A stretch of DNA of 64,000 nt from Sedimentisphaerales bacterium (GCA_963708075.1 OY970194.1:1472001-1536000), one strand, 5' to 3'; positions 1 through 64,000 are shown, counted from the stretch's first letter. The notes: generated by a model from the sequence alone, not told the origin. A program made the numbers and translations.

Positions 1-56
1 GTCGTGAAGGCGGCAGGCATGGGCGTCCACGATGCTCTACCCGCCCATACGGTCCT

Positions 57-993
57 TCACTGGTTTCTCCCAATCTTCTCATCCTGTGGCGGGAATTCTT
101 CCACCCCAACCTCTGCCCCGCGGATCACTTTGACAATCCAAGGCGGTTTCGGCGGGGCCGGCGCAACCATATTCGCATCGTCCGGCTCCACGTAGGCGAG
201 AACCGTCTCGGCCGGCTCGCTGGGGACAGGCTCGTCCGGCACCAGGCCAAGGGCCCTGCGCAGACGCTCGTCCGTGACGAGCGGCCCCTGCGGATCGGAC
301 TGCTCCTGTTCTTCACGCGGACTACGGATCGTCAGGGTGATCGTGCCGCGTTCGCCGACCATCTGCAGGATTCCCGCCTGCTCATACGTGGCCAGCAGGT
401 TGACCTTGACCATCCCGGTCGTGCCGGCGCCGGAAGGCGGGACTTTGATTTTCGCCCACTCCTGCACGTTCGACGCCGGATCTTCGGGCTCATCTCCCAG
501 GCTCCAAACCTGTATCGCCGTGAACAGGGTCCCCGAGACGGACTTGGTCTCCGAGGAGCCACCGTCGCGCAGCGTAGCGAACACCTGGACGTGGCAACCT
601 CCATGGAGCAAGCCGCCACTGACAGAGCGCGACGGCACGGTTACCGTGGCTACAGTCATGCCGGGCGGAAGCATGTACATCTTTTCCGTCAGGCTCCCGC
701 GCCGCCAGGGAGGATTCGGTGAGGACCTGGCCCTTCATGAGGGGAACGAGCAAGTACCGCCCTATGGCCTGAGTCGGGTCAATCAGGCATCCGCGGGGCA
801 AAGCGGGCATCGGGACCGGCTCTCGCCTGACGCTCTCGGCCGTCAGGCAGGTCGCAGCCGGCAGATCGCTCTGCACTACGAGAACCTGCGCCATTGCGGC
901 CCCGGGCCGAATCTTCAAGCCCTTTACGACCAGGGCCGCCGAGCCTGCCGCCAATACACCCAAGACCGTCAGTATGACAACTGCCAATTTCAT
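57..993 (-). CDS. cpaB: Flp pilus assembly protein CpaB/RcpC (SAF domain); frameshift near 695-705 joins ORFs 490-993 and 57-680
   Basis: N-terminal TM anchor, SAF-like VLVVQSDLPAATCLT...IGRYLLVPLMKGQVLT, then RcpC-like LPPGMTVATVTV...VSGGLLHGGCHVQV; lies in a tad cluster. Confidence 0.85.
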
Positions 994-1039
994 ACGTACT
1001 CGCTTGCTAAAACTGAGTTTGCTGAGACTGCCTCCATCG

Positions 1040-1468
1040 CTATGTCGTGCCGCCTTCCCGCGCCATCGTAACGGTGGCTCTGAGCGTATCCGGCGCGGGA
1101 AACAGCAGTGGCGCGTTGACGATGAGCAGATTGGCTGTAGGCACAGAGATGGTCACCGTCACACCCATCCGGCCTTCCGGGTCCCCCGGAATCGCCACTC
1201 TCGTGACGTTCACGGTTGGACCGTCGTCATCCAAATGCACTGCCGCCAGCATCGAGTTGATGGTCAGGCGTGCATCGGCCTCCGCCGTGCCGTAGGGCAG
1301 CGTGGCGATCCTGGCGCCCTGACGCGCCGCGTTGGTGACCATCTGTGCGTGGAGGAACAGCCAGCCATATTCGATCGCCCCGAGCGTCAACATCAAGAGG
1401 ACCGGGAAAATGATCGCTGCTTCCACCACCATTGTGCCTCGATATTTCTGATCTGCTATCTTGTTCAT
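1040..1468 (-). CDS. tadE: TadE-like pseudopilin
   Basis: RGTMVVEAAIIFPVLLMLTLGAIEYG...VTNAARQGAR motif; ATG at 1468 overlaps the upstream stop (ATGA). Confidence 0.9.
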   Translation of the reverse strand: MNKIADQKYRGTMVVEAAIIFPVLLMLTLGAIEYGWLFLHAQMVTNAARQGARIATLPYGTAEADARLTINSMLAAVHLDDDGPTVNVTRVAIPGDPEGRMGVTVTISVPTANLLIVNAPLLFPAPDTLRATVTMAREGGTT

Positions 1469-2040
1469 AAGTGCACCATGAAGGCGGCCAGACAGACGCC
1501 GAGAAAGATGGCGATCCCATAAGGAATCGTGACCTCCTCGCTCTGTCCACCTGCCTGCTCCTGTCGGTCTGCCGTCAGCAGACTCCACGTCTTGCGTCCA
1601 CCTGCCAGGACTGCGGCAGATACATACAATGAGGTTGTTACATTACGTAGTATGACTCTCCGCTCGTCGTGGCAAAGCATCCTCAGCACGGCCACGACCC
1701 CCCCGACGATGCACACGCAGCAGAGGGCTATGATGCCTTCTCTCAGGCCGAGCCAGGCGCCGATGGCTCCCATCATCTTCGCATCCCCGGCGCCGCCCCG
1801 ACCCAGCACAAAGAGAAGGAAGTAGGGGAGCATCAGCAGCGCCCATGCGGCTATAGCCTGGCCGAGTCCGGCAAACCCGCCGGAGAATGCCGCGTAGATC
1901 ATGCCTCCCGCGGCGACGGGCAACGTGAGCCAGTTCGGGATGCGCCCGCTCCGCATGTCCATCGCGGCAGCGACGAGTGAGGCGCCAAGGACGGCGCCCC
2001 ACTCGTACGTATGCGTGCCGAAATCCATCAACATGTTCAT
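1465..2040 (-). CDS. cpaA: Prepilin peptidase, A24 family (CpaA/TadV)
   Basis: DMRSGRIPNWLT, GAGDAKMMGAIGAWLG and C-terminal IPYGIAI motifs; several TM segments. Confidence 0.92.
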   Translation of the reverse strand: MNMLMDFGTHTYEWGAVLGASLVAAAMDMRSGRIPNWLTLPVAAGGMIYAAFSGGFAGLGQAIAAWALLMLPYFLLFVLGRGGAGDAKMMGAIGAWLGLREGIIALCCVCIVGGVVAVLRMLCHDERRVILRNVTTSLYVSAAVLAGGRKTWSLLTADRQEQAGGQSEEVTIPYGIAIFLGVCLAAFMVHL

Positions 2041-2068
2041 GCGATTCCCGGGAAAACAAGGTGATACG

Positions 2069-2239
2069 CTACGGAATCGACTGCATGCCCGTCTCCAGGC
2101 CCGTAAAGGCCCGTGTCACATGGCCGCCGATCAGGAGGACCAGACCAATCGCTGCGACCGCAATCAGGCCGACCATGATCGCCCACTCCACCGTCTCCGT
2201 TCCGCGTTCGTCTCTGAAGAATCTGAGTACCCTTTTCAT
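2069..2239 (-). CDS. flp: Flp family type IVb pilin, 56 aa (absent from ORF track)
   Basis: Hand translation MKRVLRFFRDERG|TETVEWAIMVGLIAVAAIGLVLLIGGHVTRAFTGLETGMQSIP*; AAGGAG RBS; directly upstream of the prepilin peptidase. Confidence 0.93.
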   Translation of the reverse strand: MKRVLRFFRDERGTETVEWAIMVGLIAVAAIGLVLLIGGHVTRAFTGLETGMQSIP

Positions 2240-2499
2240 TGTTCTCTCCTTTTCCTTGACAAAGATTGATCAATAGACCTCGAAGAGCTTTTCGCCCCCC
2301 ACGATAAACGATTTGCGCAAAGAGTTCGCGAACATGTCATAGAGATTTGGAACCCCGCCCCAATTGCCAGATCACAATATGGTTCTCCTTAACCAACGCG
2401 TGATCTACGATTTCTCTCACACCCTCCGTGCTCGACCCCCATGATGTGGTGCTCACTCATTCATTGTCTGAGCCGGAGAAACCTACTGTTCGAATACAG

Positions 2500-2528
2500 G
2501 TGTTACCAGCACCAGAAACTCCTGTCAA
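2500..2528 (-). promoter_or_regulatory. Putative sigma70 promoter of flp operon
   Basis: TTGACA-N17-TAACAC with TGn extension; A/T tracts upstream. Confidence 0.5.
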
Positions 2529-2613
2529 GCAGCTTTTTTTGTTTTTTCGAAAAAATTTTGCACGGGCCGCATGGGTGCGGGAAATGCTGCCGCAGACTAA
2601 GTAAAACCCTTAC

Positions 2614-2642
2614 TTGACATAGTATGGTGACATTCATAGTGT
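2614..2642 (+). promoter_or_regulatory. Putative sigma70 promoter of tadG-like gene
   Basis: TTGACA-N17-TAGTGT; AAGTAA-N5-TTACTT inverted repeat (2599-2615) overlaps the -35 box. Confidence 0.45.
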
Positions 2643-2755
2643 CGGAAGGCAGACGGTCGTGCGAGTATTCGCTGCGGCTTCGAGGCACGCGCCACAGCAG
2701 CACAATCGGGGGACAGATCGGGGACATATCGAGTCGGAACACAAGGAGGTGAGCC

Positions 2756-4201
2756 ATGGAGCGATGCCATAGAAGCCTTATGCAGCGAGTCATGAAGCCA
2801 ACGGGTCGGGATTCCGGTGCGCAATATTCCAGGGATGCGGTACGGTCACGCGCGAGGCGCCGGGGAGTTGCCCTGGTCTGGACCGCCATCTTCCTGCTGG
2901 CTCTCGTCGGGATCGTGGGCCTGAGCCTCGATTGGGGCAAGGCGATGTTCAACCTCCATCAACTGCAGAACGCGGCGGATGCCGCCGCCCTGGCGGGCGC
3001 GCAATTCGTCAAGTTCGATCTGGACGGGGCGCGCTGGCACGCGAGAGCCATCAGCGCTGAGAATTATGCCGACAACGTCTCCGTATTCCTGCGGGACAAT
3101 CCCGGCAACGACCCGAATCTCGACGTGGTCGTCGGCTACTGGATAAGACAGACGCGAACGTTCACAGCCTTCGATCCCGCCAACCCCGGACCGACGAATG
3201 CGGTGAAGGTGGTGGATCGCCGCACGGAGGAACTCCCGGACGGCCCGCTGCCTCTGGTCTTCGGGTCTGTGTTTGGCAAGGATACCGTGCGGGCGTCGCG
3301 ACGCGCCATCGCCTGGTCCGTCGGCTCGACGGGCGCGGGTCTGATCTGCCTGGTGCCCGATGAAACCGGACTGAAAATTCAGGGCGATGCGGTTATCAAT
3401 GTCCAGGGCGGCGATGTGCAGATTGATTCCAGAAGCGAGCAAGCGGGGGTCTCCGTGGGCAGCACGTTCACGCTCAAGGCCGACGAGGTCAACGTCGTCG
3501 GCTGGGTCGATCCGTGCGACCGCTGGATGGACGCGGGCATCACTGGTGAGTTCTCCGTGAATACAGCCCCCGTCGTCCAACCGATCGGCGATCCGTTGAA
3601 AGACTTGCTCGCACCGGATGTGAGTGCAATGAGGCTGGATCCGAATGAGGTATCCGTCAATGGAGAGTCCATCACATTGCGCCCGGGGTACTATCCCAAC
3701 GGGATTCGGATGACCAGCGGCAACATCCATCTCGAACCGGGGATCTATGCCGTCGGCGGGGGGACCCGCCTGAACCCTGAGCGCGGCCTGATCCTTAGCG
3801 GTGGGACAATCGAGGGCAATGGCATCATGTTTTACATCACCAAGTCGCTGTCGCCGTTGCTGATCGACGGCAGGGTCAACATCGGCGGCAACGCCTTGGT
3901 ACGTCTCACGGCCCCCACGGAAGGTATCTATGAAGGCATGAGCTTCTTCCAGGACCGTGCCAACACCCGCGACGCCTTGGTCATCGGGACCGCCGATTCA
4001 TTCCAGGTGGATGGCGTGCTGTACTTCCCCAAGTGCGGAGACAGTCCTCGCGGCGAGGGGCTGGAGATCGGGGGCACCGGCCTCGATCTCGGCGTGCAGT
4101 TGATCACGTGGAAACTCTACGTACGTGGGAATTCCGATGTAACGATCAACTACAACGGCGAGAACTTCATCCGGGGCTACCGATCCATCCTGGTTGAGTA
4201 G
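2756..4201 (+). CDS. TadG-like pilus-associated protein (Tad N-terminal domain plus C-terminal beta-rich domain)
   Basis: RRGVALVWTAIFLLALVGIVGLSLDWG...LQNAADAAALAGA; GGAGG RBS. Confidence 0.88.
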   Translation: MERCHRSLMQRVMKPTGRDSGAQYSRDAVRSRARRRGVALVWTAIFLLALVGIVGLSLDWGKAMFNLHQLQNAADAAALAGAQFVKFDLDGARWHARAISAENYADNVSVFLRDNPGNDPNLDVVVGYWIRQTRTFTAFDPANPGPTNAVKVVDRRTEELPDGPLPLVFGSVFGKDTVRASRRAIAWSVGSTGAGLICLVPDETGLKIQGDAVINVQGGDVQIDSRSEQAGVSVGSTFTLKADEVNVVGWVDPCDRWMDAGITGEFSVNTAPVVQPIGDPLKDLLAPDVSAMRLDPNEVSVNGESITLRPGYYPNGIRMTSGNIHLEPGIYAVGGGTRLNPERGLILSGGTIEGNGIMFYITKSLSPLLIDGRVNIGGNALVRLTAPTEGIYEGMSFFQDRANTRDALVIGTADSFQVDGVLYFPKCGDSPRGEGLEIGGTGLDLGVQLITWKLYVRGNSDVTINYNGENFIRGYRSILVE

Positions 4202-4237
4202 GGCAGCAACAGTGCTGAATTGGTTGGGGAAGAGAAT

Positions 4238-4943
4238 ATGGCCAAGAAATATACCCTTCTCAGGTTCTCAGAGGAGGCAGGTCTTTGAGATTCTGCGCGA
4301 GGTAGGGCTGGAGCCTGCCGAATTCTCATGGTCTGAGAGGGAGGAGGCGGGGGGCAGTATCGTCGTCTCGCGGCTGGATTATCGCGGCGGGCCATATTCC
4401 TTTCAGTTCTCGTGGTATGAGCTAAGCTCGTGGTGCATTCTCTGTCCCGGCCGCTACAGGTCGATGGAATACGAGCACCCGATGAACTGGAAGGAGCAGG
4501 AGGCATCATTGCGGGCCTGGGCCCAATGCCTCAAGCGGGAACTCGAATCGCCTGACCCGTGGATGGAAATGGCCAAGTACAAGATCGCCCTCAATGGCGA
4601 GCCGTCCGAAGCAGTGTTGAATGAGCCGATCTCGGCATATGAGGCGGACCATATCGGGGAGCGGCTGCTTCAGTTGGCGGAACAAATCGAGCAGGATTTG
4701 CGGCTCGGCGACAAGGAGGCGACGCTGGTCCGCGGCAGGCTCGGCTACCTGGCGGAAGCCGCCAGGAGGCAAAAGAGCAGGGACTGGCTCTACACGGCAC
4801 TCGGTGTGTGCATCACCATCGCCATGGGGTTGGGGCTGGACAATGACGCCATGCGAGTGTTGTGGCAGCAAATTGGCAGCCAACTCGGCAGCGTCATCCG
4901 CATTCCGCCCGCCGGCAGGAACACACTCTTGAAATCGAAATAG
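4238..4943 (+). CDS. Hypothetical protein with C-terminal hydrophobic segment; probable true start ATG 4238 with a +1 frameshift at 4263-4269
   Basis: Removing one T from GGTTCTC gives MAKKYTLLRSQRRQVFEIL... in frame with ORF 4194-4943; purine-rich RBS before 4238. Confidence 0.65.
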
Positions 4944-5047
4944 CCCTGATCATGCCGCAGAACACCATCGGCAGGCTCCGCTGCCACCCATCCCCAATCC
5001 CCTGAAATCTTCACAGGCAGCCCTTTGAGTATCCCTGCAAATACGTC

Positions 5048-5076
5048 TTGATATGCCGGGCGGTCTTCTATACAAT
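5048..5076 (+). promoter_or_regulatory. Putative sigma70 promoter
   Basis: TTGATA-N17-TACAAT upstream of the NtrC-type gene. Confidence 0.55.
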
Positions 5077-5214
5077 TCTGTCATCAGTTCCGGGGATGAG
5101 GAGGAGGCGCATCGGGTGTCTGGTACCCGGTATTGGCCGGCCGTCTGGCATCCGCAGCGACTCCTGCACTAGTGAGGCCCGGAATGAAATACCGCAATGT
5201 GATTGAGCAGTCAT

Positions 5215-6583
5215 ATGTCAGAATACAGACCGGTTGTGATGGTCGTGGATGATGAGCGGGACCATGCCGATGGCATCGTGGAGGCCCTCGGCAGGCTGGC
5301 GGTCAAGGCGCTGGCCGTCTACACGGGGGAAGACGCCGTCGAGGTACTCCAGAATCAGCAGGTGGACGTCGTCGTAACCGATTTGAAGCTGGAAGGGCGG
5401 GTGGACGGGCTGGACGTGCTGCGGCAGGCCCGCCAGAACGCCAATTCCACCGAGGTGATCCTGATCACCGCCTACGCAACGATTGAGAACTGTAAGGAGG
5501 CGATCCGGCAGGGGGCCTATGACTACCTTGTCAAGCCCCTCGATATCGATCAGCTCAGGACCCTGGTGGAGCAGGCGAGCCGAAAGGCGGTCGCCGCCCA
5601 TGTCCAGCGGACGGGAGGGCACGAAGAGCACCACCCCTTCGTATTCGACGGCATCAAGGGCGCCAGCACCGCCATGCAGGGCATCTTCGAGATCGTCCGC
5701 AGGGTGGCCCCCACGAATATCTCCGTTTTGATCGAGGGGCCTTCCGGGACGGGCAAGGAACTGCTGGCCCGCGCGATTCACGGCAATTCCCTTCGCCGCA
5801 ACAAGCCTTTCAAGCCGGTCAATTGTGCCGGCTTGACGGAGACGCTCCTGGAGAGCGAGCTGTTCGGGCACGTGAAGGGGGCCTTCACAGGGGCCAACAC
5901 CGACCGCAAGGGCCTGTTCGAGATCGCGGACGAAGGAACGCTCTTTCTCGATGAGATCGGGGATATGCCGCTGACCATGCAGGCGAAGCTGCTCCGTGTG
6001 ATTGAGGACGGCGTCGTCGTGCCGGTCGGCTCGAACAAGCCGACGGTCGTCGATGTCCGGATCATCAGCGCGACCAACCAAAACCTCCGAAAGCTGATCG
6101 AGCAGAACAAATTCCGCGAGGACCTTTACTTCCGCATCCGCGGCGTCGATGTCTCCCTGCCGCCTCTGCGGGAAAGGCCCGAGGACATCCCGCTCCTGGC
6201 CCGGCATTTCCTCGAAGAAGCTGTGGACGAGAACCGGCTCAAAAGTGGCGGGAATCACGGAGCCCGCGATGCGAATCCTCGCCGGCTACGAGTGGCCCGG
6301 GAATATCCGGCAACTCAAGAACACGATCCGCACGATGGTCGTCATGTGCGACCACGACAAGATCGACATCCCGGACCTGCCGCCGGAGATTGCCCCACGG
6401 CGGCAACTGACCGGTGCAAGCAGTCCGCCGGCCAGCCTCGCGGGCGTCTCGCTCAATGACCTCGAACGCAAGGCCATCATGGATACCCTCGCCCGGACCG
6501 AAGGCAATCGGGAAAAGGCCGCCAAAATCCTCGGGATCGGCGAACGGACCCTCTACCGCAAAATCCGGGAGTACAATCTGTAA
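5215..6583 (+). CDS. Sigma54-dependent response regulator (NtrC/AtoC family: REC-AAA+-Fis HTH); frameshift at 6229-6235
   Basis: REC VVDDE/TDL/KP; Walker A GPSGTGKE; ESELFGHVKGAFTGA; FLDEIGDM; WPGNIRQL; AAKILGIGERTLYRK. Confidence 0.95.
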
Positions 6584-6635
6584 CAGCAGTGGCCCATCTC
6601 AAAGGTTAGAGGCTTTAACAGAATGAGCCTTGTTA

Positions 6636-6701
6636 TGTCACCCCCGCGCAGGCGGGGGATCGTTCGAAAGGGACTGGATTCCCGCCTTCGCGGGAATGAC
6701 A
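6636..6701. repeat. REP-like doublet (GTCA-type palindromic element)
   Basis: TGTCACCCCCGCGCAGGCGGGGGATC ... GGATTCCCGCCTTCGCGGGAATGACA, inverted arms between convergent genes. Confidence 0.8.
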
Positions 6702-6746
6702 TGTGGGCAGCCTTGTCATATCTTCATTGTGCCATTGATTCTTATG

Positions 6747-7394
6747 CTATTCGGCGTCGGGGCGCGTCTTCTGACGCCACGCGGGCATCTGCTCGGGCGT
6801 GATCTTGGCCCACAGACCAGCCTTGGCCGCCCGGGCGCTGGCCTCCAGTTGCTTGTATTTGTGATAATAGCTGTGCCGGAATCGCAGGTCCGCGTACACG
6901 TAACCGCCGAGCAGGAGTTCTTCGTTCAGGAATCGCCCGTCCGGCAATTCCACATAGGCGAGGAGCCGGTCGTATTTGTCCCGGGTGCCGGCCCGCTCAT
7001 CGAGATAGATCGTCACGACCTTGTGAAGAGCCAGGTCGGTGGCAAACCGTGTGGCTTCCTCCGCGAAATACATCGGCCTCTTCCTTGCGTCGCCCATCTC
7101 CGGCGCGTCGATTCCCAGAAGCCTGACCTTCGTGATCCGGCCTCCGCCATCGGGGATGTCGAGGTGCAGCGTATCGCCGTCCACCACGCGAACGACGGCG
7201 AATGCATTGCGGTCGTACCGGGCGGAATCGGCAGCGATCGTCTCCTGGCGGGAGGAGGGGGACCGCGACCATTCCGATCCGATATAGCCCCGGTCGAGGC
7301 CAATGAGAAGAGCCGCCACGGTCATAAGGAAGCCGATCACGGCGGCTCGTTTTCGCCTGCTCAGTGCGTACGTCCTTTTTCGCCGGCGAGCCAC
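6747..7394 (-). CDS. Thermonuclease (SNase-like) with N-terminal membrane anchor
   Basis: VVRVVDGDT, KVRLLGIDAPE, DKYDRLLAYV, LNEELLLGGY, AKAGLW motifs. Confidence 0.93.
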   Translation of the reverse strand: MARRRKRTYALSRRKRAAVIGFLMTVAALLIGLDRGYIGSEWSRSPSSRQETIAADSARYDRNAFAVVRVVDGDTLHLDIPDGGGRITKVRLLGIDAPEMGDARKRPMYFAEEATRFATDLALHKVVTIYLDERAGTRDKYDRLLAYVELPDGRFLNEELLLGGYVYADLRFRHSYYHKYKQLEASARAAKAGLWAKITPEQMPAWRQKTRPDAE

Positions 7395-7409
7395 GGGTCA
7401 GAAACTCCG

Positions 7410-8648
7410 TCAGACGGCCGCGCGCTGCCGGGCCGGCCTGTCCAACTGGAACGCCAGGCAGACGGCCTCGAGCGCCTTCTCGACCTGGCTGATATCCACG
7501 GCGCAACTGATGCGAATCTCGCTCGTGGTGATCGAATCGATGTTGACTTCCGCCTTGGCCAGCGCCCCGAACAGCTTCTCGGCCACGCCGTACTGCGACC
7601 GCATCCCCACCCCGATCACCGACACCAGGGCGATGTTATCGCGGACGAAGAGGCCCTCGCATCGCAGCTCCGCCCTCAGCTCTTCGGCCACCTGCTTGGC
7701 GGTCGCAAGATCGGTCTTGTTCACCATGAAGGACAAGTTGGCCTTCTCAGAGCTGATCTCCGTTTGCATGATATCGTGAACGACGACCTTGGCCGCCGCC
7801 AATCGAGCGAACACCGTCGCGGCGGTGCCCGGGACATTCGGGATGCCGGCCAAGCCGATTTTTGCCATATCTTTCTGTATCGTTGCACCGGACACTAATA
7901 CGCCTTCCATCTGCGGCACCTCACGAGTTATGATGGTTCCCGGATTGTCACCTGTAATGTTTCTCACGCGAATCTTGACGTCGTATCGTTTGCCGAAGGC
8001 CACGGCCCGCGTGTGCATCACGCCGGACCCGAGGCTGGCCATCTCCAGCATCTCATCGTAGCTGATCTGATCCAGCACGACGGCCTTCTTGTAGAGTCCC
8101 GGGTCCGCCGTGTAGATGCCATCCACGTCTGTGAAGATCTCGCACTCCTCGGCTTTCAGGGCCGCCGCCAGCGCCACCGCACTGGTATCGGCGCCGCCCC
8201 GGCCAAGGGTCGTAACGTTTCCATACTGATCGATGCCCTGGAAGCCGGTGACGATCACGACTCGGCCCTTATCCAGCTCGTAGCGGATGAATTCCGAGTC
8301 GATGCTCATGATCTGCGCCTTGCTGTAGACGCCGTCCGTCATCATGCGGATCTGGCCGCCGGTGAAGCTGATCGCCTTGTATCCCATCGCTTCGAGCGCC
8401 ATGGCGAACAGCGAGACGGTTTGCTGCTCGCCCGTGCTCAACAGTTGGTCCAGCTCCCGCTTGGGGGGATTCGGGTTCAGCTCCAGCGCGTCGCGCATGA
8501 GCTCTTCCGTCTGGTGGCCGCGGGCGGAGGCCACGACGACCACCTGGCAGCCGGCCTGCATCCGCTCGATCACCCGCTTGGCCGCACGCCGGATCTTCTC
8601 GGCATTCGCCACCGACGTGCCGCCGAATTTCTGAACAATGATTGCCAT
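7410..8648 (-). CDS. lysC: Aspartate kinase with two ACT domains
   Basis: VQKFGGTSV, TTLGRGGADTSAVALA, TDVDGIYTADP, TSEIRIS. Confidence 0.97.
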   Translation of the reverse strand: MAIIVQKFGGTSVANAEKIRRAAKRVIERMQAGCQVVVVASARGHQTEELMRDALELNPNPPKRELDQLLSTGEQQTVSLFAMALEAMGYKAISFTGGQIRMMTDGVYSKAQIMSIDSEFIRYELDKGRVVIVTGFQGIDQYGNVTTLGRGGADTSAVALAAALKAEECEIFTDVDGIYTADPGLYKKAVVLDQISYDEMLEMASLGSGVMHTRAVAFGKRYDVKIRVRNITGDNPGTIITREVPQMEGVLVSGATIQKDMAKIGLAGIPNVPGTAATVFARLAAAKVVVHDIMQTEISSEKANLSFMVNKTDLATAKQVAEELRAELRCEGLFVRDNIALVSVIGVGMRSQYGVAEKLFGALAKAEVNIDSITTSEIRISCAVDISQVEKALEAVCLAFQLDRPARQRAAV

Positions 8649-8735
8649 AGGTCAACCCACCACATTCTCTCTCGTTTATGAATGAACTCTTGCAGGTACC
8701 CCTGATCTGTATTCTGCGAAAACTCAGTTATGATT

Positions 8736-9924
8736 TCAACTCTTGAGGAAATATTCCATCAAGTCGCATCCATTCTCAATCCGGAATCCGGATTTGGCGG
8801 CGTTCGACTCGCCGAAACCCAAATGCAGATGACTGGTTACGCCAGGACCGGCTATCGCGAACGGCACCGGAGTGGCCGAGTGCGCGCCGCCTTGTACCGG
8901 CGTCGGATGGTCCGGCAGCACCAGGATACGCCAACTCTCGTATCGCTCGAGAGCCTGCAGCACCGGGCCAACAATGTGCTTGTCCACCTCCTCGATCGCT
9001 TTGGTCTTCATCGCGAGGTTGCCTTCGTGGGCGGCCTCGTCCGGCGCCTCGATGTGGATGAATACCAGATCGTACTCCTCCAGGGCCTTGATTGCCGCCT
9101 GCCCTTTGCCCGCGTAATTGGTATCGACGAATCCTGTCGCCCCGGGCACCTCGATCAGGTCGAACCCGACGAGTTTGGCCAACCCCCGGACCAGGTCTAC
9201 GGCGGTAATCACCGCGCCCTTGAGAACCGAAACGCTTGCGAAAGCTGTCCAGGCGGGTCTGCTTGCCCTGACCCCATAGCCAGATCGAGCTGACCTGATT
9301 CTCCCCGAGGTCTTGCCTGACTCTATTGATCTCGTGGCCGGCGAACAGCTCCTGCGACTGATTGATCAACTGGATCAGCACATCGGCTCCCTTGCCCCGC
9401 GGGAGAATCTTCTCCACCGGCGTGCCGATGCAGTCGTGGGGCGGGTACGTGCGAACGTCGAACTCGATATCCCGGAACACCAGCAGATGCCTGTAGCTGA
9501 CGCCCGTGTGCAGGGAGATGCGATCGTCATGAATCTGCTTACTTAGATCGGCGACCAGGCCTTTGGCCTCTTCCGTCGAGATATGCCCGGCGCTGTGGTC
9601 GGCCATCTTGCCGTCGGCGATCGTCACCATGTTGCATCGGAACACCCAGTCGTGCAGGCCGAGCGGAATTCCCTGGGCCGCCGCTTCGATCGGGGCCCGG
9701 CCGCTATAGTATCGCTGCGGATCGTACCCCAGCAGGCTCATCTGGGCGACGTCGCTGCCCGGCTCCATCCCCTGCGGCACCGTGCGCACCACGCCCTGAC
9801 GGCCCTCGCTGCTGATGCGATCCATATTGGGAGTCTCGGCCGCCTCTAGCGGCGTCCTGCCTCCGAGCAGCTCCTGCGGATCATCCGCCGCGCCGTCGGG
9901 CACTATGATCACGTACTTCGTCAT
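8736..9924 (-). CDS. apgM: Cofactor-independent phosphoglycerate mutase family protein (ApgM / proposed homoserine kinase); frameshift at 9222-9228
   Basis: VPDGAAD, TPNMD, PGSDVA, GRAPIEAA, HIEAPDEAAHEG, PDHPTP motifs. Confidence 0.9.
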
Positions 9925-9929
9925 CGGTA

Positions 9930-11253
9930 CTACGCGTCCTTGTCCTGCGGGATATCCACGATCCGAACACAGACCGGCTTGCCGCTGATTATGTCCAGCC
10001 GGGACAATTCCTTCAGGGCCGCCGTCATGTTCTTCTCCTGGGTCTTATGGGTGGTAATGACAACCGGGACTGTATTGTCCGGGCCGGTTCCTTCGTGCTG
10101 AAGGGCGCCGGAGATGCTGATCTGGTGATCGCCGAGAATCTTGCCGTACTGGGCCACCACACCCGGCTTGTCCCTGGCCATCACGCGGATATAGAACCGG
10201 CTTATGGATTCGTCGATTTTCTCGATCAGAGGCGCGGTTTCACTTCGCGGCTTCATCCTCAGGTGCTCAAACGTGGTCTTGGAATTGCCGAGCGCCACGT
10301 CGATGATATCGGCGACCACCGCACTGGCGGTCGGCATCATGCCCGCCCCCCGGCCATAGTAGAGCGTCTCACCGACCGCATTGCCGAATATGCTGATCGC
10401 GTTGAACGAGCCATCGACGCGCGCCAGCGGAGTATCGGCCCCGATGAAGGACGGATGGACCCGCAGCGCGATCCTGCCCTGGTCGTTCCTCTGGCCAATG
10501 GCCAGCAGCTTCAGGCAGTAGCCCATCTCCCGGCCGTAGCGGATGTCCTCCCGGGCAATCCGATCTATGCCTTCGACGAAGATATCTTCGAGAGCGATTT
10601 CGTATCCGAAGGCGATGGAGGCCAGAATCGCCAGCTTGTGGGCCGTGTCGCCGCCGGAGATGTCGAGCGTCGGATCCGCCTCAGCAAAACCATGCTTCTG
10701 GGCCTTGGCCAGCGCCTGGGCGAATTTCTCATCCTTCAAGCTCATGCTGGAGAGGATGTAGTTGCAGGTCCCATTGACGATCCCGAACATGGCGGTGATC
10801 CGGTTGGCCGCCATTCCCGTTCGGATCGCCGCGATGATGGGGATTCCGCCGGCACAACTGGCTTCGAAGGCGATGCACCGGCCGTTCTCGCGCAACGCGG
10901 TAGAGCTCCGGGCCGTGCGTCGCGAGCAAAGCCTTATTGGCCGTGACCACATCTTTGCCCGCGCGGAGCATCTTGAGCTGAACCTCCTTCGCGATGCCCG
11001 TTCCGCCCACCAGCTCGACACCTACACTGATGCTCTTATCACCGACAAGCCGCCCGAGATCGTTGGTGAGCACCCCGGCAGGCAGTTGCACCGGTCGCGG
11101 CCGCTCGGTATCGACGTCCACGACGCAGGCCAGCTCCAGGCGCACGCCCATTTTCGACGCGATGGCGTCGGCGTCCTCCAGGATCAGCTTCGCCACGCCG
11201 CTGCCGACCGTCCCAAACCCAACTACCCCTACTCGTACCCGCTTTTCTTCCAC
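9930..11253 (-). CDS. hom: Homoserine dehydrogenase with ACT domain; frameshift near 10890
   Basis: GVVGFGTVGSGV, VVTANKALLA, FEASCAGGIPII, GIVNGTCNYIL, AEADPTLDISGGD, GRGAG. Confidence 0.95.
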
Positions 11254-11808
11254 AAAACACCTGCCACTTCCCACTCCGGCAGCGGTGCTTCCGCTGCCTT
11301 AATAAATAGCCCTTTATAAAAAACAATTAACCCTGGCAGGTCAAGCGAAAACCCGCCGGGCTACGCAAGATTCAACGCCCCGGCACGGTCCGGGGCCGGT
11401 TCGCCCAAGTCGTTGCACATGGGTCATCCCAGTCTTATCGGCAGATTTCGGGCCCTCCAACATGTGCGGAGGCCGGTTCCTGCCAGTCCTTCGCAGCGAA
11501 CGAGTCGACACGCTGTACTTGTGTCAATGGGTGGCATCGTCAAGGCTGGAGGCCTTGGCGATGGCGAATGGGCAAACCATCGGCAAGCTCGCGCTTGCCG
11601 CTGCCACCCGCCTCACAGGAGACTTGGTGGCGAGACGTCTTCCATACAGGCAATGGAGGGAGCCGCTATACAGGTCGGGCGAGGATTTTCGGACATGGGT
11701 GCGCAGTGGCCCTTGATGGGCGGATGCAGATAGGCTATTCTTACCCGGCATACGACAGCGTCTATGGTAGGACGCACGGTTGAGTGACTCAAGGATAGGA
11801 GAATTGGG

Positions 11809-13041
11809 ATGAACACGAGAGGGGTAGCGATTCTGCTGGCGGTGGTAGCGTGCGCAGGGTGCAAGACGACGGCGCCGGGACCGGAGAAACAGACGTTCGC
11901 CGGCGACATGGCGTTTCTGCAAAAGCACACGGAGGTCGTGGTTCTCAAAGACAGTACCGGCAAGAGCCAGGTCGCCGTGCTGCCTCAGATGCAGGGACGA
12001 GTTATGACGAGCACGGCGGAAGGGCCCGGCGGCTACAGCTTCGGCTGGATCAACCGCGAGCTGGTGTCCTCCGACAAGACCGTCGAGCACATCAATGTCT
12101 TCGGCGGCGAGGACCGCTTCTGGATCGGGCCCGAGGGCGGCCAGTTCTCCGTCTTCTTCAAGAAGGGCGTCCCGTTCGATCTCGAGCATTGGTTCACGCC
12201 CGCCGCGGTCGATACCGAGTCGTGGGAGTTGGTGTCGAAAACCGCCCGCTCGGCGAACCTGCGAAAGACCATGCGCCTGCAGAACTACTCCGACACCGTG
12301 TTCGATGTCCGCGTCGATCGCGAGGTGCGCGTCCTCAACCGTGGTGAGGCCCTCGAAGCACTCGGTCTAAGTGCCGGCCCGAAGGTCAACGTCGTGGCGT
12401 ACGAATCGAACAACAAGATGACAAACGCGGGGAAGGAGGCTTCGGCGCACCAGAGGGGCCTGCTGTCGATCTGGATCCTCGGGATGTTCACGCCGTCGCC
12501 CGAGACCACGATCGTCGTTCCGTTCAACATGGGACCGGAGGACAAGCTCGGACCCGCTGTCAATGACTCCTATTTCGGCAAAGTGCCCGCGAACCGCCTC
12601 GTCGTCAAGGACGGCATCCTGTTCTTCAGCGGCGATGGGCAGTACCGCAGCAAGATCGGCCTGTCGCCGATGCGGGCGAAGAACGTCCTCGGCAGCTACG
12701 ACGCCGCCAACAAGGCCCTGACCATCGTCCAGTACAACAAGCCCAGGGACGTGCTTGACTACGTGAATTCGATGTGGCAGCTTCAGGATGCGCCATACCG
12801 CGGCGATACCGTCAACTCGTATAACGACGGCCCGCCCGCTCCCGGCGCCAAACCGATGGGTCCGTTCTATGAGCTGGAGACGTCCTCTCCGGCGGCCGCT
12901 CTCGCCCCGGGCCAGAGCATCCTCCATACGCATCGGACATTCCACTTCAAGGGCTCTGAGGACGATCTGGACGCTATCGCGCGAAAGGTGCTCGGCGTAA
13001 GCATCAAAGAAATTGAATCGGCGCTGCCCAGAGGGGTTTAA
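11809..13041 (+). CDS. Conserved lipoprotein of unknown function (DUF6786-like)
   Basis: Lipobox ACAGC; FGGEDRFWIGPEGGQFS and FYELETSSPA motifs; family name recalled, not searched. Confidence 0.65.
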   Translation: MNTRGVAILLAVVACAGCKTTAPGPEKQTFAGDMAFLQKHTEVVVLKDSTGKSQVAVLPQMQGRVMTSTAEGPGGYSFGWINRELVSSDKTVEHINVFGGEDRFWIGPEGGQFSVFFKKGVPFDLEHWFTPAAVDTESWELVSKTARSANLRKTMRLQNYSDTVFDVRVDREVRVLNRGEALEALGLSAGPKVNVVAYESNNKMTNAGKEASAHQRGLLSIWILGMFTPSPETTIVVPFNMGPEDKLGPAVNDSYFGKVPANRLVVKDGILFFSGDGQYRSKIGLSPMRAKNVLGSYDAANKALTIVQYNKPRDVLDYVNSMWQLQDAPYRGDTVNSYNDGPPAPGAKPMGPFYELETSSPAAALAPGQSILHTHRTFHFKGSEDDLDAIARKVLGVSIKEIESALPRGV

Positions 13042-13120
13042 GAAAGCCGAAAGAACTGGTATGCTACGGCCTTTGGCCGTCAATGGGATTGACAGTAAGA
13101 ACCTCTAAGGGCGCCGAGTA

Positions 13121-14551
13121 ATGCATCAAGGTAGGACCGTTGCACGGACGTGGGTGGTAGTTGTTCTATTGGTTGTCTGGCTCTGCGACGCAAGTCTCGC
13201 GGCTCTGGCAGGGCGGATCGGGAAGATCGTGGAGCCGCAGGCAGGCGGCGATTACTCGATCCAGGTGGTCAAGGCGGACTCGGGCGCCACGATCTATAGC
13301 TACAACGCGACGAAGCCGCTGATCCCGGCCTCCAACATGAAGCTGATCACCACGGCCGCCGCTCTGAAGTATCTCGGCCCCAACTTCGAGTACGAAACGC
13401 GAGTGGCGTTGTACGACGATACGCTGGTCGTCATCGGCAGCGGCGATCCGCTCCTCGGAGACAAGGACACCGATGACAAGCATGGCCGCCAAGCCGGCTG
13501 GATCTTGGAAAAGATCGCGCAAGCCCTGCAGACGCGGGGCGTCAGAGAGGTCAATGACATCGTCGTTGATACAAGCGTCTTCGATAATCAGCGAGTCCAC
13601 CCGAGTTGGCCGGCGAGGGACTACAACAAGTGGTACGCCTGTGAAATCAGTGGCCTGAACTACAACGACAATTGCATCGAGATGACCACGAGCAACGCAG
13701 GCGGCAACATCGCAATCGAGATCGACCCGCCGACACGGTTCGTCGAGACCATCAACCAGGTGGAGGCGATATCGCGCGGCGATGAGGCGGTGGGGTCGTA
13801 TCGAACTCAGCAGCCGAACCGGATCATTGTCTTTGGCAAGTGCAGGACCAAACAGGGCCCGTTCAAGGTGGCCATCGAGCAGCCCGCCGGCTTTTTCGGC
13901 TTCCTGCTGACCGAGCATCTTCAACGCTCGGGCATCGTCGTGAGGGGCAAGGTGATGGAGAAGTCCCTCGACGCAAACGCCAGGCTCAAGCCGCTTGTCG
14001 AGTTCAGCACGCCCATCAGCGACGTGCTCTGGCGCGCCAACACGGACAGTCTGGGCCTGGCCGCGGAGGCGTTGATCAAGACCATCGACGCACAGAACAA
14101 CGCGGACAAGAAGCTGGGCAGTTGGCCCGGCGGCCGGGAACTGGTCCACCGATACCTGACCGGTCTGGGCGTCCCTGAGGCCGAGATCAATCTCGACGAC
14201 GGCAGCGGACTCAGCCGCGAGAACCGCTTGACCGTGAATGCTATCACCAAAGTCCTTCTCAACCTCTACAGGAGCGGCAACTGGGAGCTCTTCAAGGCCT
14301 CGCTGGCGGTAGGGGGCGAGCAGGGCACCATCGACAGATACTTCAGCGAGCCGAAATACCGCGGCAAGGTCCTCGGCAAGACCGGCTACATCAGTGGCGT
14401 GCGCGCCTTCTCCGGCATCTGTCACACCCAGAGCGGACCCTACCTCTTCGCCATCCTCAGCAACGGCTCGAAGGGCCTGAGCCGCGACGCCATCAACGAC
14501 GTCGCCAAAGCCATCATCGACGAATACGGCAGCGAAACCAAAGCCAAGTGA
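13121..14551 (+). CDS. dacB: D-Ala-D-Ala carboxypeptidase/endopeptidase PBP4 (peptidase S13)
   Basis: Signal peptide; PASNMK (SxxK), GSGDP, DGSGLSRENR, GKTG motifs. Confidence 0.93.
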   Translation: MHQGRTVARTWVVVVLLVVWLCDASLAALAGRIGKIVEPQAGGDYSIQVVKADSGATIYSYNATKPLIPASNMKLITTAAALKYLGPNFEYETRVALYDDTLVVIGSGDPLLGDKDTDDKHGRQAGWILEKIAQALQTRGVREVNDIVVDTSVFDNQRVHPSWPARDYNKWYACEISGLNYNDNCIEMTTSNAGGNIAIEIDPPTRFVETINQVEAISRGDEAVGSYRTQQPNRIIVFGKCRTKQGPFKVAIEQPAGFFGFLLTEHLQRSGIVVRGKVMEKSLDANARLKPLVEFSTPISDVLWRANTDSLGLAAEALIKTIDAQNNADKKLGSWPGGRELVHRYLTGLGVPEAEINLDDGSGLSRENRLTVNAITKVLLNLYRSGNWELFKASLAVGGEQGTIDRYFSEPKYRGKVLGKTGYISGVRAFSGICHTQSGPYLFAILSNGSKGLSRDAINDVAKAIIDEYGSETKAK

Positions 14552-14561
14552 CCCGCTCGTG

Positions 14562-16163
14562 CTACGGGCGGATGTACACTTGCAGGCGGTCGGCGTATGT
14601 CTCTCTGTGCCAGTTCGGCGGGACGGATTGCCGCAGGGGGTCTTCGAGGAAGGAGAAATAGGAGGGCTCGATGCCTGCGATGACGGCGGCGGGGGGACGG
14701 GCGGCTATCAATTCGTTCAGGGTCTTGGGGCCGACGGTGTGAGTGATTTGCCGTTGCTCAGGTGACAGCCGGTCGGCGATGCGGTAGACGATGGAGCCGG
14801 CAGCGAACTCGGGGTAAATGTCGCAACCGCCTTCGAGGGCGTAAAGGGGGCCCAAGGTCAGGACGAGGCGGGGCTCCGGGATTCTTGCGGCGATTTCGTG
14901 TGAGGTCCTGTGCAACCGGATCGGCGCCCAACTCTCGGGAACGAGTACGGCAAGGCCGCGGTACAGAATGATCGGAGATGCAAGGACGGCGGCGATTACG
15001 CCGATGCCGACGAGCCAGGCGGCGAGCTTATAACGACCTCTGCCCTCCTGTTTCTCGGCCCCGCGCAAAAGACCGACCAGCGGGTAAGCAAGGGCGATGA
15101 CAATGAAGGGCACAGGGATCGCCAGATACTGTTGCCACATCGTCGGCGGGACGTAGGCGATCACAAAGAACACGAGCGGAAGCAGGGCGGCGAACATTGC
15201 CTTCCGCTTTTCCTGTGCGTCCAGGTTCGACGGGTGCCGCAGCGTGGCCCAGAGCAGATAACCGATCAGGACCAGCAGGACAAGGTACCCGGCAGTGCCG
15301 AGGGACACGAATGTCAGCGTGAACTTGTCGAGGGTCCGTCCGATTTCGTGCAGCCATTGGCCGTACAGTGTGGGGATCCGTATGAGGTTCAGCCGAAAGG
15401 CGTTGGGCGCTTGTGCAACAATCCAGATGGGCCAGATCATCGCGACGAGAGCGGCTGCCGGAAATGGCAGGGCGGTCACGATGCGATTCTTGAGCGAGCC
15501 TCCTGCCATCCACAGGACCGCCGCCAGAAACAGTAGCTCCACCAAGACGGTCGTCGCTCGCATAAACGTGGCGATCGTCAGCAGGGCACCCATCAAGGCT
15601 ATTCGCCAGAAATGCTGTCTGGCCTGGAAGTCGGTCGTCACGAACAGCCACAGGGATAGAACGACGCAGAGGATCACGATATCGTGGTTCCACGCGTAGC
15701 CGAGGGCGTAATCCACGAGCGGGTTGAAAAGGAACAGCGTTGCAGCCGCTGCGCCAAAGAGCAACCCTTGCAGGCGGCGTGTACGGAAGAGGGATCGATA
15801 GATCGCCACGATGCCGAGCACCGTGAGGATGTCACAGAGGACCGACAGCAGCCTGCCCACGAGCAGGTAATGCGTTGTGCCAAGGAACCGGTAAAGGATG
15901 GATAGGAGCAGGGGATGGTAGGGCAGTTGCGAGGGGTAGCAGAAATCCCGGTAGATCATCTGTCCCTTGGCGAGCAGCACGCCGGCCGTGCAATACATCT
16001 GCTCGTCGCGCCCGACCTCCTTGATCATACTATTAGAGAGTATGGTTATGCAGAATATCACCATTACGGCAACGACCAGCGGCCGGACAATGGGCTGCCA
16101 AGCCGGGGCCTTTGAGACGGGCCGACTTTCCACTTTCTTCGACTTACCATTCCGCGAGTTCAC
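14562..16163 (-). CDS. Polytopic GT-C fold glycosyltransferase (ArnT/PMT-like)
   Basis: TM1 followed by DEQMY and IYRDF..SQLP; about 11-13 TM helices; QQY motif; C-terminal periplasmic domain. Confidence 0.7.
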   Translation of the reverse strand: MNSRNGKSKKVESRPVSKAPAWQPIVRPLVVAVMVIFCITILSNSMIKEVGRDEQMYCTAGVLLAKGQMIYRDFCYPSQLPYHPLLLSILYRFLGTTHYLLVGRLLSVLCDILTVLGIVAIYRSLFRTRRLQGLLFGAAAATLFLFNPLVDYALGYAWNHDIVILCVVLSLWLFVTTDFQARQHFWRIALMGALLTIATFMRATTVLVELLFLAAVLWMAGGSLKNRIVTALPFPAAALVAMIWPIWIVAQAPNAFRLNLIRIPTLYGQWLHEIGRTLDKFTLTFVSLGTAGYLVLLVLIGYLLWATLRHPSNLDAQEKRKAMFAALLPLVFFVIAYVPPTMWQQYLAIPVPFIVIALAYPLVGLLRGAEKQEGRGRYKLAAWLVGIGVIAAVLASPIILYRGLAVLVPESWAPIRLHRTSHEIAARIPEPRLVLTLGPLYALEGGCDIYPEFAAGSIVYRIADRLSPEQRQITHTVGPKTLNELIAARPPAAVIAGIEPSYFSFLEDPLRQSVPPNWHRETYADRLQVYIRP

Positions 16164-17148
16164 CTACCAACTCCTCAACCAGGTCCTTCATAGTGACAAT
16201 CCCTACCGGCACTTCCTGCCTGGCCCGCGCCCGGGTTACCAGGACGATCTTCTGCTCCTCCCGCCGCATGACATCGATGGCATCGACGATGGGAGTATCG
16301 GCGTCCAACCGGCGAAGCGGCCGGACGAATCCCTCGATGTTCTCGAACTGCGTATCCGAGCCCAGCGCGTCGTAGATGTCGATAAAACCGACGATATTCG
16401 CCGGTGTTTTCCGCCAGACCAGCAGGCGAGTGAGGGCCTGCTGGCCCAGCTCGTTCAACAACGCCGTCCGGTCGCTGCGAATGTCCACGGACTGGACCCG
16501 ATCCAGGGGGACCATGACAGCGCCGAGCCGAAGACCCGGGATGTTCACGATCCGGTCCATCAACTCCATCTGAACACGGCTGAGCAGTCCCTCCTCCTGC
16601 GTCTCCTGCAGCAGCGCCTCGACCTCGCGTCGCTGCCCGGCCGGCATTGTCGCTTCGTCCGGGATCGACGCGTGGATCAGCCGCGCAAACAACCTGGGCA
16701 TCCACCGGAGCAGAGGCACGGCTCCGGACCACTTGAGGACCTGATAGTTCACGTACAGCAGGGGTGACACAAGCGAGGTCAGCGCATCGGCGCGATACAG
16801 AAAGATGTTCTTTGGAAGCAACTGCGAGAAGACGAACAGCAGCGGAGCCATCACGACCGTCGTATAGAACTCCGCCGGCTGTTCCGGCACGATGTCGAGG
16901 AAGAAGCCTGTGATCAGGCTGGTCGCACTGTACTCCACCAGGGTTGCGCCGATGAGCAGGGAGAGCAACAGGCCGGAGCTGTCCTCCATCACCTTTGCCA
17001 GCAGGACCGCGGACCACCGTCGTCTCTCGACGCCCAGCCGCAATCGCAACCGGCTGAGGCGGTAAATCCCCGTCTCGGCTCCTTCAAAGAAGCCGGCGAG
17101 GACCACCAGCAGGAGGGCTGCCAGGACTGTGAATAACCTGCTATCCAT
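16144..17148 (-). CDS. CNNM/DUF21-CBS domain protein
   Basis: FFEGAETGIYRL, FSQLLPK, CBS pair, GIVTMKDLVEELVGE. Confidence 0.9.
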   Translation of the reverse strand: MDSRLFTVLAALLLVVLAGFFEGAETGIYRLSRLRLRLGVERRRWSAVLLAKVMEDSSGLLLSLLIGATLVEYSATSLITGFFLDIVPEQPAEFYTTVVMAPLLFVFSQLLPKNIFLYRADALTSLVSPLLYVNYQVLKWSGAVPLLRWMPRLFARLIHASIPDEATMPAGQRREVEALLQETQEEGLLSRVQMELMDRIVNIPGLRLGAVMVPLDRVQSVDIRSDRTALLNELGQQALTRLLVWRKTPANIVGFIDIYDALGSDTQFENIEGFVRPLRRLDADTPIVDAIDVMRREEQKIVLVTRARARQEVPVGIVTMKDLVEELVGELAEW

Positions 17149-18407
17149 GGCTCGGAATTGGCTCCACGGTGAGAATCACGGTCTCGATCCTGTGCTTGCG
17201 CACGCGATCCACAGTGAATTTGAGGTTTCCCAGGTAGGCGACATCGCCTTTTCGGGGCACGCGTCCCAGCAATGTCGTCACCAGGCCGCCGATCGTGGAC
17301 TGGCGGGTTTCCTCCAGGTCGATCCCGAGGACGTCCGCCCAGTCATGGATGGCCAGATCGCCCGCCAGTTGGTACTCGAAGGGACCCAACTGTTTGATCG
17401 GCTCGACGCCGGCGGCCACGTCCATCCGTCCGACGAGTTCCTCGGCGATATCCTCCAACTGCACAATGCCGGCGATGCCGCCGTATTCGTCCACGACCAC
17501 CGACGTATCAGTCCGGGTCTTTCGGAAGAACTCCAGCAGCGACTCCACCGTCTTTTGCTCGGGCACGAAATGGACCGCCCGCTTAAGCTGATCCAGCGAC
17601 ACCGCAGGCTTGAGGAACAGGTTCTCGCAGATGAATGAGTCCGACGACGTTATCCACGTTCCGCACATAAACGGGAGCCTTCGTGAGATGGCGGGTCAGC
17701 ATCAGCTTGCGAGCCGTATCGGGCGAATCCGCAACATTGCATGCGACCATATCGACCCGCGGTCGCATCATGTGTCGGACCTTGAGCGATCCAAGATCGA
17801 CCACTTCGGCCAGGAGCCTGTTCTCATGGGGCGTGAGCAGACCGCGCCGGCGGCTGAGCTCGACCAGGGATCGGAACTCCTCCAGCGTCATGGCCCGGCC
17901 CTGGGGGCGTGCCGAAAGAACAGACGCAGCACAGGCTCCAGGACAAGGACCCGAAAGAACAGGGCGATCGGCCCGAACACCTGGACGACAAAAAAGACCG
18001 GCACTGCCGCGGCGATGGCCAGCGGCCGGGCGTTCAAGTAGACAAAGGACTTCGGGAGGATTTCGCCGAACAGCACGAGCAGAATGAACGTCGCGAACGC
18101 CAGGGCGGTCGCCGCACCCCAGCCCCACGCATGGCCCGCGTGCAGGACCAGGACACTCGCAATGGCGTAGTAGAGGACATTCACTGCCATGTTGCCCAGC
18201 AGGAGGCAGTTCAGGAGATGCCCCGGCTTGCGGAGAAGGCTGGCGACGAGCTTCTCGAGCCTGTGCGCCGAGGCGTTGAGCTGCTTGATCTCCCGGCGGG
18301 TCAGGCTGAAGAAAGCGGTTCTCGGACCCGGCGAAAAAAGCGGAGCAGGCGAGCAGGATAAGCATCACAAGGACGCGGCCGAGGTTCTCGTACACCTGCG
18401 CTGTCAT
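17141..18407 (-). CDS. CNNM/DUF21-CBS-CorC hemolysin-family protein; three frameshifts (18317-18323, about 17900, 17620-17626)
   Basis: Reconstructed SAFFAGSETAFFSL, LFGEILPK, MRPRVDM, VVDEYGGIAGIVQLEDIAEELVG, TIGGLV. Confidence 0.9.
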
Positions 18408-18419
18408 CAACAACCCCGC

Positions 18420-19196
18420 CTAACTCTTAGGCAGTTCGACTGTGAAAGTGCTCCCTTTGCCAGGTTCCGATTCGACGCTGATGGTGCCGCCATGAGCGTC
18501 GACGATTCGTCGGCAAAATGCCAGCCCTACGCCCGAGCCGGAGCCGGCGGTGGGGCGGTCCGGCCCGGATTTCGTGGTGAAAAACGGCCGGAAGATGTTC
18601 TTGAGGTTCTCCGGAGTGATGCCGTCGCCAGTGTCGCGGACCGTGATATCCATCCAGTCGTCCCTATCCGATGCCTCGACCCGGAGGAAGCCTCCCCGGC
18701 CCAGCATGGCATCGCGGGCGTTCAGCACCAGGTTCATGAGCACCTGCTGCATCTGCACGGGGACACAGTGCAACCGGAGGTCTTCGGGGACGTGGGTTTC
18801 GACAGTGATGCCATCCTTTGTGAAGTCCCGGCACAGGCCGGTAAACACCTCCTCCACGAGGGTCTTGACGTTAACCTCTTCCCGCTGCTGTCTTTGGCCG
18901 TTGGCCATTCCGAGCAGGCTCTCCATGATCTTGGCCGCCCGCTGGCAGTTCCGCACGGTCCGGCCGAGGACTTTCTCAACGAGGGCCTTGTCATCGGGGT
19001 TCTGTGTGGCCAGGGCGGCGTAGGAGGACAATGGCGTGAGCAGGTTATTGATCTCGTGGGCGATCATGGCGGTGGCCGAGCCGAGGTTGGCCAGGGTCTG
19101 GAGCTGCAAGTTCTGCGACTTCAACGCCTCGTTTTCCTGCTCCTTCCGGGCCAAAACCTGGTGCAGGGACAGGCGTTTTTCAATGATGCTTGTCAA
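18420..19196 (-). CDS. Cytoplasmic histidine kinase (coiled coil-HisKA-HATPase) with no sensor domain
   Basis: AHEINNLLT, QVLMNLVLNARDAM, DTGDGI, FFTTK, GSGVGL; TTG start after AGGAG. Confidence 0.9.
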   Translation of the reverse strand: MTSIIEKRLSLHQVLARKEQENEALKSQNLQLQTLANLGSATAMIAHEINNLLTPLSSYAALATQNPDDKALVEKVLGRTVRNCQRAAKIMESLLGMANGQRQQREEVNVKTLVEEVFTGLCRDFTKDGITVETHVPEDLRLHCVPVQMQQVLMNLVLNARDAMLGRGGFLRVEASDRDDWMDITVRDTGDGITPENLKNIFRPFFTTKSGPDRPTAGSGSGVGLAFCRRIVDAHGGTISVESEPGKGSTFTVELPKS

Positions 19197-19317
19197 CGGC
19201 CCACTCCTTTTATACAATCGAGCGTTGGGTATCCGTACCAAGAATATTATCTAACGGAAGTGATTATCGTACAAGTACCTATATCGACAGCCGATTGGTT
19301 TTTTCTGAAGTGCTCGC

Positions 19318-19581
19318 ATGACGGAGCAAACGATTCTGGAAGAGCTTCTCGCCCTGCTGGAGGCGAACCGCGTGAAGATCCGCAGCGAGCCGCTCGGCGG
19401 CCGGGGGGGCGGATTGGCCATGATGAGAGGCGAGAACATCTTCTTCGTGGACACCGAGGCGCCCAGTGCCGAGGTTGCCACGCTCTGTGCGGAGGCAGTC
19501 GTGAAGGTGACGGACATTGAGACGATCTATCTGCGGCCAGAGGTCCGCCAGTTTATCGAGAGCCATATGCGATCTGTGTAA
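19318..19581 (+). CDS. Conserved small hypothetical protein (87 aa)
   Basis: Intact ORF with GGRGGGL and DIETIYLRPEVRQFIE motifs. Confidence 0.75.
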   Translation: MTEQTILEELLALLEANRVKIRSEPLGGRGGGLAMMRGENIFFVDTEAPSAEVATLCAEAVVKVTDIETIYLRPEVRQFIESHMRSV

Positions 19582-19680
19582 CTGGAGTGTTTCGGAAACA
19601 GCGGAAAGATGGATGGGGATATGGGAGACAACCGCAACGACCAATCGCCGTTTGGACTGAATTGGCTGGGAGCATTGCTG

Positions 19681-20181
19681 ATGAGCCGAGAGAAATATGA
19701 TGCACGGCCGGAGAAGCCGCCGGTAATCCTTGTTGTGGACGACAACCTGCCGAACCTGGAACTGATTCAGGCCTACCTGGAGGACATCGAGTGCCAGATC
19801 GTGTCCGCCCACGACGGGGTGGAAGCGCTGAATATGGTGGCGAGGAAGAAGCCGGACTTGATCCTGCTCGACGTCATGATGCCCAAGATGAGTGGCTTTG
19901 AGGTCTGCCGAAGGCTCAAGAGCGACCCGCAGACCGGCGACATTCCCATCATCATGGTTACTGCCCTCAACGAGTTCGGGGACATAGAGCGAGGGATCGA
20001 CTCGGGTACCGACGATTTCGTCAGCAAGCCGGTAAATCGGCTGGAGCTGCTCACGCGTGTGCGAACCATGCTCAAGCTCAAGCATCTCACCGACAAGCTC
20101 CAGCGAACCATCGCCTACCTGAGCGAGGTCGAGAAGAACGCCCAGTCCGCAGTCTCCTCGCCGCCGGCTGAGTCCCAGTAG
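19681..20181 (+). CDS. Response regulator (REC plus short coiled coil, PleD-like N-terminus)
   Basis: ILVVDD, LLDVMMPKMSGFEVC, MVTAL, FVSKP. Confidence 0.92.
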   Translation: MSREKYDARPEKPPVILVVDDNLPNLELIQAYLEDIECQIVSAHDGVEALNMVARKKPDLILLDVMMPKMSGFEVCRRLKSDPQTGDIPIIMVTALNEFGDIERGIDSGTDDFVSKPVNRLELLTRVRTMLKLKHLTDKLQRTIAYLSEVEKNAQSAVSSPPAESQ

Positions 20182-20474
20182 GGCACCCGGGTGGGGGGAG
20201 AGGTCGCATAATGCATCGTCGAGCGGCGCGGTGCCGGCAGGGAACATTGTGTGCCTTGGACCATGGCATAATGTCCCTATAAGCGATCTGTCGCCGAATA
20301 ACCACGCCTGCAGAGCCCGAATAGCCGCTACAGCACACACAGACGCCATCCTGTGTCCCCCCGCCGGACCGATTGTCGGACAGACTCCGCAGTCCAGCTT
20401 AACCGCTCCGCGAAATTGGACGATACGTTCACCAGCACGTTGGTTTCGCATTATCATGATTACCGGAGTGAGGG

Positions 20475-22070
20475 ATGAGCGGTTTACTGGAAATCTTCGG
20501 CAGGGCGATCACGGTTGATGTATCGGATCTGATCTGGCACTGGCTCAACGAGCAGCGACAGGATCCCGAGGAGTCGGTGCGCAGCCGTCATCTGAACCAA
20601 ATTATCGACCTTATGGGCGAGAGCAGGCTGGAAGAAGCGAACGAGCAGTTGCGGCTGTACCTGTTCGAGAATCCTGCCTGCAATTTCGGCCGCATGGCCG
20701 CTGCCGCCATGTGCCTTCGGGAGTGCCGTCTCAAGGAGGCCATGGAGGAGCTCCAGTCCGTGTACATGCGCCAGCCCCACAACACCATGGCGCTGTATGT
20801 CCTGGGTCACTGCCTCGAACGGCTCGGGCATCAGGCACAGGCTGTCGAGTTCTACCAGGACTGCCTCAAATTCAAGGACTACCTGCAACTGCCCGCCCAG
20901 CGGCTTGGCGCCATCTATTTCAAGGAAGGCCGCCTCGATGAGGCCATCGACCAGTACGAGCCGATGAAGCGGCATTATCCCGACGATATCTCGACGCTGG
21001 TGACCCTGGGACATCTCTATATCGCCGCTCACCGCTACACCAAGGCAGTCGAGACGTTCAATACGGCGATTCTGATCCATCCCGACAACTTCATGTCGCA
21101 GGATGAGTCCATCGACGCTCTGATCGAAAATGGCGAGTTTCAGGAAGCCCTGGATCAGTTGGATGTCCTGCTGACGGACCAGCCGGAACGGCCCGAGCTG
21201 ATCGCCAAGCAGGCGGACATCCTGTCGATGCTAGGCAACACCAGCGACGCGATCACCCAGTACCAGCAGGCCCTGCGCCTCTGCCCGGATTTCCTCGAGG
21301 CGACGATCAAGCTGGGCACGAACTACCTGCGGATGCACGCCGAGCAGCTCGCCGCCCAGCAGTTCAACCGGGCCGTCGAAATCAACGACAAGATCGTCGA
21401 GGCCTACACGGGCCTGGCGGTGGCACAGAAACTGGCCGGCAAGGCTTCAGAGGCCATGCACACCCTTTCGCTGGCCTGCGCGATCCAGCCGAACAGCTCG
21501 TTCCTGTTCACCGAAACGGCCAAGCTCGTCCTCAAAGCGGCCCTGGAGGCGAACCTGCTCTCGGCGCCGGAGGATGGCCGGAGCATGGAACAGGTCGTCC
21601 TCGGCGCCCATGCGAGGCATCTTGAACAATCCCCGAACAATCCCGACCTGCATTACCGGCTGGGCATTCTGTGCATGAACGCCGGGCAATTGCAGCACGC
21701 CGTCGACTGCTTCAACGCCGCCTTGGAGATCAATCCGACCTTTGCCCGTGCCGCCACCAAGCTTGCCGTATGCCTCTTCGAGACCGGACACCAGGAAGAG
21801 GCCCTCGGCCTCATCATGCCTGCCGGCCAATACGATCCCCAGACCCTCGACCTGTACTATAAGACGGCCTTGCTCTATAGCAACCGCGTCAAGTTCGCGT
21901 CGTCCATCATTAACCTGCAGCGGCAGATCGAGCGCAATCTCGGCCCGGACACCGACCCAACCATGAACATCTCCATCATCCTGCAGAATCTCGGCCTGTC
22001 CGATACAGTCGGCGTGATGTGGGAGAACCTCTGCCAGACGGCTGGTCACGCGACCGCTCCAAACGTCTGA
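20475..22070 (+). CDS. Tetratricopeptide repeat protein
   Basis: Many TPR motifs (LGHCLERLG..QAVEFYQ; LGILCMNAG..HAVDCFNAALEINP). Confidence 0.9.
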   Translation: MSGLLEIFGRAITVDVSDLIWHWLNEQRQDPEESVRSRHLNQIIDLMGESRLEEANEQLRLYLFENPACNFGRMAAAAMCLRECRLKEAMEELQSVYMRQPHNTMALYVLGHCLERLGHQAQAVEFYQDCLKFKDYLQLPAQRLGAIYFKEGRLDEAIDQYEPMKRHYPDDISTLVTLGHLYIAAHRYTKAVETFNTAILIHPDNFMSQDESIDALIENGEFQEALDQLDVLLTDQPERPELIAKQADILSMLGNTSDAITQYQQALRLCPDFLEATIKLGTNYLRMHAEQLAAQQFNRAVEINDKIVEAYTGLAVAQKLAGKASEAMHTLSLACAIQPNSSFLFTETAKLVLKAALEANLLSAPEDGRSMEQVVLGAHARHLEQSPNNPDLHYRLGILCMNAGQLQHAVDCFNAALEINPTFARAATKLAVCLFETGHQEEALGLIMPAGQYDPQTLDLYYKTALLYSNRVKFASSIINLQRQIERNLGPDTDPTMNISIILQNLGLSDTVGVMWENLCQTAGHATAPNV

Positions 22071-22302
22071 GGGCAGGCAAAAACCCATCCAAAGGCCGAT
22101 TTGACGCTATTCTGCAAGGAATAGCCGAATGAAACATAACATATCTTATAGGACCTTCAAAATGGTGTGATTTCAGCGGTACGCCACCGGGCTTGCTCCT
22201 GAAATCCACCTCCCGTTGACAGTCTCCCACACTGGCTATTAGGATGGCAGACACATCGATAAAGCTCGCCATATGGTGCGCTAGTCCGCGGGAGAACCTG
22301 AG

Positions 22303-22857
22303 ATGAGTCCAAGTACACAGAGATTTGCGGTACGGTGGTCGTGGCTGACCTGGGTCGTCACTCTGGCGGTGAGTAACGTCGTTGCAGTTATCGCAATTTT
22401 GATCTTGCGGGCGGCGAGAGACGCCGGACCGCCTGGCGGCGTGCTCCGTGTATTGGTGACTGCGGCGGCGTTCATGCCTCTCGTCATTTTCGGGGTTTTG
22501 GCGTTCTTCGCACCGCGGGCATTCGAGGTCAATTCAGACGCCGTTGTGGTCAAGCGGCTCGGTAAGGATGTGGTCGTTCCGCTGGAGAGCATCCGCGAGA
22601 TTCGCCGGGTGGAATCCGGGGAGGCTCGTTTCATGTGGCGGCTTTGTGGGTGCGGCGGATTTCTCGGGTGGTTCGGCTTGTTCTACAGTCGCGCCCTGGG
22701 CGAGTTCTGGGCCTACGCGGGCAACCAGGAAGACTTGGTGCTTCTAACACAGACGGACGGCACGAAGATCGTGATCTCACCGTACCCCAGGGACGCTTTC
22801 CTTGAAGCCATTTGGGAAACCGAAGCCGGTCGTCGTCTGCGGCAGGACCGTCGGTAA
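22303..22857 (+). CDS. Two-TM bacterial PH-domain protein
   Basis: Two TM helices, then RLCGCGGFLGWFGLF and KIVISP; TTGACA-N18-TAGGAT at 22216-22245. Confidence 0.75.
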   Translation: MSPSTQRFAVRWSWLTWVVTLAVSNVVAVIAILILRAARDAGPPGGVLRVLVTAAAFMPLVIFGVLAFFAPRAFEVNSDAVVVKRLGKDVVVPLESIREIRRVESGEARFMWRLCGCGGFLGWFGLFYSRALGEFWAYAGNQEDLVLLTQTDGTKIVISPYPRDAFLEAIWETEAGRRLRQDRR

Positions 22858-23114
22858 GCGTTCCGGCTTTAACGCCTGGCTGCGTCCGGCCTCGTCAAGA
22901 TGCAATACGACGAGATGAGGCCATCCCCAATGCCGGCGGGTCCGACACTGGCGCCCGTCGGTGTGCGTATTTGCGATCCATGTGCACGGTCCGATAATAT
23001 GCGACTGGCAGGGGGCTTAGATTCGACGATTAACCCGGGTAACGGGCACCCCTACTCACCAGTTCCTCCCCCGCGGCAAACGCACACCACGAGGAAAGCA
23101 GGTCGGAGGCTGCC

Positions 23115-23807
23115 TCAGAATATGGTGGACTGCTCCGACGGGTCTCGCAGGCCGATGGGCTTGCCGAGAATTTCATAATGGAGGATGGCTTTCCTGAGAG
23201 CGTCGGGGTCGCTGGGGTCGATGACCGAGGCGGGATCATAGCCGGCCACGGCCTCACGTTGAACCTCGAGACCCTCCGTGCCTGCCTCGATGGGCTGTAG
23301 TGGACCGAGTGCCACACCTGCCAGGTCGCCGGTCACTGGTGCGAAGTCAGGCATAGTTACTTCGCGTCTCGGTTCAGCCGGCGTCATCGCGGCTTTGCGT
23401 CCCGCAGCGGAGTCCGGCGCTGACTCGGTCCGCTCATAGACCATGACTGACTCACCGCCCTTGCCGGAACGAACGGTGATTTTGCCGGGCGGACGCTCCT
23501 GCACCTGCTCTCGCTGGCGGGCCCTTTCCTCCAGCCGCTGCCGCATGCGCTCCGCGTCTTCACCGCTGCGTCCCTCCATGGCCCGTTGCAGTTCCTCCGC
23601 CTTTCGTGCCAGCCGCTGTTGCCACGACTCACGTTGCTGCCCAGCCGGACCGCCCACTTGAGTCTGCGATGACTTTCTCTTGCCGGCGGCCTTGATCAAC
23701 GATGCAAACAGCCAGAGAACCGCCATGACAACGAGGATCAGGAAATTGACCATCTCGTCCGAGTCGATCTGGGCGACGATATGCAATTGTGCTAACAGAG
23801 AGTTCAC
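23115..23807 (-). CDS. Membrane-anchored coiled-coil protein (YqfB-like position in floA operon)
   Basis: N-terminal TM, coiled coil, C-terminal LRKAILHYEILGKPIGLR motif. Confidence 0.7.
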   Translation of the reverse strand: MNSLLAQLHIVAQIDSDEMVNFLILVVMAVLWLFASLIKAAGKRKSSQTQVGGPAGQQRESWQQRLARKAEELQRAMEGRSGEDAERMRQRLEERARQREQVQERPPGKITVRSGKGGESVMVYERTESAPDSAAGRKAAMTPAEPRREVTMPDFAPVTGDLAGVALGPLQPIEAGTEGLEVQREAVAGYDPASVIDPSDPDALRKAILHYEILGKPIGLRDPSEQSTIF

Positions 23808-23845
23808 GGGTCACTCATCTCCTTCTCGTCGCGTGTGGCGCACGC

Positions 23846-23950
23846 TTGTCATCCTGAGCCGCAGGCGAAGGATCTGGGCGGCAAATAGGACATTTCAACA
23901 CGTACACAAGCCCGATCCTTCACGCCGCTGCGCTCCGTTCAGGATGACAA
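23846..23950. repeat. REP-like doublet
   Basis: TTGTCATCCTGAGCCGCAGGCGAAGGATC ... GATCCTTCACGCCGCTGCGCTCCGTTCAGGATGACAA. Confidence 0.82.
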
Positions 23951-23996
23951 ATCTGACACACGGACTCACATAGAGAACTACTCAGCCTGCGGGCGG

Positions 23997-25001
23997 TTAC
24001 TCCGTCTTCTTCGGCTTTGCGATGGACTCTCGCATCTGGGTGTCGGCCCCGATATTCTTGAGCCGATAGTAATCCATGATGCCCAGATTGCCCGCGCGGA
24101 AGGCCTCGGAGATAGCCAGGGGCACCTTGGCCTCATTCTCGACGACCAGCGCCCGCATTTCCTGCTCGCGTGCGACGGCCATGGCTCGCCGTTTCTCCGC
24201 CTCGGCCTTAGCCCGCCGCATGTCGGCCTCCGCCTGCGCCACCTGAAGCTGGGCGCCGACGTTCTCACCGACGTCCACGTCGGCAATGTCGATCGAAAGA
24301 ATCTCGAACGCCGTACCGGCATCCAGACCCTTGCCCAGCACGGACTTGGAAATCCTATCCGGGTTTTCCAGCACCTGCTTGTACGTGACCGAGCTGCCGA
24401 TGGTCGTTACGATGCCCTCGCCGACGCGTGCGATAATCGTCTCCTCCGTAGCACCGCCAACCAGCCTCTGGATATTCGTCCGGACGGTCACGCGGGCCTT
24501 GGCCCGGAGCTGAATGCCGTCCTGAGCCACGGCGTCCACGGTTTCCTTGCCTTTTTTCGGGTCGGGACAGTCAATCACTTTTGGATTCACGCTGGTCTGG
24601 ATGGCGTCGAGGATATCACGTCCGGCCAGGTCGATGGCGGTTGCTGTCTTCAACGGCAGGTTGATGTTGGCGCGGTCGGCCGCAATCAGCGCCCGCACCA
24701 CGTTCGGCACGCGGCCCCCGGCCAAGTAGTGACTTTCCAGGTCCTGCGTCGTCAACTGCAGGCCGGCCTGCACCGCCGTGATCTTGCTCAGCACGATCGT
24801 CCTGCGGTCCACCTTGCGAAGCCACATGCCGACCAGCTCGGACAGCCTGACGTCGGCCCGAGAGAAATACGCCTGCAGCCACAATCGGGCAAACCCGATC
24901 ACGACCAGCCCGACAACCAGCAAAACGATCAGGAAGAGGATTCCCAGCCCGACGATCAGCGGATTGCCTCCCTGCAGCAACACTCCTGTTAAACCTAACA
25001 T
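23997..25001 (-). CDS. floA: Flotillin-like protein FloA (YqfA/UPF0365)
   Basis: [61 protein letters not shown]. Confidence 0.95.
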
Positions 25002-25016
25002 TGTTCAGTCCTTTCA

Positions 25017-25511
25017 CTAAGCCTCGTCTACAACCCGTACAGTCACCTGCATATCCTCGACGCGGATTACTTTGACTACTTTGTCCTTCTCTACATATCC
25101 GCCTTCGGCCACGCATTCAACTCTTCGTCCGTCGAAACTGCACATTCCGACGGGGCGCATCGTCGTCAGTACCCGGCCTGTCCGGCCAAGGAGCTCCTTC
25201 ATCTCGGCCGTATCCAGGATGGCATCGCCACGCTCACGCACCGGTGGCGCCAGAAGCGCCCGCCGTCCAAACCGCGTCCTCGGGAAAACCTTGTACGCGA
25301 CGGCTACGATGGAAGGCACCATGATCAACCCGGCGATGAGGCCGATCCATCCCGCCGCGGCGCTGTGGTGAAAGAAGATCCACACCCCGCCCACCAGACA
25401 CGTCAGCGCACAGATGCTCAACAGCCCGGCGCTTGGGACAAACACCTCTGCAATGATCAGTCCCGCACAGGCTATATAGAGGAAAACAGCGAGTAGCAGC
25501 CACCAGTCCAC
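25017..25511 (-). CDS. Short NfeD family protein
   Basis: Three TM helices with IAEVFVPSAG; OB-fold TTMRPVGM. Confidence 0.88.
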   Translation of the reverse strand: MDWWLLLAVFLYIACAGLIIAEVFVPSAGLLSICALTCLVGGVWIFFHHSAAAGWIGLIAGLIMVPSIVAVAYKVFPRTRFGRRALLAPPVRERGDAILDTAEMKELLGRTGRVLTTMRPVGMCSFDGRRVECVAEGGYVEKDKVVKVIRVEDMQVTVRVVDEA

Positions 25512-25576
25512 AGACGCATCCTTTGCATAATCAAGCCAAATATCCCTACATCAACCACACTACCCCCCTATCTACT

Positions 25577-27136
25577 CTACGTTTCGTCGCCCGATTGGGC
25601 CTTTTTGACGACGACCCGGCTGCCATGAATTTCGATAATCTGGACCTCCGTCCCCCTGCCGAGGAAGTCCCCGGCGGCCACGACGTCCACGATGGCGTCG
25701 CCGAAGCGGGCCTTGCCTGCCGGCCGCAGGGTTGAGAGCACCTCGCCGATATCGCCAACCTGTACGCCCATGGAGGCGCTTTCCGGCGGGCTCGTCATGC
25801 TGATTCGTGCTCCGCTCCTGCCGGTAGCTGCTACGGCAGGCGAGAGAATCAGCCCGCTCAGGAACGGAATTTTGGGCAGGTATCGCGAGAGCAACCACGC
25901 TAGAACCACAAACCCCGCGAATCCGGCCGCCAGCCCGATTATGCCGGAGGATAGGCTCTGCCAATCCCCTACCGTGTCCGGCCAGGGAATCTCGTCCGGC
26001 GCGTTGCGGATCAGCATCCCGAACAAACCGATCACCACGCAAATGATGCCGAGGAACCCCGCCACTCCGAACCCCGGTAGCACGAAGATCTCCACCAGCA
26101 GCAGCCCAAGCCCGATGAATAGCAGAATGATCTCCACCCAGTTCGCCATCCCGACGAGGTACTTGCTGCCCAGGATCAGGGCAAAGCAGACGACCGCCAC
26201 CAGCCCCGGAAGTCCGAACCCCGGCGTGCTGAACTCAATGTACGCTCCCAGCAGAGCCAGCATGAACAGGATGCCCATCACGATGGGCGAGTTGAGCCAA
26301 CTGACCATCAGCTCCGACCAACTCGGCTCGAGCACCTTCGGCGCCTCGACGAAGACCACATTATCCCGTTTCTCGAGGAAGACCAGCGCTCCATTCAGGT
26401 CTTTCACAACTGCCCTGGCGACGCCGTATTCCAGGGCCCGCGTCGCGGTCAACGTCAACAGCTCGTCGCTGCCGTTGATCATCTCGGCCTTTTCCACCTC
26501 GTACTGGTTCGGGTCCTTGGGCAGGCCGTCCTTTTCGAAGAACTCGTACTGCCCTGTCTTCAGGTTCAGCACGCGGTAGACCTCGATCTGCATGCTGACC
26601 ATGGCCTTGAGGAGCAGCGCGGGGTAGCCGTTGGCCTCCGCCGCCCGCTGGAACGCTGCCCGGACGAAACTCTCCGCCTTCTCCCGCTCGACGCCCTCCA
26701 GCTTGCCGCCCATCGTGATCGGCGCCGCATCGCCGATGGTCGTATTCTCCAGCATGATGACGTCCTGGCAGGAGACGCCGATCAGGGCCCCGGCGGAGAT
26801 CGCCTCAGTGGTGACATACGCAATGGTATGACCGCGGGGAGCGACTTGCTGGATCAGGTATTTTGCGATCGAATCCGCGGCGTCGACCATCCCGCCATAG
26901 GTTTCGATCTGATATACGAGGTAATCCGCCCCCGCTCTCAGGGCGATCTCGCTGCGTCGTTTCATCGAGTAGAACAGGGCCTGATCAATCATGCCCTTGC
27001 ATGGAATCACCACCGCCTTGGCGTCTCGCGCTGGACGGGTCGGGGCATCCGACGTATTCAGGCCGGCGGCTCTCACCCACCCCCAGGCGGCCAAGCCCAA
27101 AACGACGACAAAGATCACTCGCAATGCCTTCTTCAT
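25577..27136 (-). CDS. nfeD: Long NfeD/YqeZ protein (ClpP-like protease domain, TM region, OB fold)
   Basis: IETYGG, AISAGALI, IGDAAP, REK; EFSTPGFG; STLRPAGKA. Confidence 0.9.
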   Translation of the reverse strand: MKKALRVIFVVVLGLAAWGWVRAAGLNTSDAPTRPARDAKAVVIPCKGMIDQALFYSMKRRSEIALRAGADYLVYQIETYGGMVDAADSIAKYLIQQVAPRGHTIAYVTTEAISAGALIGVSCQDVIMLENTTIGDAAPITMGGKLEGVEREKAESFVRAAFQRAAEANGYPALLLKAMVSMQIEVYRVLNLKTGQYEFFEKDGLPKDPNQYEVEKAEMINGSDELLTLTATRALEYGVARAVVKDLNGALVFLEKRDNVVFVEAPKVLEPSWSELMVSWLNSPIVMGILFMLALLGAYIEFSTPGFGLPGLVAVVCFALILGSKYLVGMANWVEIILLFIGLGLLLVEIFVLPGFGVAGFLGIICVVIGLFGMLIRNAPDEIPWPDTVGDWQSLSSGIIGLAAGFAGFVVLAWLLSRYLPKIPFLSGLILSPAVAATGRSGARISMTSPPESASMGVQVGDIGEVLSTLRPAGKARFGDAIVDVVAAGDFLGRGTEVQIIEIHGSRVVVKKAQSGDET

Positions 27137-27321
27137 GGCCACGATTCTACTGCCCCGCCACATCCTTGGCAATAAAATGCCACTTCTTGTGCCGCCGGCG
27201 CCCTGGTATAATATTGTCATGATCGGCCTTGCGCAGGGCTAAACTTCTTCGTCCCCGACGCGTATAATAGGCCAACGCTCTTCGCACGTGCGTGATTCAA
27301 CGAAGGTTTGATGGAGTCTAT

Positions 27322-27741
27322 ATGGCTGGGCATCTGCAGTATATCGCGTTCATCTCCATGCCGGGCACCGGTGAATGGATGGTGATCCTTTTCATTGGCC
27401 TGCTTATCTTCGGCAGACGCCTGCCCGAGGTCGCACGCAATCTCGGAAAGACCGTCAACGAGTTCAAGAGGGGCCTGCGCGACTTCCAGGAGAGCGCCGA
27501 TGAGGTCGTCAGCGACGTCAATAAAATCAAGAGCGATGTCGTGAACGACGTTGCCGCGGAGGTCAAAGAGGCTTCCGGCGTGGACGGCACCTACGACGAT
27601 TCGCATGGCTACCAATACAGCGAGGGCGAAACCGTCAGCGACGCCGGCAAGACCGAGAGCGAGACTGTAACCGAACCCACGGAAACCGCCGGCCCGAGCG
27701 ACCAGAACTCCGGCGTTGAGAACATCGAGCCGATGAAATAG
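27322..27741 (+). CDS. tatA: Twin-arginine translocase TatA/E subunit
   Basis: GEWMVILFIGLLIFGRRLPEVARNLGKTVNEFKRG; GGAG RBS. Confidence 0.92.
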   Translation: MAGHLQYIAFISMPGTGEWMVILFIGLLIFGRRLPEVARNLGKTVNEFKRGLRDFQESADEVVSDVNKIKSDVVNDVAAEVKEASGVDGTYDDSHGYQYSEGETVSDAGKTESETVTEPTETAGPSDQNSGVENIEPMK

Positions 27742-27756
27742 CCCGCGATTCTCCCG

Positions 27757-28512
27757 CTACTTCATTTTGCGGATGCGGACCTCGGTATCCTTCGTGTCTT
27801 TCAGCAGATTGACCAGCTCGTTCGGGTCCGTGTCACCATAGTGGTACGGGTAGAGGACTTTCGGCTTGAATGCCCTGGCCGCATCAGCCACCATCGCCGG
27901 CGTCATCGTGTAGGGCAGATTCATCGGCAGGAAGGCGATGTCGATCTTTTCAAGCTTCTTCATTTCCGGCGTGTTCTCCGTGTCCCCCGCCACATACACC
28001 CGCGTCTCGCCAAATGTCACGATATAGCCGTTGCCGACGCCCTTGGGGTGGAACGGCTGCCGGTCCGGCCGCTTCTGCACGATATTGTATGCCGGAATCG
28101 CCTCAACCTTGAGACCCTGGACCGTCTGCACGTCGCCATTCTTCATCACGATCCCGTCCGGCACCTTGTCCGCACACGCCTTGGTCACCACCACCTTCGT
28201 GTTCTCGCCGCGAACTGCGCTCACAGCCTTCGGGTCCAGATGGTCCTGATGCTCGTGCGTGATCAGCACGAGGTCGGCTTTCGGCAGCTTCGTGTAATCC
28301 GCCAGCCGCGTCCACGGGTCCACGTGCACCACCTTGCCGCCATAATCGAACATCAGTGTCGCATGCCCGATGAACGTGATCTTCAACTCCCCTGTCTTCG
28401 TCGCAATGGTGTCTATCTCGAACATCTTCTCCCCCTGTCCTCTTTCTGCCGCTCCTGCAGCAACGATCAACAGCGCCGCCACAATTCCGAATGCCGCTAT
28501 CTTTTTCATCAT
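27757..28512 (-). CDS. Exported metallo-beta-lactamase-fold hydrolase
   Basis: Signal peptide; THEHQDH, YVAGDT, PYHY. Confidence 0.92.
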   Translation of the reverse strand: MMKKIAAFGIVAALLIVAAGAAERGQGEKMFEIDTIATKTGELKITFIGHATLMFDYGGKVVHVDPWTRLADYTKLPKADLVLITHEHQDHLDPKAVSAVRGENTKVVVTKACADKVPDGIVMKNGDVQTVQGLKVEAIPAYNIVQKRPDRQPFHPKGVGNGYIVTFGETRVYVAGDTENTPEMKKLEKIDIAFLPMNLPYTMTPAMVADAARAFKPKVLYPYHYGDTDPNELVNLLKDTKDTEVRIRKMK

Positions 28513-28715
28513 AAACTCCTTTCGATGTCCCCCAGAATCGAATCCACGGATATTTCCTATATCCTAAGCCCGGAGCCGAGGATCGGCAATAGGTTTGCCG
28601 ATTTTGACGCGCCTGTCGCACATTCACGCGGAGGATGTGCTGGCATCCGGGCAGTTCGCGTTGTAGCATAGCGACCATGATGCACAAGGGCCCAGTTTTT
28701 GAAAGGAACACTGTG

Positions 28716-29579
28716 GTGAAGGGACAAAGCCTGTCGTTGTGTCTTCTGCTTTTGGTCGTGGCGATTGCCGGATGCAATGCGGTCAACTCTTCGACAACGG
28801 AGGCTGCGCCGGAGGGCTATGTCCTCGCTTGGGCCGATGAGTTCAACAAGCCCGGCCCGCCGGATCCGACCAACTGGACCTTTGAGCGAGGCTTCGTGCG
28901 CAACGAGGAACTGCAATGGTACCAGCCGGAGAACGCGTCATGCAAGGACGGGATGCTGGTGATCGAGGCCCGGCGCGAGCGCCTGACGAATCCTTCCTAT
29001 GACCCGAACAATCGTAGCTGGAGACGCAGCAGGCAATATGCCGAATACACATCGGCTTGTCTCATCACGAAGGGACTGCACAACTGGACCTATGGGCGTT
29101 TCGAGATGCGAGGGCGGATCGACACGCGGCCGGGGATGTGGCCCGCCTTTTGGACACTCGGCTCGGCTCGTTCCTGGCCCGGCTGCGGTGAAATCGACAT
29201 CATGGAGTACTACCGTGGGATGCTGCTGGCCAACGCCTGCTGGGCCGGCCAAAGAAGAGGCGCAACGGTCTGGGACGATCTCAAGAAGCCAATCACCGAG
29301 TTCGCCGATCCAAATTGGTCGTCCAAGTTCCACACCTGGCGGATGGACTGGGACCAGAACCAGATCCAGCTCTACGTCGATGGCGAGCTTCTGAACAGCA
29401 TCGATTTGACCAGGACCATCAATGGGACTGGGGACAAAGCCAACCCCTTCCACGAGCCGCACTACATCCTGCTCAATCTCGCCATCGGCGGCGCCAACGG
29501 CGGCGACCCGTCCCAAACCCCCTTCCCCGCCCGTTTCGAAATCGACTACGTCCGCGTTTATCAGAAGCTGTCCCAGTGA
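28716..29579 (+). CDS. Glycoside hydrolase family 16 lipoprotein (beta-glucanase-like)
   Basis: Lipobox IAGC; WADEF, NEELQWY, YGRFE, WPAFW, catalytic EIDIME. Confidence 0.93.
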   Translation: MKGQSLSLCLLLLVVAIAGCNAVNSSTTEAAPEGYVLAWADEFNKPGPPDPTNWTFERGFVRNEELQWYQPENASCKDGMLVIEARRERLTNPSYDPNNRSWRRSRQYAEYTSACLITKGLHNWTYGRFEMRGRIDTRPGMWPAFWTLGSARSWPGCGEIDIMEYYRGMLLANACWAGQRRGATVWDDLKKPITEFADPNWSSKFHTWRMDWDQNQIQLYVDGELLNSIDLTRTINGTGDKANPFHEPHYILLNLAIGGANGGDPSQTPFPARFEIDYVRVYQKLSQ

Positions 29580-29595
29580 CGGAGCCGGTCACGCC

Positions 29596-31644
29596 TCAAC
29601 GCAGGATGGCTTTGCGGATGCTGAAGCAGTCGTTGCCGGAGAAGAGGAGGTGGCAGGTTCGGCCGTCTTCGCTCATCCATTTTGCCGGAAAGGTGCTCGT
29701 TTCGCCGGGGCCGGTGTCCCAGGTCTCGGTGTAGAATACGGTGCGCCAAGGGCTCCAAGGTTCAGGGGCCTCGTAGATCCCGAAGCCGCCCTGGTATCGC
29801 GGGCCACGCTCATCCGTGCTTTGCGGGAGGATTTGGCACCAGAGGTAACGCTTCAGGCCGGCATTGTAGGTGATGCCGGAGCGGTAACATCGGCCGGGGT
29901 TGACGAACACGGCGCCGCGATCCTGGATACTGCCGGTCCATAGAGGCCGGCCTTCGGTGTCGAGGCCCTTGAAGAACTCCCGGGCCCCCCGCTCGCGAAT
30001 TCTGTCCTTCGGCACGCGGGCCAGAACCATTCGGTCGGCAGGCGTGTAGGCGCTGTCACTGTCGTGCGAGTAGATGTACACGTAGTTGTCCCTCGCACCA
30101 TCGTAATTCCTGCCGAAATTCAGGAACGTCGGGGCGCCGAAGCTGGTCTCAAATCTCCAATCGCACCAGCTCCAGCTCGCGCCGTGGTCATCCGACCAGG
30201 CGAGTTGAGAATTACCGACATTCCGCACCAGCATATAGAGGATACCATTCACGCAGAGCATGCCGCTGGCTTTGGGCCCGGCCTTGTCGTCGCCAACCTC
30301 CTCGGCGGTCTTGCTGCGAATGTTGATACCCTCGAAGCTCTCCGGCCCGCCGACAATCCTGGCGAGGCCCAGGCTGAGCTTCTTATCTGACTTCGGCTCA
30401 AAGCCCCAGCCGTCACCGTAGGCGGTGTACTGGTTGTCGTCATCGGCCCAGGTGATCGGCCAGTTGTCGCTGCCCTCCGCTTTGCGAATGATCGTATCGA
30501 CCAGGGTCCACTCAATGCCCTTGATGGCCTCACTTGGCGGGTACGGGGCGCCGGGCCATGTGTCACGGTCCTTCACCGATTGTGCGATGGGCGAGAGAAA
30601 CGGCTCGATGGGCCCATAATGGGGATTTCGCTTCTCGCTCATCGACTTGCCTGCGCGCGAGGCGACGATATCCAAAGAAGGGATGACCACAATCAGACTG
30701 TCGTACAGGCCCCACGACCAATAGGCGTCGCGCGGGACGTTCTTCATTGTGCCGTCGGCGTTGTTCCACCAAAGCAGGCCGTAATGGTCGGAGGCATTGC
30801 CGTAATCCTCCGACTTGACCACGGGCAGGCCCCGCACGCCATATGGCACGGCGCGCACGGCATCGACGAACCAGGACGGGAGAATCTGCTTGTCTGCCCA
30901 GCGGCCCTGACGCAGGTACAGGTAGCCGATCCGGGCCATCGCATCGACATTGGCGCTGATGCCGGAGCCGAACTCCCGGCGAGGAATGCCGCTGATCTCT
31001 TTGGGCCGGTAGGAATTTGGCCGCCACTTGAGGTCCTCGCGGCCGATTCCAATCGGCGAGAAGACCCGCTCGAACATCAACTCCTGCAAGTCCCGGCCGT
31101 ACGCCAGCGTGACGCACTCCGCCAGCCAGTTCGGGCCGCCGTCGCTGTACGACCACTTCGTGCCGGGCTCGAAGAGCAGCTCCGTGTAGCCGCCGGCCTT
31201 GTCGAAGCCGGCCGTCTGCGTCGCCAGGTGGAACAGCGTGATCTTCCCCAGCCGGCCCTTGTCCTTGTTCGCCGGTGGCAAGACACCGAACTCCAAATGG
31301 TATTTGGCCGCAGGCTCGTGGAGACCCGCGAATTTGCCGTCAGCCAGGGCCAGTCCGACAGCGGTGACACCAATCGCCTTCGTTGAGGATTTGAGATCGT
31401 AGGTCCGCGCCGGGTCGCCCCACTGCATCACAACCTTGCCATGGCGAACGACCATGCCGGAGCCTTCTCCGCCCAAGGCATAATCCCGTGCCTGCACGAG
31501 CATCACCGCATCCATGGCGACCTGTCCGGGCGTCGTCGTTTGCCACTGCTCGCCGGGATATGTGAGTGCCCTCTCGCCCTGCCCCGCCACGATCCCGCAG
31601 ATTGCAGCGACAGCGAGAAGTCCGAGTTCTGCCCTGCCCCACAT
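29596..31644 (-). CDS. Exported serine hydrolase (beta-lactamase-like) fused to a DUF4185-like domain
   Basis: KSSTK (SxxK), FEPGTKWSYSD, YGLLWW; C-terminal GSDNWPITWADD...YGDGWGF with Asp-box-like WSDDHGASW. Confidence 0.8.
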   Translation of the reverse strand: MWGRAELGLLAVAAICGIVAGQGERALTYPGEQWQTTTPGQVAMDAVMLVQARDYALGGEGSGMVVRHGKVVMQWGDPARTYDLKSSTKAIGVTAVGLALADGKFAGLHEPAAKYHLEFGVLPPANKDKGRLGKITLFHLATQTAGFDKAGGYTELLFEPGTKWSYSDGGPNWLAECVTLAYGRDLQELMFERVFSPIGIGREDLKWRPNSYRPKEISGIPRREFGSGISANVDAMARIGYLYLRQGRWADKQILPSWFVDAVRAVPYGVRGLPVVKSEDYGNASDHYGLLWWNNADGTMKNVPRDAYWSWGLYDSLIVVIPSLDIVASRAGKSMSEKRNPHYGPIEPFLSPIAQSVKDRDTWPGAPYPPSEAIKGIEWTLVDTIIRKAEGSDNWPITWADDDNQYTAYGDGWGFEPKSDKKLSLGLARIVGGPESFEGINIRSKTAEEVGDDKAGPKASGMLCVNGILYMLVRNVGNSQLAWSDDHGASWSWCDWRFETSFGAPTFLNFGRNYDGARDNYVYIYSHDSDSAYTPADRMVLARVPKDRIRERGAREFFKGLDTEGRPLWTGSIQDRGAVFVNPGRCYRSGITYNAGLKRYLWCQILPQSTDERGPRYQGGFGIYEAPEPWSPWRTVFYTETWDTGPGETSTFPAKWMSEDGRTCHLLFSGNDCFSIRKAILR

Positions 31645-31781
31645 GCTTTTCTCCACCATGGTGCACCCCGAAAAAGCAAACATGCCGAAATTTCTTTCGG
31701 CATGTCGATCCTTGAATACGGAAATGCAGAAGGGCCGAGTCCGTGAGGACCGGTCCGGCAAGCCAGGCGGAACTACCCGGC

Positions 31782-32078
31782 CTACTTGCCGCCGCCAGCT
31801 TTGGCACCGGCTGCCTTGGCGCCGGTCGCCGCCGCGGGAGCGGCAGGAGCCGCCGGAGCGCCCGGAGCTGCTGCTCCAGGGGCTGCCTCGGCCGCCTCAG
31901 CTTTAGCCTTCTTGCCGGCCGCGCTCTTACGATGGGCTACTTTCGGCAGGTGCAGCGCGGAGGTCTCGTCCGTCCAGCGTTCCTCCTCTTTGAGAACGTC
32001 AATTCTCTCGGCCCGCGTCAGGACATTGCGGTGCCGCACCAATGCATCTTTGAGTCTAAGTGAACGGTCAATTGACAT
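31782..32078 (-). CDS. PVC-superphylum signature small basic protein with Ala/Pro-rich tail
   Basis: MSIDRSL...RHRNVLTRAERI...LPKV matches the Chlamydiae/Verrucomicrobia/Planctomycetes small basic protein. Confidence 0.9.
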   Translation of the reverse strand: MSIDRSLRLKDALVRHRNVLTRAERIDVLKEEERWTDETSALHLPKVAHRKSAAGKKAKAEAAEAAPGAAAPGAPAAPAAPAAATGAKAAGAKAGGGK

Positions 32079-32090
32079 CGAATCTTCTCC

Positions 32091-33020
32091 TTATCGAACT
32101 TTCATGCCATAGGCATCGCTGAAATACTTCGGTGCAAACGATTCCGAGCCCGGCGGGGCCTTATACCCGCGGCCGAGCTCCTTTATTTTCTGCTTCGCCG
32201 CATAACCATCCGTACCCGGATTCTCGGGATTCTCATAGTAAGGGGCGACAAGCATGAAGCCGCCTCTGTTGCCCAGCACGCTCGTGTTGATGCCTTGCTG
32301 GGCAAGATAATTCCGCAACTTATCTACGGCGAGGATCTCCGTGTTGATACCATTCTGTCTGAAGTACTCCTTCACCGGCACCAGGTCCCTCTGCTCGGGG
32401 TACTGGGCCAACACAATCACATGGTCGCCTTCCTCGACAGGCGCCACAGTCGTCGCGCCACCGGTATCCGGGGCCGCTGTTTCCCTTACCGGTGCAGGCG
32501 CAGGAGTCTCCGCTCTGGCGGGACTCGGCTCCACCTTCGGAGCAGGCGCCTTGGCCTTGCCGGAGACGCTGCTATTGACTGCCGGCAGGCGGTACCGGTG
32601 CTGCATCTGCCCAAGCCGAAAGGCGCCGAGCATGAGCAGGACGCTAACCAGCAGGACCGTAACGCCAATCGTATAGGGCAGCGAGATTTCGACCCGCCCG
32701 TCATGGACCTGCACAGCCTTCGGTCGCAGCCGCGGCTGTACCGGGCGAGGCTGCAGCTCAGGACGCTCCACCGGACGGACCGGCTTGACTATCGGCTCAG
32801 GCAGCTTCTCGGCCACCGGCTTTTCCACCGGCGGCCTCAGCGGCTCCACTTGCAGCTTGACCGGCTCTACCTGCAGCTTCGGCTCTTCCATCACCGGGGG
32901 CTGGGCCTCCTGCCCGCCGTTGCCGGGATGCAATCGCTCTAAGATCCCACGCCGCCGATACTTAGCTTGCGTCTTGGCAATCGCTTCGTACAACGCCTTT
33001 TGTCCGGTATAGCGTTTCAT
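32091..33020 (-). CDS. Bitopic membrane protein with Pro-rich linkers and a possible SPOR-like C-terminal domain
   Basis: Pro/Glu/Lys-rich N-region, single TM (IGVTVLLVSVLLMLGAF), Pro/Ala linker, beta-alpha-beta C-domain. Confidence 0.65.
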   Translation of the reverse strand: MKRYTGQKALYEAIAKTQAKYRRRGILERLHPGNGGQEAQPPVMEEPKLQVEPVKLQVEPLRPPVEKPVAEKLPEPIVKPVRPVERPELQPRPVQPRLRPKAVQVHDGRVEISLPYTIGVTVLLVSVLLMLGAFRLGQMQHRYRLPAVNSSVSGKAKAPAPKVEPSPARAETPAPAPVRETAAPDTGGATTVAPVEEGDHVIVLAQYPEQRDLVPVKEYFRQNGINTEILAVDKLRNYLAQQGINTSVLGNRGGFMLVAPYYENPENPGTDGYAAKQKIKELGRGYKAPPGSESFAPKYFSDAYGMKVR

Positions 33021-33297
33021 AAACAGCAAGCTCCGTTCCAACCAGAGTCCTTGAACCAGCCCGGCGGCGAGCACTTCCGCCCCGGACGGCCCGTAACCGT
33101 ATCCTTATACCGGATTCCCCCCGCCCTTGCAAGGCAAAATTCATGGTGCTTAGTGTTAAACGGTACAAGGCAATAGGGGCAACCAATGGGGGTGGCAGCG
33201 GCAAGCGGAGCCTGCGGAGCTTGCCGATGGTGGTTCGTAGCGTGCCAGAGCCATCGGCAAGCGTGCGTACGCGTATAGCACCGGCAGATTTGACTGC

Positions 33298-33388
33298 GGG
33301 TGGCACGGGCAAACTTGTTGCCCGTGGGCTTTCGAATGGTCAAGCCCGGTCAAATGAGCACCGTTAAACGAGTTTGGCGGTGCCACCC
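33298..33388. repeat. REP-like doublet (GGGTGGCAC family); partial copy at 40082-40098
   Basis: GGGTGGCACGGGCAAACTTGTTGCCCGTG ... GGTGCCACCC; first 17 bp identical at 40082. Confidence 0.7.
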
Positions 33389-33540
33389 GGCCTGCGAGGA
33401 ATCCTACGCGAGACATGTACTGCGCTTGCTGCTGCCACCCGGATTTCGAGCGTATGAAGCCCGCTCCGCCGCAGGGTACAGTCGCGCCCCGCTACGATTG
33501 CCCCGCGATTCTCTTCTGGATCGACGAGAACTACCCGGGG

Positions 33541-36500
33541 CTACGGGTCTTCGGAGAACAGCGATCTCCAGTCGCCGAGCTCGTATTCGAACGTGTAGGA
33601 GCCCGGCCCGGCGTAGTCGAACAGGTGCAGGAGGCTCTCCTCATAGGGTTGCCAGGGCGGCTCACGTACGGTGCGGCGAGTGGTCCACGCGTTCGGGCCG
33701 ACCGGGATGGCGACGCCGTCGGATCGGGTCACCGCCACAAGCTTGAGCTTGCCCTCCGTCGGGTCCGGATAGCGAACGTAGAAAGGCCCGTCGGGCACGC
33801 CGACAACGGCCAATCTGATCTGGACATGGTCTCTGATTCTGGTCAGCTCATGGACCATGCGTACGAGCCCGGTCACCGGCTCCGGCCACACGGAACCATC
33901 GCTGAGGTAGACGGTGTCCGGAAGGCCATAGGTGTTGCGGCCCTCGTACGTAAGGAAGTCGCATGCACCGTCGTCGCCGAACCAGGTAGCCCGGACGGCG
34001 TGCTCCAACTCGTGGACGCTGACATTGCCCGCATCGAGCGGATACCTGCCGCCCAGCCCATCCATCTGGACGACCTCGACGTTCCAGCTCTCGAGCCTGC
34101 CCTCGAAAGACGACTGCATCACCCAGTGGATCACCTTCAGCTCATTGACTTCCATATCGCCAATTTTGATCTGGAGTGATGGACTCACGTCATTCGGTCC
34201 GATGCTTACGGCGACGACGTTGGGATCAGGCAGACGCTGGTTTGCGTGGTCGACGATCTTGGGCGGCGATGCAACGATCCAGACATCCTTCGCCGTGGCG
34301 TAGCCCTGATTGCGCACGATCAGACCCAGCGAGAAGGGTTTCGCCGGCTCCACCTCTTTCGTGAACGGGTCGTCGCCGTGAATCTGCCGCTCCAGGAAAT
34401 ATCTGGCCTCCACCTTCAGCGGCGGCAGATCGCTGTAATCGAGGACATAGGCGGCCGGCCCGCCGAAATCGAACAGATGCAGCAGGCTGCCTTCGTACGG
34501 CGGCTTGTCTTGTGCCGGAACGAATTGCCGAGTCGTCCACACATTCTCGCCGACGGGGATTGCGACGCCATCGGAGCGGGTCATGCCCTTCAAAGTCGAA
34601 ATGGACAGAGACGTGTCAGGGAACTGGACGTAGAAATAGCCTGCGGGAGCGCCGGGGATCGTCAGGTAGACGTGGTTTCCCAGGACCGCGATCCTGGAGA
34701 GCGTGTGCGGGATCGCCGTGACGGGATGGACGGAGCCATCGCTCAGATGCAGGGCGTCCGGCAAATGGGTGCTCGGTGAGTTCGTCAGAAAGTCCGGGAT
34801 TCCATCATCATTGGGGAGGACGGCCCGAACCACGTGCGACAATTCATGGATGGGCGTCTCACCCACCATAGCGAGCCGCTTGTCGCCAAGTGCATCGGCG
34901 TACATGAAGCCGGCCCTGTAATCGTCGAACCAGCCTCGCAGGGATGACTGCATGAGCCAATGAACCACCGTGTTGGCCTCGGGCCGGATGTCTCCCAGCC
35001 TGGCATTGAGCACTGGAGGAATCGCGTCACGTCCAACACGCGTGCCGACGATCTTGAAGTCGATTGGCCGCGCCTCGCCATCCTCGACAATCCTCGGCTG
35101 CGATGTGACGACCTGCACGTCGCTGGCAGCGCCGCAGCCGTGATTGGTCACCATCATGCCGAGCGAGAAAGGCTCGGCCGACTCGATGGCATCCGTGAGC
35201 GGGTCGTCGCCGGAAACATCACGTTCCAGGAAATACTTGACCGCCAGTTGCGGGTTCGGCAGCACGGTGATCGAGGCCGGGTACAGGACCGTGGTGAACG
35301 CCTCGCCATCGACCAGATAGGACAGCTCGCCGCTGACATCATAATGCTGCGGTTCCGCACACGCGGCGTTTATCGCGGGAGCAATGAGCCACTGGGCGGC
35401 CAGCGACCGGCCCGCCGGCAGAGCCCCGGCCCCGCTGATATCCTCGATCCCAGTCACCTGCGGCGCTTGGATGTCGAACAGGAACTCGCTGCGAGTACCG
35501 TCCTCATCGCGGATCGCCAAGGCGATTTTCATTTTCTCGAGAGGAATCGTGCTGCTGTTGTCCAGTTCGAGAGTGGCCGCAAACGGGTCGTCCGCGAGCA
35601 TGGTATTCCGGTCGATCCGGATCCGGACACGCGCTTCACACGCAGGACATCGAAGGGCCTGGTCCACCAAACCATTATCCTCCGCGGCGGCAGCCGCCGG
35701 GCCGGTGCCAACGATACCGTCGCCACGAGGCGGCTCGTAGCGGACCCCGGCCTTGGCGAAGAACGGAGTCGTGTACGGGAGATCGTCGTCGCCGCATCGG
35801 AGGCTGTAGGACAATACGTGCGTGCCGACCTCGCACTGGTTGGGGTCGCCGCACGGTCCGGATGCGCCGGCGGACAGGCTGGTGTTGTGAATGCGCACCG
35901 GCACCTCGACGGACGCCTTAGTGGGCAGGTCGATCGTATCGACGAGAGGAATGAACTCGAATCCGGCAACGTCCTCGAAGGTCAGTTTGACGTCTTGCGC
36001 GTCAAGGAGACCATCGTTCCTGAAAGTGTATTTGACGTCGGTGTCTCCTGCCGTCAAGTCACACAGGTTAAGCAGCAGCGGTTCCACAGTCACTACAGGC
36101 ACCGGGGCGTTTATCACAGAATCCGCTTCGACCTGGAAATCGTAACGACCCTCGGTCTGACCCGACAGGACCGTCCACTGGTAGGTGACCAGTCGCCGCG
36201 GGAGAAACGCCGTCAGTTGAGCCCGGCTCCCGGCGGCAATCCGCAGCATTGTTCGGGACGTCCCATGGCCGTCGGCATCCACCTCGACATTGTAGTGTGC
36301 ATCCGGCAGATCGGAGAACTCCGCCACGCCGCTGTCGTTTGCATCGGACGAGCCAACGATTTGGCCGGTCTGCGCGTCAACGACTTTGACATGGGCCCCT
36401 GCCGGCTTCGGCTCGCCTGGAGCGTAGAATGTGAGTTCATCCACGGCCGTGACAGTGAGACTGCCGACGGCGGCGGATACACAGTCAAAGTGAAACGGCA

Positions 36501-38583
36501 CTGTCACTTCGGCCTGGCCGTCGCCCACGACAAGACTGCCGTCGTAGAGGGCCAGGGACATTGCCGCCTCCGGCCTCAAGTGCAGCGTCACGGTGGCGCT
36601 TTCGTTCGGCTCCAGAGGCTCGATGTCCTCAGGCGTCACGAGCGACATCCACGCGGCGGTATCCGCTGGAAGGCAGACCGTCAGGGCATCGGTCGATGAG
36701 CCGCCGAGGTTCACCACCTCGAAGTCCACGAGGGTCTGATCGCCCCGCACCATGCCAGCCGTAATCTCACGCGGGTACGTCTGCAGGACGGCCGCAATCG
36801 GGACTATCTCCGCGTGCACGTGCAATGTCGCCACTGGCGTCTGTCCACGTGAAATGACTACATCGAACTGGGCATCCTGAACCGACGCGTCGATAGCCTT
36901 AACCGAGTACTTCAATGGTGCGGAGGCCTTCGGGCCGAGAGTGTTTGGGCAATTCGGCTCGATGACAAGATTGGTGGGCGCGTTCTCCACGCGTGCTGAG
37001 AGCCCGGAAAGCTCGACATCCCCGAGATTCCGAACCGTGACGCTTCTTTCAATGCGCTGCCCTGCCAGTACCCGGTGGTCCACTGCATTGGGCTCGATAT
37101 CCGCTCCGAACAGCAAGAACTCATCTTCGGACGGCTCATCCGCAACGTTCGGACGATCCGCGGAAACGAAGTACCGCCCCGCCTCTGTCCCGAACGGCTG
37201 CCAAACGGTCTTGAAGTGGCCTGATGCGTCCGTCGCTACTGCCGGCAGCTTCCGTCGTATCCCCTGGGTGGTGACATGGACGACAACGTCCACGTCAGCG
37301 GCGGGTGTGTCATCCACCCAGATCGCCTGTCCGGCGAAGGTTACGGGAGTCCCTGCGGGAGCTGCCTCCAGGTCCGTTTGCACCGTGGCGGAATAACCCG
37401 TCTCCGGTGACATCACGACGACAGTGATTTTCGCTTCGGCTGTCGCGCCGGAGGCATCCGTGCCCGAGAGAGTAACCGTGTATTTCCCTTCGGAAAGTGA
37501 CTTTTGAAGGATTTCGCCCGCGCCCCATCCTGCGTCAACATCGGGCTGGCCGTCGCTTTGCCTGCTGAAAGTCCATGTGTAAGTGAACGGCGGCAGGCCG
37601 TACGCGTGTGCAGCCTCAAATCGAATCATCTTACCTGCGACATGCTTGGCCTCTGTCGCGGGTGATGTGATGCTTACTGCGAAGGTTCCGTTGACAAGGA
37701 TCGTTCCATCAGCACCTCGATGTTCATCCGTGCCGTTGCCGTCCCCACCTCCCGACACCGAGAGGGTTCCACTGAATGTGGAGCTTGCGAAGTAGAGGGC
37801 GATTCTTCCGCCTCCCCCACCGCCCGCTCCCGCAACTGCAGGATTCCGATTCCGGCCGCTGTTGCCGCCGTTGGCGACAATGGCACCCGCGCCGGAAAGT
37901 CTGCCTGCTTCGAGGTAAATGGAACCGCCCGCCCCCCCTCCACCGGAACAAGTGGCCCACTCCGTCGCTTTGTTATCCGCCCATCCGGCGTAGGTACCTC
38001 CATCCATCCCGCTGGCAGTGATTCGCCCATCCAGACGGAATTCTCCCTCGGCAATGATCCGAATAAAGCCTCCGCCGTAGGCTCCGGGGGCAGAAATGTT
38101 CTTGTAAACGCCGGTCCCTCCGCAACTGCCGGGCCACAATGGGGCAGCGATACTGTCATATGTCTCCCCACCGATGGTACCTGCATCTCCGGCTCCGCCT
38201 TTGCCGCCGTGCCCCCCTCCGGCCGCATTCTTGCCATTGCCGCCCACACCCTTGCCGTCTCCTATGATGGCGCCGATCCCATCGAAATCGATGGATGCGC
38301 CGGCCTCGATGGTCACATTGCCCAGGACTCGGAGAAACGCGCCGCTTTCCTCGGAGCAGGTTAGCATTCCCCCGTTCGTGATGGTAAGACTGCTGAAAAC
38401 GTGTGCTCCGTTTATGATGACCGTGCAGCCACTTATGGTGATGTCGTCCCTGTCGTACCTGCCGTCGCCGGTCTTGATCGTCGTGTCCTTGGTCAACTCT
38501 GTCGCCCCGCACACCGCGGAACACGAACACAGTAAGGACAGAAGGAATGCCCGGGACATATCAAGGACCCACTTGCCTCTCAT
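33541..38583 (-). CDS. Large secreted protein (1680 aa): Gly-rich N-domain, PKD/Ig-like domains, duplicated C-terminal module
   Basis: Signal peptide; GGGGAGGSIYL / GGGGGGRIALY repeats; TYTWTF..GKYTVTL; two YFLER..GDDP..PFSLG modules. Confidence 0.85.
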   Translation of the reverse strand: MRGKWVLDMSRAFLLSLLCSCSAVCGATELTKDTTIKTGDGRYDRDDITISGCTVIINGAHVFSSLTITNGGMLTCSEESGAFLRVLGNVTIEAGASIDFDGIGAIIGDGKGVGGNGKNAAGGGHGGKGGAGDAGTIGGETYDSIAAPLWPGSCGGTGVYKNISAPGAYGGGFIRIIAEGEFRLDGRITASGMDGGTYAGWADNKATEWATCSGGGGAGGSIYLEAGRLSGAGAIVANGGNSGRNRNPAVAGAGGGGGGRIALYFASSTFSGTLSVSGGGDGNGTDEHRGADGTILVNGTFAVSITSPATEAKHVAGKMIRFEAAHAYGLPPFTYTWTFSRQSDGQPDVDAGWGAGEILQKSLSEGKYTVTLSGTDASGATAEAKITVVVMSPETGYSATVQTDLEAAPAGTPVTFAGQAIWVDDTPAADVDVVVHVTTQGIRRKLPAVATDASGHFKTVWQPFGTEAGRYFVSADRPNVADEPSEDEFLLFGADIEPNAVDHRVLAGQRIERSVTVRNLGDVELSGLSARVENAPTNLVIEPNCPNTLGPKASAPLKYSVKAIDASVQDAQFDVVISRGQTPVATLHVHAEIVPIAAVLQTYPREITAGMVRGDQTLVDFEVVNLGGSSTDALTVCLPADTAAWMSLVTPEDIEPLEPNESATVTLHLRPEAAMSLALYDGSLVVGDGQAEVTVPFHFDCVSAAVGSLTVTAVDELTFYAPGEPKPAGAHVKVVDAQTGQIVGSSDANDSGVAEFSDLPDAHYNVEVDADGHGTSRTMLRIAAGSRAQLTAFLPRRLVTYQWTVLSGQTEGRYDFQVEADSVINAPVPVVTVEPLLLNLCDLTAGDTDVKYTFRNDGLLDAQDVKLTFEDVAGFEFIPLVDTIDLPTKASVEVPVRIHNTSLSAGASGPCGDPNQCEVGTHVLSYSLRCGDDDLPYTTPFFAKAGVRYEPPRGDGIVGTGPAAAAAEDNGLVDQALRCPACEARVRIRIDRNTMLADDPFAATLELDNSSTIPLEKMKIALAIRDEDGTRSEFLFDIQAPQVTGIEDISGAGALPAGRSLAAQWLIAPAINAACAEPQHYDVSGELSYLVDGEAFTTVLYPASITVLPNPQLAVKYFLERDVSGDDPLTDAIESAEPFSLGMMVTNHGCGAASDVQVVTSQPRIVEDGEARPIDFKIVGTRVGRDAIPPVLNARLGDIRPEANTVVHWLMQSSLRGWFDDYRAGFMYADALGDKRLAMVGETPIHELSHVVRAVLPNDDGIPDFLTNSPSTHLPDALHLSDGSVHPVTAIPHTLSRIAVLGNHVYLTIPGAPAGYFYVQFPDTSLSISTLKGMTRSDGVAIPVGENVWTTRQFVPAQDKPPYEGSLLHLFDFGGPAAYVLDYSDLPPLKVEARYFLERQIHGDDPFTKEVEPAKPFSLGLIVRNQGYATAKDVWIVASPPKIVDHANQRLPDPNVVAVSIGPNDVSPSLQIKIGDMEVNELKVIHWVMQSSFEGRLESWNVEVVQMDGLGGRYPLDAGNVSVHELEHAVRATWFGDDGACDFLTYEGRNTYGLPDTVYLSDGSVWPEPVTGLVRMVHELTRIRDHVQIRLAVVGVPDGPFYVRYPDPTEGKLKLVAVTRSDGVAIPVGPNAWTTRRTVREPPWQPYEESLLHLFDYAGPGSYTFEYELGDWRSLFSEDP

Positions 38584-38826
38584 TTTTCTCCTCTCGTAGA
38601 GAGCGATGCATCACCGTTCATCGCCTGCAAGGCGAACCTGAAATACTCCCGGCGGGCGGCTCGCATACACCATCAAAGATAGCAGGACCTGTCGCGTTTG
38701 TCAATTGCGGGAACTACGTAATTTTGAGGCAGGGGACCGCTTTTCTGACCCGAGTGCGGCATAGAAGAGCCATGCGCGATACAGGTCGCGACATCAAGCG
38801 CGGGCGATGGCACGCCGCTCGCTTGA

Positions 38827-39972
38827 TCACAAGGCCTGGAGCTGGATTTCGATCTTGATCCTGCCTTCGTCGAGGCGCTGGATGTCCAGTTCAAGAGTGT
38901 CGCCGACATCGTGGCTGTCGAGGATCTTGAAGAGGTCGCCCGTGCCTTTCACCTGCTTTCCGTCGATGCCGACGATGATGTCGCCGGGGACGATCTGGCC
39001 GTCTTCATCACGCGTCGTGGGGCGCAGTCCGGCCCTTTCGGCGGCGCTGCCTTCCATCACGGAAAGAACCAGGACGCCTTCCAGGCCGAGCCGCTTGGCG
39101 ACTTGATCCTGCGCGATGCTGATCCCGAAGCCAGGCTTGGTGGCGGCGCCGGTGCGGATGATCTGCGGGACGACGCGGTTGATAGCGTCGATGGGGACGG
39201 CGAAGCCGATGCCGGCATAGGCCCCGGAAGGGCTCAGGATGGCGGCGTTGACGCCGATGACGCGACCGGCGCTGTCGAGCAGCGGGCCGCCGGAGTTGCC
39301 CGGGTTGATGGCCGCGTCGGTTTGAATGACGCCCTGGATCGGCCGTCTCGTGGCGGCCATGATCTCCCGGCCCAGGCCGCTGATGATGCCCGTCGTCAGC
39401 GTCTGGTCGAACCCGAATGGATTCCCGATGGCGTACACTTTCTGGCCCACTTCGAGCTTCTCCGATGTCCCGAGCGGAATCGGCGGCAGGAGACTCTGCG
39501 GCGCGTCGATTTTCAGAACGGCGATATCCTTGTCCGGCTCGGTCCCGACGAGCAACCCGGTCCGCACGGACCCGTCCGAGAGAGTGACACGTGCCCGCTG
39601 CGCGTTCATCATCACGTGGTAGTTCGTGACGATGTAGCCGTTATTATCCCAGATGAAGCCGGAGCCGGCGCCCTGGGGGATCTCCAGTGCCCGGAAGTTG
39701 AAGAAGTCCGTTTGCTGTACGAGGCTGGTGATGAACACGACCGACGGAGAGACGGTCTTGAATAGCGAGATTGTGCTTTGCTCGTCCGCCGCCAGCTCGC
39801 CGCGAGCCGTAATGGCGCGGGGCTCAGCCCGCTCGTTATACAGGTCGTGGAGCCAGTCCTTCGCTTCGGAGAAAAGGAGCAAGCCAACCAGAAGCAGCAG
39901 GATAATCACGAGCCAGTTGTGCGGCTGGCCTTGCCCCGGGTACATGCGTCTCTCTTTCAGTTCCATAGCCAT
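38827..39972 (-). CDS. HtrA/Deg-type serine protease with one PDZ domain
   Basis: GSGFIWD, VTNYHV, DIAVLKI, IQTDAAINPGNSGGPL; PDZ. Confidence 0.95.
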   Translation of the reverse strand: MAMELKERRMYPGQGQPHNWLVIILLLLVGLLLFSEAKDWLHDLYNERAEPRAITARGELAADEQSTISLFKTVSPSVVFITSLVQQTDFFNFRALEIPQGAGSGFIWDNNGYIVTNYHVMMNAQRARVTLSDGSVRTGLLVGTEPDKDIAVLKIDAPQSLLPPIPLGTSEKLEVGQKVYAIGNPFGFDQTLTTGIISGLGREIMAATRRPIQGVIQTDAAINPGNSGGPLLDSAGRVIGVNAAILSPSGAYAGIGFAVPIDAINRVVPQIIRTGAATKPGFGISIAQDQVAKRLGLEGVLVLSVMEGSAAERAGLRPTTRDEDGQIVPGDIIVGIDGKQVKGTGDLFKILDSHDVGDTLELDIQRLDEGRIKIEIQLQAL

Positions 39973-40630
39973 TTTCTCGGTTCTCCACTCTTTGTTCGGG
40001 CCTCACGGGGTCCGGAATCATCGTGCGATTCTCTGGTCCTTCCATGGACCATGTGCACTGCGACCGAAGAGTTCATCGTTTGGGTGGCACGGGCAAACAA
40101 GTTGGATGCGTCCCATCCTCAAGATTTCACGTCTACCGCTGGGCTGTCCCAGGCATTGTCTCGTACAGGAGCATAAAGCCACCAATGGCACACCTCTACA
40201 GGCTTCTCCCTGATTTGAAGGCAGGTAATGACAACCCCCGGGGTCCCATGCAGGCGGCACGGAGTGATACACCACTTCAATAGTATGGTATCTCTCCATG
40301 GCGCCGAGGCGACCATCCCTCGCGTCAGCCAGTCCTATGCCCATCAAAGAGGAAAAAAAGAGAGAGCGCCGTCATTCAAGATGCGGGTAAACATGGCCTC
40401 TGGCTCGAAATTCGAGGACCCTACTAAAATAATAGGCATAGTGGGGAATTTTACTGATCTCCTGATGTCACTGTACCGTATAATAGTGTCAGCGAAGGGA
40501 CTCGCATGTCGGGTGAATTCCCATGCATGGACTGGGGTATTTGGGGTAGGTGAATGACCATCAGGAATCTGAGCTAACGAAGTCCGGCTGGATGCATGGC
40601 TTCATGTAGTCCCTGGGGAGGGCGCTGTCG

Positions 40631-42052
40631 ATGCTGTTCAACTCCTACACGTTTGTCGTGTTCTTTCTGGTTGTGCTGGCTGGCTATTACCTCACGCGGT
40701 CGTGGACAGCTCGAAAAGGCATCCTGCTGGCGGCCAGCTACGTGTTTTACGCCGCTTGGAATCCCCCATTCGTCATTCTTCTTTGGTTCTCCACGGTCGT
40801 GGATTGGCTTGCCGCCAAGGGCATACACGCCAGTTCCTCCCAGCGCAGGCGCCGACTGCTCATGGCGGTCAGTCTCGTGGCCAATCTGGGTCTCCTGGGA
40901 TACTTCAAGTACGGCGGATTCCTCGTGGACAATTTCCTTCTGCTGATGCAGGCCCTCGGCCTGCATGTCTCGCTGGCCACGCCGAACATCATCCTGCCGG
41001 TCGGCATCTCCTTCTATACGTTCCAGACACTGTCGTACACGCTGGACGTGTACCGCCGTGACATCACACCGCCGGACTCGTTCCTGGATTACGCTCTCTA
41101 TGTCACTTTCTTCCCTCAACTTGTAGCCGGCCCGATCATTCGCACAGCCGACTTCCTGCCCCAGTGCGCAGAGCCCAAGCCCTTCTCCGGCAGGGCCATG
41201 GGATGGGGGCTGTGCCTGATGCTCCTGGGACTCTTCGAGAAAGTGGCGGTTGCGGACGGCATCCTTGCGCCGATTGTCGAGGCTGTCTATGACACAACCG
41301 ACCGCCCCGATCTCATCAGCGCCTGGTGCGGCACGTTCGCCTTTGCCGGCCAGATCTTTCTGGATTTCGCCGGTTATTCGCTGGTTGCCATCGGAACCGC
41401 GTTGTGCCTGGGTTTTGTCATCCAGGACAACTTTCGATTCCCCTATGCGGCCGTGGGCTTCTCCGACTTCTGGGGACGCTGGCATATGTCCCTATCGTCA
41501 TGGCTTCGGGACTACCTGTACATCCCGCTGGGCGGCAGCCGGAAAGGCCCTTTCAGGACTCTCGCCAGCCTGATGATCACCATGCTGCTCGGCGGCCTCT
41601 GGCATGGCGCCTCCTGGACGTTCGTGATCTGGGGCGGCTTGCACGGACTCTACCTTGTGTTGGAACGAGGCATCAGGAAGATCGTCCCGTGGCATTTCGG
41701 GAGTGGATCCATCGCCCAGGCGCTGATTGCGTTGTTGACGTTTCTGCTTGTCTGCGTGGCGTGGGTGTTCTTCCGGGCCCATTCGTTCGGCCAGGCGTTC
41801 GATGTTACCGCCGCTCTGTTCGGGTTCGGCTCCCCTGAGGTTGTGCGTCTTTTGAAGCCCGAATCCGTCGTCCTGTCGGTCGCCGTGACACTCATTCTGC
41901 TGAGCGTGCATTGGTTCATGAGAGATGCCTCGATCGCGTCGATTGTCACCCGGGTCCCGTGGTGGGTCAGGTCGCTGGCATTGGCCGCCCTGGTGCTCGG
42001 GATCATCGGATTATCAGGAGAAGACCGTGCGTTCATCTACTTTCAGTTTTAG
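40631..42052 (+). CDS. MBOAT O-acyltransferase (AlgI/DltB-like)
   Basis: MLFNS, LPVGISFYTFQ, FFPQLVAGPI, DFAGYS, FWGRWHMSLSSWLRDYLYIPLGG, LWHGA, FIYFQF. Confidence 0.95.
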   Translation: MLFNSYTFVVFFLVVLAGYYLTRSWTARKGILLAASYVFYAAWNPPFVILLWFSTVVDWLAAKGIHASSSQRRRRLLMAVSLVANLGLLGYFKYGGFLVDNFLLLMQALGLHVSLATPNIILPVGISFYTFQTLSYTLDVYRRDITPPDSFLDYALYVTFFPQLVAGPIIRTADFLPQCAEPKPFSGRAMGWGLCLMLLGLFEKVAVADGILAPIVEAVYDTTDRPDLISAWCGTFAFAGQIFLDFAGYSLVAIGTALCLGFVIQDNFRFPYAAVGFSDFWGRWHMSLSSWLRDYLYIPLGGSRKGPFRTLASLMITMLLGGLWHGASWTFVIWGGLHGLYLVLERGIRKIVPWHFGSGSIAQALIALLTFLLVCVAWVFFRAHSFGQAFDVTAALFGFGSPEVVRLLKPESVVLSVAVTLILLSVHWFMRDASIASIVTRVPWWVRSLALAALVLGIIGLSGEDRAFIYFQF

Positions 42053-43166
42053 CGAATGTCGCGAAGGCCCCTGGCTCAGGACGTGGCTTGTGGCGGCGGG
42101 GCTTATTGTGACGCTCTTAGCGGGCTGGGAATGCACCCTGCGAGGCTTGGGATACCGCCCGACGGTGGTGGATGATAAGGCCCTCTGGGCCGCACAGCGA
42201 GAGCGCGTGTACAGCGATGGTAACGAGAAAACCGTGGTGCTCCTGGGCGACTGCCGCATGCAACTTGGCTCCGTGCCGCAGGTGCTGGCGGAGCAGTTCC
42301 CCGGACATCGGGTGGTCCAGTTAGCCGTCGAGCAAACCAGTCCGGTGGCGACGCTGCGGGACCTTGCGGCGGATGAGCGATTCGACGGAGTGGTCATCTG
42401 CGGATTGAACGCCCGACTGCTTTGCGAAGACCTGTGGGATACACAGCAGCCATACGTCGACTACTATCACAACAAGTATACGCTGAATGAGAAGCTGAAC
42501 CGGCTCGTGTCGGTCATCTTCCAGCAGAGGCTGGCGATCATCCATCCGCAACTGCGGCTGGATGACATGCTCGTTCATCTGGTCAAGACGCGGCGTCTGC
42601 CATCGCCCTACTACATCGAGACCCGCGCGGATCGATCCCGCCTGGCGGACTACTCCGGCGTCGACATCGAGGCCCATCGGCAGTTCACCCTCGGCCGGGC
42701 CCAGTGGCTGTGTGCCCGGACGTTGCCCTCCTCCGTCAAGTGGGTGGAGGACGCTATGAAACTGGAGGAGTGGGTCCAGGCGATCCAGTGCCGCGGCGGC
42801 CACGTGATCTTCATCCAGTTCCCCACCACCGGCGACCATCTGCGCTACGACGAGTTCATGTTTCCCAAGGCCCAGTACTGGGATGCCTTCGCCGCAAAGA
42901 CCTCGGCATTATGCCTCCACTTCCAGGATGTGCCGCAGTTGGCTGATTTCGCATGCCCGGACTGGTCGCACCTGGACCGCGCGGACGCCCCCCGCTTCAC
43001 GCAGGAACTCGCCAGGGTGTTGGATGAGCGAGGGCTGTTCAAGGAGCCTTCGTGCACTACCGCCTGCGGGGGATCGGACGGCCCGCAGTGCTCCTGCTGC
43101 GACCACAGCAAGCCGCAGGGTACGCACGTGCGATGCACCTGCTGTTCTATCAGCGGCCCCTCCTGA
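42027..43166 (+). CDS. SGNH-like periplasmic acyltransferase partner (AlgJ/DltD-like) with Cys-rich tail
   Basis: GTG start after AGGAG, overlapping the MBOAT end; TM anchor; LLGDCR block and DWSH (DxxH). Confidence 0.7.
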   Translation: MRSSTFSFSECREGPWLRTWLVAAGLIVTLLAGWECTLRGLGYRPTVVDDKALWAAQRERVYSDGNEKTVVLLGDCRMQLGSVPQVLAEQFPGHRVVQLAVEQTSPVATLRDLAADERFDGVVICGLNARLLCEDLWDTQQPYVDYYHNKYTLNEKLNRLVSVIFQQRLAIIHPQLRLDDMLVHLVKTRRLPSPYYIETRADRSRLADYSGVDIEAHRQFTLGRAQWLCARTLPSSVKWVEDAMKLEEWVQAIQCRGGHVIFIQFPTTGDHLRYDEFMFPKAQYWDAFAAKTSALCLHFQDVPQLADFACPDWSHLDRADAPRFTQELARVLDERGLFKEPSCTTACGGSDGPQCSCCDHSKPQGTHVRCTCCSISGPS

Positions 43167-44577
43167 GGCCGGGGCTATCGGGCCATTGGACGAGGCTGTT
43201 CAGATAGTCCTCGATATTCGTGTAGCCGTCGCCGTCCTTATCCGCCGGACCATCGGATGCATCGTTCGGGTTCAGACCGTGCCCCTGCTCCCAGGCGTCG
43301 GGCATGCCGTCGCCATCACTGTCGCGGGGCACCGGCGCCGTTTTCAGCTCCGGCCAGCCGCCCACTTCGGCCTGGCTGTTGATGATGCGTCCCTTGCCGG
43401 TCTTGACGTCCTGGACGATCCGCCGATCTATGGCGTCACGCGCGGGCAGGCTCGCGCCGCCGCGATCCAGCACGAGATGGTAAGCATCTCCTGCCGACTG
43501 CGTCACAACCGGCCCCACATCGAATGGCTGAGATTGCTTGTAGGCTGCAATCTGCTCCGCCGTCCAGTCAAACAGCACCACGCTCCACGGATCCTCGGGC
43601 AGAACATGGTTGTAGTAATTCGAGGCAAAATACCCCCGGTTATAAGGGGAACCCTCCCGGTAGGCTTTGCCGGTGATGCTGGAATTGGGGCCCGGCACGA
43701 GGTAGTTGCAGACGTAATTGAGCTTTGTGACGCTCTGCGCATCGGCGTTGTAGCCGGCGTATGAGCCGTCCCAGTTGTAGATGACGTTATTGCGAAAATC
43801 GAGCAGCAGGCCATTCGGGTCCTTGTCGTACGTATTGGGGTTGTCGTAGTTGCCCGGTCGCGGGTTGCGGCCGCGATTGTGGGCGTACAGATTGTGATGA
43901 TAGCTGTAGCGCACGCCGTGAGAGCCGCGGATCAGCGATCCGAACCCGTGATTCTTCACGTTCAGAGCCTCCGTGATGAAGCACCACTGAACAGTCAGCT
44001 CGCTGAGCACGGGATCGCGCGTCGAGGACGAGAGCACTTCGTCGAGACTCCAACTCGCCGAGCAGTGGTCGAGGATAATATGATGTCCCGCGCCGATGCT
44101 GACGGCGTCGCCGCTGGTCCCCTCGTCGCCGAGCCGGCACCGCAGGAAGCGGATCACCACGTGGTCGGTCCCGACCACGAGCGTCGAATCACGCAGACAG
44201 ATTCCGTCGCCCGGCGCCGTTTGCCCGGCGATGGTGATGAACGGGTTCTCGACGGCCATGGACTTCTTCAGCCGGATCGTGCCGGAGACGTCGAATACGA
44301 CGATCCGCGGCCCTTCCGCGTCCACCGCCTCGCGCAGACTCCCCGGGCCGCCATCGGCCAGCGTGGTCACGTGGTACACCCTGCCCCCGCGCCCCCCCTT
44401 CGAATAAGCCCCGAACCCCTCCGCCCCCGGAAACGCCGGAACAGGCGCAGTGTCTTGGGACCGAATCCCGGCAAAAATGGGACCTGCGGGACTAATCGGA
44501 CCTGTGAAATCCTGTGCCTTCAAGCCGGGACCGGCACACAGGGCACTCACAATCGCCAGACATGTGAGCATTCTCAC
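43150..44577 (-). CDS. Pectate lyase (PL1-like) with C-terminal Ca-binding DxDxDG repeats
   Basis: AFPGAEGFG, GGRGG, GSLR, TIAGQTAPGDGI, ILDHCSASWSLDE, RNPR; DSDGDGMPDAWE. Confidence 0.92.
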   Translation of the reverse strand: MRMLTCLAIVSALCAGPGLKAQDFTGPISPAGPIFAGIRSQDTAPVPAFPGAEGFGAYSKGGRGGRVYHVTTLADGGPGSLREAVDAEGPRIVVFDVSGTIRLKKSMAVENPFITIAGQTAPGDGICLRDSTLVVGTDHVVIRFLRCRLGDEGTSGDAVSIGAGHHIILDHCSASWSLDEVLSSSTRDPVLSELTVQWCFITEALNVKNHGFGSLIRGSHGVRYSYHHNLYAHNRGRNPRPGNYDNPNTYDKDPNGLLLDFRNNVIYNWDGSYAGYNADAQSVTKLNYVCNYLVPGPNSSITGKAYREGSPYNRGYFASNYYNHVLPEDPWSVVLFDWTAEQIAAYKQSQPFDVGPVVTQSAGDAYHLVLDRGGASLPARDAIDRRIVQDVKTGKGRIINSQAEVGGWPELKTAPVPRDSDGDGMPDAWEQGHGLNPNDASDGPADKDGDGYTNIEDYLNSLVQWPDSPGLRRGR

Positions 44578-44600
44578 GGCGTCTCCTTTCAGAATATCCA

Positions 44601-45866
44601 CTATTCATGCCGCAAAGCGACAATTGGGTCAAGCCTTGCCGCTCTGGCGGCCGGATAGAGGCCGAAGACGATCCCGACGCCCATGCTGATCCCGAGCGAC
44701 ACGAGCAGGCTGACCGGCGTCACAATCGTCGGCATGCCCGCGAAATGTGTGATCAGCGTTGGGATGAGTAACCCGACGAACATCCCCACGAGTCCGCCGA
44801 GCGAAGACAAGACGACCGTCTCCATGAGGAATTGCCGGATGATCTGCCGCCGCTTGGCGCCGATAGCCCGGCGAATGCCGATCTCACGCGTGCGCTCCGT
44901 GACGGAGGCGAGCATGATGTTCATGATGCCGATGCCGCCGACGAGCAGACTGATTCCCGCGATGGAGCCGAGCACGATGCTGAACGTCCGCTTCGTCGCC
45001 TCCGCCTGGTGCAGCAGGGCCAGCGGGATGCTCATGCGATAGTCTGTGCGATCGTGAAATCGCCTGAGCATCTGCTCGATGGCCGTGGCGGTATTCTCGA
45101 CGCAATCGGTGGACGCCGCCTCGACGATGATCTGATGTAGCTCCACCTTCTCGCGGATGCGTGAGCCGGCGGCGCGAATCATGGTCTGGTCGCCGAACCG
45201 GCCTCGCGCCACGGAGAGCGGGATGTAGGCATCGATTTCGCTGTCGGGCGTCTGAACCGATCCGCCCTGGGAGTTCTCGCTCTGCACGATGCCGATGACC
45301 TCGAAAAATGCGCCGCCCAGCCGCAGAGGCTGGCCGATGCTCTCCCGCGTGGCCAGGAGCCGCCGCGCACTGTGCTCCGTCAGGATGACGACACCCGCAT
45401 GGGTCTCCACGTCGGTATCGTTCATGACCCGGCCGGCAATCAATGGCCGTCGCACCAGGCTGAACCACTCCGGCGTCGTGCCTACAAGCCGAAGGTCCAT
45501 CACCCGGTCGTCGAGTTGGCCCTCCTTGCGGACCAGTTTCACCGGCACGGCCCGGCGCACGTCCGGCAGCGTCTGCTCGATTCGGTCGAAGTCCTCATAG
45601 GTCAGCCCGTAGACGCTCATCCGGACGGCCCGGTTCTTGGCCGATTCGTCTTCAACGGGTTTGACGGACTGCACGATGATGTTGCTGCTGCCGAGCCTGC
45701 GGATGCGTTCCAGGGCGTCGTGGCTGGCTCCCTCGCCCACCGCCAGCATGGCCACGACGCTTCCGACGCCGAAGACGACACCGAGCATCGTCAGGAACGA
45801 CTGCAGCTTGTGCAGCAGCAGGTTGATGACACCCTGCTGGATTTCCCGCAGATACGTGGCACTCAT
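44601..45866 (-). CDS. ABC transporter permease, MacB/FtsX family (no ATPase domain)
   Basis: SFLTMLGVVFGVGSVV, SLLVGGIGIMNIMLASVTERTREIGIRRAIGA, PAARAARLDPIVALRHE. Confidence 0.95.
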   Translation of the reverse strand: MSATYLREIQQGVINLLLHKLQSFLTMLGVVFGVGSVVAMLAVGEGASHDALERIRRLGSSNIIVQSVKPVEDESAKNRAVRMSVYGLTYEDFDRIEQTLPDVRRAVPVKLVRKEGQLDDRVMDLRLVGTTPEWFSLVRRPLIAGRVMNDTDVETHAGVVILTEHSARRLLATRESIGQPLRLGGAFFEVIGIVQSENSQGGSVQTPDSEIDAYIPLSVARGRFGDQTMIRAAGSRIREKVELHQIIVEAASTDCVENTATAIEQMLRRFHDRTDYRMSIPLALLHQAEATKRTFSIVLGSIAGISLLVGGIGIMNIMLASVTERTREIGIRRAIGAKRRQIIRQFLMETVVLSSLGGLVGMFVGLLIPTLITHFAGMPTIVTPVSLLVSLGISMGVGIVFGLYPAARAARLDPIVALRHE

Positions 45867-47422
45867 GACGGGCTCTCCCCGCCCCGATTCGGCTCGGATA
45901 CCGCATTCGGTTCACTGGCCTCGGGATCCGCTTCACTGGAGGCCAGGGGCGGCGCCAGGCTGATCACCTCCCCGGCTTCCAACCCGCTGAGCACGTGCAC
46001 GAAACGATTATTGTCAAGGCCGATTTCCACGGGCTGCGGGACAAGCCGGCCATCCACAAGCACGTGCACGGTCGGCTGACGGTTGACGCGGGTTACCGCC
46101 TGGATCGGCACATACACGGCATCAGGATAGCGTTGCACCAGGATCTCCACGCGACAACTCATCCCGTTCCGAAGTGCCGGATCATTGGCATCCACCGCAA
46201 TCACCGTATTGTAGACCTTCAGGTTCGGGTTCGAGAACCAGTCATCCGAGTCAGGCAGCGGCGCAATCTGCGATACCCGGCCCGGGAACACTTTGCCCGG
46301 GATTGCGTCGACCGTGATCCGGGCGGGCAGCCCGACACTCACTTTCCGCAGATTCACTTCAAGGATCTTCACGTCCGCATTGAAGGTTGAAGCCGTCGGC
46401 AGGTAAATGATCTCTCTGTTCTCATCCACGATCGCCCCGCGCTCGATCTGTGGCTCATCCTCATCCCAGTCCTCTACGCTCGAGGCATACAGGGCTATGC
46501 CATCGATGGGCGCGCAGATGATCGCCTTGGCGACTTCCTCTTCGTCCCCTGTGAGCTCGTTTCGCTCGTCCTCGTAGCGGGCCCGCTGGGCTTTGAGCTC
46601 AGCCTGTGCTTGCGCCATGGTGGCACTGTGTTTTCGCTTGGCGCGCTCCAGGGCCATCTCGGCCTGCTTGACGTCGCTCTGGAGCTGCTCCAACTGGCGG
46701 GCGTACGTATAATTGGTCAGGAGCTCCTTGTCCGTTTCGGCAAGGCTCAGGTCAAGCTCCGCTTTTTTCGCCGTCAGCTCGTCCCGCTGGAGCTCCGACC
46801 GCGAGAGATACTTCTCCTCGTAGAGGGTCTTTGACCACCCGAGGATATCGTTGGCACGGCTGAGCTCCTGCGCGGCCAGCGTGATCTTGGACTCCGCGGC
46901 TTTCAGCAGGCGCGGGTATTCGCCCGCGACGTACTTCTGCAGGTCCTGCTGCGCGAATTTCCAGGCCAACTCCGCCTGGTCGATGTCCGCCTGGCCCTGG
47001 TTCTCGACGACTTTCAGGTTTTCCTCCGCGTAGACAAGCTGCGCCTCAGCCGTCTGCACGCGAATCCGCCGCTCGACCAGGAACTGCTCCAGCTCCGTGA
47101 CATCGAGCTCCACGAGCCGCTCCCCCTTCTTCACCTGCTTGCCTTCGTCCACGATGAACGTGATCTTGGCGTCGCGCTCCAGGTCGTTCCTGAGAATGAT
47201 CTGCTCGCGGGGATGAATCGTTCCCGACTCAGTGACGTTGATGGTCAACGGCCCGCACTGCACGATGCTAGTCGGCCCGATATCAGATGATGTGGATGAC
47301 CTGCCGCCTCTGCGCAGTACCGCCACGCACAGCAGGGCCAGGACAACAGCCGCCGCAATCAACGCCCAGCGAAGGGTACGATACTTGCTTGCCCCGTTGC
47401 CCGTGCCAGTGGATGCCCCCAT
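45863..47422 (-). CDS. Periplasmic adaptor (MacA/HlyD-like membrane fusion protein)
   Basis: TM anchor, VDEGKQVKKGERLVELD, long coiled coil, APIDG, LRNGMS; GAAGGAGG RBS. Confidence 0.9.
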   Translation of the reverse strand: MGASTGTGNGASKYRTLRWALIAAAVVLALLCVAVLRRGGRSSTSSDIGPTSIVQCGPLTINVTESGTIHPREQIILRNDLERDAKITFIVDEGKQVKKGERLVELDVTELEQFLVERRIRVQTAEAQLVYAEENLKVVENQGQADIDQAELAWKFAQQDLQKYVAGEYPRLLKAAESKITLAAQELSRANDILGWSKTLYEEKYLSRSELQRDELTAKKAELDLSLAETDKELLTNYTYARQLEQLQSDVKQAEMALERAKRKHSATMAQAQAELKAQRARYEDERNELTGDEEEVAKAIICAPIDGIALYASSVEDWDEDEPQIERGAIVDENREIIYLPTASTFNADVKILEVNLRKVSVGLPARITVDAIPGKVFPGRVSQIAPLPDSDDWFSNPNLKVYNTVIAVDANDPALRNGMSCRVEILVQRYPDAVYVPIQAVTRVNRQPTVHVLVDGRLVPQPVEIGLDNNRFVHVLSGLEAGEVISLAPPLASSEADPEASEPNAVSEPNRGGESPS

Positions 47423-47460
47423 CGTGCCTCCTTCGACGTGACTTCGTTGCTGTTCTCTCT

Positions 47461-47601
47461 TCACGGAAGTATCCCCTCCGCCCCCGGAAACGCAGCAGAA
47501 ATAGGACCTATGGGACTCATAGGACTTATATGACGCTGCACCTGCAACCCGGGACCGGCATACAGAGTATCCAGAATCACTACACATTCAAACACTCTCA
47601 C
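47461..47601 (-). pseudogene. Truncated paralog of the pectate lyase 5' end (46 codons)
   Basis: VRVFECVVILDTLYAGPGLQVQRHISPMSPIGPISAAFPGAEGILP* aligns with the PL1 N-terminus; same GAAAGGAG RBS context. Confidence 0.75.
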
Positions 47602-47626
47602 GGCATCTCCTTTCAGAACACCCACC

Positions 47627-47655
47627 ATTGTCGCCGCCCCGCGAAGCCCGGTCAA
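47627..47655 (-). promoter_or_regulatory. Putative sigma70 promoter
   Basis: TTGACC-N17-GACAAT; same -10 variant as at 58013. Confidence 0.45.
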
Positions 47656-47809
47656 GCCCCGCCCAGGCGTAAAGCAGCGAATACCCACCCAGATGGACGA
47701 GCGTGGATGTGCATGGACAACTGTGGACGCGGCGACCGCCCATAGGGCAGACCTTGCCCACCATTTCTCCTCCAGAGTGCAAGGGCAAGATGCCCTCGCC
47801 GCGAGTGGC

Positions 47810-48736
47810 CTATGCAAGTTCCGGCGGAGGCGCGGCTGTGGATGGGCTCCAGGCGCCGAGGGGGTTCGTGCTTCCGCACTCCGGGCAGGAGGTCGTTGCG
47901 AAACTGGCCTGGCAGTTCGGGCAGACGGCCCCGGTCTCGAACGTATCGAAGGTCTTGCCGCACCGGGGGCAGGCCCAGAAGGCGCCGGCCGGCGGTGCGT
48001 TCCGGCAGGTCGGGCACGTGAATCCCTCGCGCCGCGGCGCTCGCGCAACGCGCATCAGCCGCAGCGCGTATTGCAGCCCGCCCCAGCAGTTGAACAGAAT
48101 GAACAGGGCGATCACGCCGAGCCACAGATTCCGCGTTGCGAGAGCCAGCACCACGAGGGCTGCGACCCCGAAGAAGCCGAGGACCGTCACGACGGTCAGA
48201 CTCCAGGCACGCCCGAGCACGAACCATAGCAGCGAGCGCAGGATCTGCCCGCCGTCCAGGGGATACACCGGCATGAGGTTGAAAACCAGCAGGCCGGCGT
48301 TGACCATGGCGATCATGTCCACCAACCTGACCACATCCGGTACTACATTGGCGGCTCCGGAGAGGTGCAATAGCACGGCCAGCGCGATCAGCACGGGGGC
48401 CAAGGCCACGTTGACAAGCGGTCCGGCCGCGAGGCTCCAGAGGATGGCTCCCGGCCGCTCCGGCGGCTCCACAAACGCCACGCCGCCCAGCGGCCACAGT
48501 ACGATGCGATTCGCCCGGCCGCCCACCTGCCGGCATGCCAGCGAGTGCCCGAACTCGTGAAGCAGGACGATGCCAAACAGCGCCACGTACTCCAGCACGT
48601 TCCACACCGGCGATGAATACCACCCCGCCCGCTGACTGATCTCGTAATACGCCACAAGGAACCACGACCAGTGCAGGAACACATCGATCCCCGCCAGCCG
48701 AAACAGCCGAACCGAACCTTGGCTTGTCGCCGTCAT
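47810..48736 (-). CDS. Site-2 protease (M50) with C-terminal double zinc ribbon
   Basis: HEFGH, AGPLVN, NLMPVYPLDGG; four CxxC pairs at the C-terminus. Confidence 0.93.
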   Translation of the reverse strand: MTATSQGSVRLFRLAGIDVFLHWSWFLVAYYEISQRAGWYSSPVWNVLEYVALFGIVLLHEFGHSLACRQVGGRANRIVLWPLGGVAFVEPPERPGAILWSLAAGPLVNVALAPVLIALAVLLHLSGAANVVPDVVRLVDMIAMVNAGLLVFNLMPVYPLDGGQILRSLLWFVLGRAWSLTVVTVLGFFGVAALVVLALATRNLWLGVIALFILFNCWGGLQYALRLMRVARAPRREGFTCPTCRNAPPAGAFWACPRCGKTFDTFETGAVCPNCQASFATTSCPECGSTNPLGAWSPSTAAPPPELA

Positions 48737-49039
48737 ACAATCCTTTCAATTCCCAAAGGGAAAGCCCCCGCCCCCGCCACCGCCCCAGACGTCCGGCTCA
48801 CCGGAGGAGTTCCGCCACCAGTATGGCGTCCAAAATCCCCTTGTCAACCCGCCGCACCCGCGCGGATGATGAGGGTGCATGACAGGATTGCGGCACAGCA
48901 AGTATGAGGTTGTGGGTGGCAGCGTCAAACGCAGCTTGGCGATGGCGTTCCTGGAATGCGGTGCAACGATCGTCAAGGCCTACAGCCTTGACGATGCCAC
49001 CCGGCCCAATTGCCATTCTTTGTCGTACACCCGATGATG

Positions 49040-50302
49040 AAACCGCGGATGAACCCGGATGAACGCTGATAACGGGCCGGGACACGGCAACGGCGACTCG
49101 TAGGGGCGACTTTCAAAACCGCCCATGCACCTTTCGATTCTGAATTTGTTTCGGATTTCGGCCTTCGTGCTTCGGATTTCAACAAGACAGGGTGTGCACC
49201 GCACACCGATTCCGTCTGAACCGCTGAATATCATCCGCAGACACCGTCCTGAGCGAAGCCGAAGGATCAACGCCGATTTGCGCAGATTCCCAACTGACAA
49301 CCGTCCCTCACTCCGCACTCCGAAATCCGCAATCAAGAAAGCACATTCATCGTCCCGGCCTGATTCCTCCCGACGGACCCGGGCTGGGCGGCGGGGTTCG
49401 GCGGGTGAGCCGGTCCAACAGGTACTCCCACAGGAGTGGCCGACCTTGTGCAACCTCCACCGTGACCCAGTCGCGCATGCCGCTGTCGACGCCAACGCCG
49501 TGCTCGCTCACCCACTCGAATTTGCCGCGGCGCACCATGACGATGATCCAGTAGAAGCCCGGCCGTGAGAACTCCCGGTACATGGTGCGATTCCACCATG
49601 TGGAGTCGACCTCCACACAGCCGATGTGTGACAATTCCTCGCTGATCCGGGGAATGGATGGGGCCGTGTCTTCATTCTTCATTATTGGCGGGATACAGGG
49701 ATATCTTTCTCGCATCAGATCGCGGACTGCAGCGTGAGATTGATAGAGGACGTGGCCCACAGAACTGATGGAACCGCGAAATACGCAAACCACACGCGAG
49801 AGATGATTTCCGAACAGAGCTGCTCAACATGTCTCAACTCTCCCCGACTTCGCGCGGCCGCACTTTAGGCGAATCACTGGCCCGTCGAGGGTGATCTGGC
49901 TGACGGCCGGGCTTGCCTTCGCGTGGTTCGCGTATTTCGCGGTTAACAATCTTCCCTCTTTTCCCTTCTATCCTCACATTCCTTGTGGTTCACCGATGCA
50001 TGGGCGGGTTTGAAACCCGCCCCTACGAGTTTCGCTTCTTACGTTCGGCTATCAGTTCTCCGTGTGCTCGGTGCTCTGCGTGGTTGAAAACCTGGATTCT
50101 CGCCTGTGCGGAAATGACATCGATGGGAGATTGCCGCGCTTCGCTCCTAAGAAACTAACTGGCCGGGTGCCATGTCTACGCTTGCGTAGACATGTTCCAC
50201 TCGATGGGCAAGGCATGCTTACGCGAGCGTAAGCATGGCACCCAAACCCTCTGGTTTCTTCCCGACACCCGCCGCGCAGCGGCTGACCGACTCGCAATGA
50301 CA
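49040..50302. repeat. Mosaic of REP-like palindromes and 7-10 bp tandem micro-repeats
   Basis: Inverted GTAG-type pair (49097-49129 / 49997-50029); GGGTGCCATG doublet 50165-50243; CTGGATTC..AATGACA arm about 50092-50120; several short tandem arrays. Confidence 0.8.
49347..49793 (-). CDS. Possible hypothetical protein inside the repeat mosaic (start uncertain)
   Basis: Only non-repetitive ORF between the inverted GTAG repeats; Trp-rich; no recognisable motif. Confidence 0.3.
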   Translation of the reverse strand: MVCVFRGSISSVGHVLYQSHAAVRDLMRERYPCIPPIMKNEDTAPSIPRISEELSHIGCVEVDSTWWNRTMYREFSRPGFYWIIVMVRRGKFEWVSEHGVGVDSGMRDWVTVEVAQGRPLLWEYLLDRLTRRTPPPSPGPSGGIRPGR

Positions 50303-50406
50303 TACGGTGGGGAAAATTTTATGCGGCGGTTTTGGAGGTGGGTCCGAGAAAGATTGGGGTTGGGGTCGATGATTCGGGAGTGGCGATGTCGCGACGGGGG
50401 GCCGGC

Positions 50407-50435
50407 TTGACTTCGGGGTGCGGGCGGGGTAGAAT
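50407..50435 (+). promoter_or_regulatory. Putative strong sigma70 promoter
   Basis: TTGACT-N17-TAGAAT. Confidence 0.6.
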
Positions 50436-50561
50436 GAGGACACTGAATGGGGTGGACAAAGGCATCTCCTGTGCGACAGGCACAAGGTTTCCCACGGATG
50501 GCTCAGGTTTTGGGGTTTCTGTCGGCATCGTTTGGGGGCCGGGCAGAGGGCTAGGGGGGTA

Positions 50562-52385
50562 ATGAACAAGCAACGTACATACCTATTTGGCGGCTCACGC
50601 ATCGGCGGGCCTCGGGCACGAGCTTCCAGCGGCATCCTACGCTGGGTCTGGAGTTTCCTGACGATAGCCGTGCCGGGAAAGACGCCGTGGACTGCGGGCC
50701 TGATCGGCTTCGTGACATTCTTCGGCCTTGCGGGCGTTTGTGCGGCGGCCGAGTCCGGCGGCACGGCGGCTAAGGCCGCTCCACAGGCGACCAAGCCTGC
50801 AACCAGTAGCCAGGCGGCTGCACCTTCAGCGGGTCTCCGCGACCCACAGGCTTACATGCAGGAGCTGGCGGCGAAACTCCATCCATCGACCGACAAAGAT
50901 GTGCTCCTCAAGGGGACTGCTTCACAAGCGAACGGCTCTACTCAGCAAGGCCCGGCGACGGGGAAATCGCCGGCCGGCCGGGGCATGAGTCCATCATCGC
51001 CCGTCATCACGGCACAGGTGCTCCAGCCGGGACTCGACGGCAAGAAGGGCAAAGCGGCGGAGAAAGACACCCCTGCGCCCACGCGATTTATGTCTTTTTG
51101 GGATGATCCGTCGCTCAAGAGCGATCCAGGGGCGAACCTGATCATGGCATCGGAAACATCCGCGGCCGAAGAGAAATCTTCGTCGGCAGGACCGGTCGCC
51201 AATCAGCCGGCCCCGGCAACTCCGGCCGACCCGCGGGAGGAAATCCTCGGGCCGTTGGGCGTGACACTTGCTTCCATGAAGCCGGGGGTGACGCTGTCGT
51301 CGGACCCGAGCTTGATCCCGCCACCGGGATCCTCGGCGGCTAACTTCGCTGCGAAAGTGACGGCCGACGGTGCGACGCAGGCGAAAGTCGAGGACGAGAA
51401 AGAAGCCGAGAAAGCGGAAAAAGAACCCTGGTCCCTGGGAACGGACCTCGATAAGTATCGGGCTCACGCGGTCCGCGAGGGCTCGCGGGATTCCGGGCAG
51501 AATATCAAGAAGGCATTCGAGCGGGCGGGATTGACCCTGGAGGATGGGGCCAACGTGTTTTTGTTGGGGTATGCGTCGGACCGGGGACAGCCGTTCAGGG
51601 CCAACGATGGGAAGGGGCTGCTGGATGAGCCCGGCAAGGTGCCGCAGCGGGCGGGAGACGCGGTGGGCAATGCGGGCCTGGGGCTGTACTCTGTGGCGGA
51701 CCTGATTCTGCTCAATGGGCTGCGCGACCCGATGACGGCCGCCTATGGGGACAACCATCCGGTGGTCCGGCCGCTCGTGTTCACCGGGCGGATGGTCGGC
51801 GGGGTCTGGAAGACCACGGAAGAGGTCGGCAATGCGGTCACGTGGGGGTACTTTGACAATTTCACCGGGACCATTGGGCTGTGCATTGAGGATATTCTGG
51901 AGTTGCTGAAAAACGCGGGCGAGGCGGTGACGAATATCGCCAGGGCGCCGGTCCAGTTGGTCGCCGGGAAGAACGAAGGGACGGAGCGGGCGATGGACTG
52001 GGTGCTGCTGGTGCCCCTGGAGTTCATCAGCAATGCGACGGAGATGAAGGGCTTCGCGAATATGCAGGATTATCAGGCGGCGTTCGAGGATAAGGGCGTC
52101 ATCGGATCCGTGGTCGAGCTGGGTGGGTCCAGTTTCCTGGTCTATCGCGGCGCCGAAGAGCTCGCCGACAGGCTGGATAACAAACATCACCACCGGCGCT
52201 GCGCCACCGCAGAGCCCGACGATCCTGGAACTCCTGACGTGCCACCCGACCCGGGCACACCACCCCCGCCACCGCCACCGGATGTAGTCTTTCTCCTCGA
52301 TGGCATGTGGCCGGTAGAGGGCGGATCGCCGGGTGCGATTCTCATCGACGGAGTTTGGACAACGATTAAAACCTGGCGGGAGTAA
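50562..52385 (+). CDS. Hypothetical exported/membrane protein
   Basis: N-terminal hydrophobic segment, long Ala/Pro/Ser/Lys low-complexity region, Gly-rich helical domain, poly-Pro tail. Confidence 0.75.
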   Translation: MNKQRTYLFGGSRIGGPRARASSGILRWVWSFLTIAVPGKTPWTAGLIGFVTFFGLAGVCAAAESGGTAAKAAPQATKPATSSQAAAPSAGLRDPQAYMQELAAKLHPSTDKDVLLKGTASQANGSTQQGPATGKSPAGRGMSPSSPVITAQVLQPGLDGKKGKAAEKDTPAPTRFMSFWDDPSLKSDPGANLIMASETSAAEEKSSSAGPVANQPAPATPADPREEILGPLGVTLASMKPGVTLSSDPSLIPPPGSSAANFAAKVTADGATQAKVEDEKEAEKAEKEPWSLGTDLDKYRAHAVREGSRDSGQNIKKAFERAGLTLEDGANVFLLGYASDRGQPFRANDGKGLLDEPGKVPQRAGDAVGNAGLGLYSVADLILLNGLRDPMTAAYGDNHPVVRPLVFTGRMVGGVWKTTEEVGNAVTWGYFDNFTGTIGLCIEDILELLKNAGEAVTNIARAPVQLVAGKNEGTERAMDWVLLVPLEFISNATEMKGFANMQDYQAAFEDKGVIGSVVELGGSSFLVYRGAEELADRLDNKHHHRRCATAEPDDPGTPDVPPDPGTPPPPPPPDVVFLLDGMWPVEGGSPGAILIDGVWTTIKTWRE

Positions 52386-52411
52386 TTCCAGACAACACAT
52401 GTCAGCCAAAA

Positions 52412-52486
52412 TCGGGGCGAGTGGATTCGAACCACCGACCTCTTGGTCCCGAACCAAGCGCTCTAGCCAAGCTGAGCTACGCCCCG
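52412..52486 (-). tRNA. tRNA-Pro (anticodon CGG), CCA not encoded
   Basis: CGGGGCGTAGCTCAGCTTGGCTAGAGCGCTTGGTTCGGGACCAAGAGGTCGGTGGTTCGAATCCACTCGCCCCGA folds as a cloverleaf. Confidence 0.97.
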
Positions 52487-52501
52487 GTCACCGAAAGGGT
52501 T

Positions 52502-52530
52502 AAGATAACATTATCGGCGAAGGAGTGCAA
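52502..52530 (-). promoter_or_regulatory. Putative tRNA promoter
   Basis: TTGCAC-N17-TATCTT with TGn extension, 15 bp upstream of the tRNA. Confidence 0.55.
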
Positions 52531-52531
52531 G

Positions 52532-54923
52532 TTATAACAGGTTCACCGGGTCAATATCAATAGCAATTTTTACAGCGGGTCGAATTGGCTTGTCGGACCG
52601 GAGGATGGTGAAGAGCTGTCGCATGCTGCCGGCGTCGGGGGTCTGGACGATGATCTGGATGCGGTGGAATCGCTCGATGCGACTGATTACGGCGGGCATC
52701 GGGCCGCGGATTTTCGCGTGCAGCCGCTGCTGCTGGACGATGGCATCGAGCCGCTGCCGCAGGGCGTTGGCCGCCGCCTCCAGCTTCTCGTACTTCTGAT
52801 CCCGCAGCACAACGATCGCCAGCCGCCAGCTCGGCGGCAGGTCGCACGCCTGCGCGGTGCTTCATCTCCTCCCGCACGAACCCCTCGAAATCCTGCACCA
52901 TCGCGAACTTGACCGCCGGCTGCTCCGGAAAGTACGTCTGCACGAACACGACGCCCCTTTTCTCGGACCGCCCCGCCCTGCCGGCCACCTGCGACGTCAG
53001 TTGAAACGTCCGCTCATTCGCCCGAAAGTCCGGCATATACAGGCACGTATCCGCGCTGACCACGCCGACCAGCGTCACGTTGGGAAAGTGCAGCCCCTTG
53101 GCCAGGATCTGCGTCCCCGCCAGGATATCGATCTTCCCCTGCCCAAACTCCCTGAGCAGCCGATAGTAATCCTGGCTCGCCATCGAATCGCTATCCACCC
53201 GCGCGACCCGCGCCTGCGGGAACCTGCGTCGCCAGCTCCTCCTCCAGCCGTTGCGACCCGACGCCGATCATGGTCATCCGCTTGCCGCACAGCGGGCAAT
53301 CCCGCGGCACCAGCGTCTGGGCCATGCAATAATGGCACATCGCGTACCCCTGCTCCATATGCTTGCCCGTGACCGTAGTCATATGTCGCCGAGCGGCGTC
53401 GGCGTCTTGTGAAACGTCAGCGACGCATCGCAATTTCGGCACTGCAGCGTGTGCTTGCATGACGAGCAGAACACGAAATTGCTGTACCCGCGCCGGTTCA
53501 GCAGCAAAATCGCCTGTTCCTTTCTCGCCAGCATCTGCGGCAGCTGCTCCACCAGCGGCGCGCTCAGCAGATCCAGCGGATGCTCCTTCAGCGCTGCTGT
53601 CCCGCATATCCACCAGCCTCATCTCCGGCATGGGCAAGTCCATCACCCGCTTCGGCAGCCGCACCAGCGAAAAGCTCTCCCGCGTTTGGCAGTTGTGCAG
53701 CGTCTCCAGCGACGGCGTCGCACTTCCCAGCACGCAATGCGCCCCGGCAAGCTGGGCCCGTTTGATCGCCACATCCCGCCCATGATATCGCGGCGCCGTA
53801 TCCTGCTTATAGCTCGGCTCGTGCTCCTCATCCACGACGACCAGCCCCAGCGTTCCGACCGGCGCAAAGATCGCCGATCTCGCCCCGATGACCACGTCCG
53901 ATCTCCCCCGCCCTGATCTTCTGCCACTGCTGGTTTCGCTGACCCGGACGTCAAACCCGAATGCAGCACCGCGACTCGCTCAAACCGGGCACTGAATCGC
54001 TGCACCGTCTGTGCGGTCAGCGCAATCTCCGGCAGCAGCACGATCGCCGCCTTGCCCTTGCGCACGACCTGCTCGATCGCCCGGATATAGAGCTCGGTCT
54101 TGCCGCTGTCGGTCACGCCGTGCAGCAAGGTCACGCCGAATCGCCCGGTATCGATCTGCCGCGAGAGATGGTCCATCGCATTGCGCTGGTCCTCATTGAG
54201 CGTAACCTCCTCCGCCTCGCTGCTCATCCCCTCAGGCACGACCGGCAGATCCCGTGAGCACCTTCTTCTCCACGATCCGGATGACCTGCTCATCGGCCAG
54301 GTTCTTGATCGTCGCCACGCGGCAATCGGCCTCCGTCAGCAGTTCCTCCAGCCCGACCGCCGACTCCGGCGGAGACCGCCTGACGCTTCCGCAGTACCGC
54401 CACCAGCTTCCTTCTTCTTCGGCCCTTTGACCGCATCCAGGACTTCGTCCGACATGGCCAGGTAAACATACCGCCGCCTCTTCACCCCCGCCCCTCGCTT
54501 CACCGCCCCCGGCACCATCGCCGACAGCACCTGCCCCAGCGGGCAGACGTAGTAATCGCTGATCCACCCGGCCAGTTCCATCAACTGCGGCCCCAGCAAA
54601 GGCTCCTCATCCACCACGCGCCTGACGGACTTGAGCCCCCCGCCTTCGCCCTTGCCGCCAAAAGCCCTCTCCGCCGGCACATCCGACTCGACGCAAAAGC
54701 CCATCTCCAGCTTGTTGCTCTTGCCGAACGGCACCTCGACCCGCCGCCCCACCTCGATCGGCCAGAACTCGTCCGGCACAAGGTAATCGAACTCGGCGTC
54801 CGCCCCCGACGACTCCACCGCCACCCGGATCACATGCGAGCCGCAAGGCTCCTCAGCCTTCCGACGCGAGAAATCGTCCGACGTATCCACGAACAGACTT
54901 GACGTTACTTCTTTACCAGCCAT
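52532..54923 (-). CDS. priA: Primosomal protein N' (replication restart helicase), split by several frameshifts
   Basis: Fragments carry FDYLVP/VEVPFG, LHGVTDSGKTE, LLPEIALT, GARSAIFAP, VDEEHE, GSATPSLE, Cys pairs, GTQILAKGLHFPNV, QVAGRAGR, IDIDP. Confidence 0.93.
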
Positions 54924-55129
54924 AGCTTATAGCGTATTCCTAATACCTCCCGCCCGGGCGATAGAATACCGTTCCGCCCTGCCGCCAGTCAAGCAGAAGT
55001 TGCTCTTGACAGGCAATCGGATAGCAGCCAGGGAAATCGCCGGCTGTGCTACATGAACGAAGTGGACCTGGTGGACGAGGCAAAGCTGGCAGGGCGTCCA
55101 CCGAGTCCACTCCGTCCACATCATCAACC

Positions 55130-55219
55130 TACCTGCTCGATAAACATATCCGCCGCATGGAAAAGGACTTCCTCAAAGACGGCCGCCTCCGCGAACGAAT
55201 GACCCGGGCCCGCCTGGCA
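55130..55219 (+). pseudogene. Remnant of a four-helix-bundle suffix-domain protein
   Basis: YLLDKHIRRMEKDFLKDGRLRERMTRARL resembles the suffix domain of IVP-type four-helix-bundle proteins; flanked by 9-bp GTCCAC/GTCC repeats. Confidence 0.65.
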
Positions 55220-55645
55220 GGCGGACCCATCATTGGCTGCGCCATTTGGGTCCTTTTCGTCCCTTGTGTCCCTTGATTCACTCAGACAGAAACTCTCCTC
55301 TTCGAGAATTTGTCCCAATCTTGTCATTTTTCGATTGCCTACTCTCCGTCTGTCTGCCATCTTGCACCCACGGAAACACCATCGTGTTGTGAGGAATCGG
55401 GAATGTCCGGCACCCGTGAATTATCCAGGTTGGCAACCAGGTATGGTGCCCCTAATAAGGGTGGTCTGGTAAGCCGGCAGAGGCATTTGAAAGAGTTGGT
55501 GTCGACCAATGACTCCTCTCCGAATTGCAGAGTTCTTCATTCCACGATGCCCGTAAATAACAACGAGGCCAAATGCAGTGCGGAAGCCAACTTACGCGAG
55601 TGACGTATGTCTTATTCCGCAAGATCGCAGGAAAGGAGAGAGACT

Positions 55646-56788
55646 ATGCTTTATTATGTCGAGGGGAGCGCCATCCTCACCGAAGAGGAAGTTCTGGAGG
55701 CAAGAACGTTGGAACGATTGTCCACGTTCTATCGTGACTTGGCGGCAGGGAAGAAACCGAAACGGCTGGCTTTCTCGACCGGGGAACTGACGGCGGACAA
55801 TGCTGTTATGGGCCCCGGCCCCAAGGAGACAGCGGTCGAGTGGAAACCGATCGGCCTCGGCTTGCCGTTCACGGTGATGATCAGAGAAGTCTATACGGGC
55901 AAGTTTCCTCAGAAAGGGCTTTTCGGCGGCAAGAAAGGCTTCCTCATCACGTCCGCCATCAAGAGCATTGTCTTTCAGGGTGCGCAGCCGCGCGCGGTCA
56001 ACTACTTAGCGGAAGACATGTCCCCCCGGACACATACGGAGCGTCCCTCCGCAACGTCGCCCGGGACGCCCGTGGTGTTCTACTCGCCGGCCGTAATCGA
56101 AAGATCGTTAACCCTGGACCTCACAATGATATTCGACACCTTCCCTCAGGAGGCGTTCAATCAGGTTGCTGAGGGATTCAACGCTGCGGGGGCTATACCG
56201 GTCTTCCAGGTGTACAGCACCTACATTCTGGCCGCCGGGCAGCTTGTCAAACTCTTTGGAAGAGCAGGCGAGGCCATCTTTGATGGCAAGCCGGCGTTCT
56301 CCTCTTCCGACCCGCTCGACGTCTACCTGCCGGGCTCTCCTCCGCTTCGTGCGGGCTTCCGCCTGATTACCAGCGGGAATGTGGATTCTATCGACAAGGA
56401 TTTCCGCGCCAAGTACCAGATCAACGATCTGGGCAAGGTCGTGGATAGTTCCGGAAACCAATATGATGGCGACGTCCCCTACGTTGTGATCAGCGTTGAC
56501 GGCACTCTGCAGGAAGAGTTGACGTCTTTCGTCCCAAGCGCTGCCGGCACGGCGATCATGTCACGTTTCTTCGGCATCAAGGACGGACAACAACAGCCTG
56601 TGAATATGGTGATCGACGCGATCAAGCTGTACAATGACCTGGAATACCGCCGCGAGGTAGATCGGTTGGACAGGCGACTGAAAGAACTGCCCGCAGGTGA
56701 CCCGGACAGAGTGAACATCGAGAAAAGAAGAAATGCCATGGCCACCAATATCATCGAGGATCTCCTGAAACCCAAGGCAGAGGCATAG
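55646..56788 (+). CDS. Hypothetical protein (380 aa)
   Basis: Intact ORF with GGAGAG RBS; no recognisable family. Confidence 0.8.
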   Translation: MLYYVEGSAILTEEEVLEARTLERLSTFYRDLAAGKKPKRLAFSTGELTADNAVMGPGPKETAVEWKPIGLGLPFTVMIREVYTGKFPQKGLFGGKKGFLITSAIKSIVFQGAQPRAVNYLAEDMSPRTHTERPSATSPGTPVVFYSPAVIERSLTLDLTMIFDTFPQEAFNQVAEGFNAAGAIPVFQVYSTYILAAGQLVKLFGRAGEAIFDGKPAFSSSDPLDVYLPGSPPLRAGFRLITSGNVDSIDKDFRAKYQINDLGKVVDSSGNQYDGDVPYVVISVDGTLQEELTSFVPSAAGTAIMSRFFGIKDGQQQPVNMVIDAIKLYNDLEYRREVDRLDRRLKELPAGDPDRVNIEKRRNAMATNIIEDLLKPKAEA

Positions 56789-56909
56789 AGTCACTGCCAA
56801 GAGAATGAAAGCCGGCTTTTGAATCGACGGTGACGCAGCGAGTTCGTTTGGCCAGAGCCAGACGGACTCGCTGTCAAGCCATGGGACAGGTTACGCATTT
56901 CGGGAAGTC

Positions 56910-57070
56910 GCCGTGCAATGCTCACGACAGCTGCGTCTGCTACCAGAAACTCGAGGACAACATCGAATTCATAAAGACCAAAGGGATCTCCGCTTTCGTG
57001 AAGAGCCAGCAGTCGAAAGAGGAATTGATAGCCGCCATGCTGGACGAATTCAACGAAGGCCGATCATCTT
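56910..57070 (+). pseudogene. Internal fragment resembling DUF3795-type proteins
   Basis: HDSCVCYQKLEDNIEFIKTKGISAF...MLDEFNEGRS; lacks N- and C-terminal parts; family recalled from memory. Confidence 0.45.
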
Positions 57071-57208
57071 GGATGACATCACTTTTGATAGGGGTGCCGC
57101 ATTGTGGACAGACGATGGCGGTAATGGTACTCTCCGCGGCAGAACCGTGCTATCCGCTGTAAAGCGGCGGAGGGCATGGGGTCCCCAGACTTCCGGGCCC
57201 GGACTGTG

Positions 57209-57811
57209 CTAGACTCGCCTCAGCCTGATCCCGGCATAGCCCAGCCCGAGCATACCAAGCAAAGCGGCGCCGGGGAGCGGGACGGGTACAGGAGCCGCCG
57301 GGAAGCTGAAATGGACGGGCAATTCGCCCAGCGCCTGAGGTATGGGATAGAACTGTCCATCGTTCGGATTGTACACCACAGGCCATGCATCAACGTGGAT
57401 CTCACCCAGCCCATGTGCCACGACATCATACGTCCCTCCGACGGGCACATCGGTCCCGGTGGGTCGTACCATCAGCATACAGGTAGCGATCTGCACGTCT
57501 GACATACCCGCATAATCGATAAAGTAATGGCTGGCGATGCTGGAAACATGTACGGCAATGACTGTCGAATCGTCGCCTGGCCCCACAGTCGCAGGATCTA
57601 TCGAAACGCTGTAGTTCCCGTTAAGGACGCCAGTCTTCGATATACTCGCCGAGAAGACCGCCTCGAAATTCGTGGTAATAGTGCCCAATGTTGCGCCGGC
57701 CAATGAGGTTTCGTCGACCCGCTGACAAACGATCTGTGAGAGATCGCCAAAGACAGGCCCGGCGGCCCATACGATCACAGTCGAAATCAGAAAAGCTCTC
57801 CCCAGTCTCAT
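57209..57811 (-). CDS. PEP-CTERM/VPLPA-CTERM-type exosortase substrate
   Basis: Signal peptide; C-terminal PVPVPLPGAALLGMLGLGYAGIRLRRV (motif, TM, basic tail). Confidence 0.85.
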   Translation of the reverse strand: MRLGRAFLISTVIVWAAGPVFGDLSQIVCQRVDETSLAGATLGTITTNFEAVFSASISKTGVLNGNYSVSIDPATVGPGDDSTVIAVHVSSIASHYFIDYAGMSDVQIATCMLMVRPTGTDVPVGGTYDVVAHGLGEIHVDAWPVVYNPNDGQFYPIPQALGELPVHFSFPAAPVPVPLPGAALLGMLGLGYAGIRLRRV

Positions 57812-58012
57812 TTCCCGCTCCTCCAACCAAATGCTATGTCCGAGCACACTGGCCATGGGCGCAACAAACGGCCCACAGTCACGCAATGTCTCTGTGAATG
57901 CGCTCCATCAGGTGAGTCAATCCACGCATGCCCGCCGGCACTCCGTATGCCGGGGTCGCCCGTCCTTGGGATACTGCTCCGCTTTGCTCCCTAAATAGCC
58001 TCAATTGCCCAA

Positions 58013-58041
58013 ATTGTCAGGTGACGGGTAGCCGATGTCAA
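58013..58041 (-). promoter_or_regulatory. Putative sigma70 promoter of the PEP-CTERM gene
   Basis: TTGACA-N17-GACAAT with A/T-rich upstream element. Confidence 0.5.
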
Positions 58042-58487
58042 GGAGAAAAATAAATTTCTGTGCACTTTTCTCGGATTCGTGGGTGACCCTACGCCCTCCT
58101 ATCAGGCCCCTGTCGCTCTGTTTTTGGTCCTTAACCAAGTTGGAGAAGGAATCAAGGCAGTCTGTCGGCGTATTAGAAGCTTAACGGATCGCAAATAATC
58201 ACTGATCAATTCAAGGGCCCGTGCCCGCCTCGTTGGGACACTTATTCCTTTTTTTCTCTTGCTCGCTCCGCGTCCGGCCGCCATAATGCCCCCAGAGAGA
58301 CACCCTTGATGAAGCTGCGACAATGCTTGAGGTCCAGCCGGCGTGGCCGGATGCGGTGAGGCTGTAATCAGCAGCATCTCCGCGAGATCTCGAGTCACGA
58401 GAGAAGACAAGACAGGGCAATGATGCGATGGGAGACTGTTGCGGTTTCCCTGGCAGCATGTATCAGCCCCATGCGGAGTGGTTTCTT

Positions 58488-60122
58488 ATGAGCATGACCA
58501 CGTTCGACGCTTTTCTCAGTTACAGCCGCAAGGACGGGAAGGAGGCTGCTGCGCTCAAGAAGGAACTTGAGCAGCGTGACCTGCGCATCTGGTTTGATGA
58601 GACTCAGATCGTGCCGGGAGATCGCTGGCAGTCGAAGATGGAGGAGGGCTTCAAGAACTCGAATGCCGTCCTTTATCTGTACGGGCCTTCGGGGACCGGG
58701 CCGTGGCAGGAGGTGGAGCGCTTCCTGGCGCTCACTCTGGAGGTCACGGAGAACAAGAGACTCATCCCCATTCTGCTCCCCTCCGGCAAGACTCCCGACG
58801 ACTTGCCCATGCTCCTGCGGGGACTGGCGTGCGTGAGCTTCGAGAAAAGTGTCTCCGAGCGCGGCGTGCTGGACAGCCTTGTCCATGCGATTACTGGTCA
58901 ACGGCCGGAATCTGCCAAACCGCCGCCACCAGAGCCGGTATCGCCGGAGCCGGTGCCGACGCGAGGCACGAAGGTTGACCCAGGGCTGCGTAGACAAGCA
59001 ATCAGGAACCTTGCGGGGGCGCTCGCATCAGGTCCGGTCACCTTCTTCCTGGGTCCCAACGCGTCACCCGGGCGAGACGACTCCTACCCTCCGTGTGCCA
59101 GTGAGGTCACGGGCCGCCTCATGCGGGAATCTGAGTTGATCAAGGACTGCCCCAAGAATCCCCCGTGCTTTCCCCGAGACGTGGCCTGCGACTACTTCTG
59201 CGTCCAGCAATCCAAGCAACTCCTCGAGGACGAGGTGGCCGCGGTGATCCAGAAACACAGTCGTCAGATCCCGCTTGTATACGAGAAACTTGCAGGCCTT
59301 CTGGCGAAGACGCTCCAGACGAGGGGCACCACTCAGCGACACCACAAGCATCCCCAGCTCGTGGTGACCACGAACTTGGACGTTCTCATGGAACGGGCTT
59401 TGTTGCGACAGCGGATTCCCTTCACCCGGCTCGTCGTGAACTTGACCGAGCGCACGATGGAGATCAACCAGTATTGGGAGGAACAGACACAGAACGGACC
59501 GGAGAAAGGCAAAATCGTGCTCGCTACGGATCTCCGCCAAGACGCGGGTGACGAGAAGCTTGACGAGTTCATCCGCGACCATGGGCGATCTCTTTTCGAC
59601 CCCAGCCACAGGGATGACGAGAGAGAAGGCGACAACTCGCCCGAGGGGCCGGAGGGCCAGCCGATCGTCAGCGAGTTGCCTCCACTCGATCCCGCGCCGG
59701 TCCTGATGAAGTACTGCGGTTCAGTGGACCTGCCGGGCACCTGTACCCTATCGAGCGAACAGGCAATGCAGATCGCTGCCGCGGGGGTGGACATGCCGTC
59801 AGGGATCGGGGCCATAATCAACAACACCCCTTGGCTCTTCCTCGGCTATGGACTTTTCGATCCGGAGTTGCGCCTCCTCTGCCATACCGTGCTGCGAGAG
59901 TCTCGGAACACCCCGGCCAGACAGCGCGACGCCCGCTATGCTGTCCTGCCCCACCCCGCCGACGATCCGTTCGACACGGCGCGCCAGATGGAAATCCCCA
60001 TCTGGGAAAACGTCAAGGCACGCTGGACCGACTGGCGCAGCGGCACGCACTTTGTCGAGTCGCGTATCGACACCTTTCTCGACGACCTCGTGAAGGAACT
60101 CTCCAGGGTGAGCGGCCAATGA
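58488..60122 (+). CDS. TIR domain fused to a SIR2-like (SIR2_2) domain
   Basis: TIR: FDAFLSYSRKD, IWFD, PGDRW, GPWQEVE, LIPILL; Pro-rich linker; SIR2-like: TFFLGPNAS, VVTTNLDVLMERAL, MKYCGS, WLFLGYGLFDPELR. Confidence 0.88.
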   Translation: MSMTTFDAFLSYSRKDGKEAAALKKELEQRDLRIWFDETQIVPGDRWQSKMEEGFKNSNAVLYLYGPSGTGPWQEVERFLALTLEVTENKRLIPILLPSGKTPDDLPMLLRGLACVSFEKSVSERGVLDSLVHAITGQRPESAKPPPPEPVSPEPVPTRGTKVDPGLRRQAIRNLAGALASGPVTFFLGPNASPGRDDSYPPCASEVTGRLMRESELIKDCPKNPPCFPRDVACDYFCVQQSKQLLEDEVAAVIQKHSRQIPLVYEKLAGLLAKTLQTRGTTQRHHKHPQLVVTTNLDVLMERALLRQRIPFTRLVVNLTERTMEINQYWEEQTQNGPEKGKIVLATDLRQDAGDEKLDEFIRDHGRSLFDPSHRDDEREGDNSPEGPEGQPIVSELPPLDPAPVLMKYCGSVDLPGTCTLSSEQAMQIAAAGVDMPSGIGAIINNTPWLFLGYGLFDPELRLLCHTVLRESRNTPARQRDARYAVLPHPADDPFDTARQMEIPIWENVKARWTDWRSGTHFVESRIDTFLDDLVKELSRVSGQ

Positions 60123-62221
60123 CAACAACGACTGGAAACGACTCCAATCTCGGTCCCTACAAAGGGCCTGACAGCTACGAGATACGCGATGCCCTGCTTT
60201 TCCAGGGTCGTGAGCGGGAGGCTCGCGATCTGGTTTCGCTTGTCCTGTCCGCACGGCTGTCCTTGCTCCACGCCGCCTCGGGGGCCGGCAAGACATCGCT
60301 CCTGAACGCCCGCGTGCAGCCCGGTCTTGCCGCACTGGGCTGGCTTCCGATCCGCGTGCGTCCCGGCTTCAACCCGGTTGAAGCCATCAAGGTCGAGACG
60401 CTCAAGCGAGTCTTCGTCTGTCCAGTGCTCGAAGTCCAGGCCGTGGAGCGAGCCCGCCATGAGCTTGGTCTCGCGGACGATGTGTATCTGGGTGATCTGC
60501 TGTGCAGGTACCGCGAACTCCCTGTCTCCGACGACCGCAAGCGCACACTGCTCGAACCGCTTCCGAGCCCTGTTCAAGGCTTCGGCAAGATCTCGCCGTT
60601 CTGCTGTGCATGGCTCCAGGAAATCATCGACGACGCCACGTTCGCCGATTACATACAAGCCGTCCTCGCCGAGAGTAGCGGACTCGACGGCAGGATCGGC
60701 GGCGACACGACGCTGGACGCGTTTGTGAAGTTGCTCTCAAGCCCGGAAGCCGACCGGTGCTACCGCACTGTGCTTGCGAAAGTGAACGTCCCCGCGATTG
60801 GGCTGGCGCCCTTCTTCGACAATCTCTTCGCCGTACATGGGAGTCGGCCGCCGAAGCTCTCCCTGGTGCTGATCCTCGATCAGTTCGAGGAGTTGTTCAC
60901 CCGCTTCACGGACCCCGGGCCGCCGCCGCCGGACGCGCCGGAAGAGCTGCTCAGGAGGCGTCGCGAGCAACCGGATTGGCGACTGCGGCTGCGCTTTTTC
61001 GAAGAGCTTGAACAGATCTACCGCAGCGGAGGATCATGTGAACGCAGCTCGAACAGCGTCCTGCCCATCCGGTATCTGATTTCGCTGCGCGATGACTACA
61101 TCGCAAAACTCGATCCATTGCGGAGGTTCGTTCCCGAACTCGATCGGTCAGCGTATCACCTGGAGATGCTCGGCCGGCAAGAGGCAGCCCTGGCGATCCG
61201 CGAGCCGGCAGACCAATACGGCTACCGATACTCCAACGAGCTCTTTCAGCGGATCATTGAAGAGCTCACGCGGGAGGGACGTTACATCGAACCCGCCCAC
61301 CTCCAGATGGTCTGTGACAAGCTCTGGCGGGAGAGCGGCCGCGAGCTCTCCCGGAGAGCATATACCGATGGCTCGAACGCCGGCGAGATGTCTGTGACCG
61401 TGTTGAACGATCTACAGGGGACGCAGGGTATCTTCGATTCCGTGCTGACCGACTTTCTGAACGCCAATCTCGCGAGCGACGCTCAGCGGAATGAGGCCAT
61501 CGAGCTTCTGGAACCCCTCATCACATGCAGCTACACGCGAAACATCGTGGAGCGGGATAGTCTGGTCCACGCGCCCTTGAAGGACGCCGGGCTGCGCGCC
61601 GAGATTCTGGAGAAGCTCGAACGCGGGCGGATCGTCCGCGTGGAGACCCGCAACGACGGCTACTTCGTCGAAATCACCCACGAGTTCCTCATCCCTGCGA
61701 TCATGAAGCGCACGCGTGCCTTGCGATCCAATGCACAGCACGCTCACCGGAGCACTGCCATCCTCAGCATGTCCCGCCTGAGGGACAGGAATCTGACCGG
61801 CAGAACCTCCAACCTGCTATCGGAGCGCGAGTACGAGGCCCTCGATGAGGTCAGGGAGGGCCTCAAGTGGCCGGACTGGGGCATCGAGGTCATGCTGCGC
61901 AGCGCGATGGGTGTCGGCGGAGGCCCCGAGGCCATCCTCTACTGGGCGAATCGTTTCGAAACCGAGTGCAGCGTGCCGCCGATCGACGACCTGCGCGAGC
62001 GCATGAAGAGTCTGGCCTCAGATGAGTGTTGGCTTAACCTCGAGGAGTTGGCGCTCCTGCTTGCCCATGACCGGAAAGCCCCGGACGCAACGCTGCCGAG
62101 GCGGGACTGGTCCGACAAGGAACTTGACCTGATCCTGCGCAGCATTCTTACGGGAGCCGATGAAACCCGCGAGGCAGACGTCATCCACTGGACATTGCGA
62201 CATGGAGACACGCATGCGTGA
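60119..62221 (+). CDS. STAND P-loop NTPase (nSTAND1-like), 700 aa
   Basis: PYKGPDSY...LFQGRERE, Walker A AASGAGKTSLL, Walker B LILDQFEELFT, ISLRDDY, AIREPA, HLQMVCDKLW, VEITHEFL; ATGA overlap with the upstream gene. Confidence 0.9.
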   Translation: MTTTTGNDSNLGPYKGPDSYEIRDALLFQGREREARDLVSLVLSARLSLLHAASGAGKTSLLNARVQPGLAALGWLPIRVRPGFNPVEAIKVETLKRVFVCPVLEVQAVERARHELGLADDVYLGDLLCRYRELPVSDDRKRTLLEPLPSPVQGFGKISPFCCAWLQEIIDDATFADYIQAVLAESSGLDGRIGGDTTLDAFVKLLSSPEADRCYRTVLAKVNVPAIGLAPFFDNLFAVHGSRPPKLSLVLILDQFEELFTRFTDPGPPPPDAPEELLRRRREQPDWRLRLRFFEELEQIYRSGGSCERSSNSVLPIRYLISLRDDYIAKLDPLRRFVPELDRSAYHLEMLGRQEAALAIREPADQYGYRYSNELFQRIIEELTREGRYIEPAHLQMVCDKLWRESGRELSRRAYTDGSNAGEMSVTVLNDLQGTQGIFDSVLTDFLNANLASDAQRNEAIELLEPLITCSYTRNIVERDSLVHAPLKDAGLRAEILEKLERGRIVRVETRNDGYFVEITHEFLIPAIMKRTRALRSNAQHAHRSTAILSMSRLRDRNLTGRTSNLLSEREYEALDEVREGLKWPDWGIEVMLRSAMGVGGGPEAILYWANRFETECSVPPIDDLRERMKSLASDECWLNLEELALLLAHDRKAPDATLPRRDWSDKELDLILRSILTGADETREADVIHWTLRHGDTHA

Positions 62222-64000
62222 CACACTGGCCCTGATCGAGGAATTTCTAAGTTCATCGCAAGCTACGCACATCCGCTGTAACGCGAGCACCGCGCTTGGG
62301 CGCTCTCCTCTGACCCTGCTGCGGATCATCGCGACCGCAGCAAGGCCAGTATGGAACGGCTGGCCCTCATCGCGGTAAGCGATCCGTCCAGGGAGGTGCG
62401 CGACCATGCGGTCGACATCCTCCGCCGCGCCGCTGCCGGCAACCGTGCGCCGGAGGTGGTGCAGGCGGCCGTGGAGAAGCTGAACGAGACAACAAAGCCT
62501 GACGTGCGGCGCCGCGTCTACTCGCTGCTTGGCCAACTGCGAGCAGAGGGTATCACAGGGGCCCCAAGCGGTTCTCGGGGCTTCACTCCGGCGGCTGAGA
62601 ATGATTGCCTCGATCAAGTGCCTCCCGGACGCGGAAGTGAAACAGAGCTTCCAGTGGCGCCCTATATGGCTGGCGGCTGCCGGCACGCTGCCGGGCGCCT
62701 TTGTTCTCGCTCTCCTGGCGTTCCTCTTCGCTGCTCCGCTGACGTCGGAGGTGGTGCCCGCGCTGCTCATTTTTTCGCCGCTCGTGGGTGCGGGTTCTCA
62801 GCCTTGTCGCTACGCAACAAGCCATCCCCATAGGACTGCACTACGACCGTCTTGCCGGCGGCCTGATGGCAATTGTCCGCGCCGTCATGTGGTCGGTCCT
62901 GCCTTCCTTTCTTCTGGCGGCATTCATGTTTTCTGAGGCCCCCTCTTCCGCTCGCGTGTTTCCTGTCTGTCTCGCCAGTGCCTTGACGCTACCCATCGTG
63001 CTGGCTTCGGTGAAACTCGGGTCACTTCTCGCTCACGGGATCACGGCAAGGCCGTGGATAGCCTTGGGTGTACATGCCGCATCGGGTACCGCAGTCGGAC
63101 TCATCACTACCCTCGCTCTCGCCTGGCGATACCCTTCTCTCACAGACGAGACGGACTGGCCAGAAGTGATCTACTTGTGCTGGGCGATCCTGAGCCCCGC
63201 GATCGTGGGTCTGGCCGTGGCCTTCGCCGATATTGAGAGTCGGTCCGTACCACCACGGCGCGGCGCGGGCTGGGCGCGCACCTCGGTCGTCGTTTTGTCC
63301 GGCCTGGTCTGCGCGTACCTCCTCATCAAGCCCATCGGGCTCCGCCTCATGGAGCCCGTCCCGAGAGAGGACCTCTCCACAGTTCTAGCCGGGCGGCCAA
63401 TGCGCCCCATCGAAACAAGATTCGACCGGATGCTCAGCACTGACTCCGTACAGATCCTGGTCAGCGACAAGGGCTTTCCGCTCCACCGTCTGGATGCGAA
63501 TAGAGAGCCGACCGTGCGCTCGACGGGCCCCGAGAAAGGCAGGAACTTGGTGCCAGTGCACAGACTGTCCATGGGCAGGGTCTTCTGGCTACTGCAACCG
63601 GGTCGCTACCTGCTGCGCCTGACCAGCGCATCCGGCACAACGGATCTCACGGATCTGTTCCCGAGGCTATCCAATCCAACGGCATCCAGTGATTACATTA
63701 GAGCCATCTCGCTGACGCTGAATCCTCTTGGCGCCCAGGAGATAAGCCGAAATCCGGAGGTCTCACCCCGCGAGGCAGATCCCAATGGAACTACAGTCGT
63801 GGTATGGAAAACCAACCCCAAGAGGTTGCCTCTCGATGTCTCGTTCGAAGTCAGCCTCCCGCGGCAGGATATCTATGTCAGTCTATCGGATCCCGATCCC
63901 GAAGGCTACACCTCGCGCCTACTAAGGGTGACGCTGCTGGACAGCCAGAAACGCGACGTTGCCAACCGGACCGACCCGCCCTCGTTTGCACGCAGACTCT
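62214..64000 (+). CDS. HEAT-repeat + about 7 TM + extracytoplasmic domain protein; frameshifts at about 62297, 62570-62576 and 62793-62799; incomplete at window end
   Basis: GGAG RBS, start overlaps the STAND stop; HEAT-like IRCNASTALG, DPSREVRDHAVDIL, PDVRRRVYSLLGQL; hand translation of the frame from 62797 is open to 64000, with seven hydrophobic segments overall. Confidence 0.7.

Follow-up and report, generated by a model that had tools for sequence, protein, structure and literature searches.

Three adjoining genes, encoding a TIR-SIR2-like protein (gene 1), a stand-alone nSTAND1 NTPase (gene 2) and a HEAT-repeat protein with seven predicted transmembrane helices (HEAT-7TM, gene 3), form a unit that is conserved across phyla and fused in some lineages. 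The cassette is real and represents a new variant among NLR-like STAND systems. It lies at the end of the stretch of Sedimentisphaerales bacterium DNA analysed here (64,000 nucleotides, hereafter the window), where an ORF scan places all three genes in the same orientation on the + strand, to which all coordinates below refer. With moderate confidence, we take the cassette to be a self-contained and horizontally mobile system of conflict or immunity, of the NLR-like (STAND) type, that has its three usual parts on three chains.

A cassette conserved across phyla

We read both gene junctions from the sequence. Genes 1 and 2 are joined by an ATGA overlap at 60119-60122, in which the ATG of gene 2 (60119-60121) lies over the gene 1 stop TGA (60120-60122). 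The junction of genes 2 and 3 (62204..62221) holds a GGAG at 62204-62207, the gene 3 ATG at 62214-62216 and the gene 2 stop TGA at 62219-62221, the two genes sharing ATGCGTGA (62214-62221). Both overlaps confirm the co-oriented, translationally coupled trio that a preliminary description of this DNA had proposed, and in 22 of 24 orthologous loci genes 2 and 3 likewise overlap, by 4 to 43 bases.

Conserved synteny was then sought, as that description had suggested, in the 32 loci of the closest STAND relatives (27-47% identity). A TIR-SIR2 gene lies directly upstream of the STAND gene in 30 of them, the two misses being contig ends. Immediately downstream, 27 loci have a HEAT-multiTM gene and a further 2 have it as a fusion (29/32), with contig ends again accounting for the 3 misses. 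The hosts, mostly environmental and sludge bacteria, belong to Binatia, Acidobacteriota, Accumulibacter, Thauera, Burkholderiales, Azospirillum, Rhodobacterales, Hyphomonas, Gemmatimonadaceae, Treponemataceae, Desulfobacteraceae and Steroidobacter. Among loci of distant nSTAND1 relatives, a full TIR-SIR2 was present in 1 of 30 only (L063). As 29-30 of the 32 related loci, drawn from many phyla, share the arrangement, it is far beyond chance. A reading of the three genes as unrelated neighbours that overlap by accident, to which we assign a probability close to nil, is refuted by this recurrence of order and coupling together with the existence of natural fusions.

Such STAND-HEAT-7TM fusions occur in L012 and L018. 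Eight of ten close long STAND relatives are STAND-HEAT proteins with 6 to 8 transmembrane helices, one of them with a C-terminal TPR, and the other two carry long soluble HEAT arrays after the STAND part; an array of this kind without a membrane helix is the layout of P0124, P0125 and P0110. A distant relative, P0198, combines a CbiA/ParA-like N-terminus, TIR, SIR2_2, nSTAND1 and FGE-sulfatase on one chain. The natural fusions and the single-chain P0198 bear out the earlier proposal that an NLR architecture is here split over three polypeptides.

The cassette had also been placed in an accessory region. In agreement with this, a search of 60 relatives (23 of the same genus) detected neither the STAND gene (E <= 1e-20) nor the gene 3 tail, and the genome itself carries gene 2 only once. 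No fourth gene was common to independent loci, and neither plasmids (E <= 1e-20) nor phages (E <= 1e-10) yielded a relative. Co-location with defence islands, which the preliminary description had suggested searching for, proved weak: 9 of 81 neighbouring ORFs match PADLOC at E <= 1e-5, a count that has no control set.

Domains of the three proteins

TIR and SIR2 domains are common effectors in single-chain NLR-like proteins. Gene 1 (58428..60122), identified as an ORF with Pfam TIR_2 and SIR2_2 matches, encodes 564 amino acids from its first ATG, with alternative starts at 58458 and 58488. The last of these, given as the start in the preliminary description, is an in-frame ATG with a GGAG (58475-58478) nine bases upstream, and agrees with where gene 1 orthologues begin. 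The start is one of 58428, 58458 and 58488. The TIR domain (residues 29-141, 58512..58850; TIR_2 E 2.2e-20) retrieves the TIR domains of MyD88, TLR and SARM1 in Foldseek with target TM-scores of 0.7-0.8. Its putative catalytic Glu, E97, comes second of the two in the motif W-Q-E-V-E. Aligned with solved TIR chains from bacteria, such as 7uwg and 8g83 (AbTIR), E97 falls on the Glu that ends their W-T-N-Y-E stretch, which we take to be catalytic. By alignment column count, 26 of the 31 family sequences have Glu at the E97 position; the six Accumulibacter rows among the 31 are kin.

The SIR2-like domain (approximately residues 190-564, 58995..60119) was assigned from a Pfam SIR2_2 match at residues 416-519 (E 1.8e-12) and from fold matches. 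Like the TIR_2 match, the SIR2_2 match exceeds its Pfam cutoff. PADLOC SIR2 models match residues 301-349 only, with E about 0.01. The AF2 model of gene 1 has a mean pLDDT of 76.5, and its best solved fold matches are EcThsA (8wc0), KomC (8zsf), DSR2 (8wyc) and TIR domains. The domain carries a Gly loop (G209), a T-T-N-L-D motif (N316, D318) and a K-Y-C-G-S motif, in which Cys430 occupies the position of the sirtuin catalytic His. G209 is invariant in all 31 family sequences. The catalytic Asn is kept in 17, the His in 21 and both in 12 of the 31, as mapped by motif alignment (T-T-N-x-D, K-x-H-G-S) and not by residue-level structural superposition, with N112/H152 of ThsA and N133/H171 of DSR2 presumed to be the reference residues; the window keeps the Asn (Asn316), and a Cys at the His position is found only there. 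As only 12 of 31 sequences keep both residues, what had been described as a TIR-SIR2 effector is probably a putative TIR enzyme carrying an often degenerate SIR2 domain. In the window, the SIR2-like domain is more likely to be an NAD-binding or assembly scaffold than a second enzyme.

Gene 2 (60119..62221) encodes a 700-residue protein with a match to Pfam nSTAND1 (PF20703) at E 3e-35 (123 bits, cutoff 27.1), the sole Pfam family found. About 100 full-length relatives of about 700 residues share 35-75% identity with it. Walker A (G-A-G-K-T-S) spans residues 55-60, and D-Q-F-E-E at residues 254-258 forms the Walker B region; G55, G57, K58, T59, S60, D254, Q255, F256 and E257 are invariant in alignments of 29 and 20 sequences. 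Beyond nSTAND1, no Pfam, NCBIfam or PADLOC match was found along the 700 residues, and the helical C-terminal region (about 530-700) matched no family. With Walker A already at residue 55 and nSTAND1 as the only Pfam match, the protein is, as had been proposed, a STAND NTPase with neither effector nor repeat sensor. It thus departs from the single-chain NLR-like layout, the effector-like and repeat parts being on the adjoining genes.

Gene 3 (62214..64000, continuing to 64155) encodes 646 codons in four ORF pieces, which join in one frame after three corrections. Its end is 155 bases past the window (L002 8155). The N-terminal HEAT-repeat domain, predicted to be cytoplasmic, covers residues 1 to about 152 (62214..62669). 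The window's own Pfam HEAT_2 match (E 2e-5, 25.2 bits) is under the 27.7-bit cutoff; of 27 orthologous or fused proteins, 23 have HEAT_2 at the corresponding position (E <= 0.01), and 8 reach 27.7 bits. A model of the L003 orthologue forms helical repeats over residues 1-132 (pLDDT about 90; VIA Z 8-9 against HEAT proteins). Seven transmembrane helices are predicted at residues 153-376 (62670..63342) from the hydropathy of the X-bridged read-through, and seven helices are modelled at residues 137-364 of the L003 orthologue, also with pLDDT about 90. When the full 661-residue L003 model was searched by Foldseek and VIA-wide, with the bundle searched within the whole model, only HEAT/ARM and generic helical matches were obtained.

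The successive loops of gene 3 have K+R sums of 136, 9, 39, 12, 25, 3 and 42 over 25 sequences, a pattern from which we predict a HEAT domain on the inner side of the membrane and a variable tail on the outer side. With its N-terminus inside and an odd number of helices, the protein would likewise have its tail outside the cytoplasm. This C-terminal domain, predicted to be extracytoplasmic, comprises residues 377-646 (63343..64000, continuing to 64155), with a tail of 245 residues. It has no Pfam, NCBIfam or PADLOC match, and a word-based search of 5.8 billion proteins returned the sequence itself as the sole match. Gene 3 is 27% identical to the L003 orthologue over 442 residues; the C-terminal domain is highly variable among orthologues and has low pLDDT in the L003 model. 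Conservation resides in the HEAT domain and in loops on the cytoplasmic side, as in a motif after helix 2 and a V-R-A-G-T motif, and the HEAT-7TM family has 243 representatives at E <= 1e-30. After helix 7, 21 of 24 orthologues carry a very variable tail of 135-515 residues, TPR domains among them, and in the other three (L004, L022 and L025) the tail is just 6-35 residues. Sensing by an ectodomain is therefore not the general rule. Gene 3 is a putative sensor. Of the polytopic sensor with an outward-facing domain that had been described, the predicted helices and topology hold for the window, and the outward domain does not extend to the three nearly tail-less orthologues.

In the assembly, gene 3 is split into four frame pieces (62214-62378, 62351-62833, 62529-62936 and 62788-64155), all of them collinear with the L003 orthologue by sequence similarity. 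Compared with the assembly, contigs of public short-read runs show three differences, all in gene 3 and none elsewhere in the three genes where covered. At 62297, within a G run, an extra G follows the base in all three covering runs (X1, X2 and X3, from 2 studies). At 62572, within the 7-mer GGTTCTC, the contigs have one base fewer, X1 being the sole covering run. At 62795, in a second GGTTCTC, one base fewer is again seen in one run (X1), a second contig ending there. These three indel corrections reproduce the gene 3 frame path 0 -> 2 -> 0 -> 1 exactly, and a read-through with X at the three places is stop-free over 646 codons. Two of the three come from one contig of depth 4, which may represent a sister strain because it bears 9 substitutions relative to the assembly. 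Both excess bases lie in GGTTCTC. This 7-mer occurs 22 times in the window, and at about 8 of these sites the removal of one base lengthens an open frame; the pattern resembles a systematic error. The window's priA, a gene essential in most bacteria, is in 5 collinear pieces, which points to frequent indel errors in this assembly. The three frameshifts of gene 3 are probably assembly errors, and the frameshift correction and contig extension advised in the preliminary description yield a single 646-codon frame to 64155.

Relation to known systems

Gene 2 and all gene 3 pieces matched no family of PADLOC v2 (PADLOC-DB 2.0.0, of 2023) at E <= 0.1, a library that we expect to cover single-chain STAND systems. 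We found no description of a TIR-SIR2/STAND/HEAT-7TM cassette in the literature. Both results accord with the earlier statement that the combination was not recognised as a named system.

Gene 2 is a clear member of the nSTAND1 clade (PF20703) of counter-invader systems, with 123 bits and invariant Walker A and B residues. In work by Kaur et al., effector-associated adaptor domains (EADs) are said to link separate chains; none was found by Pfam in the three genes. The available text on nSTAND1 systems (Kaur, Iyer, Burroughs, Aravind, eLife 2021, PMC8195603) frames them as counter-invader and apoptosis-like, and describes repeat sensors and effector domains, TIR among the latter, that accompany nSTAND1, at times on separate chains. 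The clade and its split effector/NTPase systems are already known in outline from that part of the source. The terms 'TIR-SIR2' and '7TM' have no match in this text, and may still be mentioned in its figures or supplement. In the cassette, the sensor-like partner is instead a HEAT-7TM membrane protein.

The cassette follows the same logic as the single-chain Avs, bNACHT and TIR-NLR proteins, namely an effector, then a STAND NTPase, then a repeat sensor. By contrast with these, it has three chains, the third being an integral membrane protein with a predicted outward tail. The available text of a preprint (bioRxiv 10.64898/2026.10.19.760177) states the tripartite plan of NLR-like proteins and presents ParA-TIR-STAND 'apoptosis' systems as a class; it contains 0 occurrences of 'SIR2' and 0 of '7TM'. 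P0198 fits that class as presented there, and the window's cassette differs in being split and without the ParA module. Characterised Avs proteins sense cytoplasmic phage proteins, according to the available part of PMC12803255.

Thoeris (ThsB TIR and ThsA SIR2-SLOG) resembles the cassette in joining TIR and SIR2 NADase-type domains in one system, and ThsA is the closest fold to the SIR2-like domain of gene 1 (8wc0, E 2.9e-7; also 8btp and 6lhx). In Thoeris, however, the TIR protein ThsB is separate from ThsA, a SIR2 or Macro/TM effector that carries a SLOG/Macro domain for signal binding, and there is neither the STAND NTPase nor the membrane protein of the cassette, whereas gene 1 has both domains on one chain with the SIR2 catalytic His missing. 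Pfam detected no signal-binding domain of the SLOG or Macro type in the cassette, and gene 1 reaches 21.7 bits against the NCBIfam model of Thoeris type III ThcB4, with a cutoff of 220, and E 0.027 against PADLOC ThsB. The fusion, the missing SLOG/Macro and the ThcB4 score led us to reject an identity with Thoeris. DSR2 (8wyc, 8k9a) and KomC (HAM-SIR2; 8zsf, 9xvc) match the fold of gene 1 over residues of about 190-564 (Foldseek E about 1e-6). They differ in having 12-15% sequence identity to gene 1, different partners, and a catalytic His where gene 1 has Cys.

Proposed mechanism and alternative readings

In the mechanism that we propose, the HEAT-7TM protein would sit in the inner membrane with its HEAT domain facing the cytoplasm and, in those orthologues that have one, the variable tail reaching into the periplasm. 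The HEAT domain would hold the C-terminal helical region of nSTAND1, as in the fused STAND-HEAT-7TM proteins. A change in the membrane or periplasm, such as that brought about by a phage as it adsorbs or injects, by envelope damage or by another cell, would be relayed via the seven-helix bundle and would free or switch the NTPase, which would bind ATP and oligomerise. Oligomerisation would gather TIR-SIR2 proteins and turn on the TIR NADase (Glu97), which would lower NAD+ or make a nucleotide signal, so that the growth of the infected cell stops. More tentatively, we put forward as a possibility that the cassette is an 'outside-in' innate receptor, in which the periplasmic variable domain senses an envelope event and signals through HEAT and the separate STAND protein to assembly of the TIR enzyme. 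If true, this would be a hybrid of Toll-like receptor and NLR in its logic, built of three chains with an outer domain swapped between lineages.

The same cassette may distribute its roles otherwise. Instead of being the sensor, the HEAT-7TM protein could anchor the system in the membrane or act as a second effector, such as a helix bundle able to open or disturb the membrane after STAND activation, with a cytoplasmic molecule as the trigger, read by the STAND C-terminal helices and HEAT. We regard this as unlikely, though worth serious consideration. The sister proteins P0124, P0125 and P0110, whose soluble HEAT arrays have no membrane helix, speak for it, as do the three nearly tail-less orthologues and the confinement of gene 3 conservation to the HEAT domain and cytoplasmic loops. 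Repeats are the usual cytoplasmic sensors in NLR-like proteins, a further point in its favour. They are so described in the available text of bioRxiv 10.64898/2026.10.19.760177. Against this, the long and very variable tail (135-515 residues) of 21 of 24 orthologues suits a recognition surface, and in 30 of 32 loci a separate gene already supplies a dedicated enzyme effector. An immune reading in which phages are the target could also be mistaken, the cassette serving instead in kin discrimination, in a response to predators or contact-dependent attack, or in regulated cell death in multicellular-type bacteria, as proposed for nSTAND systems in the available text of Kaur et al. (PMC8195603). 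The mostly environmental and sludge hosts, the few known defence genes nearby (9 of 81 ORFs with a PADLOC match), the failure to find phage or plasmid carriage and the counter-invader, apoptosis-like framing in that text of PMC8195603 all lean this way. We nevertheless consider it improbable, given a patchy, strain-specific distribution over phyla in changing contexts and an enzyme fold nearest to the phage-defence NADases ThsA, DSR2 and KomC, features that are typical of anti-phage systems and not decisive.

The locus might finally be defunct in this genome, with gene 3 truly frameshifted three times and the SIR2 His lost through decay. The four frame pieces in the assembly and Cys430 in place of the catalytic His would fit such a history, and two of the three corrections depend on one low-depth contig with 9 substitutions that is possibly from another strain. 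We find decay very doubtful, however. The first indel is contradicted by all three covering runs, the excess bases at the other two follow a GGTTCTC pattern like that of a systematic error, and priA is also fragmented, into 5 collinear pieces, in the same window. All four gene 3 pieces are stop-free and collinear with orthologues, and genes 1 and 2 are intact.

Gene layout and the reading frame of gene 3

The window spans bases 1472001-1536000 of a single 7.5-Mb contig, rated 92.8% complete, and ORF calls reveal three head-to-tail genes on the + strand, 3' of a broken priA. Gene 1 (58428-60122, +; 564 amino acids) contains TIR_2 (E 2.2e-20, residues 29-141) and SIR2_2 (E 1.8e-12, residues 416-519) matches in Pfam. 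The sole Pfam match of gene 2 (60119-62221, +; 700 amino acids) is nSTAND1 (E 3e-35, 123 bits against a cutoff of 27.1). Gene 3 (62214-64155, +), encoding the HEAT-7TM membrane protein, is split into four frame pieces in the assembly and ends 155 bases past the window end. The start of gene 2 lies on the gene 1 stop in an ATGA overlap (60119-60122, +), and the ATG of gene 3, at 62214, overlaps the stop codon of gene 2 within ATGCGTGA (62214-62221, +), with a GGAG upstream of it (62204-62207, +). The preliminary description of three co-oriented, overlapping genes with these two overlaps is thus confirmed. The true start of gene 1 is 58428, 58458 or 58488; the last of these, an ATG in frame, is preceded by GGAG at a distance of nine bases and agrees with the start points of orthologues. 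Scanning for promoters and terminators gave no signal above shuffles that bears on an operon.

The pieces of gene 3 (62214-62378, 62351-62833, 62529-62936 and 62788-64155, all assembly ORFs on the + strand) are collinear with the orthologue in L003, a related locus from another genome. When contigs from four public short-read runs were compared with the assembly at the locus, indels were found in three places only, all within gene 3. An extra G behind base 62297 (+) is present in all three covering runs, from two studies. At 62572 (+) the sole covering run, X1, has one base fewer, and it again has one base fewer at 62795 (+), where the contig of a second run stops. Together, the three changes reproduce the frame path 0 to 2 to 0 to 1 exactly and give a stop-free read-through of 646 codons. 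The X1 contig that corrects 62572 and 62795 may represent a sister strain, as it shows 9 substitutions against the assembly at a depth of 4.

Both excess bases sit within the 7-mer GGTTCTC, which occurs only twice between 52000 and 64000, at exactly these two sites. Across the window, GGTTCTC or its complement GAGAACC is found at 22 sites (883, 17622, 18319, 22026, 40787, 62572 and 62795 among them), and deleting one base clearly extends the open frame at about 8 of these sites and shortens it at others. These indels may stem from a systematic base-calling error at the motif, perhaps a modified one. In addition, priA (primosomal protein N'; 52532-54923, -), a gene essential in most bacteria, is itself present as five collinear frame pieces matching NF004066 at positions 2-115, 246-338, 353-456, 568-685 and 701-788. 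Being broken four times, it indicates frequent single-base indel errors in this assembly. Cumulatively, the short-read contigs, the GGTTCTC sites and the fragmented priA make assembly errors the most likely origin of the gene 3 frameshifts, and programmed frameshifting was rejected because the short-read contigs carry in-frame sequence.

Conservation of the three-gene unit and natural fusions

The STAND protein of about 700 amino acids has many full-length relatives of 35-75% identity, all with PF20703. An alignment of 29 of them was used to scan bacteria and archaea at one genome per species; 157 matching stretches encode a relative, and 62 distinct loci were kept. Among the 32 with the closest relatives (L003-L034), all found through STAND, 30 have a TIR-SIR2 homologue immediately upstream in the same orientation, and the two loci lacking it (L020 and L022) are cut by contig ends. 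A gene directly downstream, encoding a region of about 135 N-terminal residues followed by 6-8 hydrophobic segments, is present in 27 of the 32. Two others, L012 (988 amino acids) and L018 (1331 amino acids), have the HEAT-multiTM module fused to STAND, and the contigs of L020, L021 and L027 end short of the gene. As every miss coincides with a contig end, all three parts are present in these 32 STAND-found loci wherever the contig reaches. Pfam detects HEAT_2 at the N-terminus of 23 of the 27 downstream proteins scanned, with 8 reaching the curated cutoff, and an overlap of 4-43 bases between genes 2 and 3 is seen in 22 of 24 loci.

By contrast, only one (L063) of 30 loci with more distant nSTAND1 relatives (L035-L064) contains a full TIR-SIR2 gene, indicating that the link is specific to the STAND clade of gene 2. 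All-against-all comparison of 175 flanking ORFs and 12 from the window genome yielded no fourth gene common to more than two independent groups. Judged from such comparisons, the cassette is a set of three genes that moves between contexts. According to record titles, its hosts include Binatia, several Acidobacteriota, Accumulibacter, Thauera, Burkholderiales, Azospirillum, Rhodobacterales (Tateyamaria), Hyphomonas, Gemmatimonadaceae, Treponemataceae, Desulfobacteraceae and Steroidobacter; cultivable carriers are Azospirillum sp. TSO22-1 (L013) and Tateyamaria armeniaca KMU-156 (L033). A dozen or more bacterial lineages carry the cassette, and its family representatives number in the hundreds. 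Two loci differ in detail. A Thermoanaerobaculia locus has a second HEAT-multiTM gene after the first (L024 9943-11796; HEAT_2 E 1.1e-6, six hydrophobic segments), possibly a tandem duplicate of the gene for the membrane component. In a Bryobacterales locus (L026 6783-10028), the SIR2-like part and STAND share one stop-free frame of 1081 codons and the TIR lies in another frame, reflecting either a natural SIR2-STAND fusion or assembly errors.

Fusions also appear among longer STAND relatives, ten of which are close (1330-1679 amino acids, E <= 1e-88). Eight of these ten possess 6-8 hydrophobic segments after the STAND part, with HEAT_2 between STAND and the helices where Pfam detects it; one relative, P0122, has TPR repeats beyond the seventh helix. 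The other two (P0124 and P0125), as well as P0110 of 1132 amino acids, carry long soluble HEAT arrays in place of helices. A distant relative, P0198 (1523 amino acids), combines CbiA/ParA-like, TIR_2, SIR2_2, nSTAND1, weak HEAT_2 and FGE-sulfatase domains on one chain, linking a TIR and SIR2 effector pair in cis with a distant nSTAND1. Its architecture fits a class reported in a 2026 preprint (bioRxiv 10.64898/2026.10.19.760177). These fusions provide the best evidence that STAND may cooperate physically with HEAT-7TM and that TIR-SIR2 may serve as an effector module of nSTAND1 proteins. A complex prediction of gene 1 with STAND residues 1-430 scored 0.30 against a mark of 0.32 without controls, a value that weighs on neither side of the question of binding. 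The earlier reading of a TIR-SIR2 effector, a STAND switch and a putative HEAT/7TM membrane sensor is supported as an architecture.

Effector and membrane components

The gene 1 model (mean pLDDT 76.5) resembles the TIR domains of MyD88, TLRs and SARM1 most closely at its N-terminus, and EcThsA (8wc0, E 2.9e-7), KomC, DSR2 and BcThsA in its SIR2-like part. In solved bacterial TIR chains, the residue aligned with Glu97 is the final Glu of the W-T-N-Y-E stretch, which we take to be the catalytic TIR Glu. Of 31 family sequences, 26 have Glu at this position, and three of the others are truncated rows. The glycine loop of the SIR2-like part is invariant (31/31). When the SIR2 catalytic residues were mapped by motif, 17 of the 31 sequences retained the Asn of T-T-N-x-D, 21 the His of K-x-H-G-S and 12 both; these presumably correspond to the catalytic Asn and His of ThsA, DSR2 and sirtuins. 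The window protein has Asn316 and, at the His position, Cys430. From these patterns we infer that the TIR is probably the working enzyme and the SIR2-like domain often a scaffold. The family forms a natural series in which SIR2-like catalytic residues are lost and those of the TIR are kept, opening to study the division of labour between fused NADase domains.

An AlphaFold2 model of the L003 gene 3 orthologue, built with 25 aligned sequences, comprises helical repeats (residues 1-132), then seven long helices (137-364; pLDDT about 90), and a tail with pLDDT below 50. Summed over these 25 sequences, many of them kin, K and R number 136 before helix 1 and 9, 39, 12, 25, 3 and 42 in the successive loops. 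Such an alternation would be expected with the HEAT end and loops 2-3, 4-5 and 6-7 in the cytoplasm and the tail outside. Searches with the L003 model retrieved only HEAT/ARM repeats, at Z 8-9, and generic helical proteins. The window read-through likewise has seven hydrophobic segments (residues 153-376), followed by a region of 245 amino acids. Tails vary from 6 to 515 amino acids among 24 orthologues (6-35 in three) and align poorly. That of the window protein has no family match in Pfam, NCBIfam or PADLOC; for its TM-plus-tail piece, a word-based homologue search returned only itself and an ESM Atlas look-up gave no usable match. A weak hydrophobic segment is seen at residues 622-640 (about 64078-64134, past the window end; mean hydropathy 1.62), six residues short of the C-terminus; should it be membrane-spanning, the extreme C-terminus would re-enter the cytoplasm. 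With a HEAT-7TM family profile, 243 out of 1.84 billion representatives matched at E <= 1e-30, looser counts being inflated by HEAT repeats, and most are 340-900 amino acids long with the match starting at residue 1.

Relation to known systems and genomic setting

The nSTAND1 clade was named by Kaur et al. among counter-invader NTPases with TIR and other effectors (PMC8195603), and the terms 'TIR-SIR2' and '7TM' do not appear in the text of that paper. No published description of a TIR-SIR2/STAND/HEAT-7TM cassette was found in the full-text literature, taken as main texts outside subscription journals. The term 'TIR-SIR2' is absent from the full texts searched, where phrases pairing TIR and SIR2 concern Argonaute, DSR2 and similar. 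NCBIfam gave sub-threshold TIR matches only, and PADLOC v2 gave weak domain-level matches for gene 1 and none for gene 3 or gene 2; the latter result led us to reject membership of Avs. Thoeris was rejected since TIR and SIR2 share one chain and Pfam finds no SLOG or Macro domain, and DSR since Cys430 replaces the SIR2 His and the partners differ.

To our knowledge, the bacterial NLR-like systems characterised to date (Avs, bNACHT) each consist of one cytoplasmic protein that recognises phage proteins inside the cell. The cassette differs from them in carrying its effector, its switch and a membrane-embedded third part on three chains. We class it with the NLR-like STAND conflict systems, as a variant form rather than a kind of its own. 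We infer a mechanism in which a membrane or periplasmic cue would act on HEAT-7TM, which would set the STAND switch and thereby the TIR NADase. The split onto three chains and the wide recurrence of the cassette open two questions to direct testing: whether a signal at the membrane or in the periplasm can set off STAND immunity, and by what means a switch lacking an effector of its own recruits one in trans.

In its own genome, where genes 1 and 2 are single copy, the cassette lies between priA and uvrB, which starts at 17437 of L002, the fetched continuation of the locus (L002 coordinate = window coordinate minus 56000). The STAND protein (E <= 1e-20) and the gene 3 tail were found in none of the 60 relatives searched, 23 of the same genus, with 39 of 61 genomes in this search passing the quality filter. 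G+C is 0.55-0.58 at 55000-58500, just upstream of the cassette, against 0.61-0.64. This stretch holds an ORF of 393 amino acids (55607-56788, +) without Pfam or NCBIfam match and one of 225 (57209-57886, -) without Pfam match, which ends in a hydrophobic segment and then basic residues. The interval between the cassette and uvrB contains an IS-type transposase (L002 14332-15507, -; DDE_Tnp_1_assoc and DDE_Tnp_1), 6 kb past the window end, among genes with no or weak family matches. No tRNA was found in 18 kb around the locus, and no STAND relative in plasmid and phage collections.

Neighbour ORFs were called crudely (longest non-overlapping, at least 150 amino acids), and 81 of the 175, from L003-L019 without L006, L008 and L010, were scanned with PADLOC. 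Matches in 9 of the 81, obtained with no control set, are not counted as defence-island support. In three loci, extra TIR-domain ORFs occur no more than 8 kb from the cassette (L003 558-1139, L005 1215-2738 and L015 11830-13257), and they match PADLOC TIR-TM, Aga_TIR/SAVED_TIR and TIR effector profiles at E 4e-6 to 1e-9.
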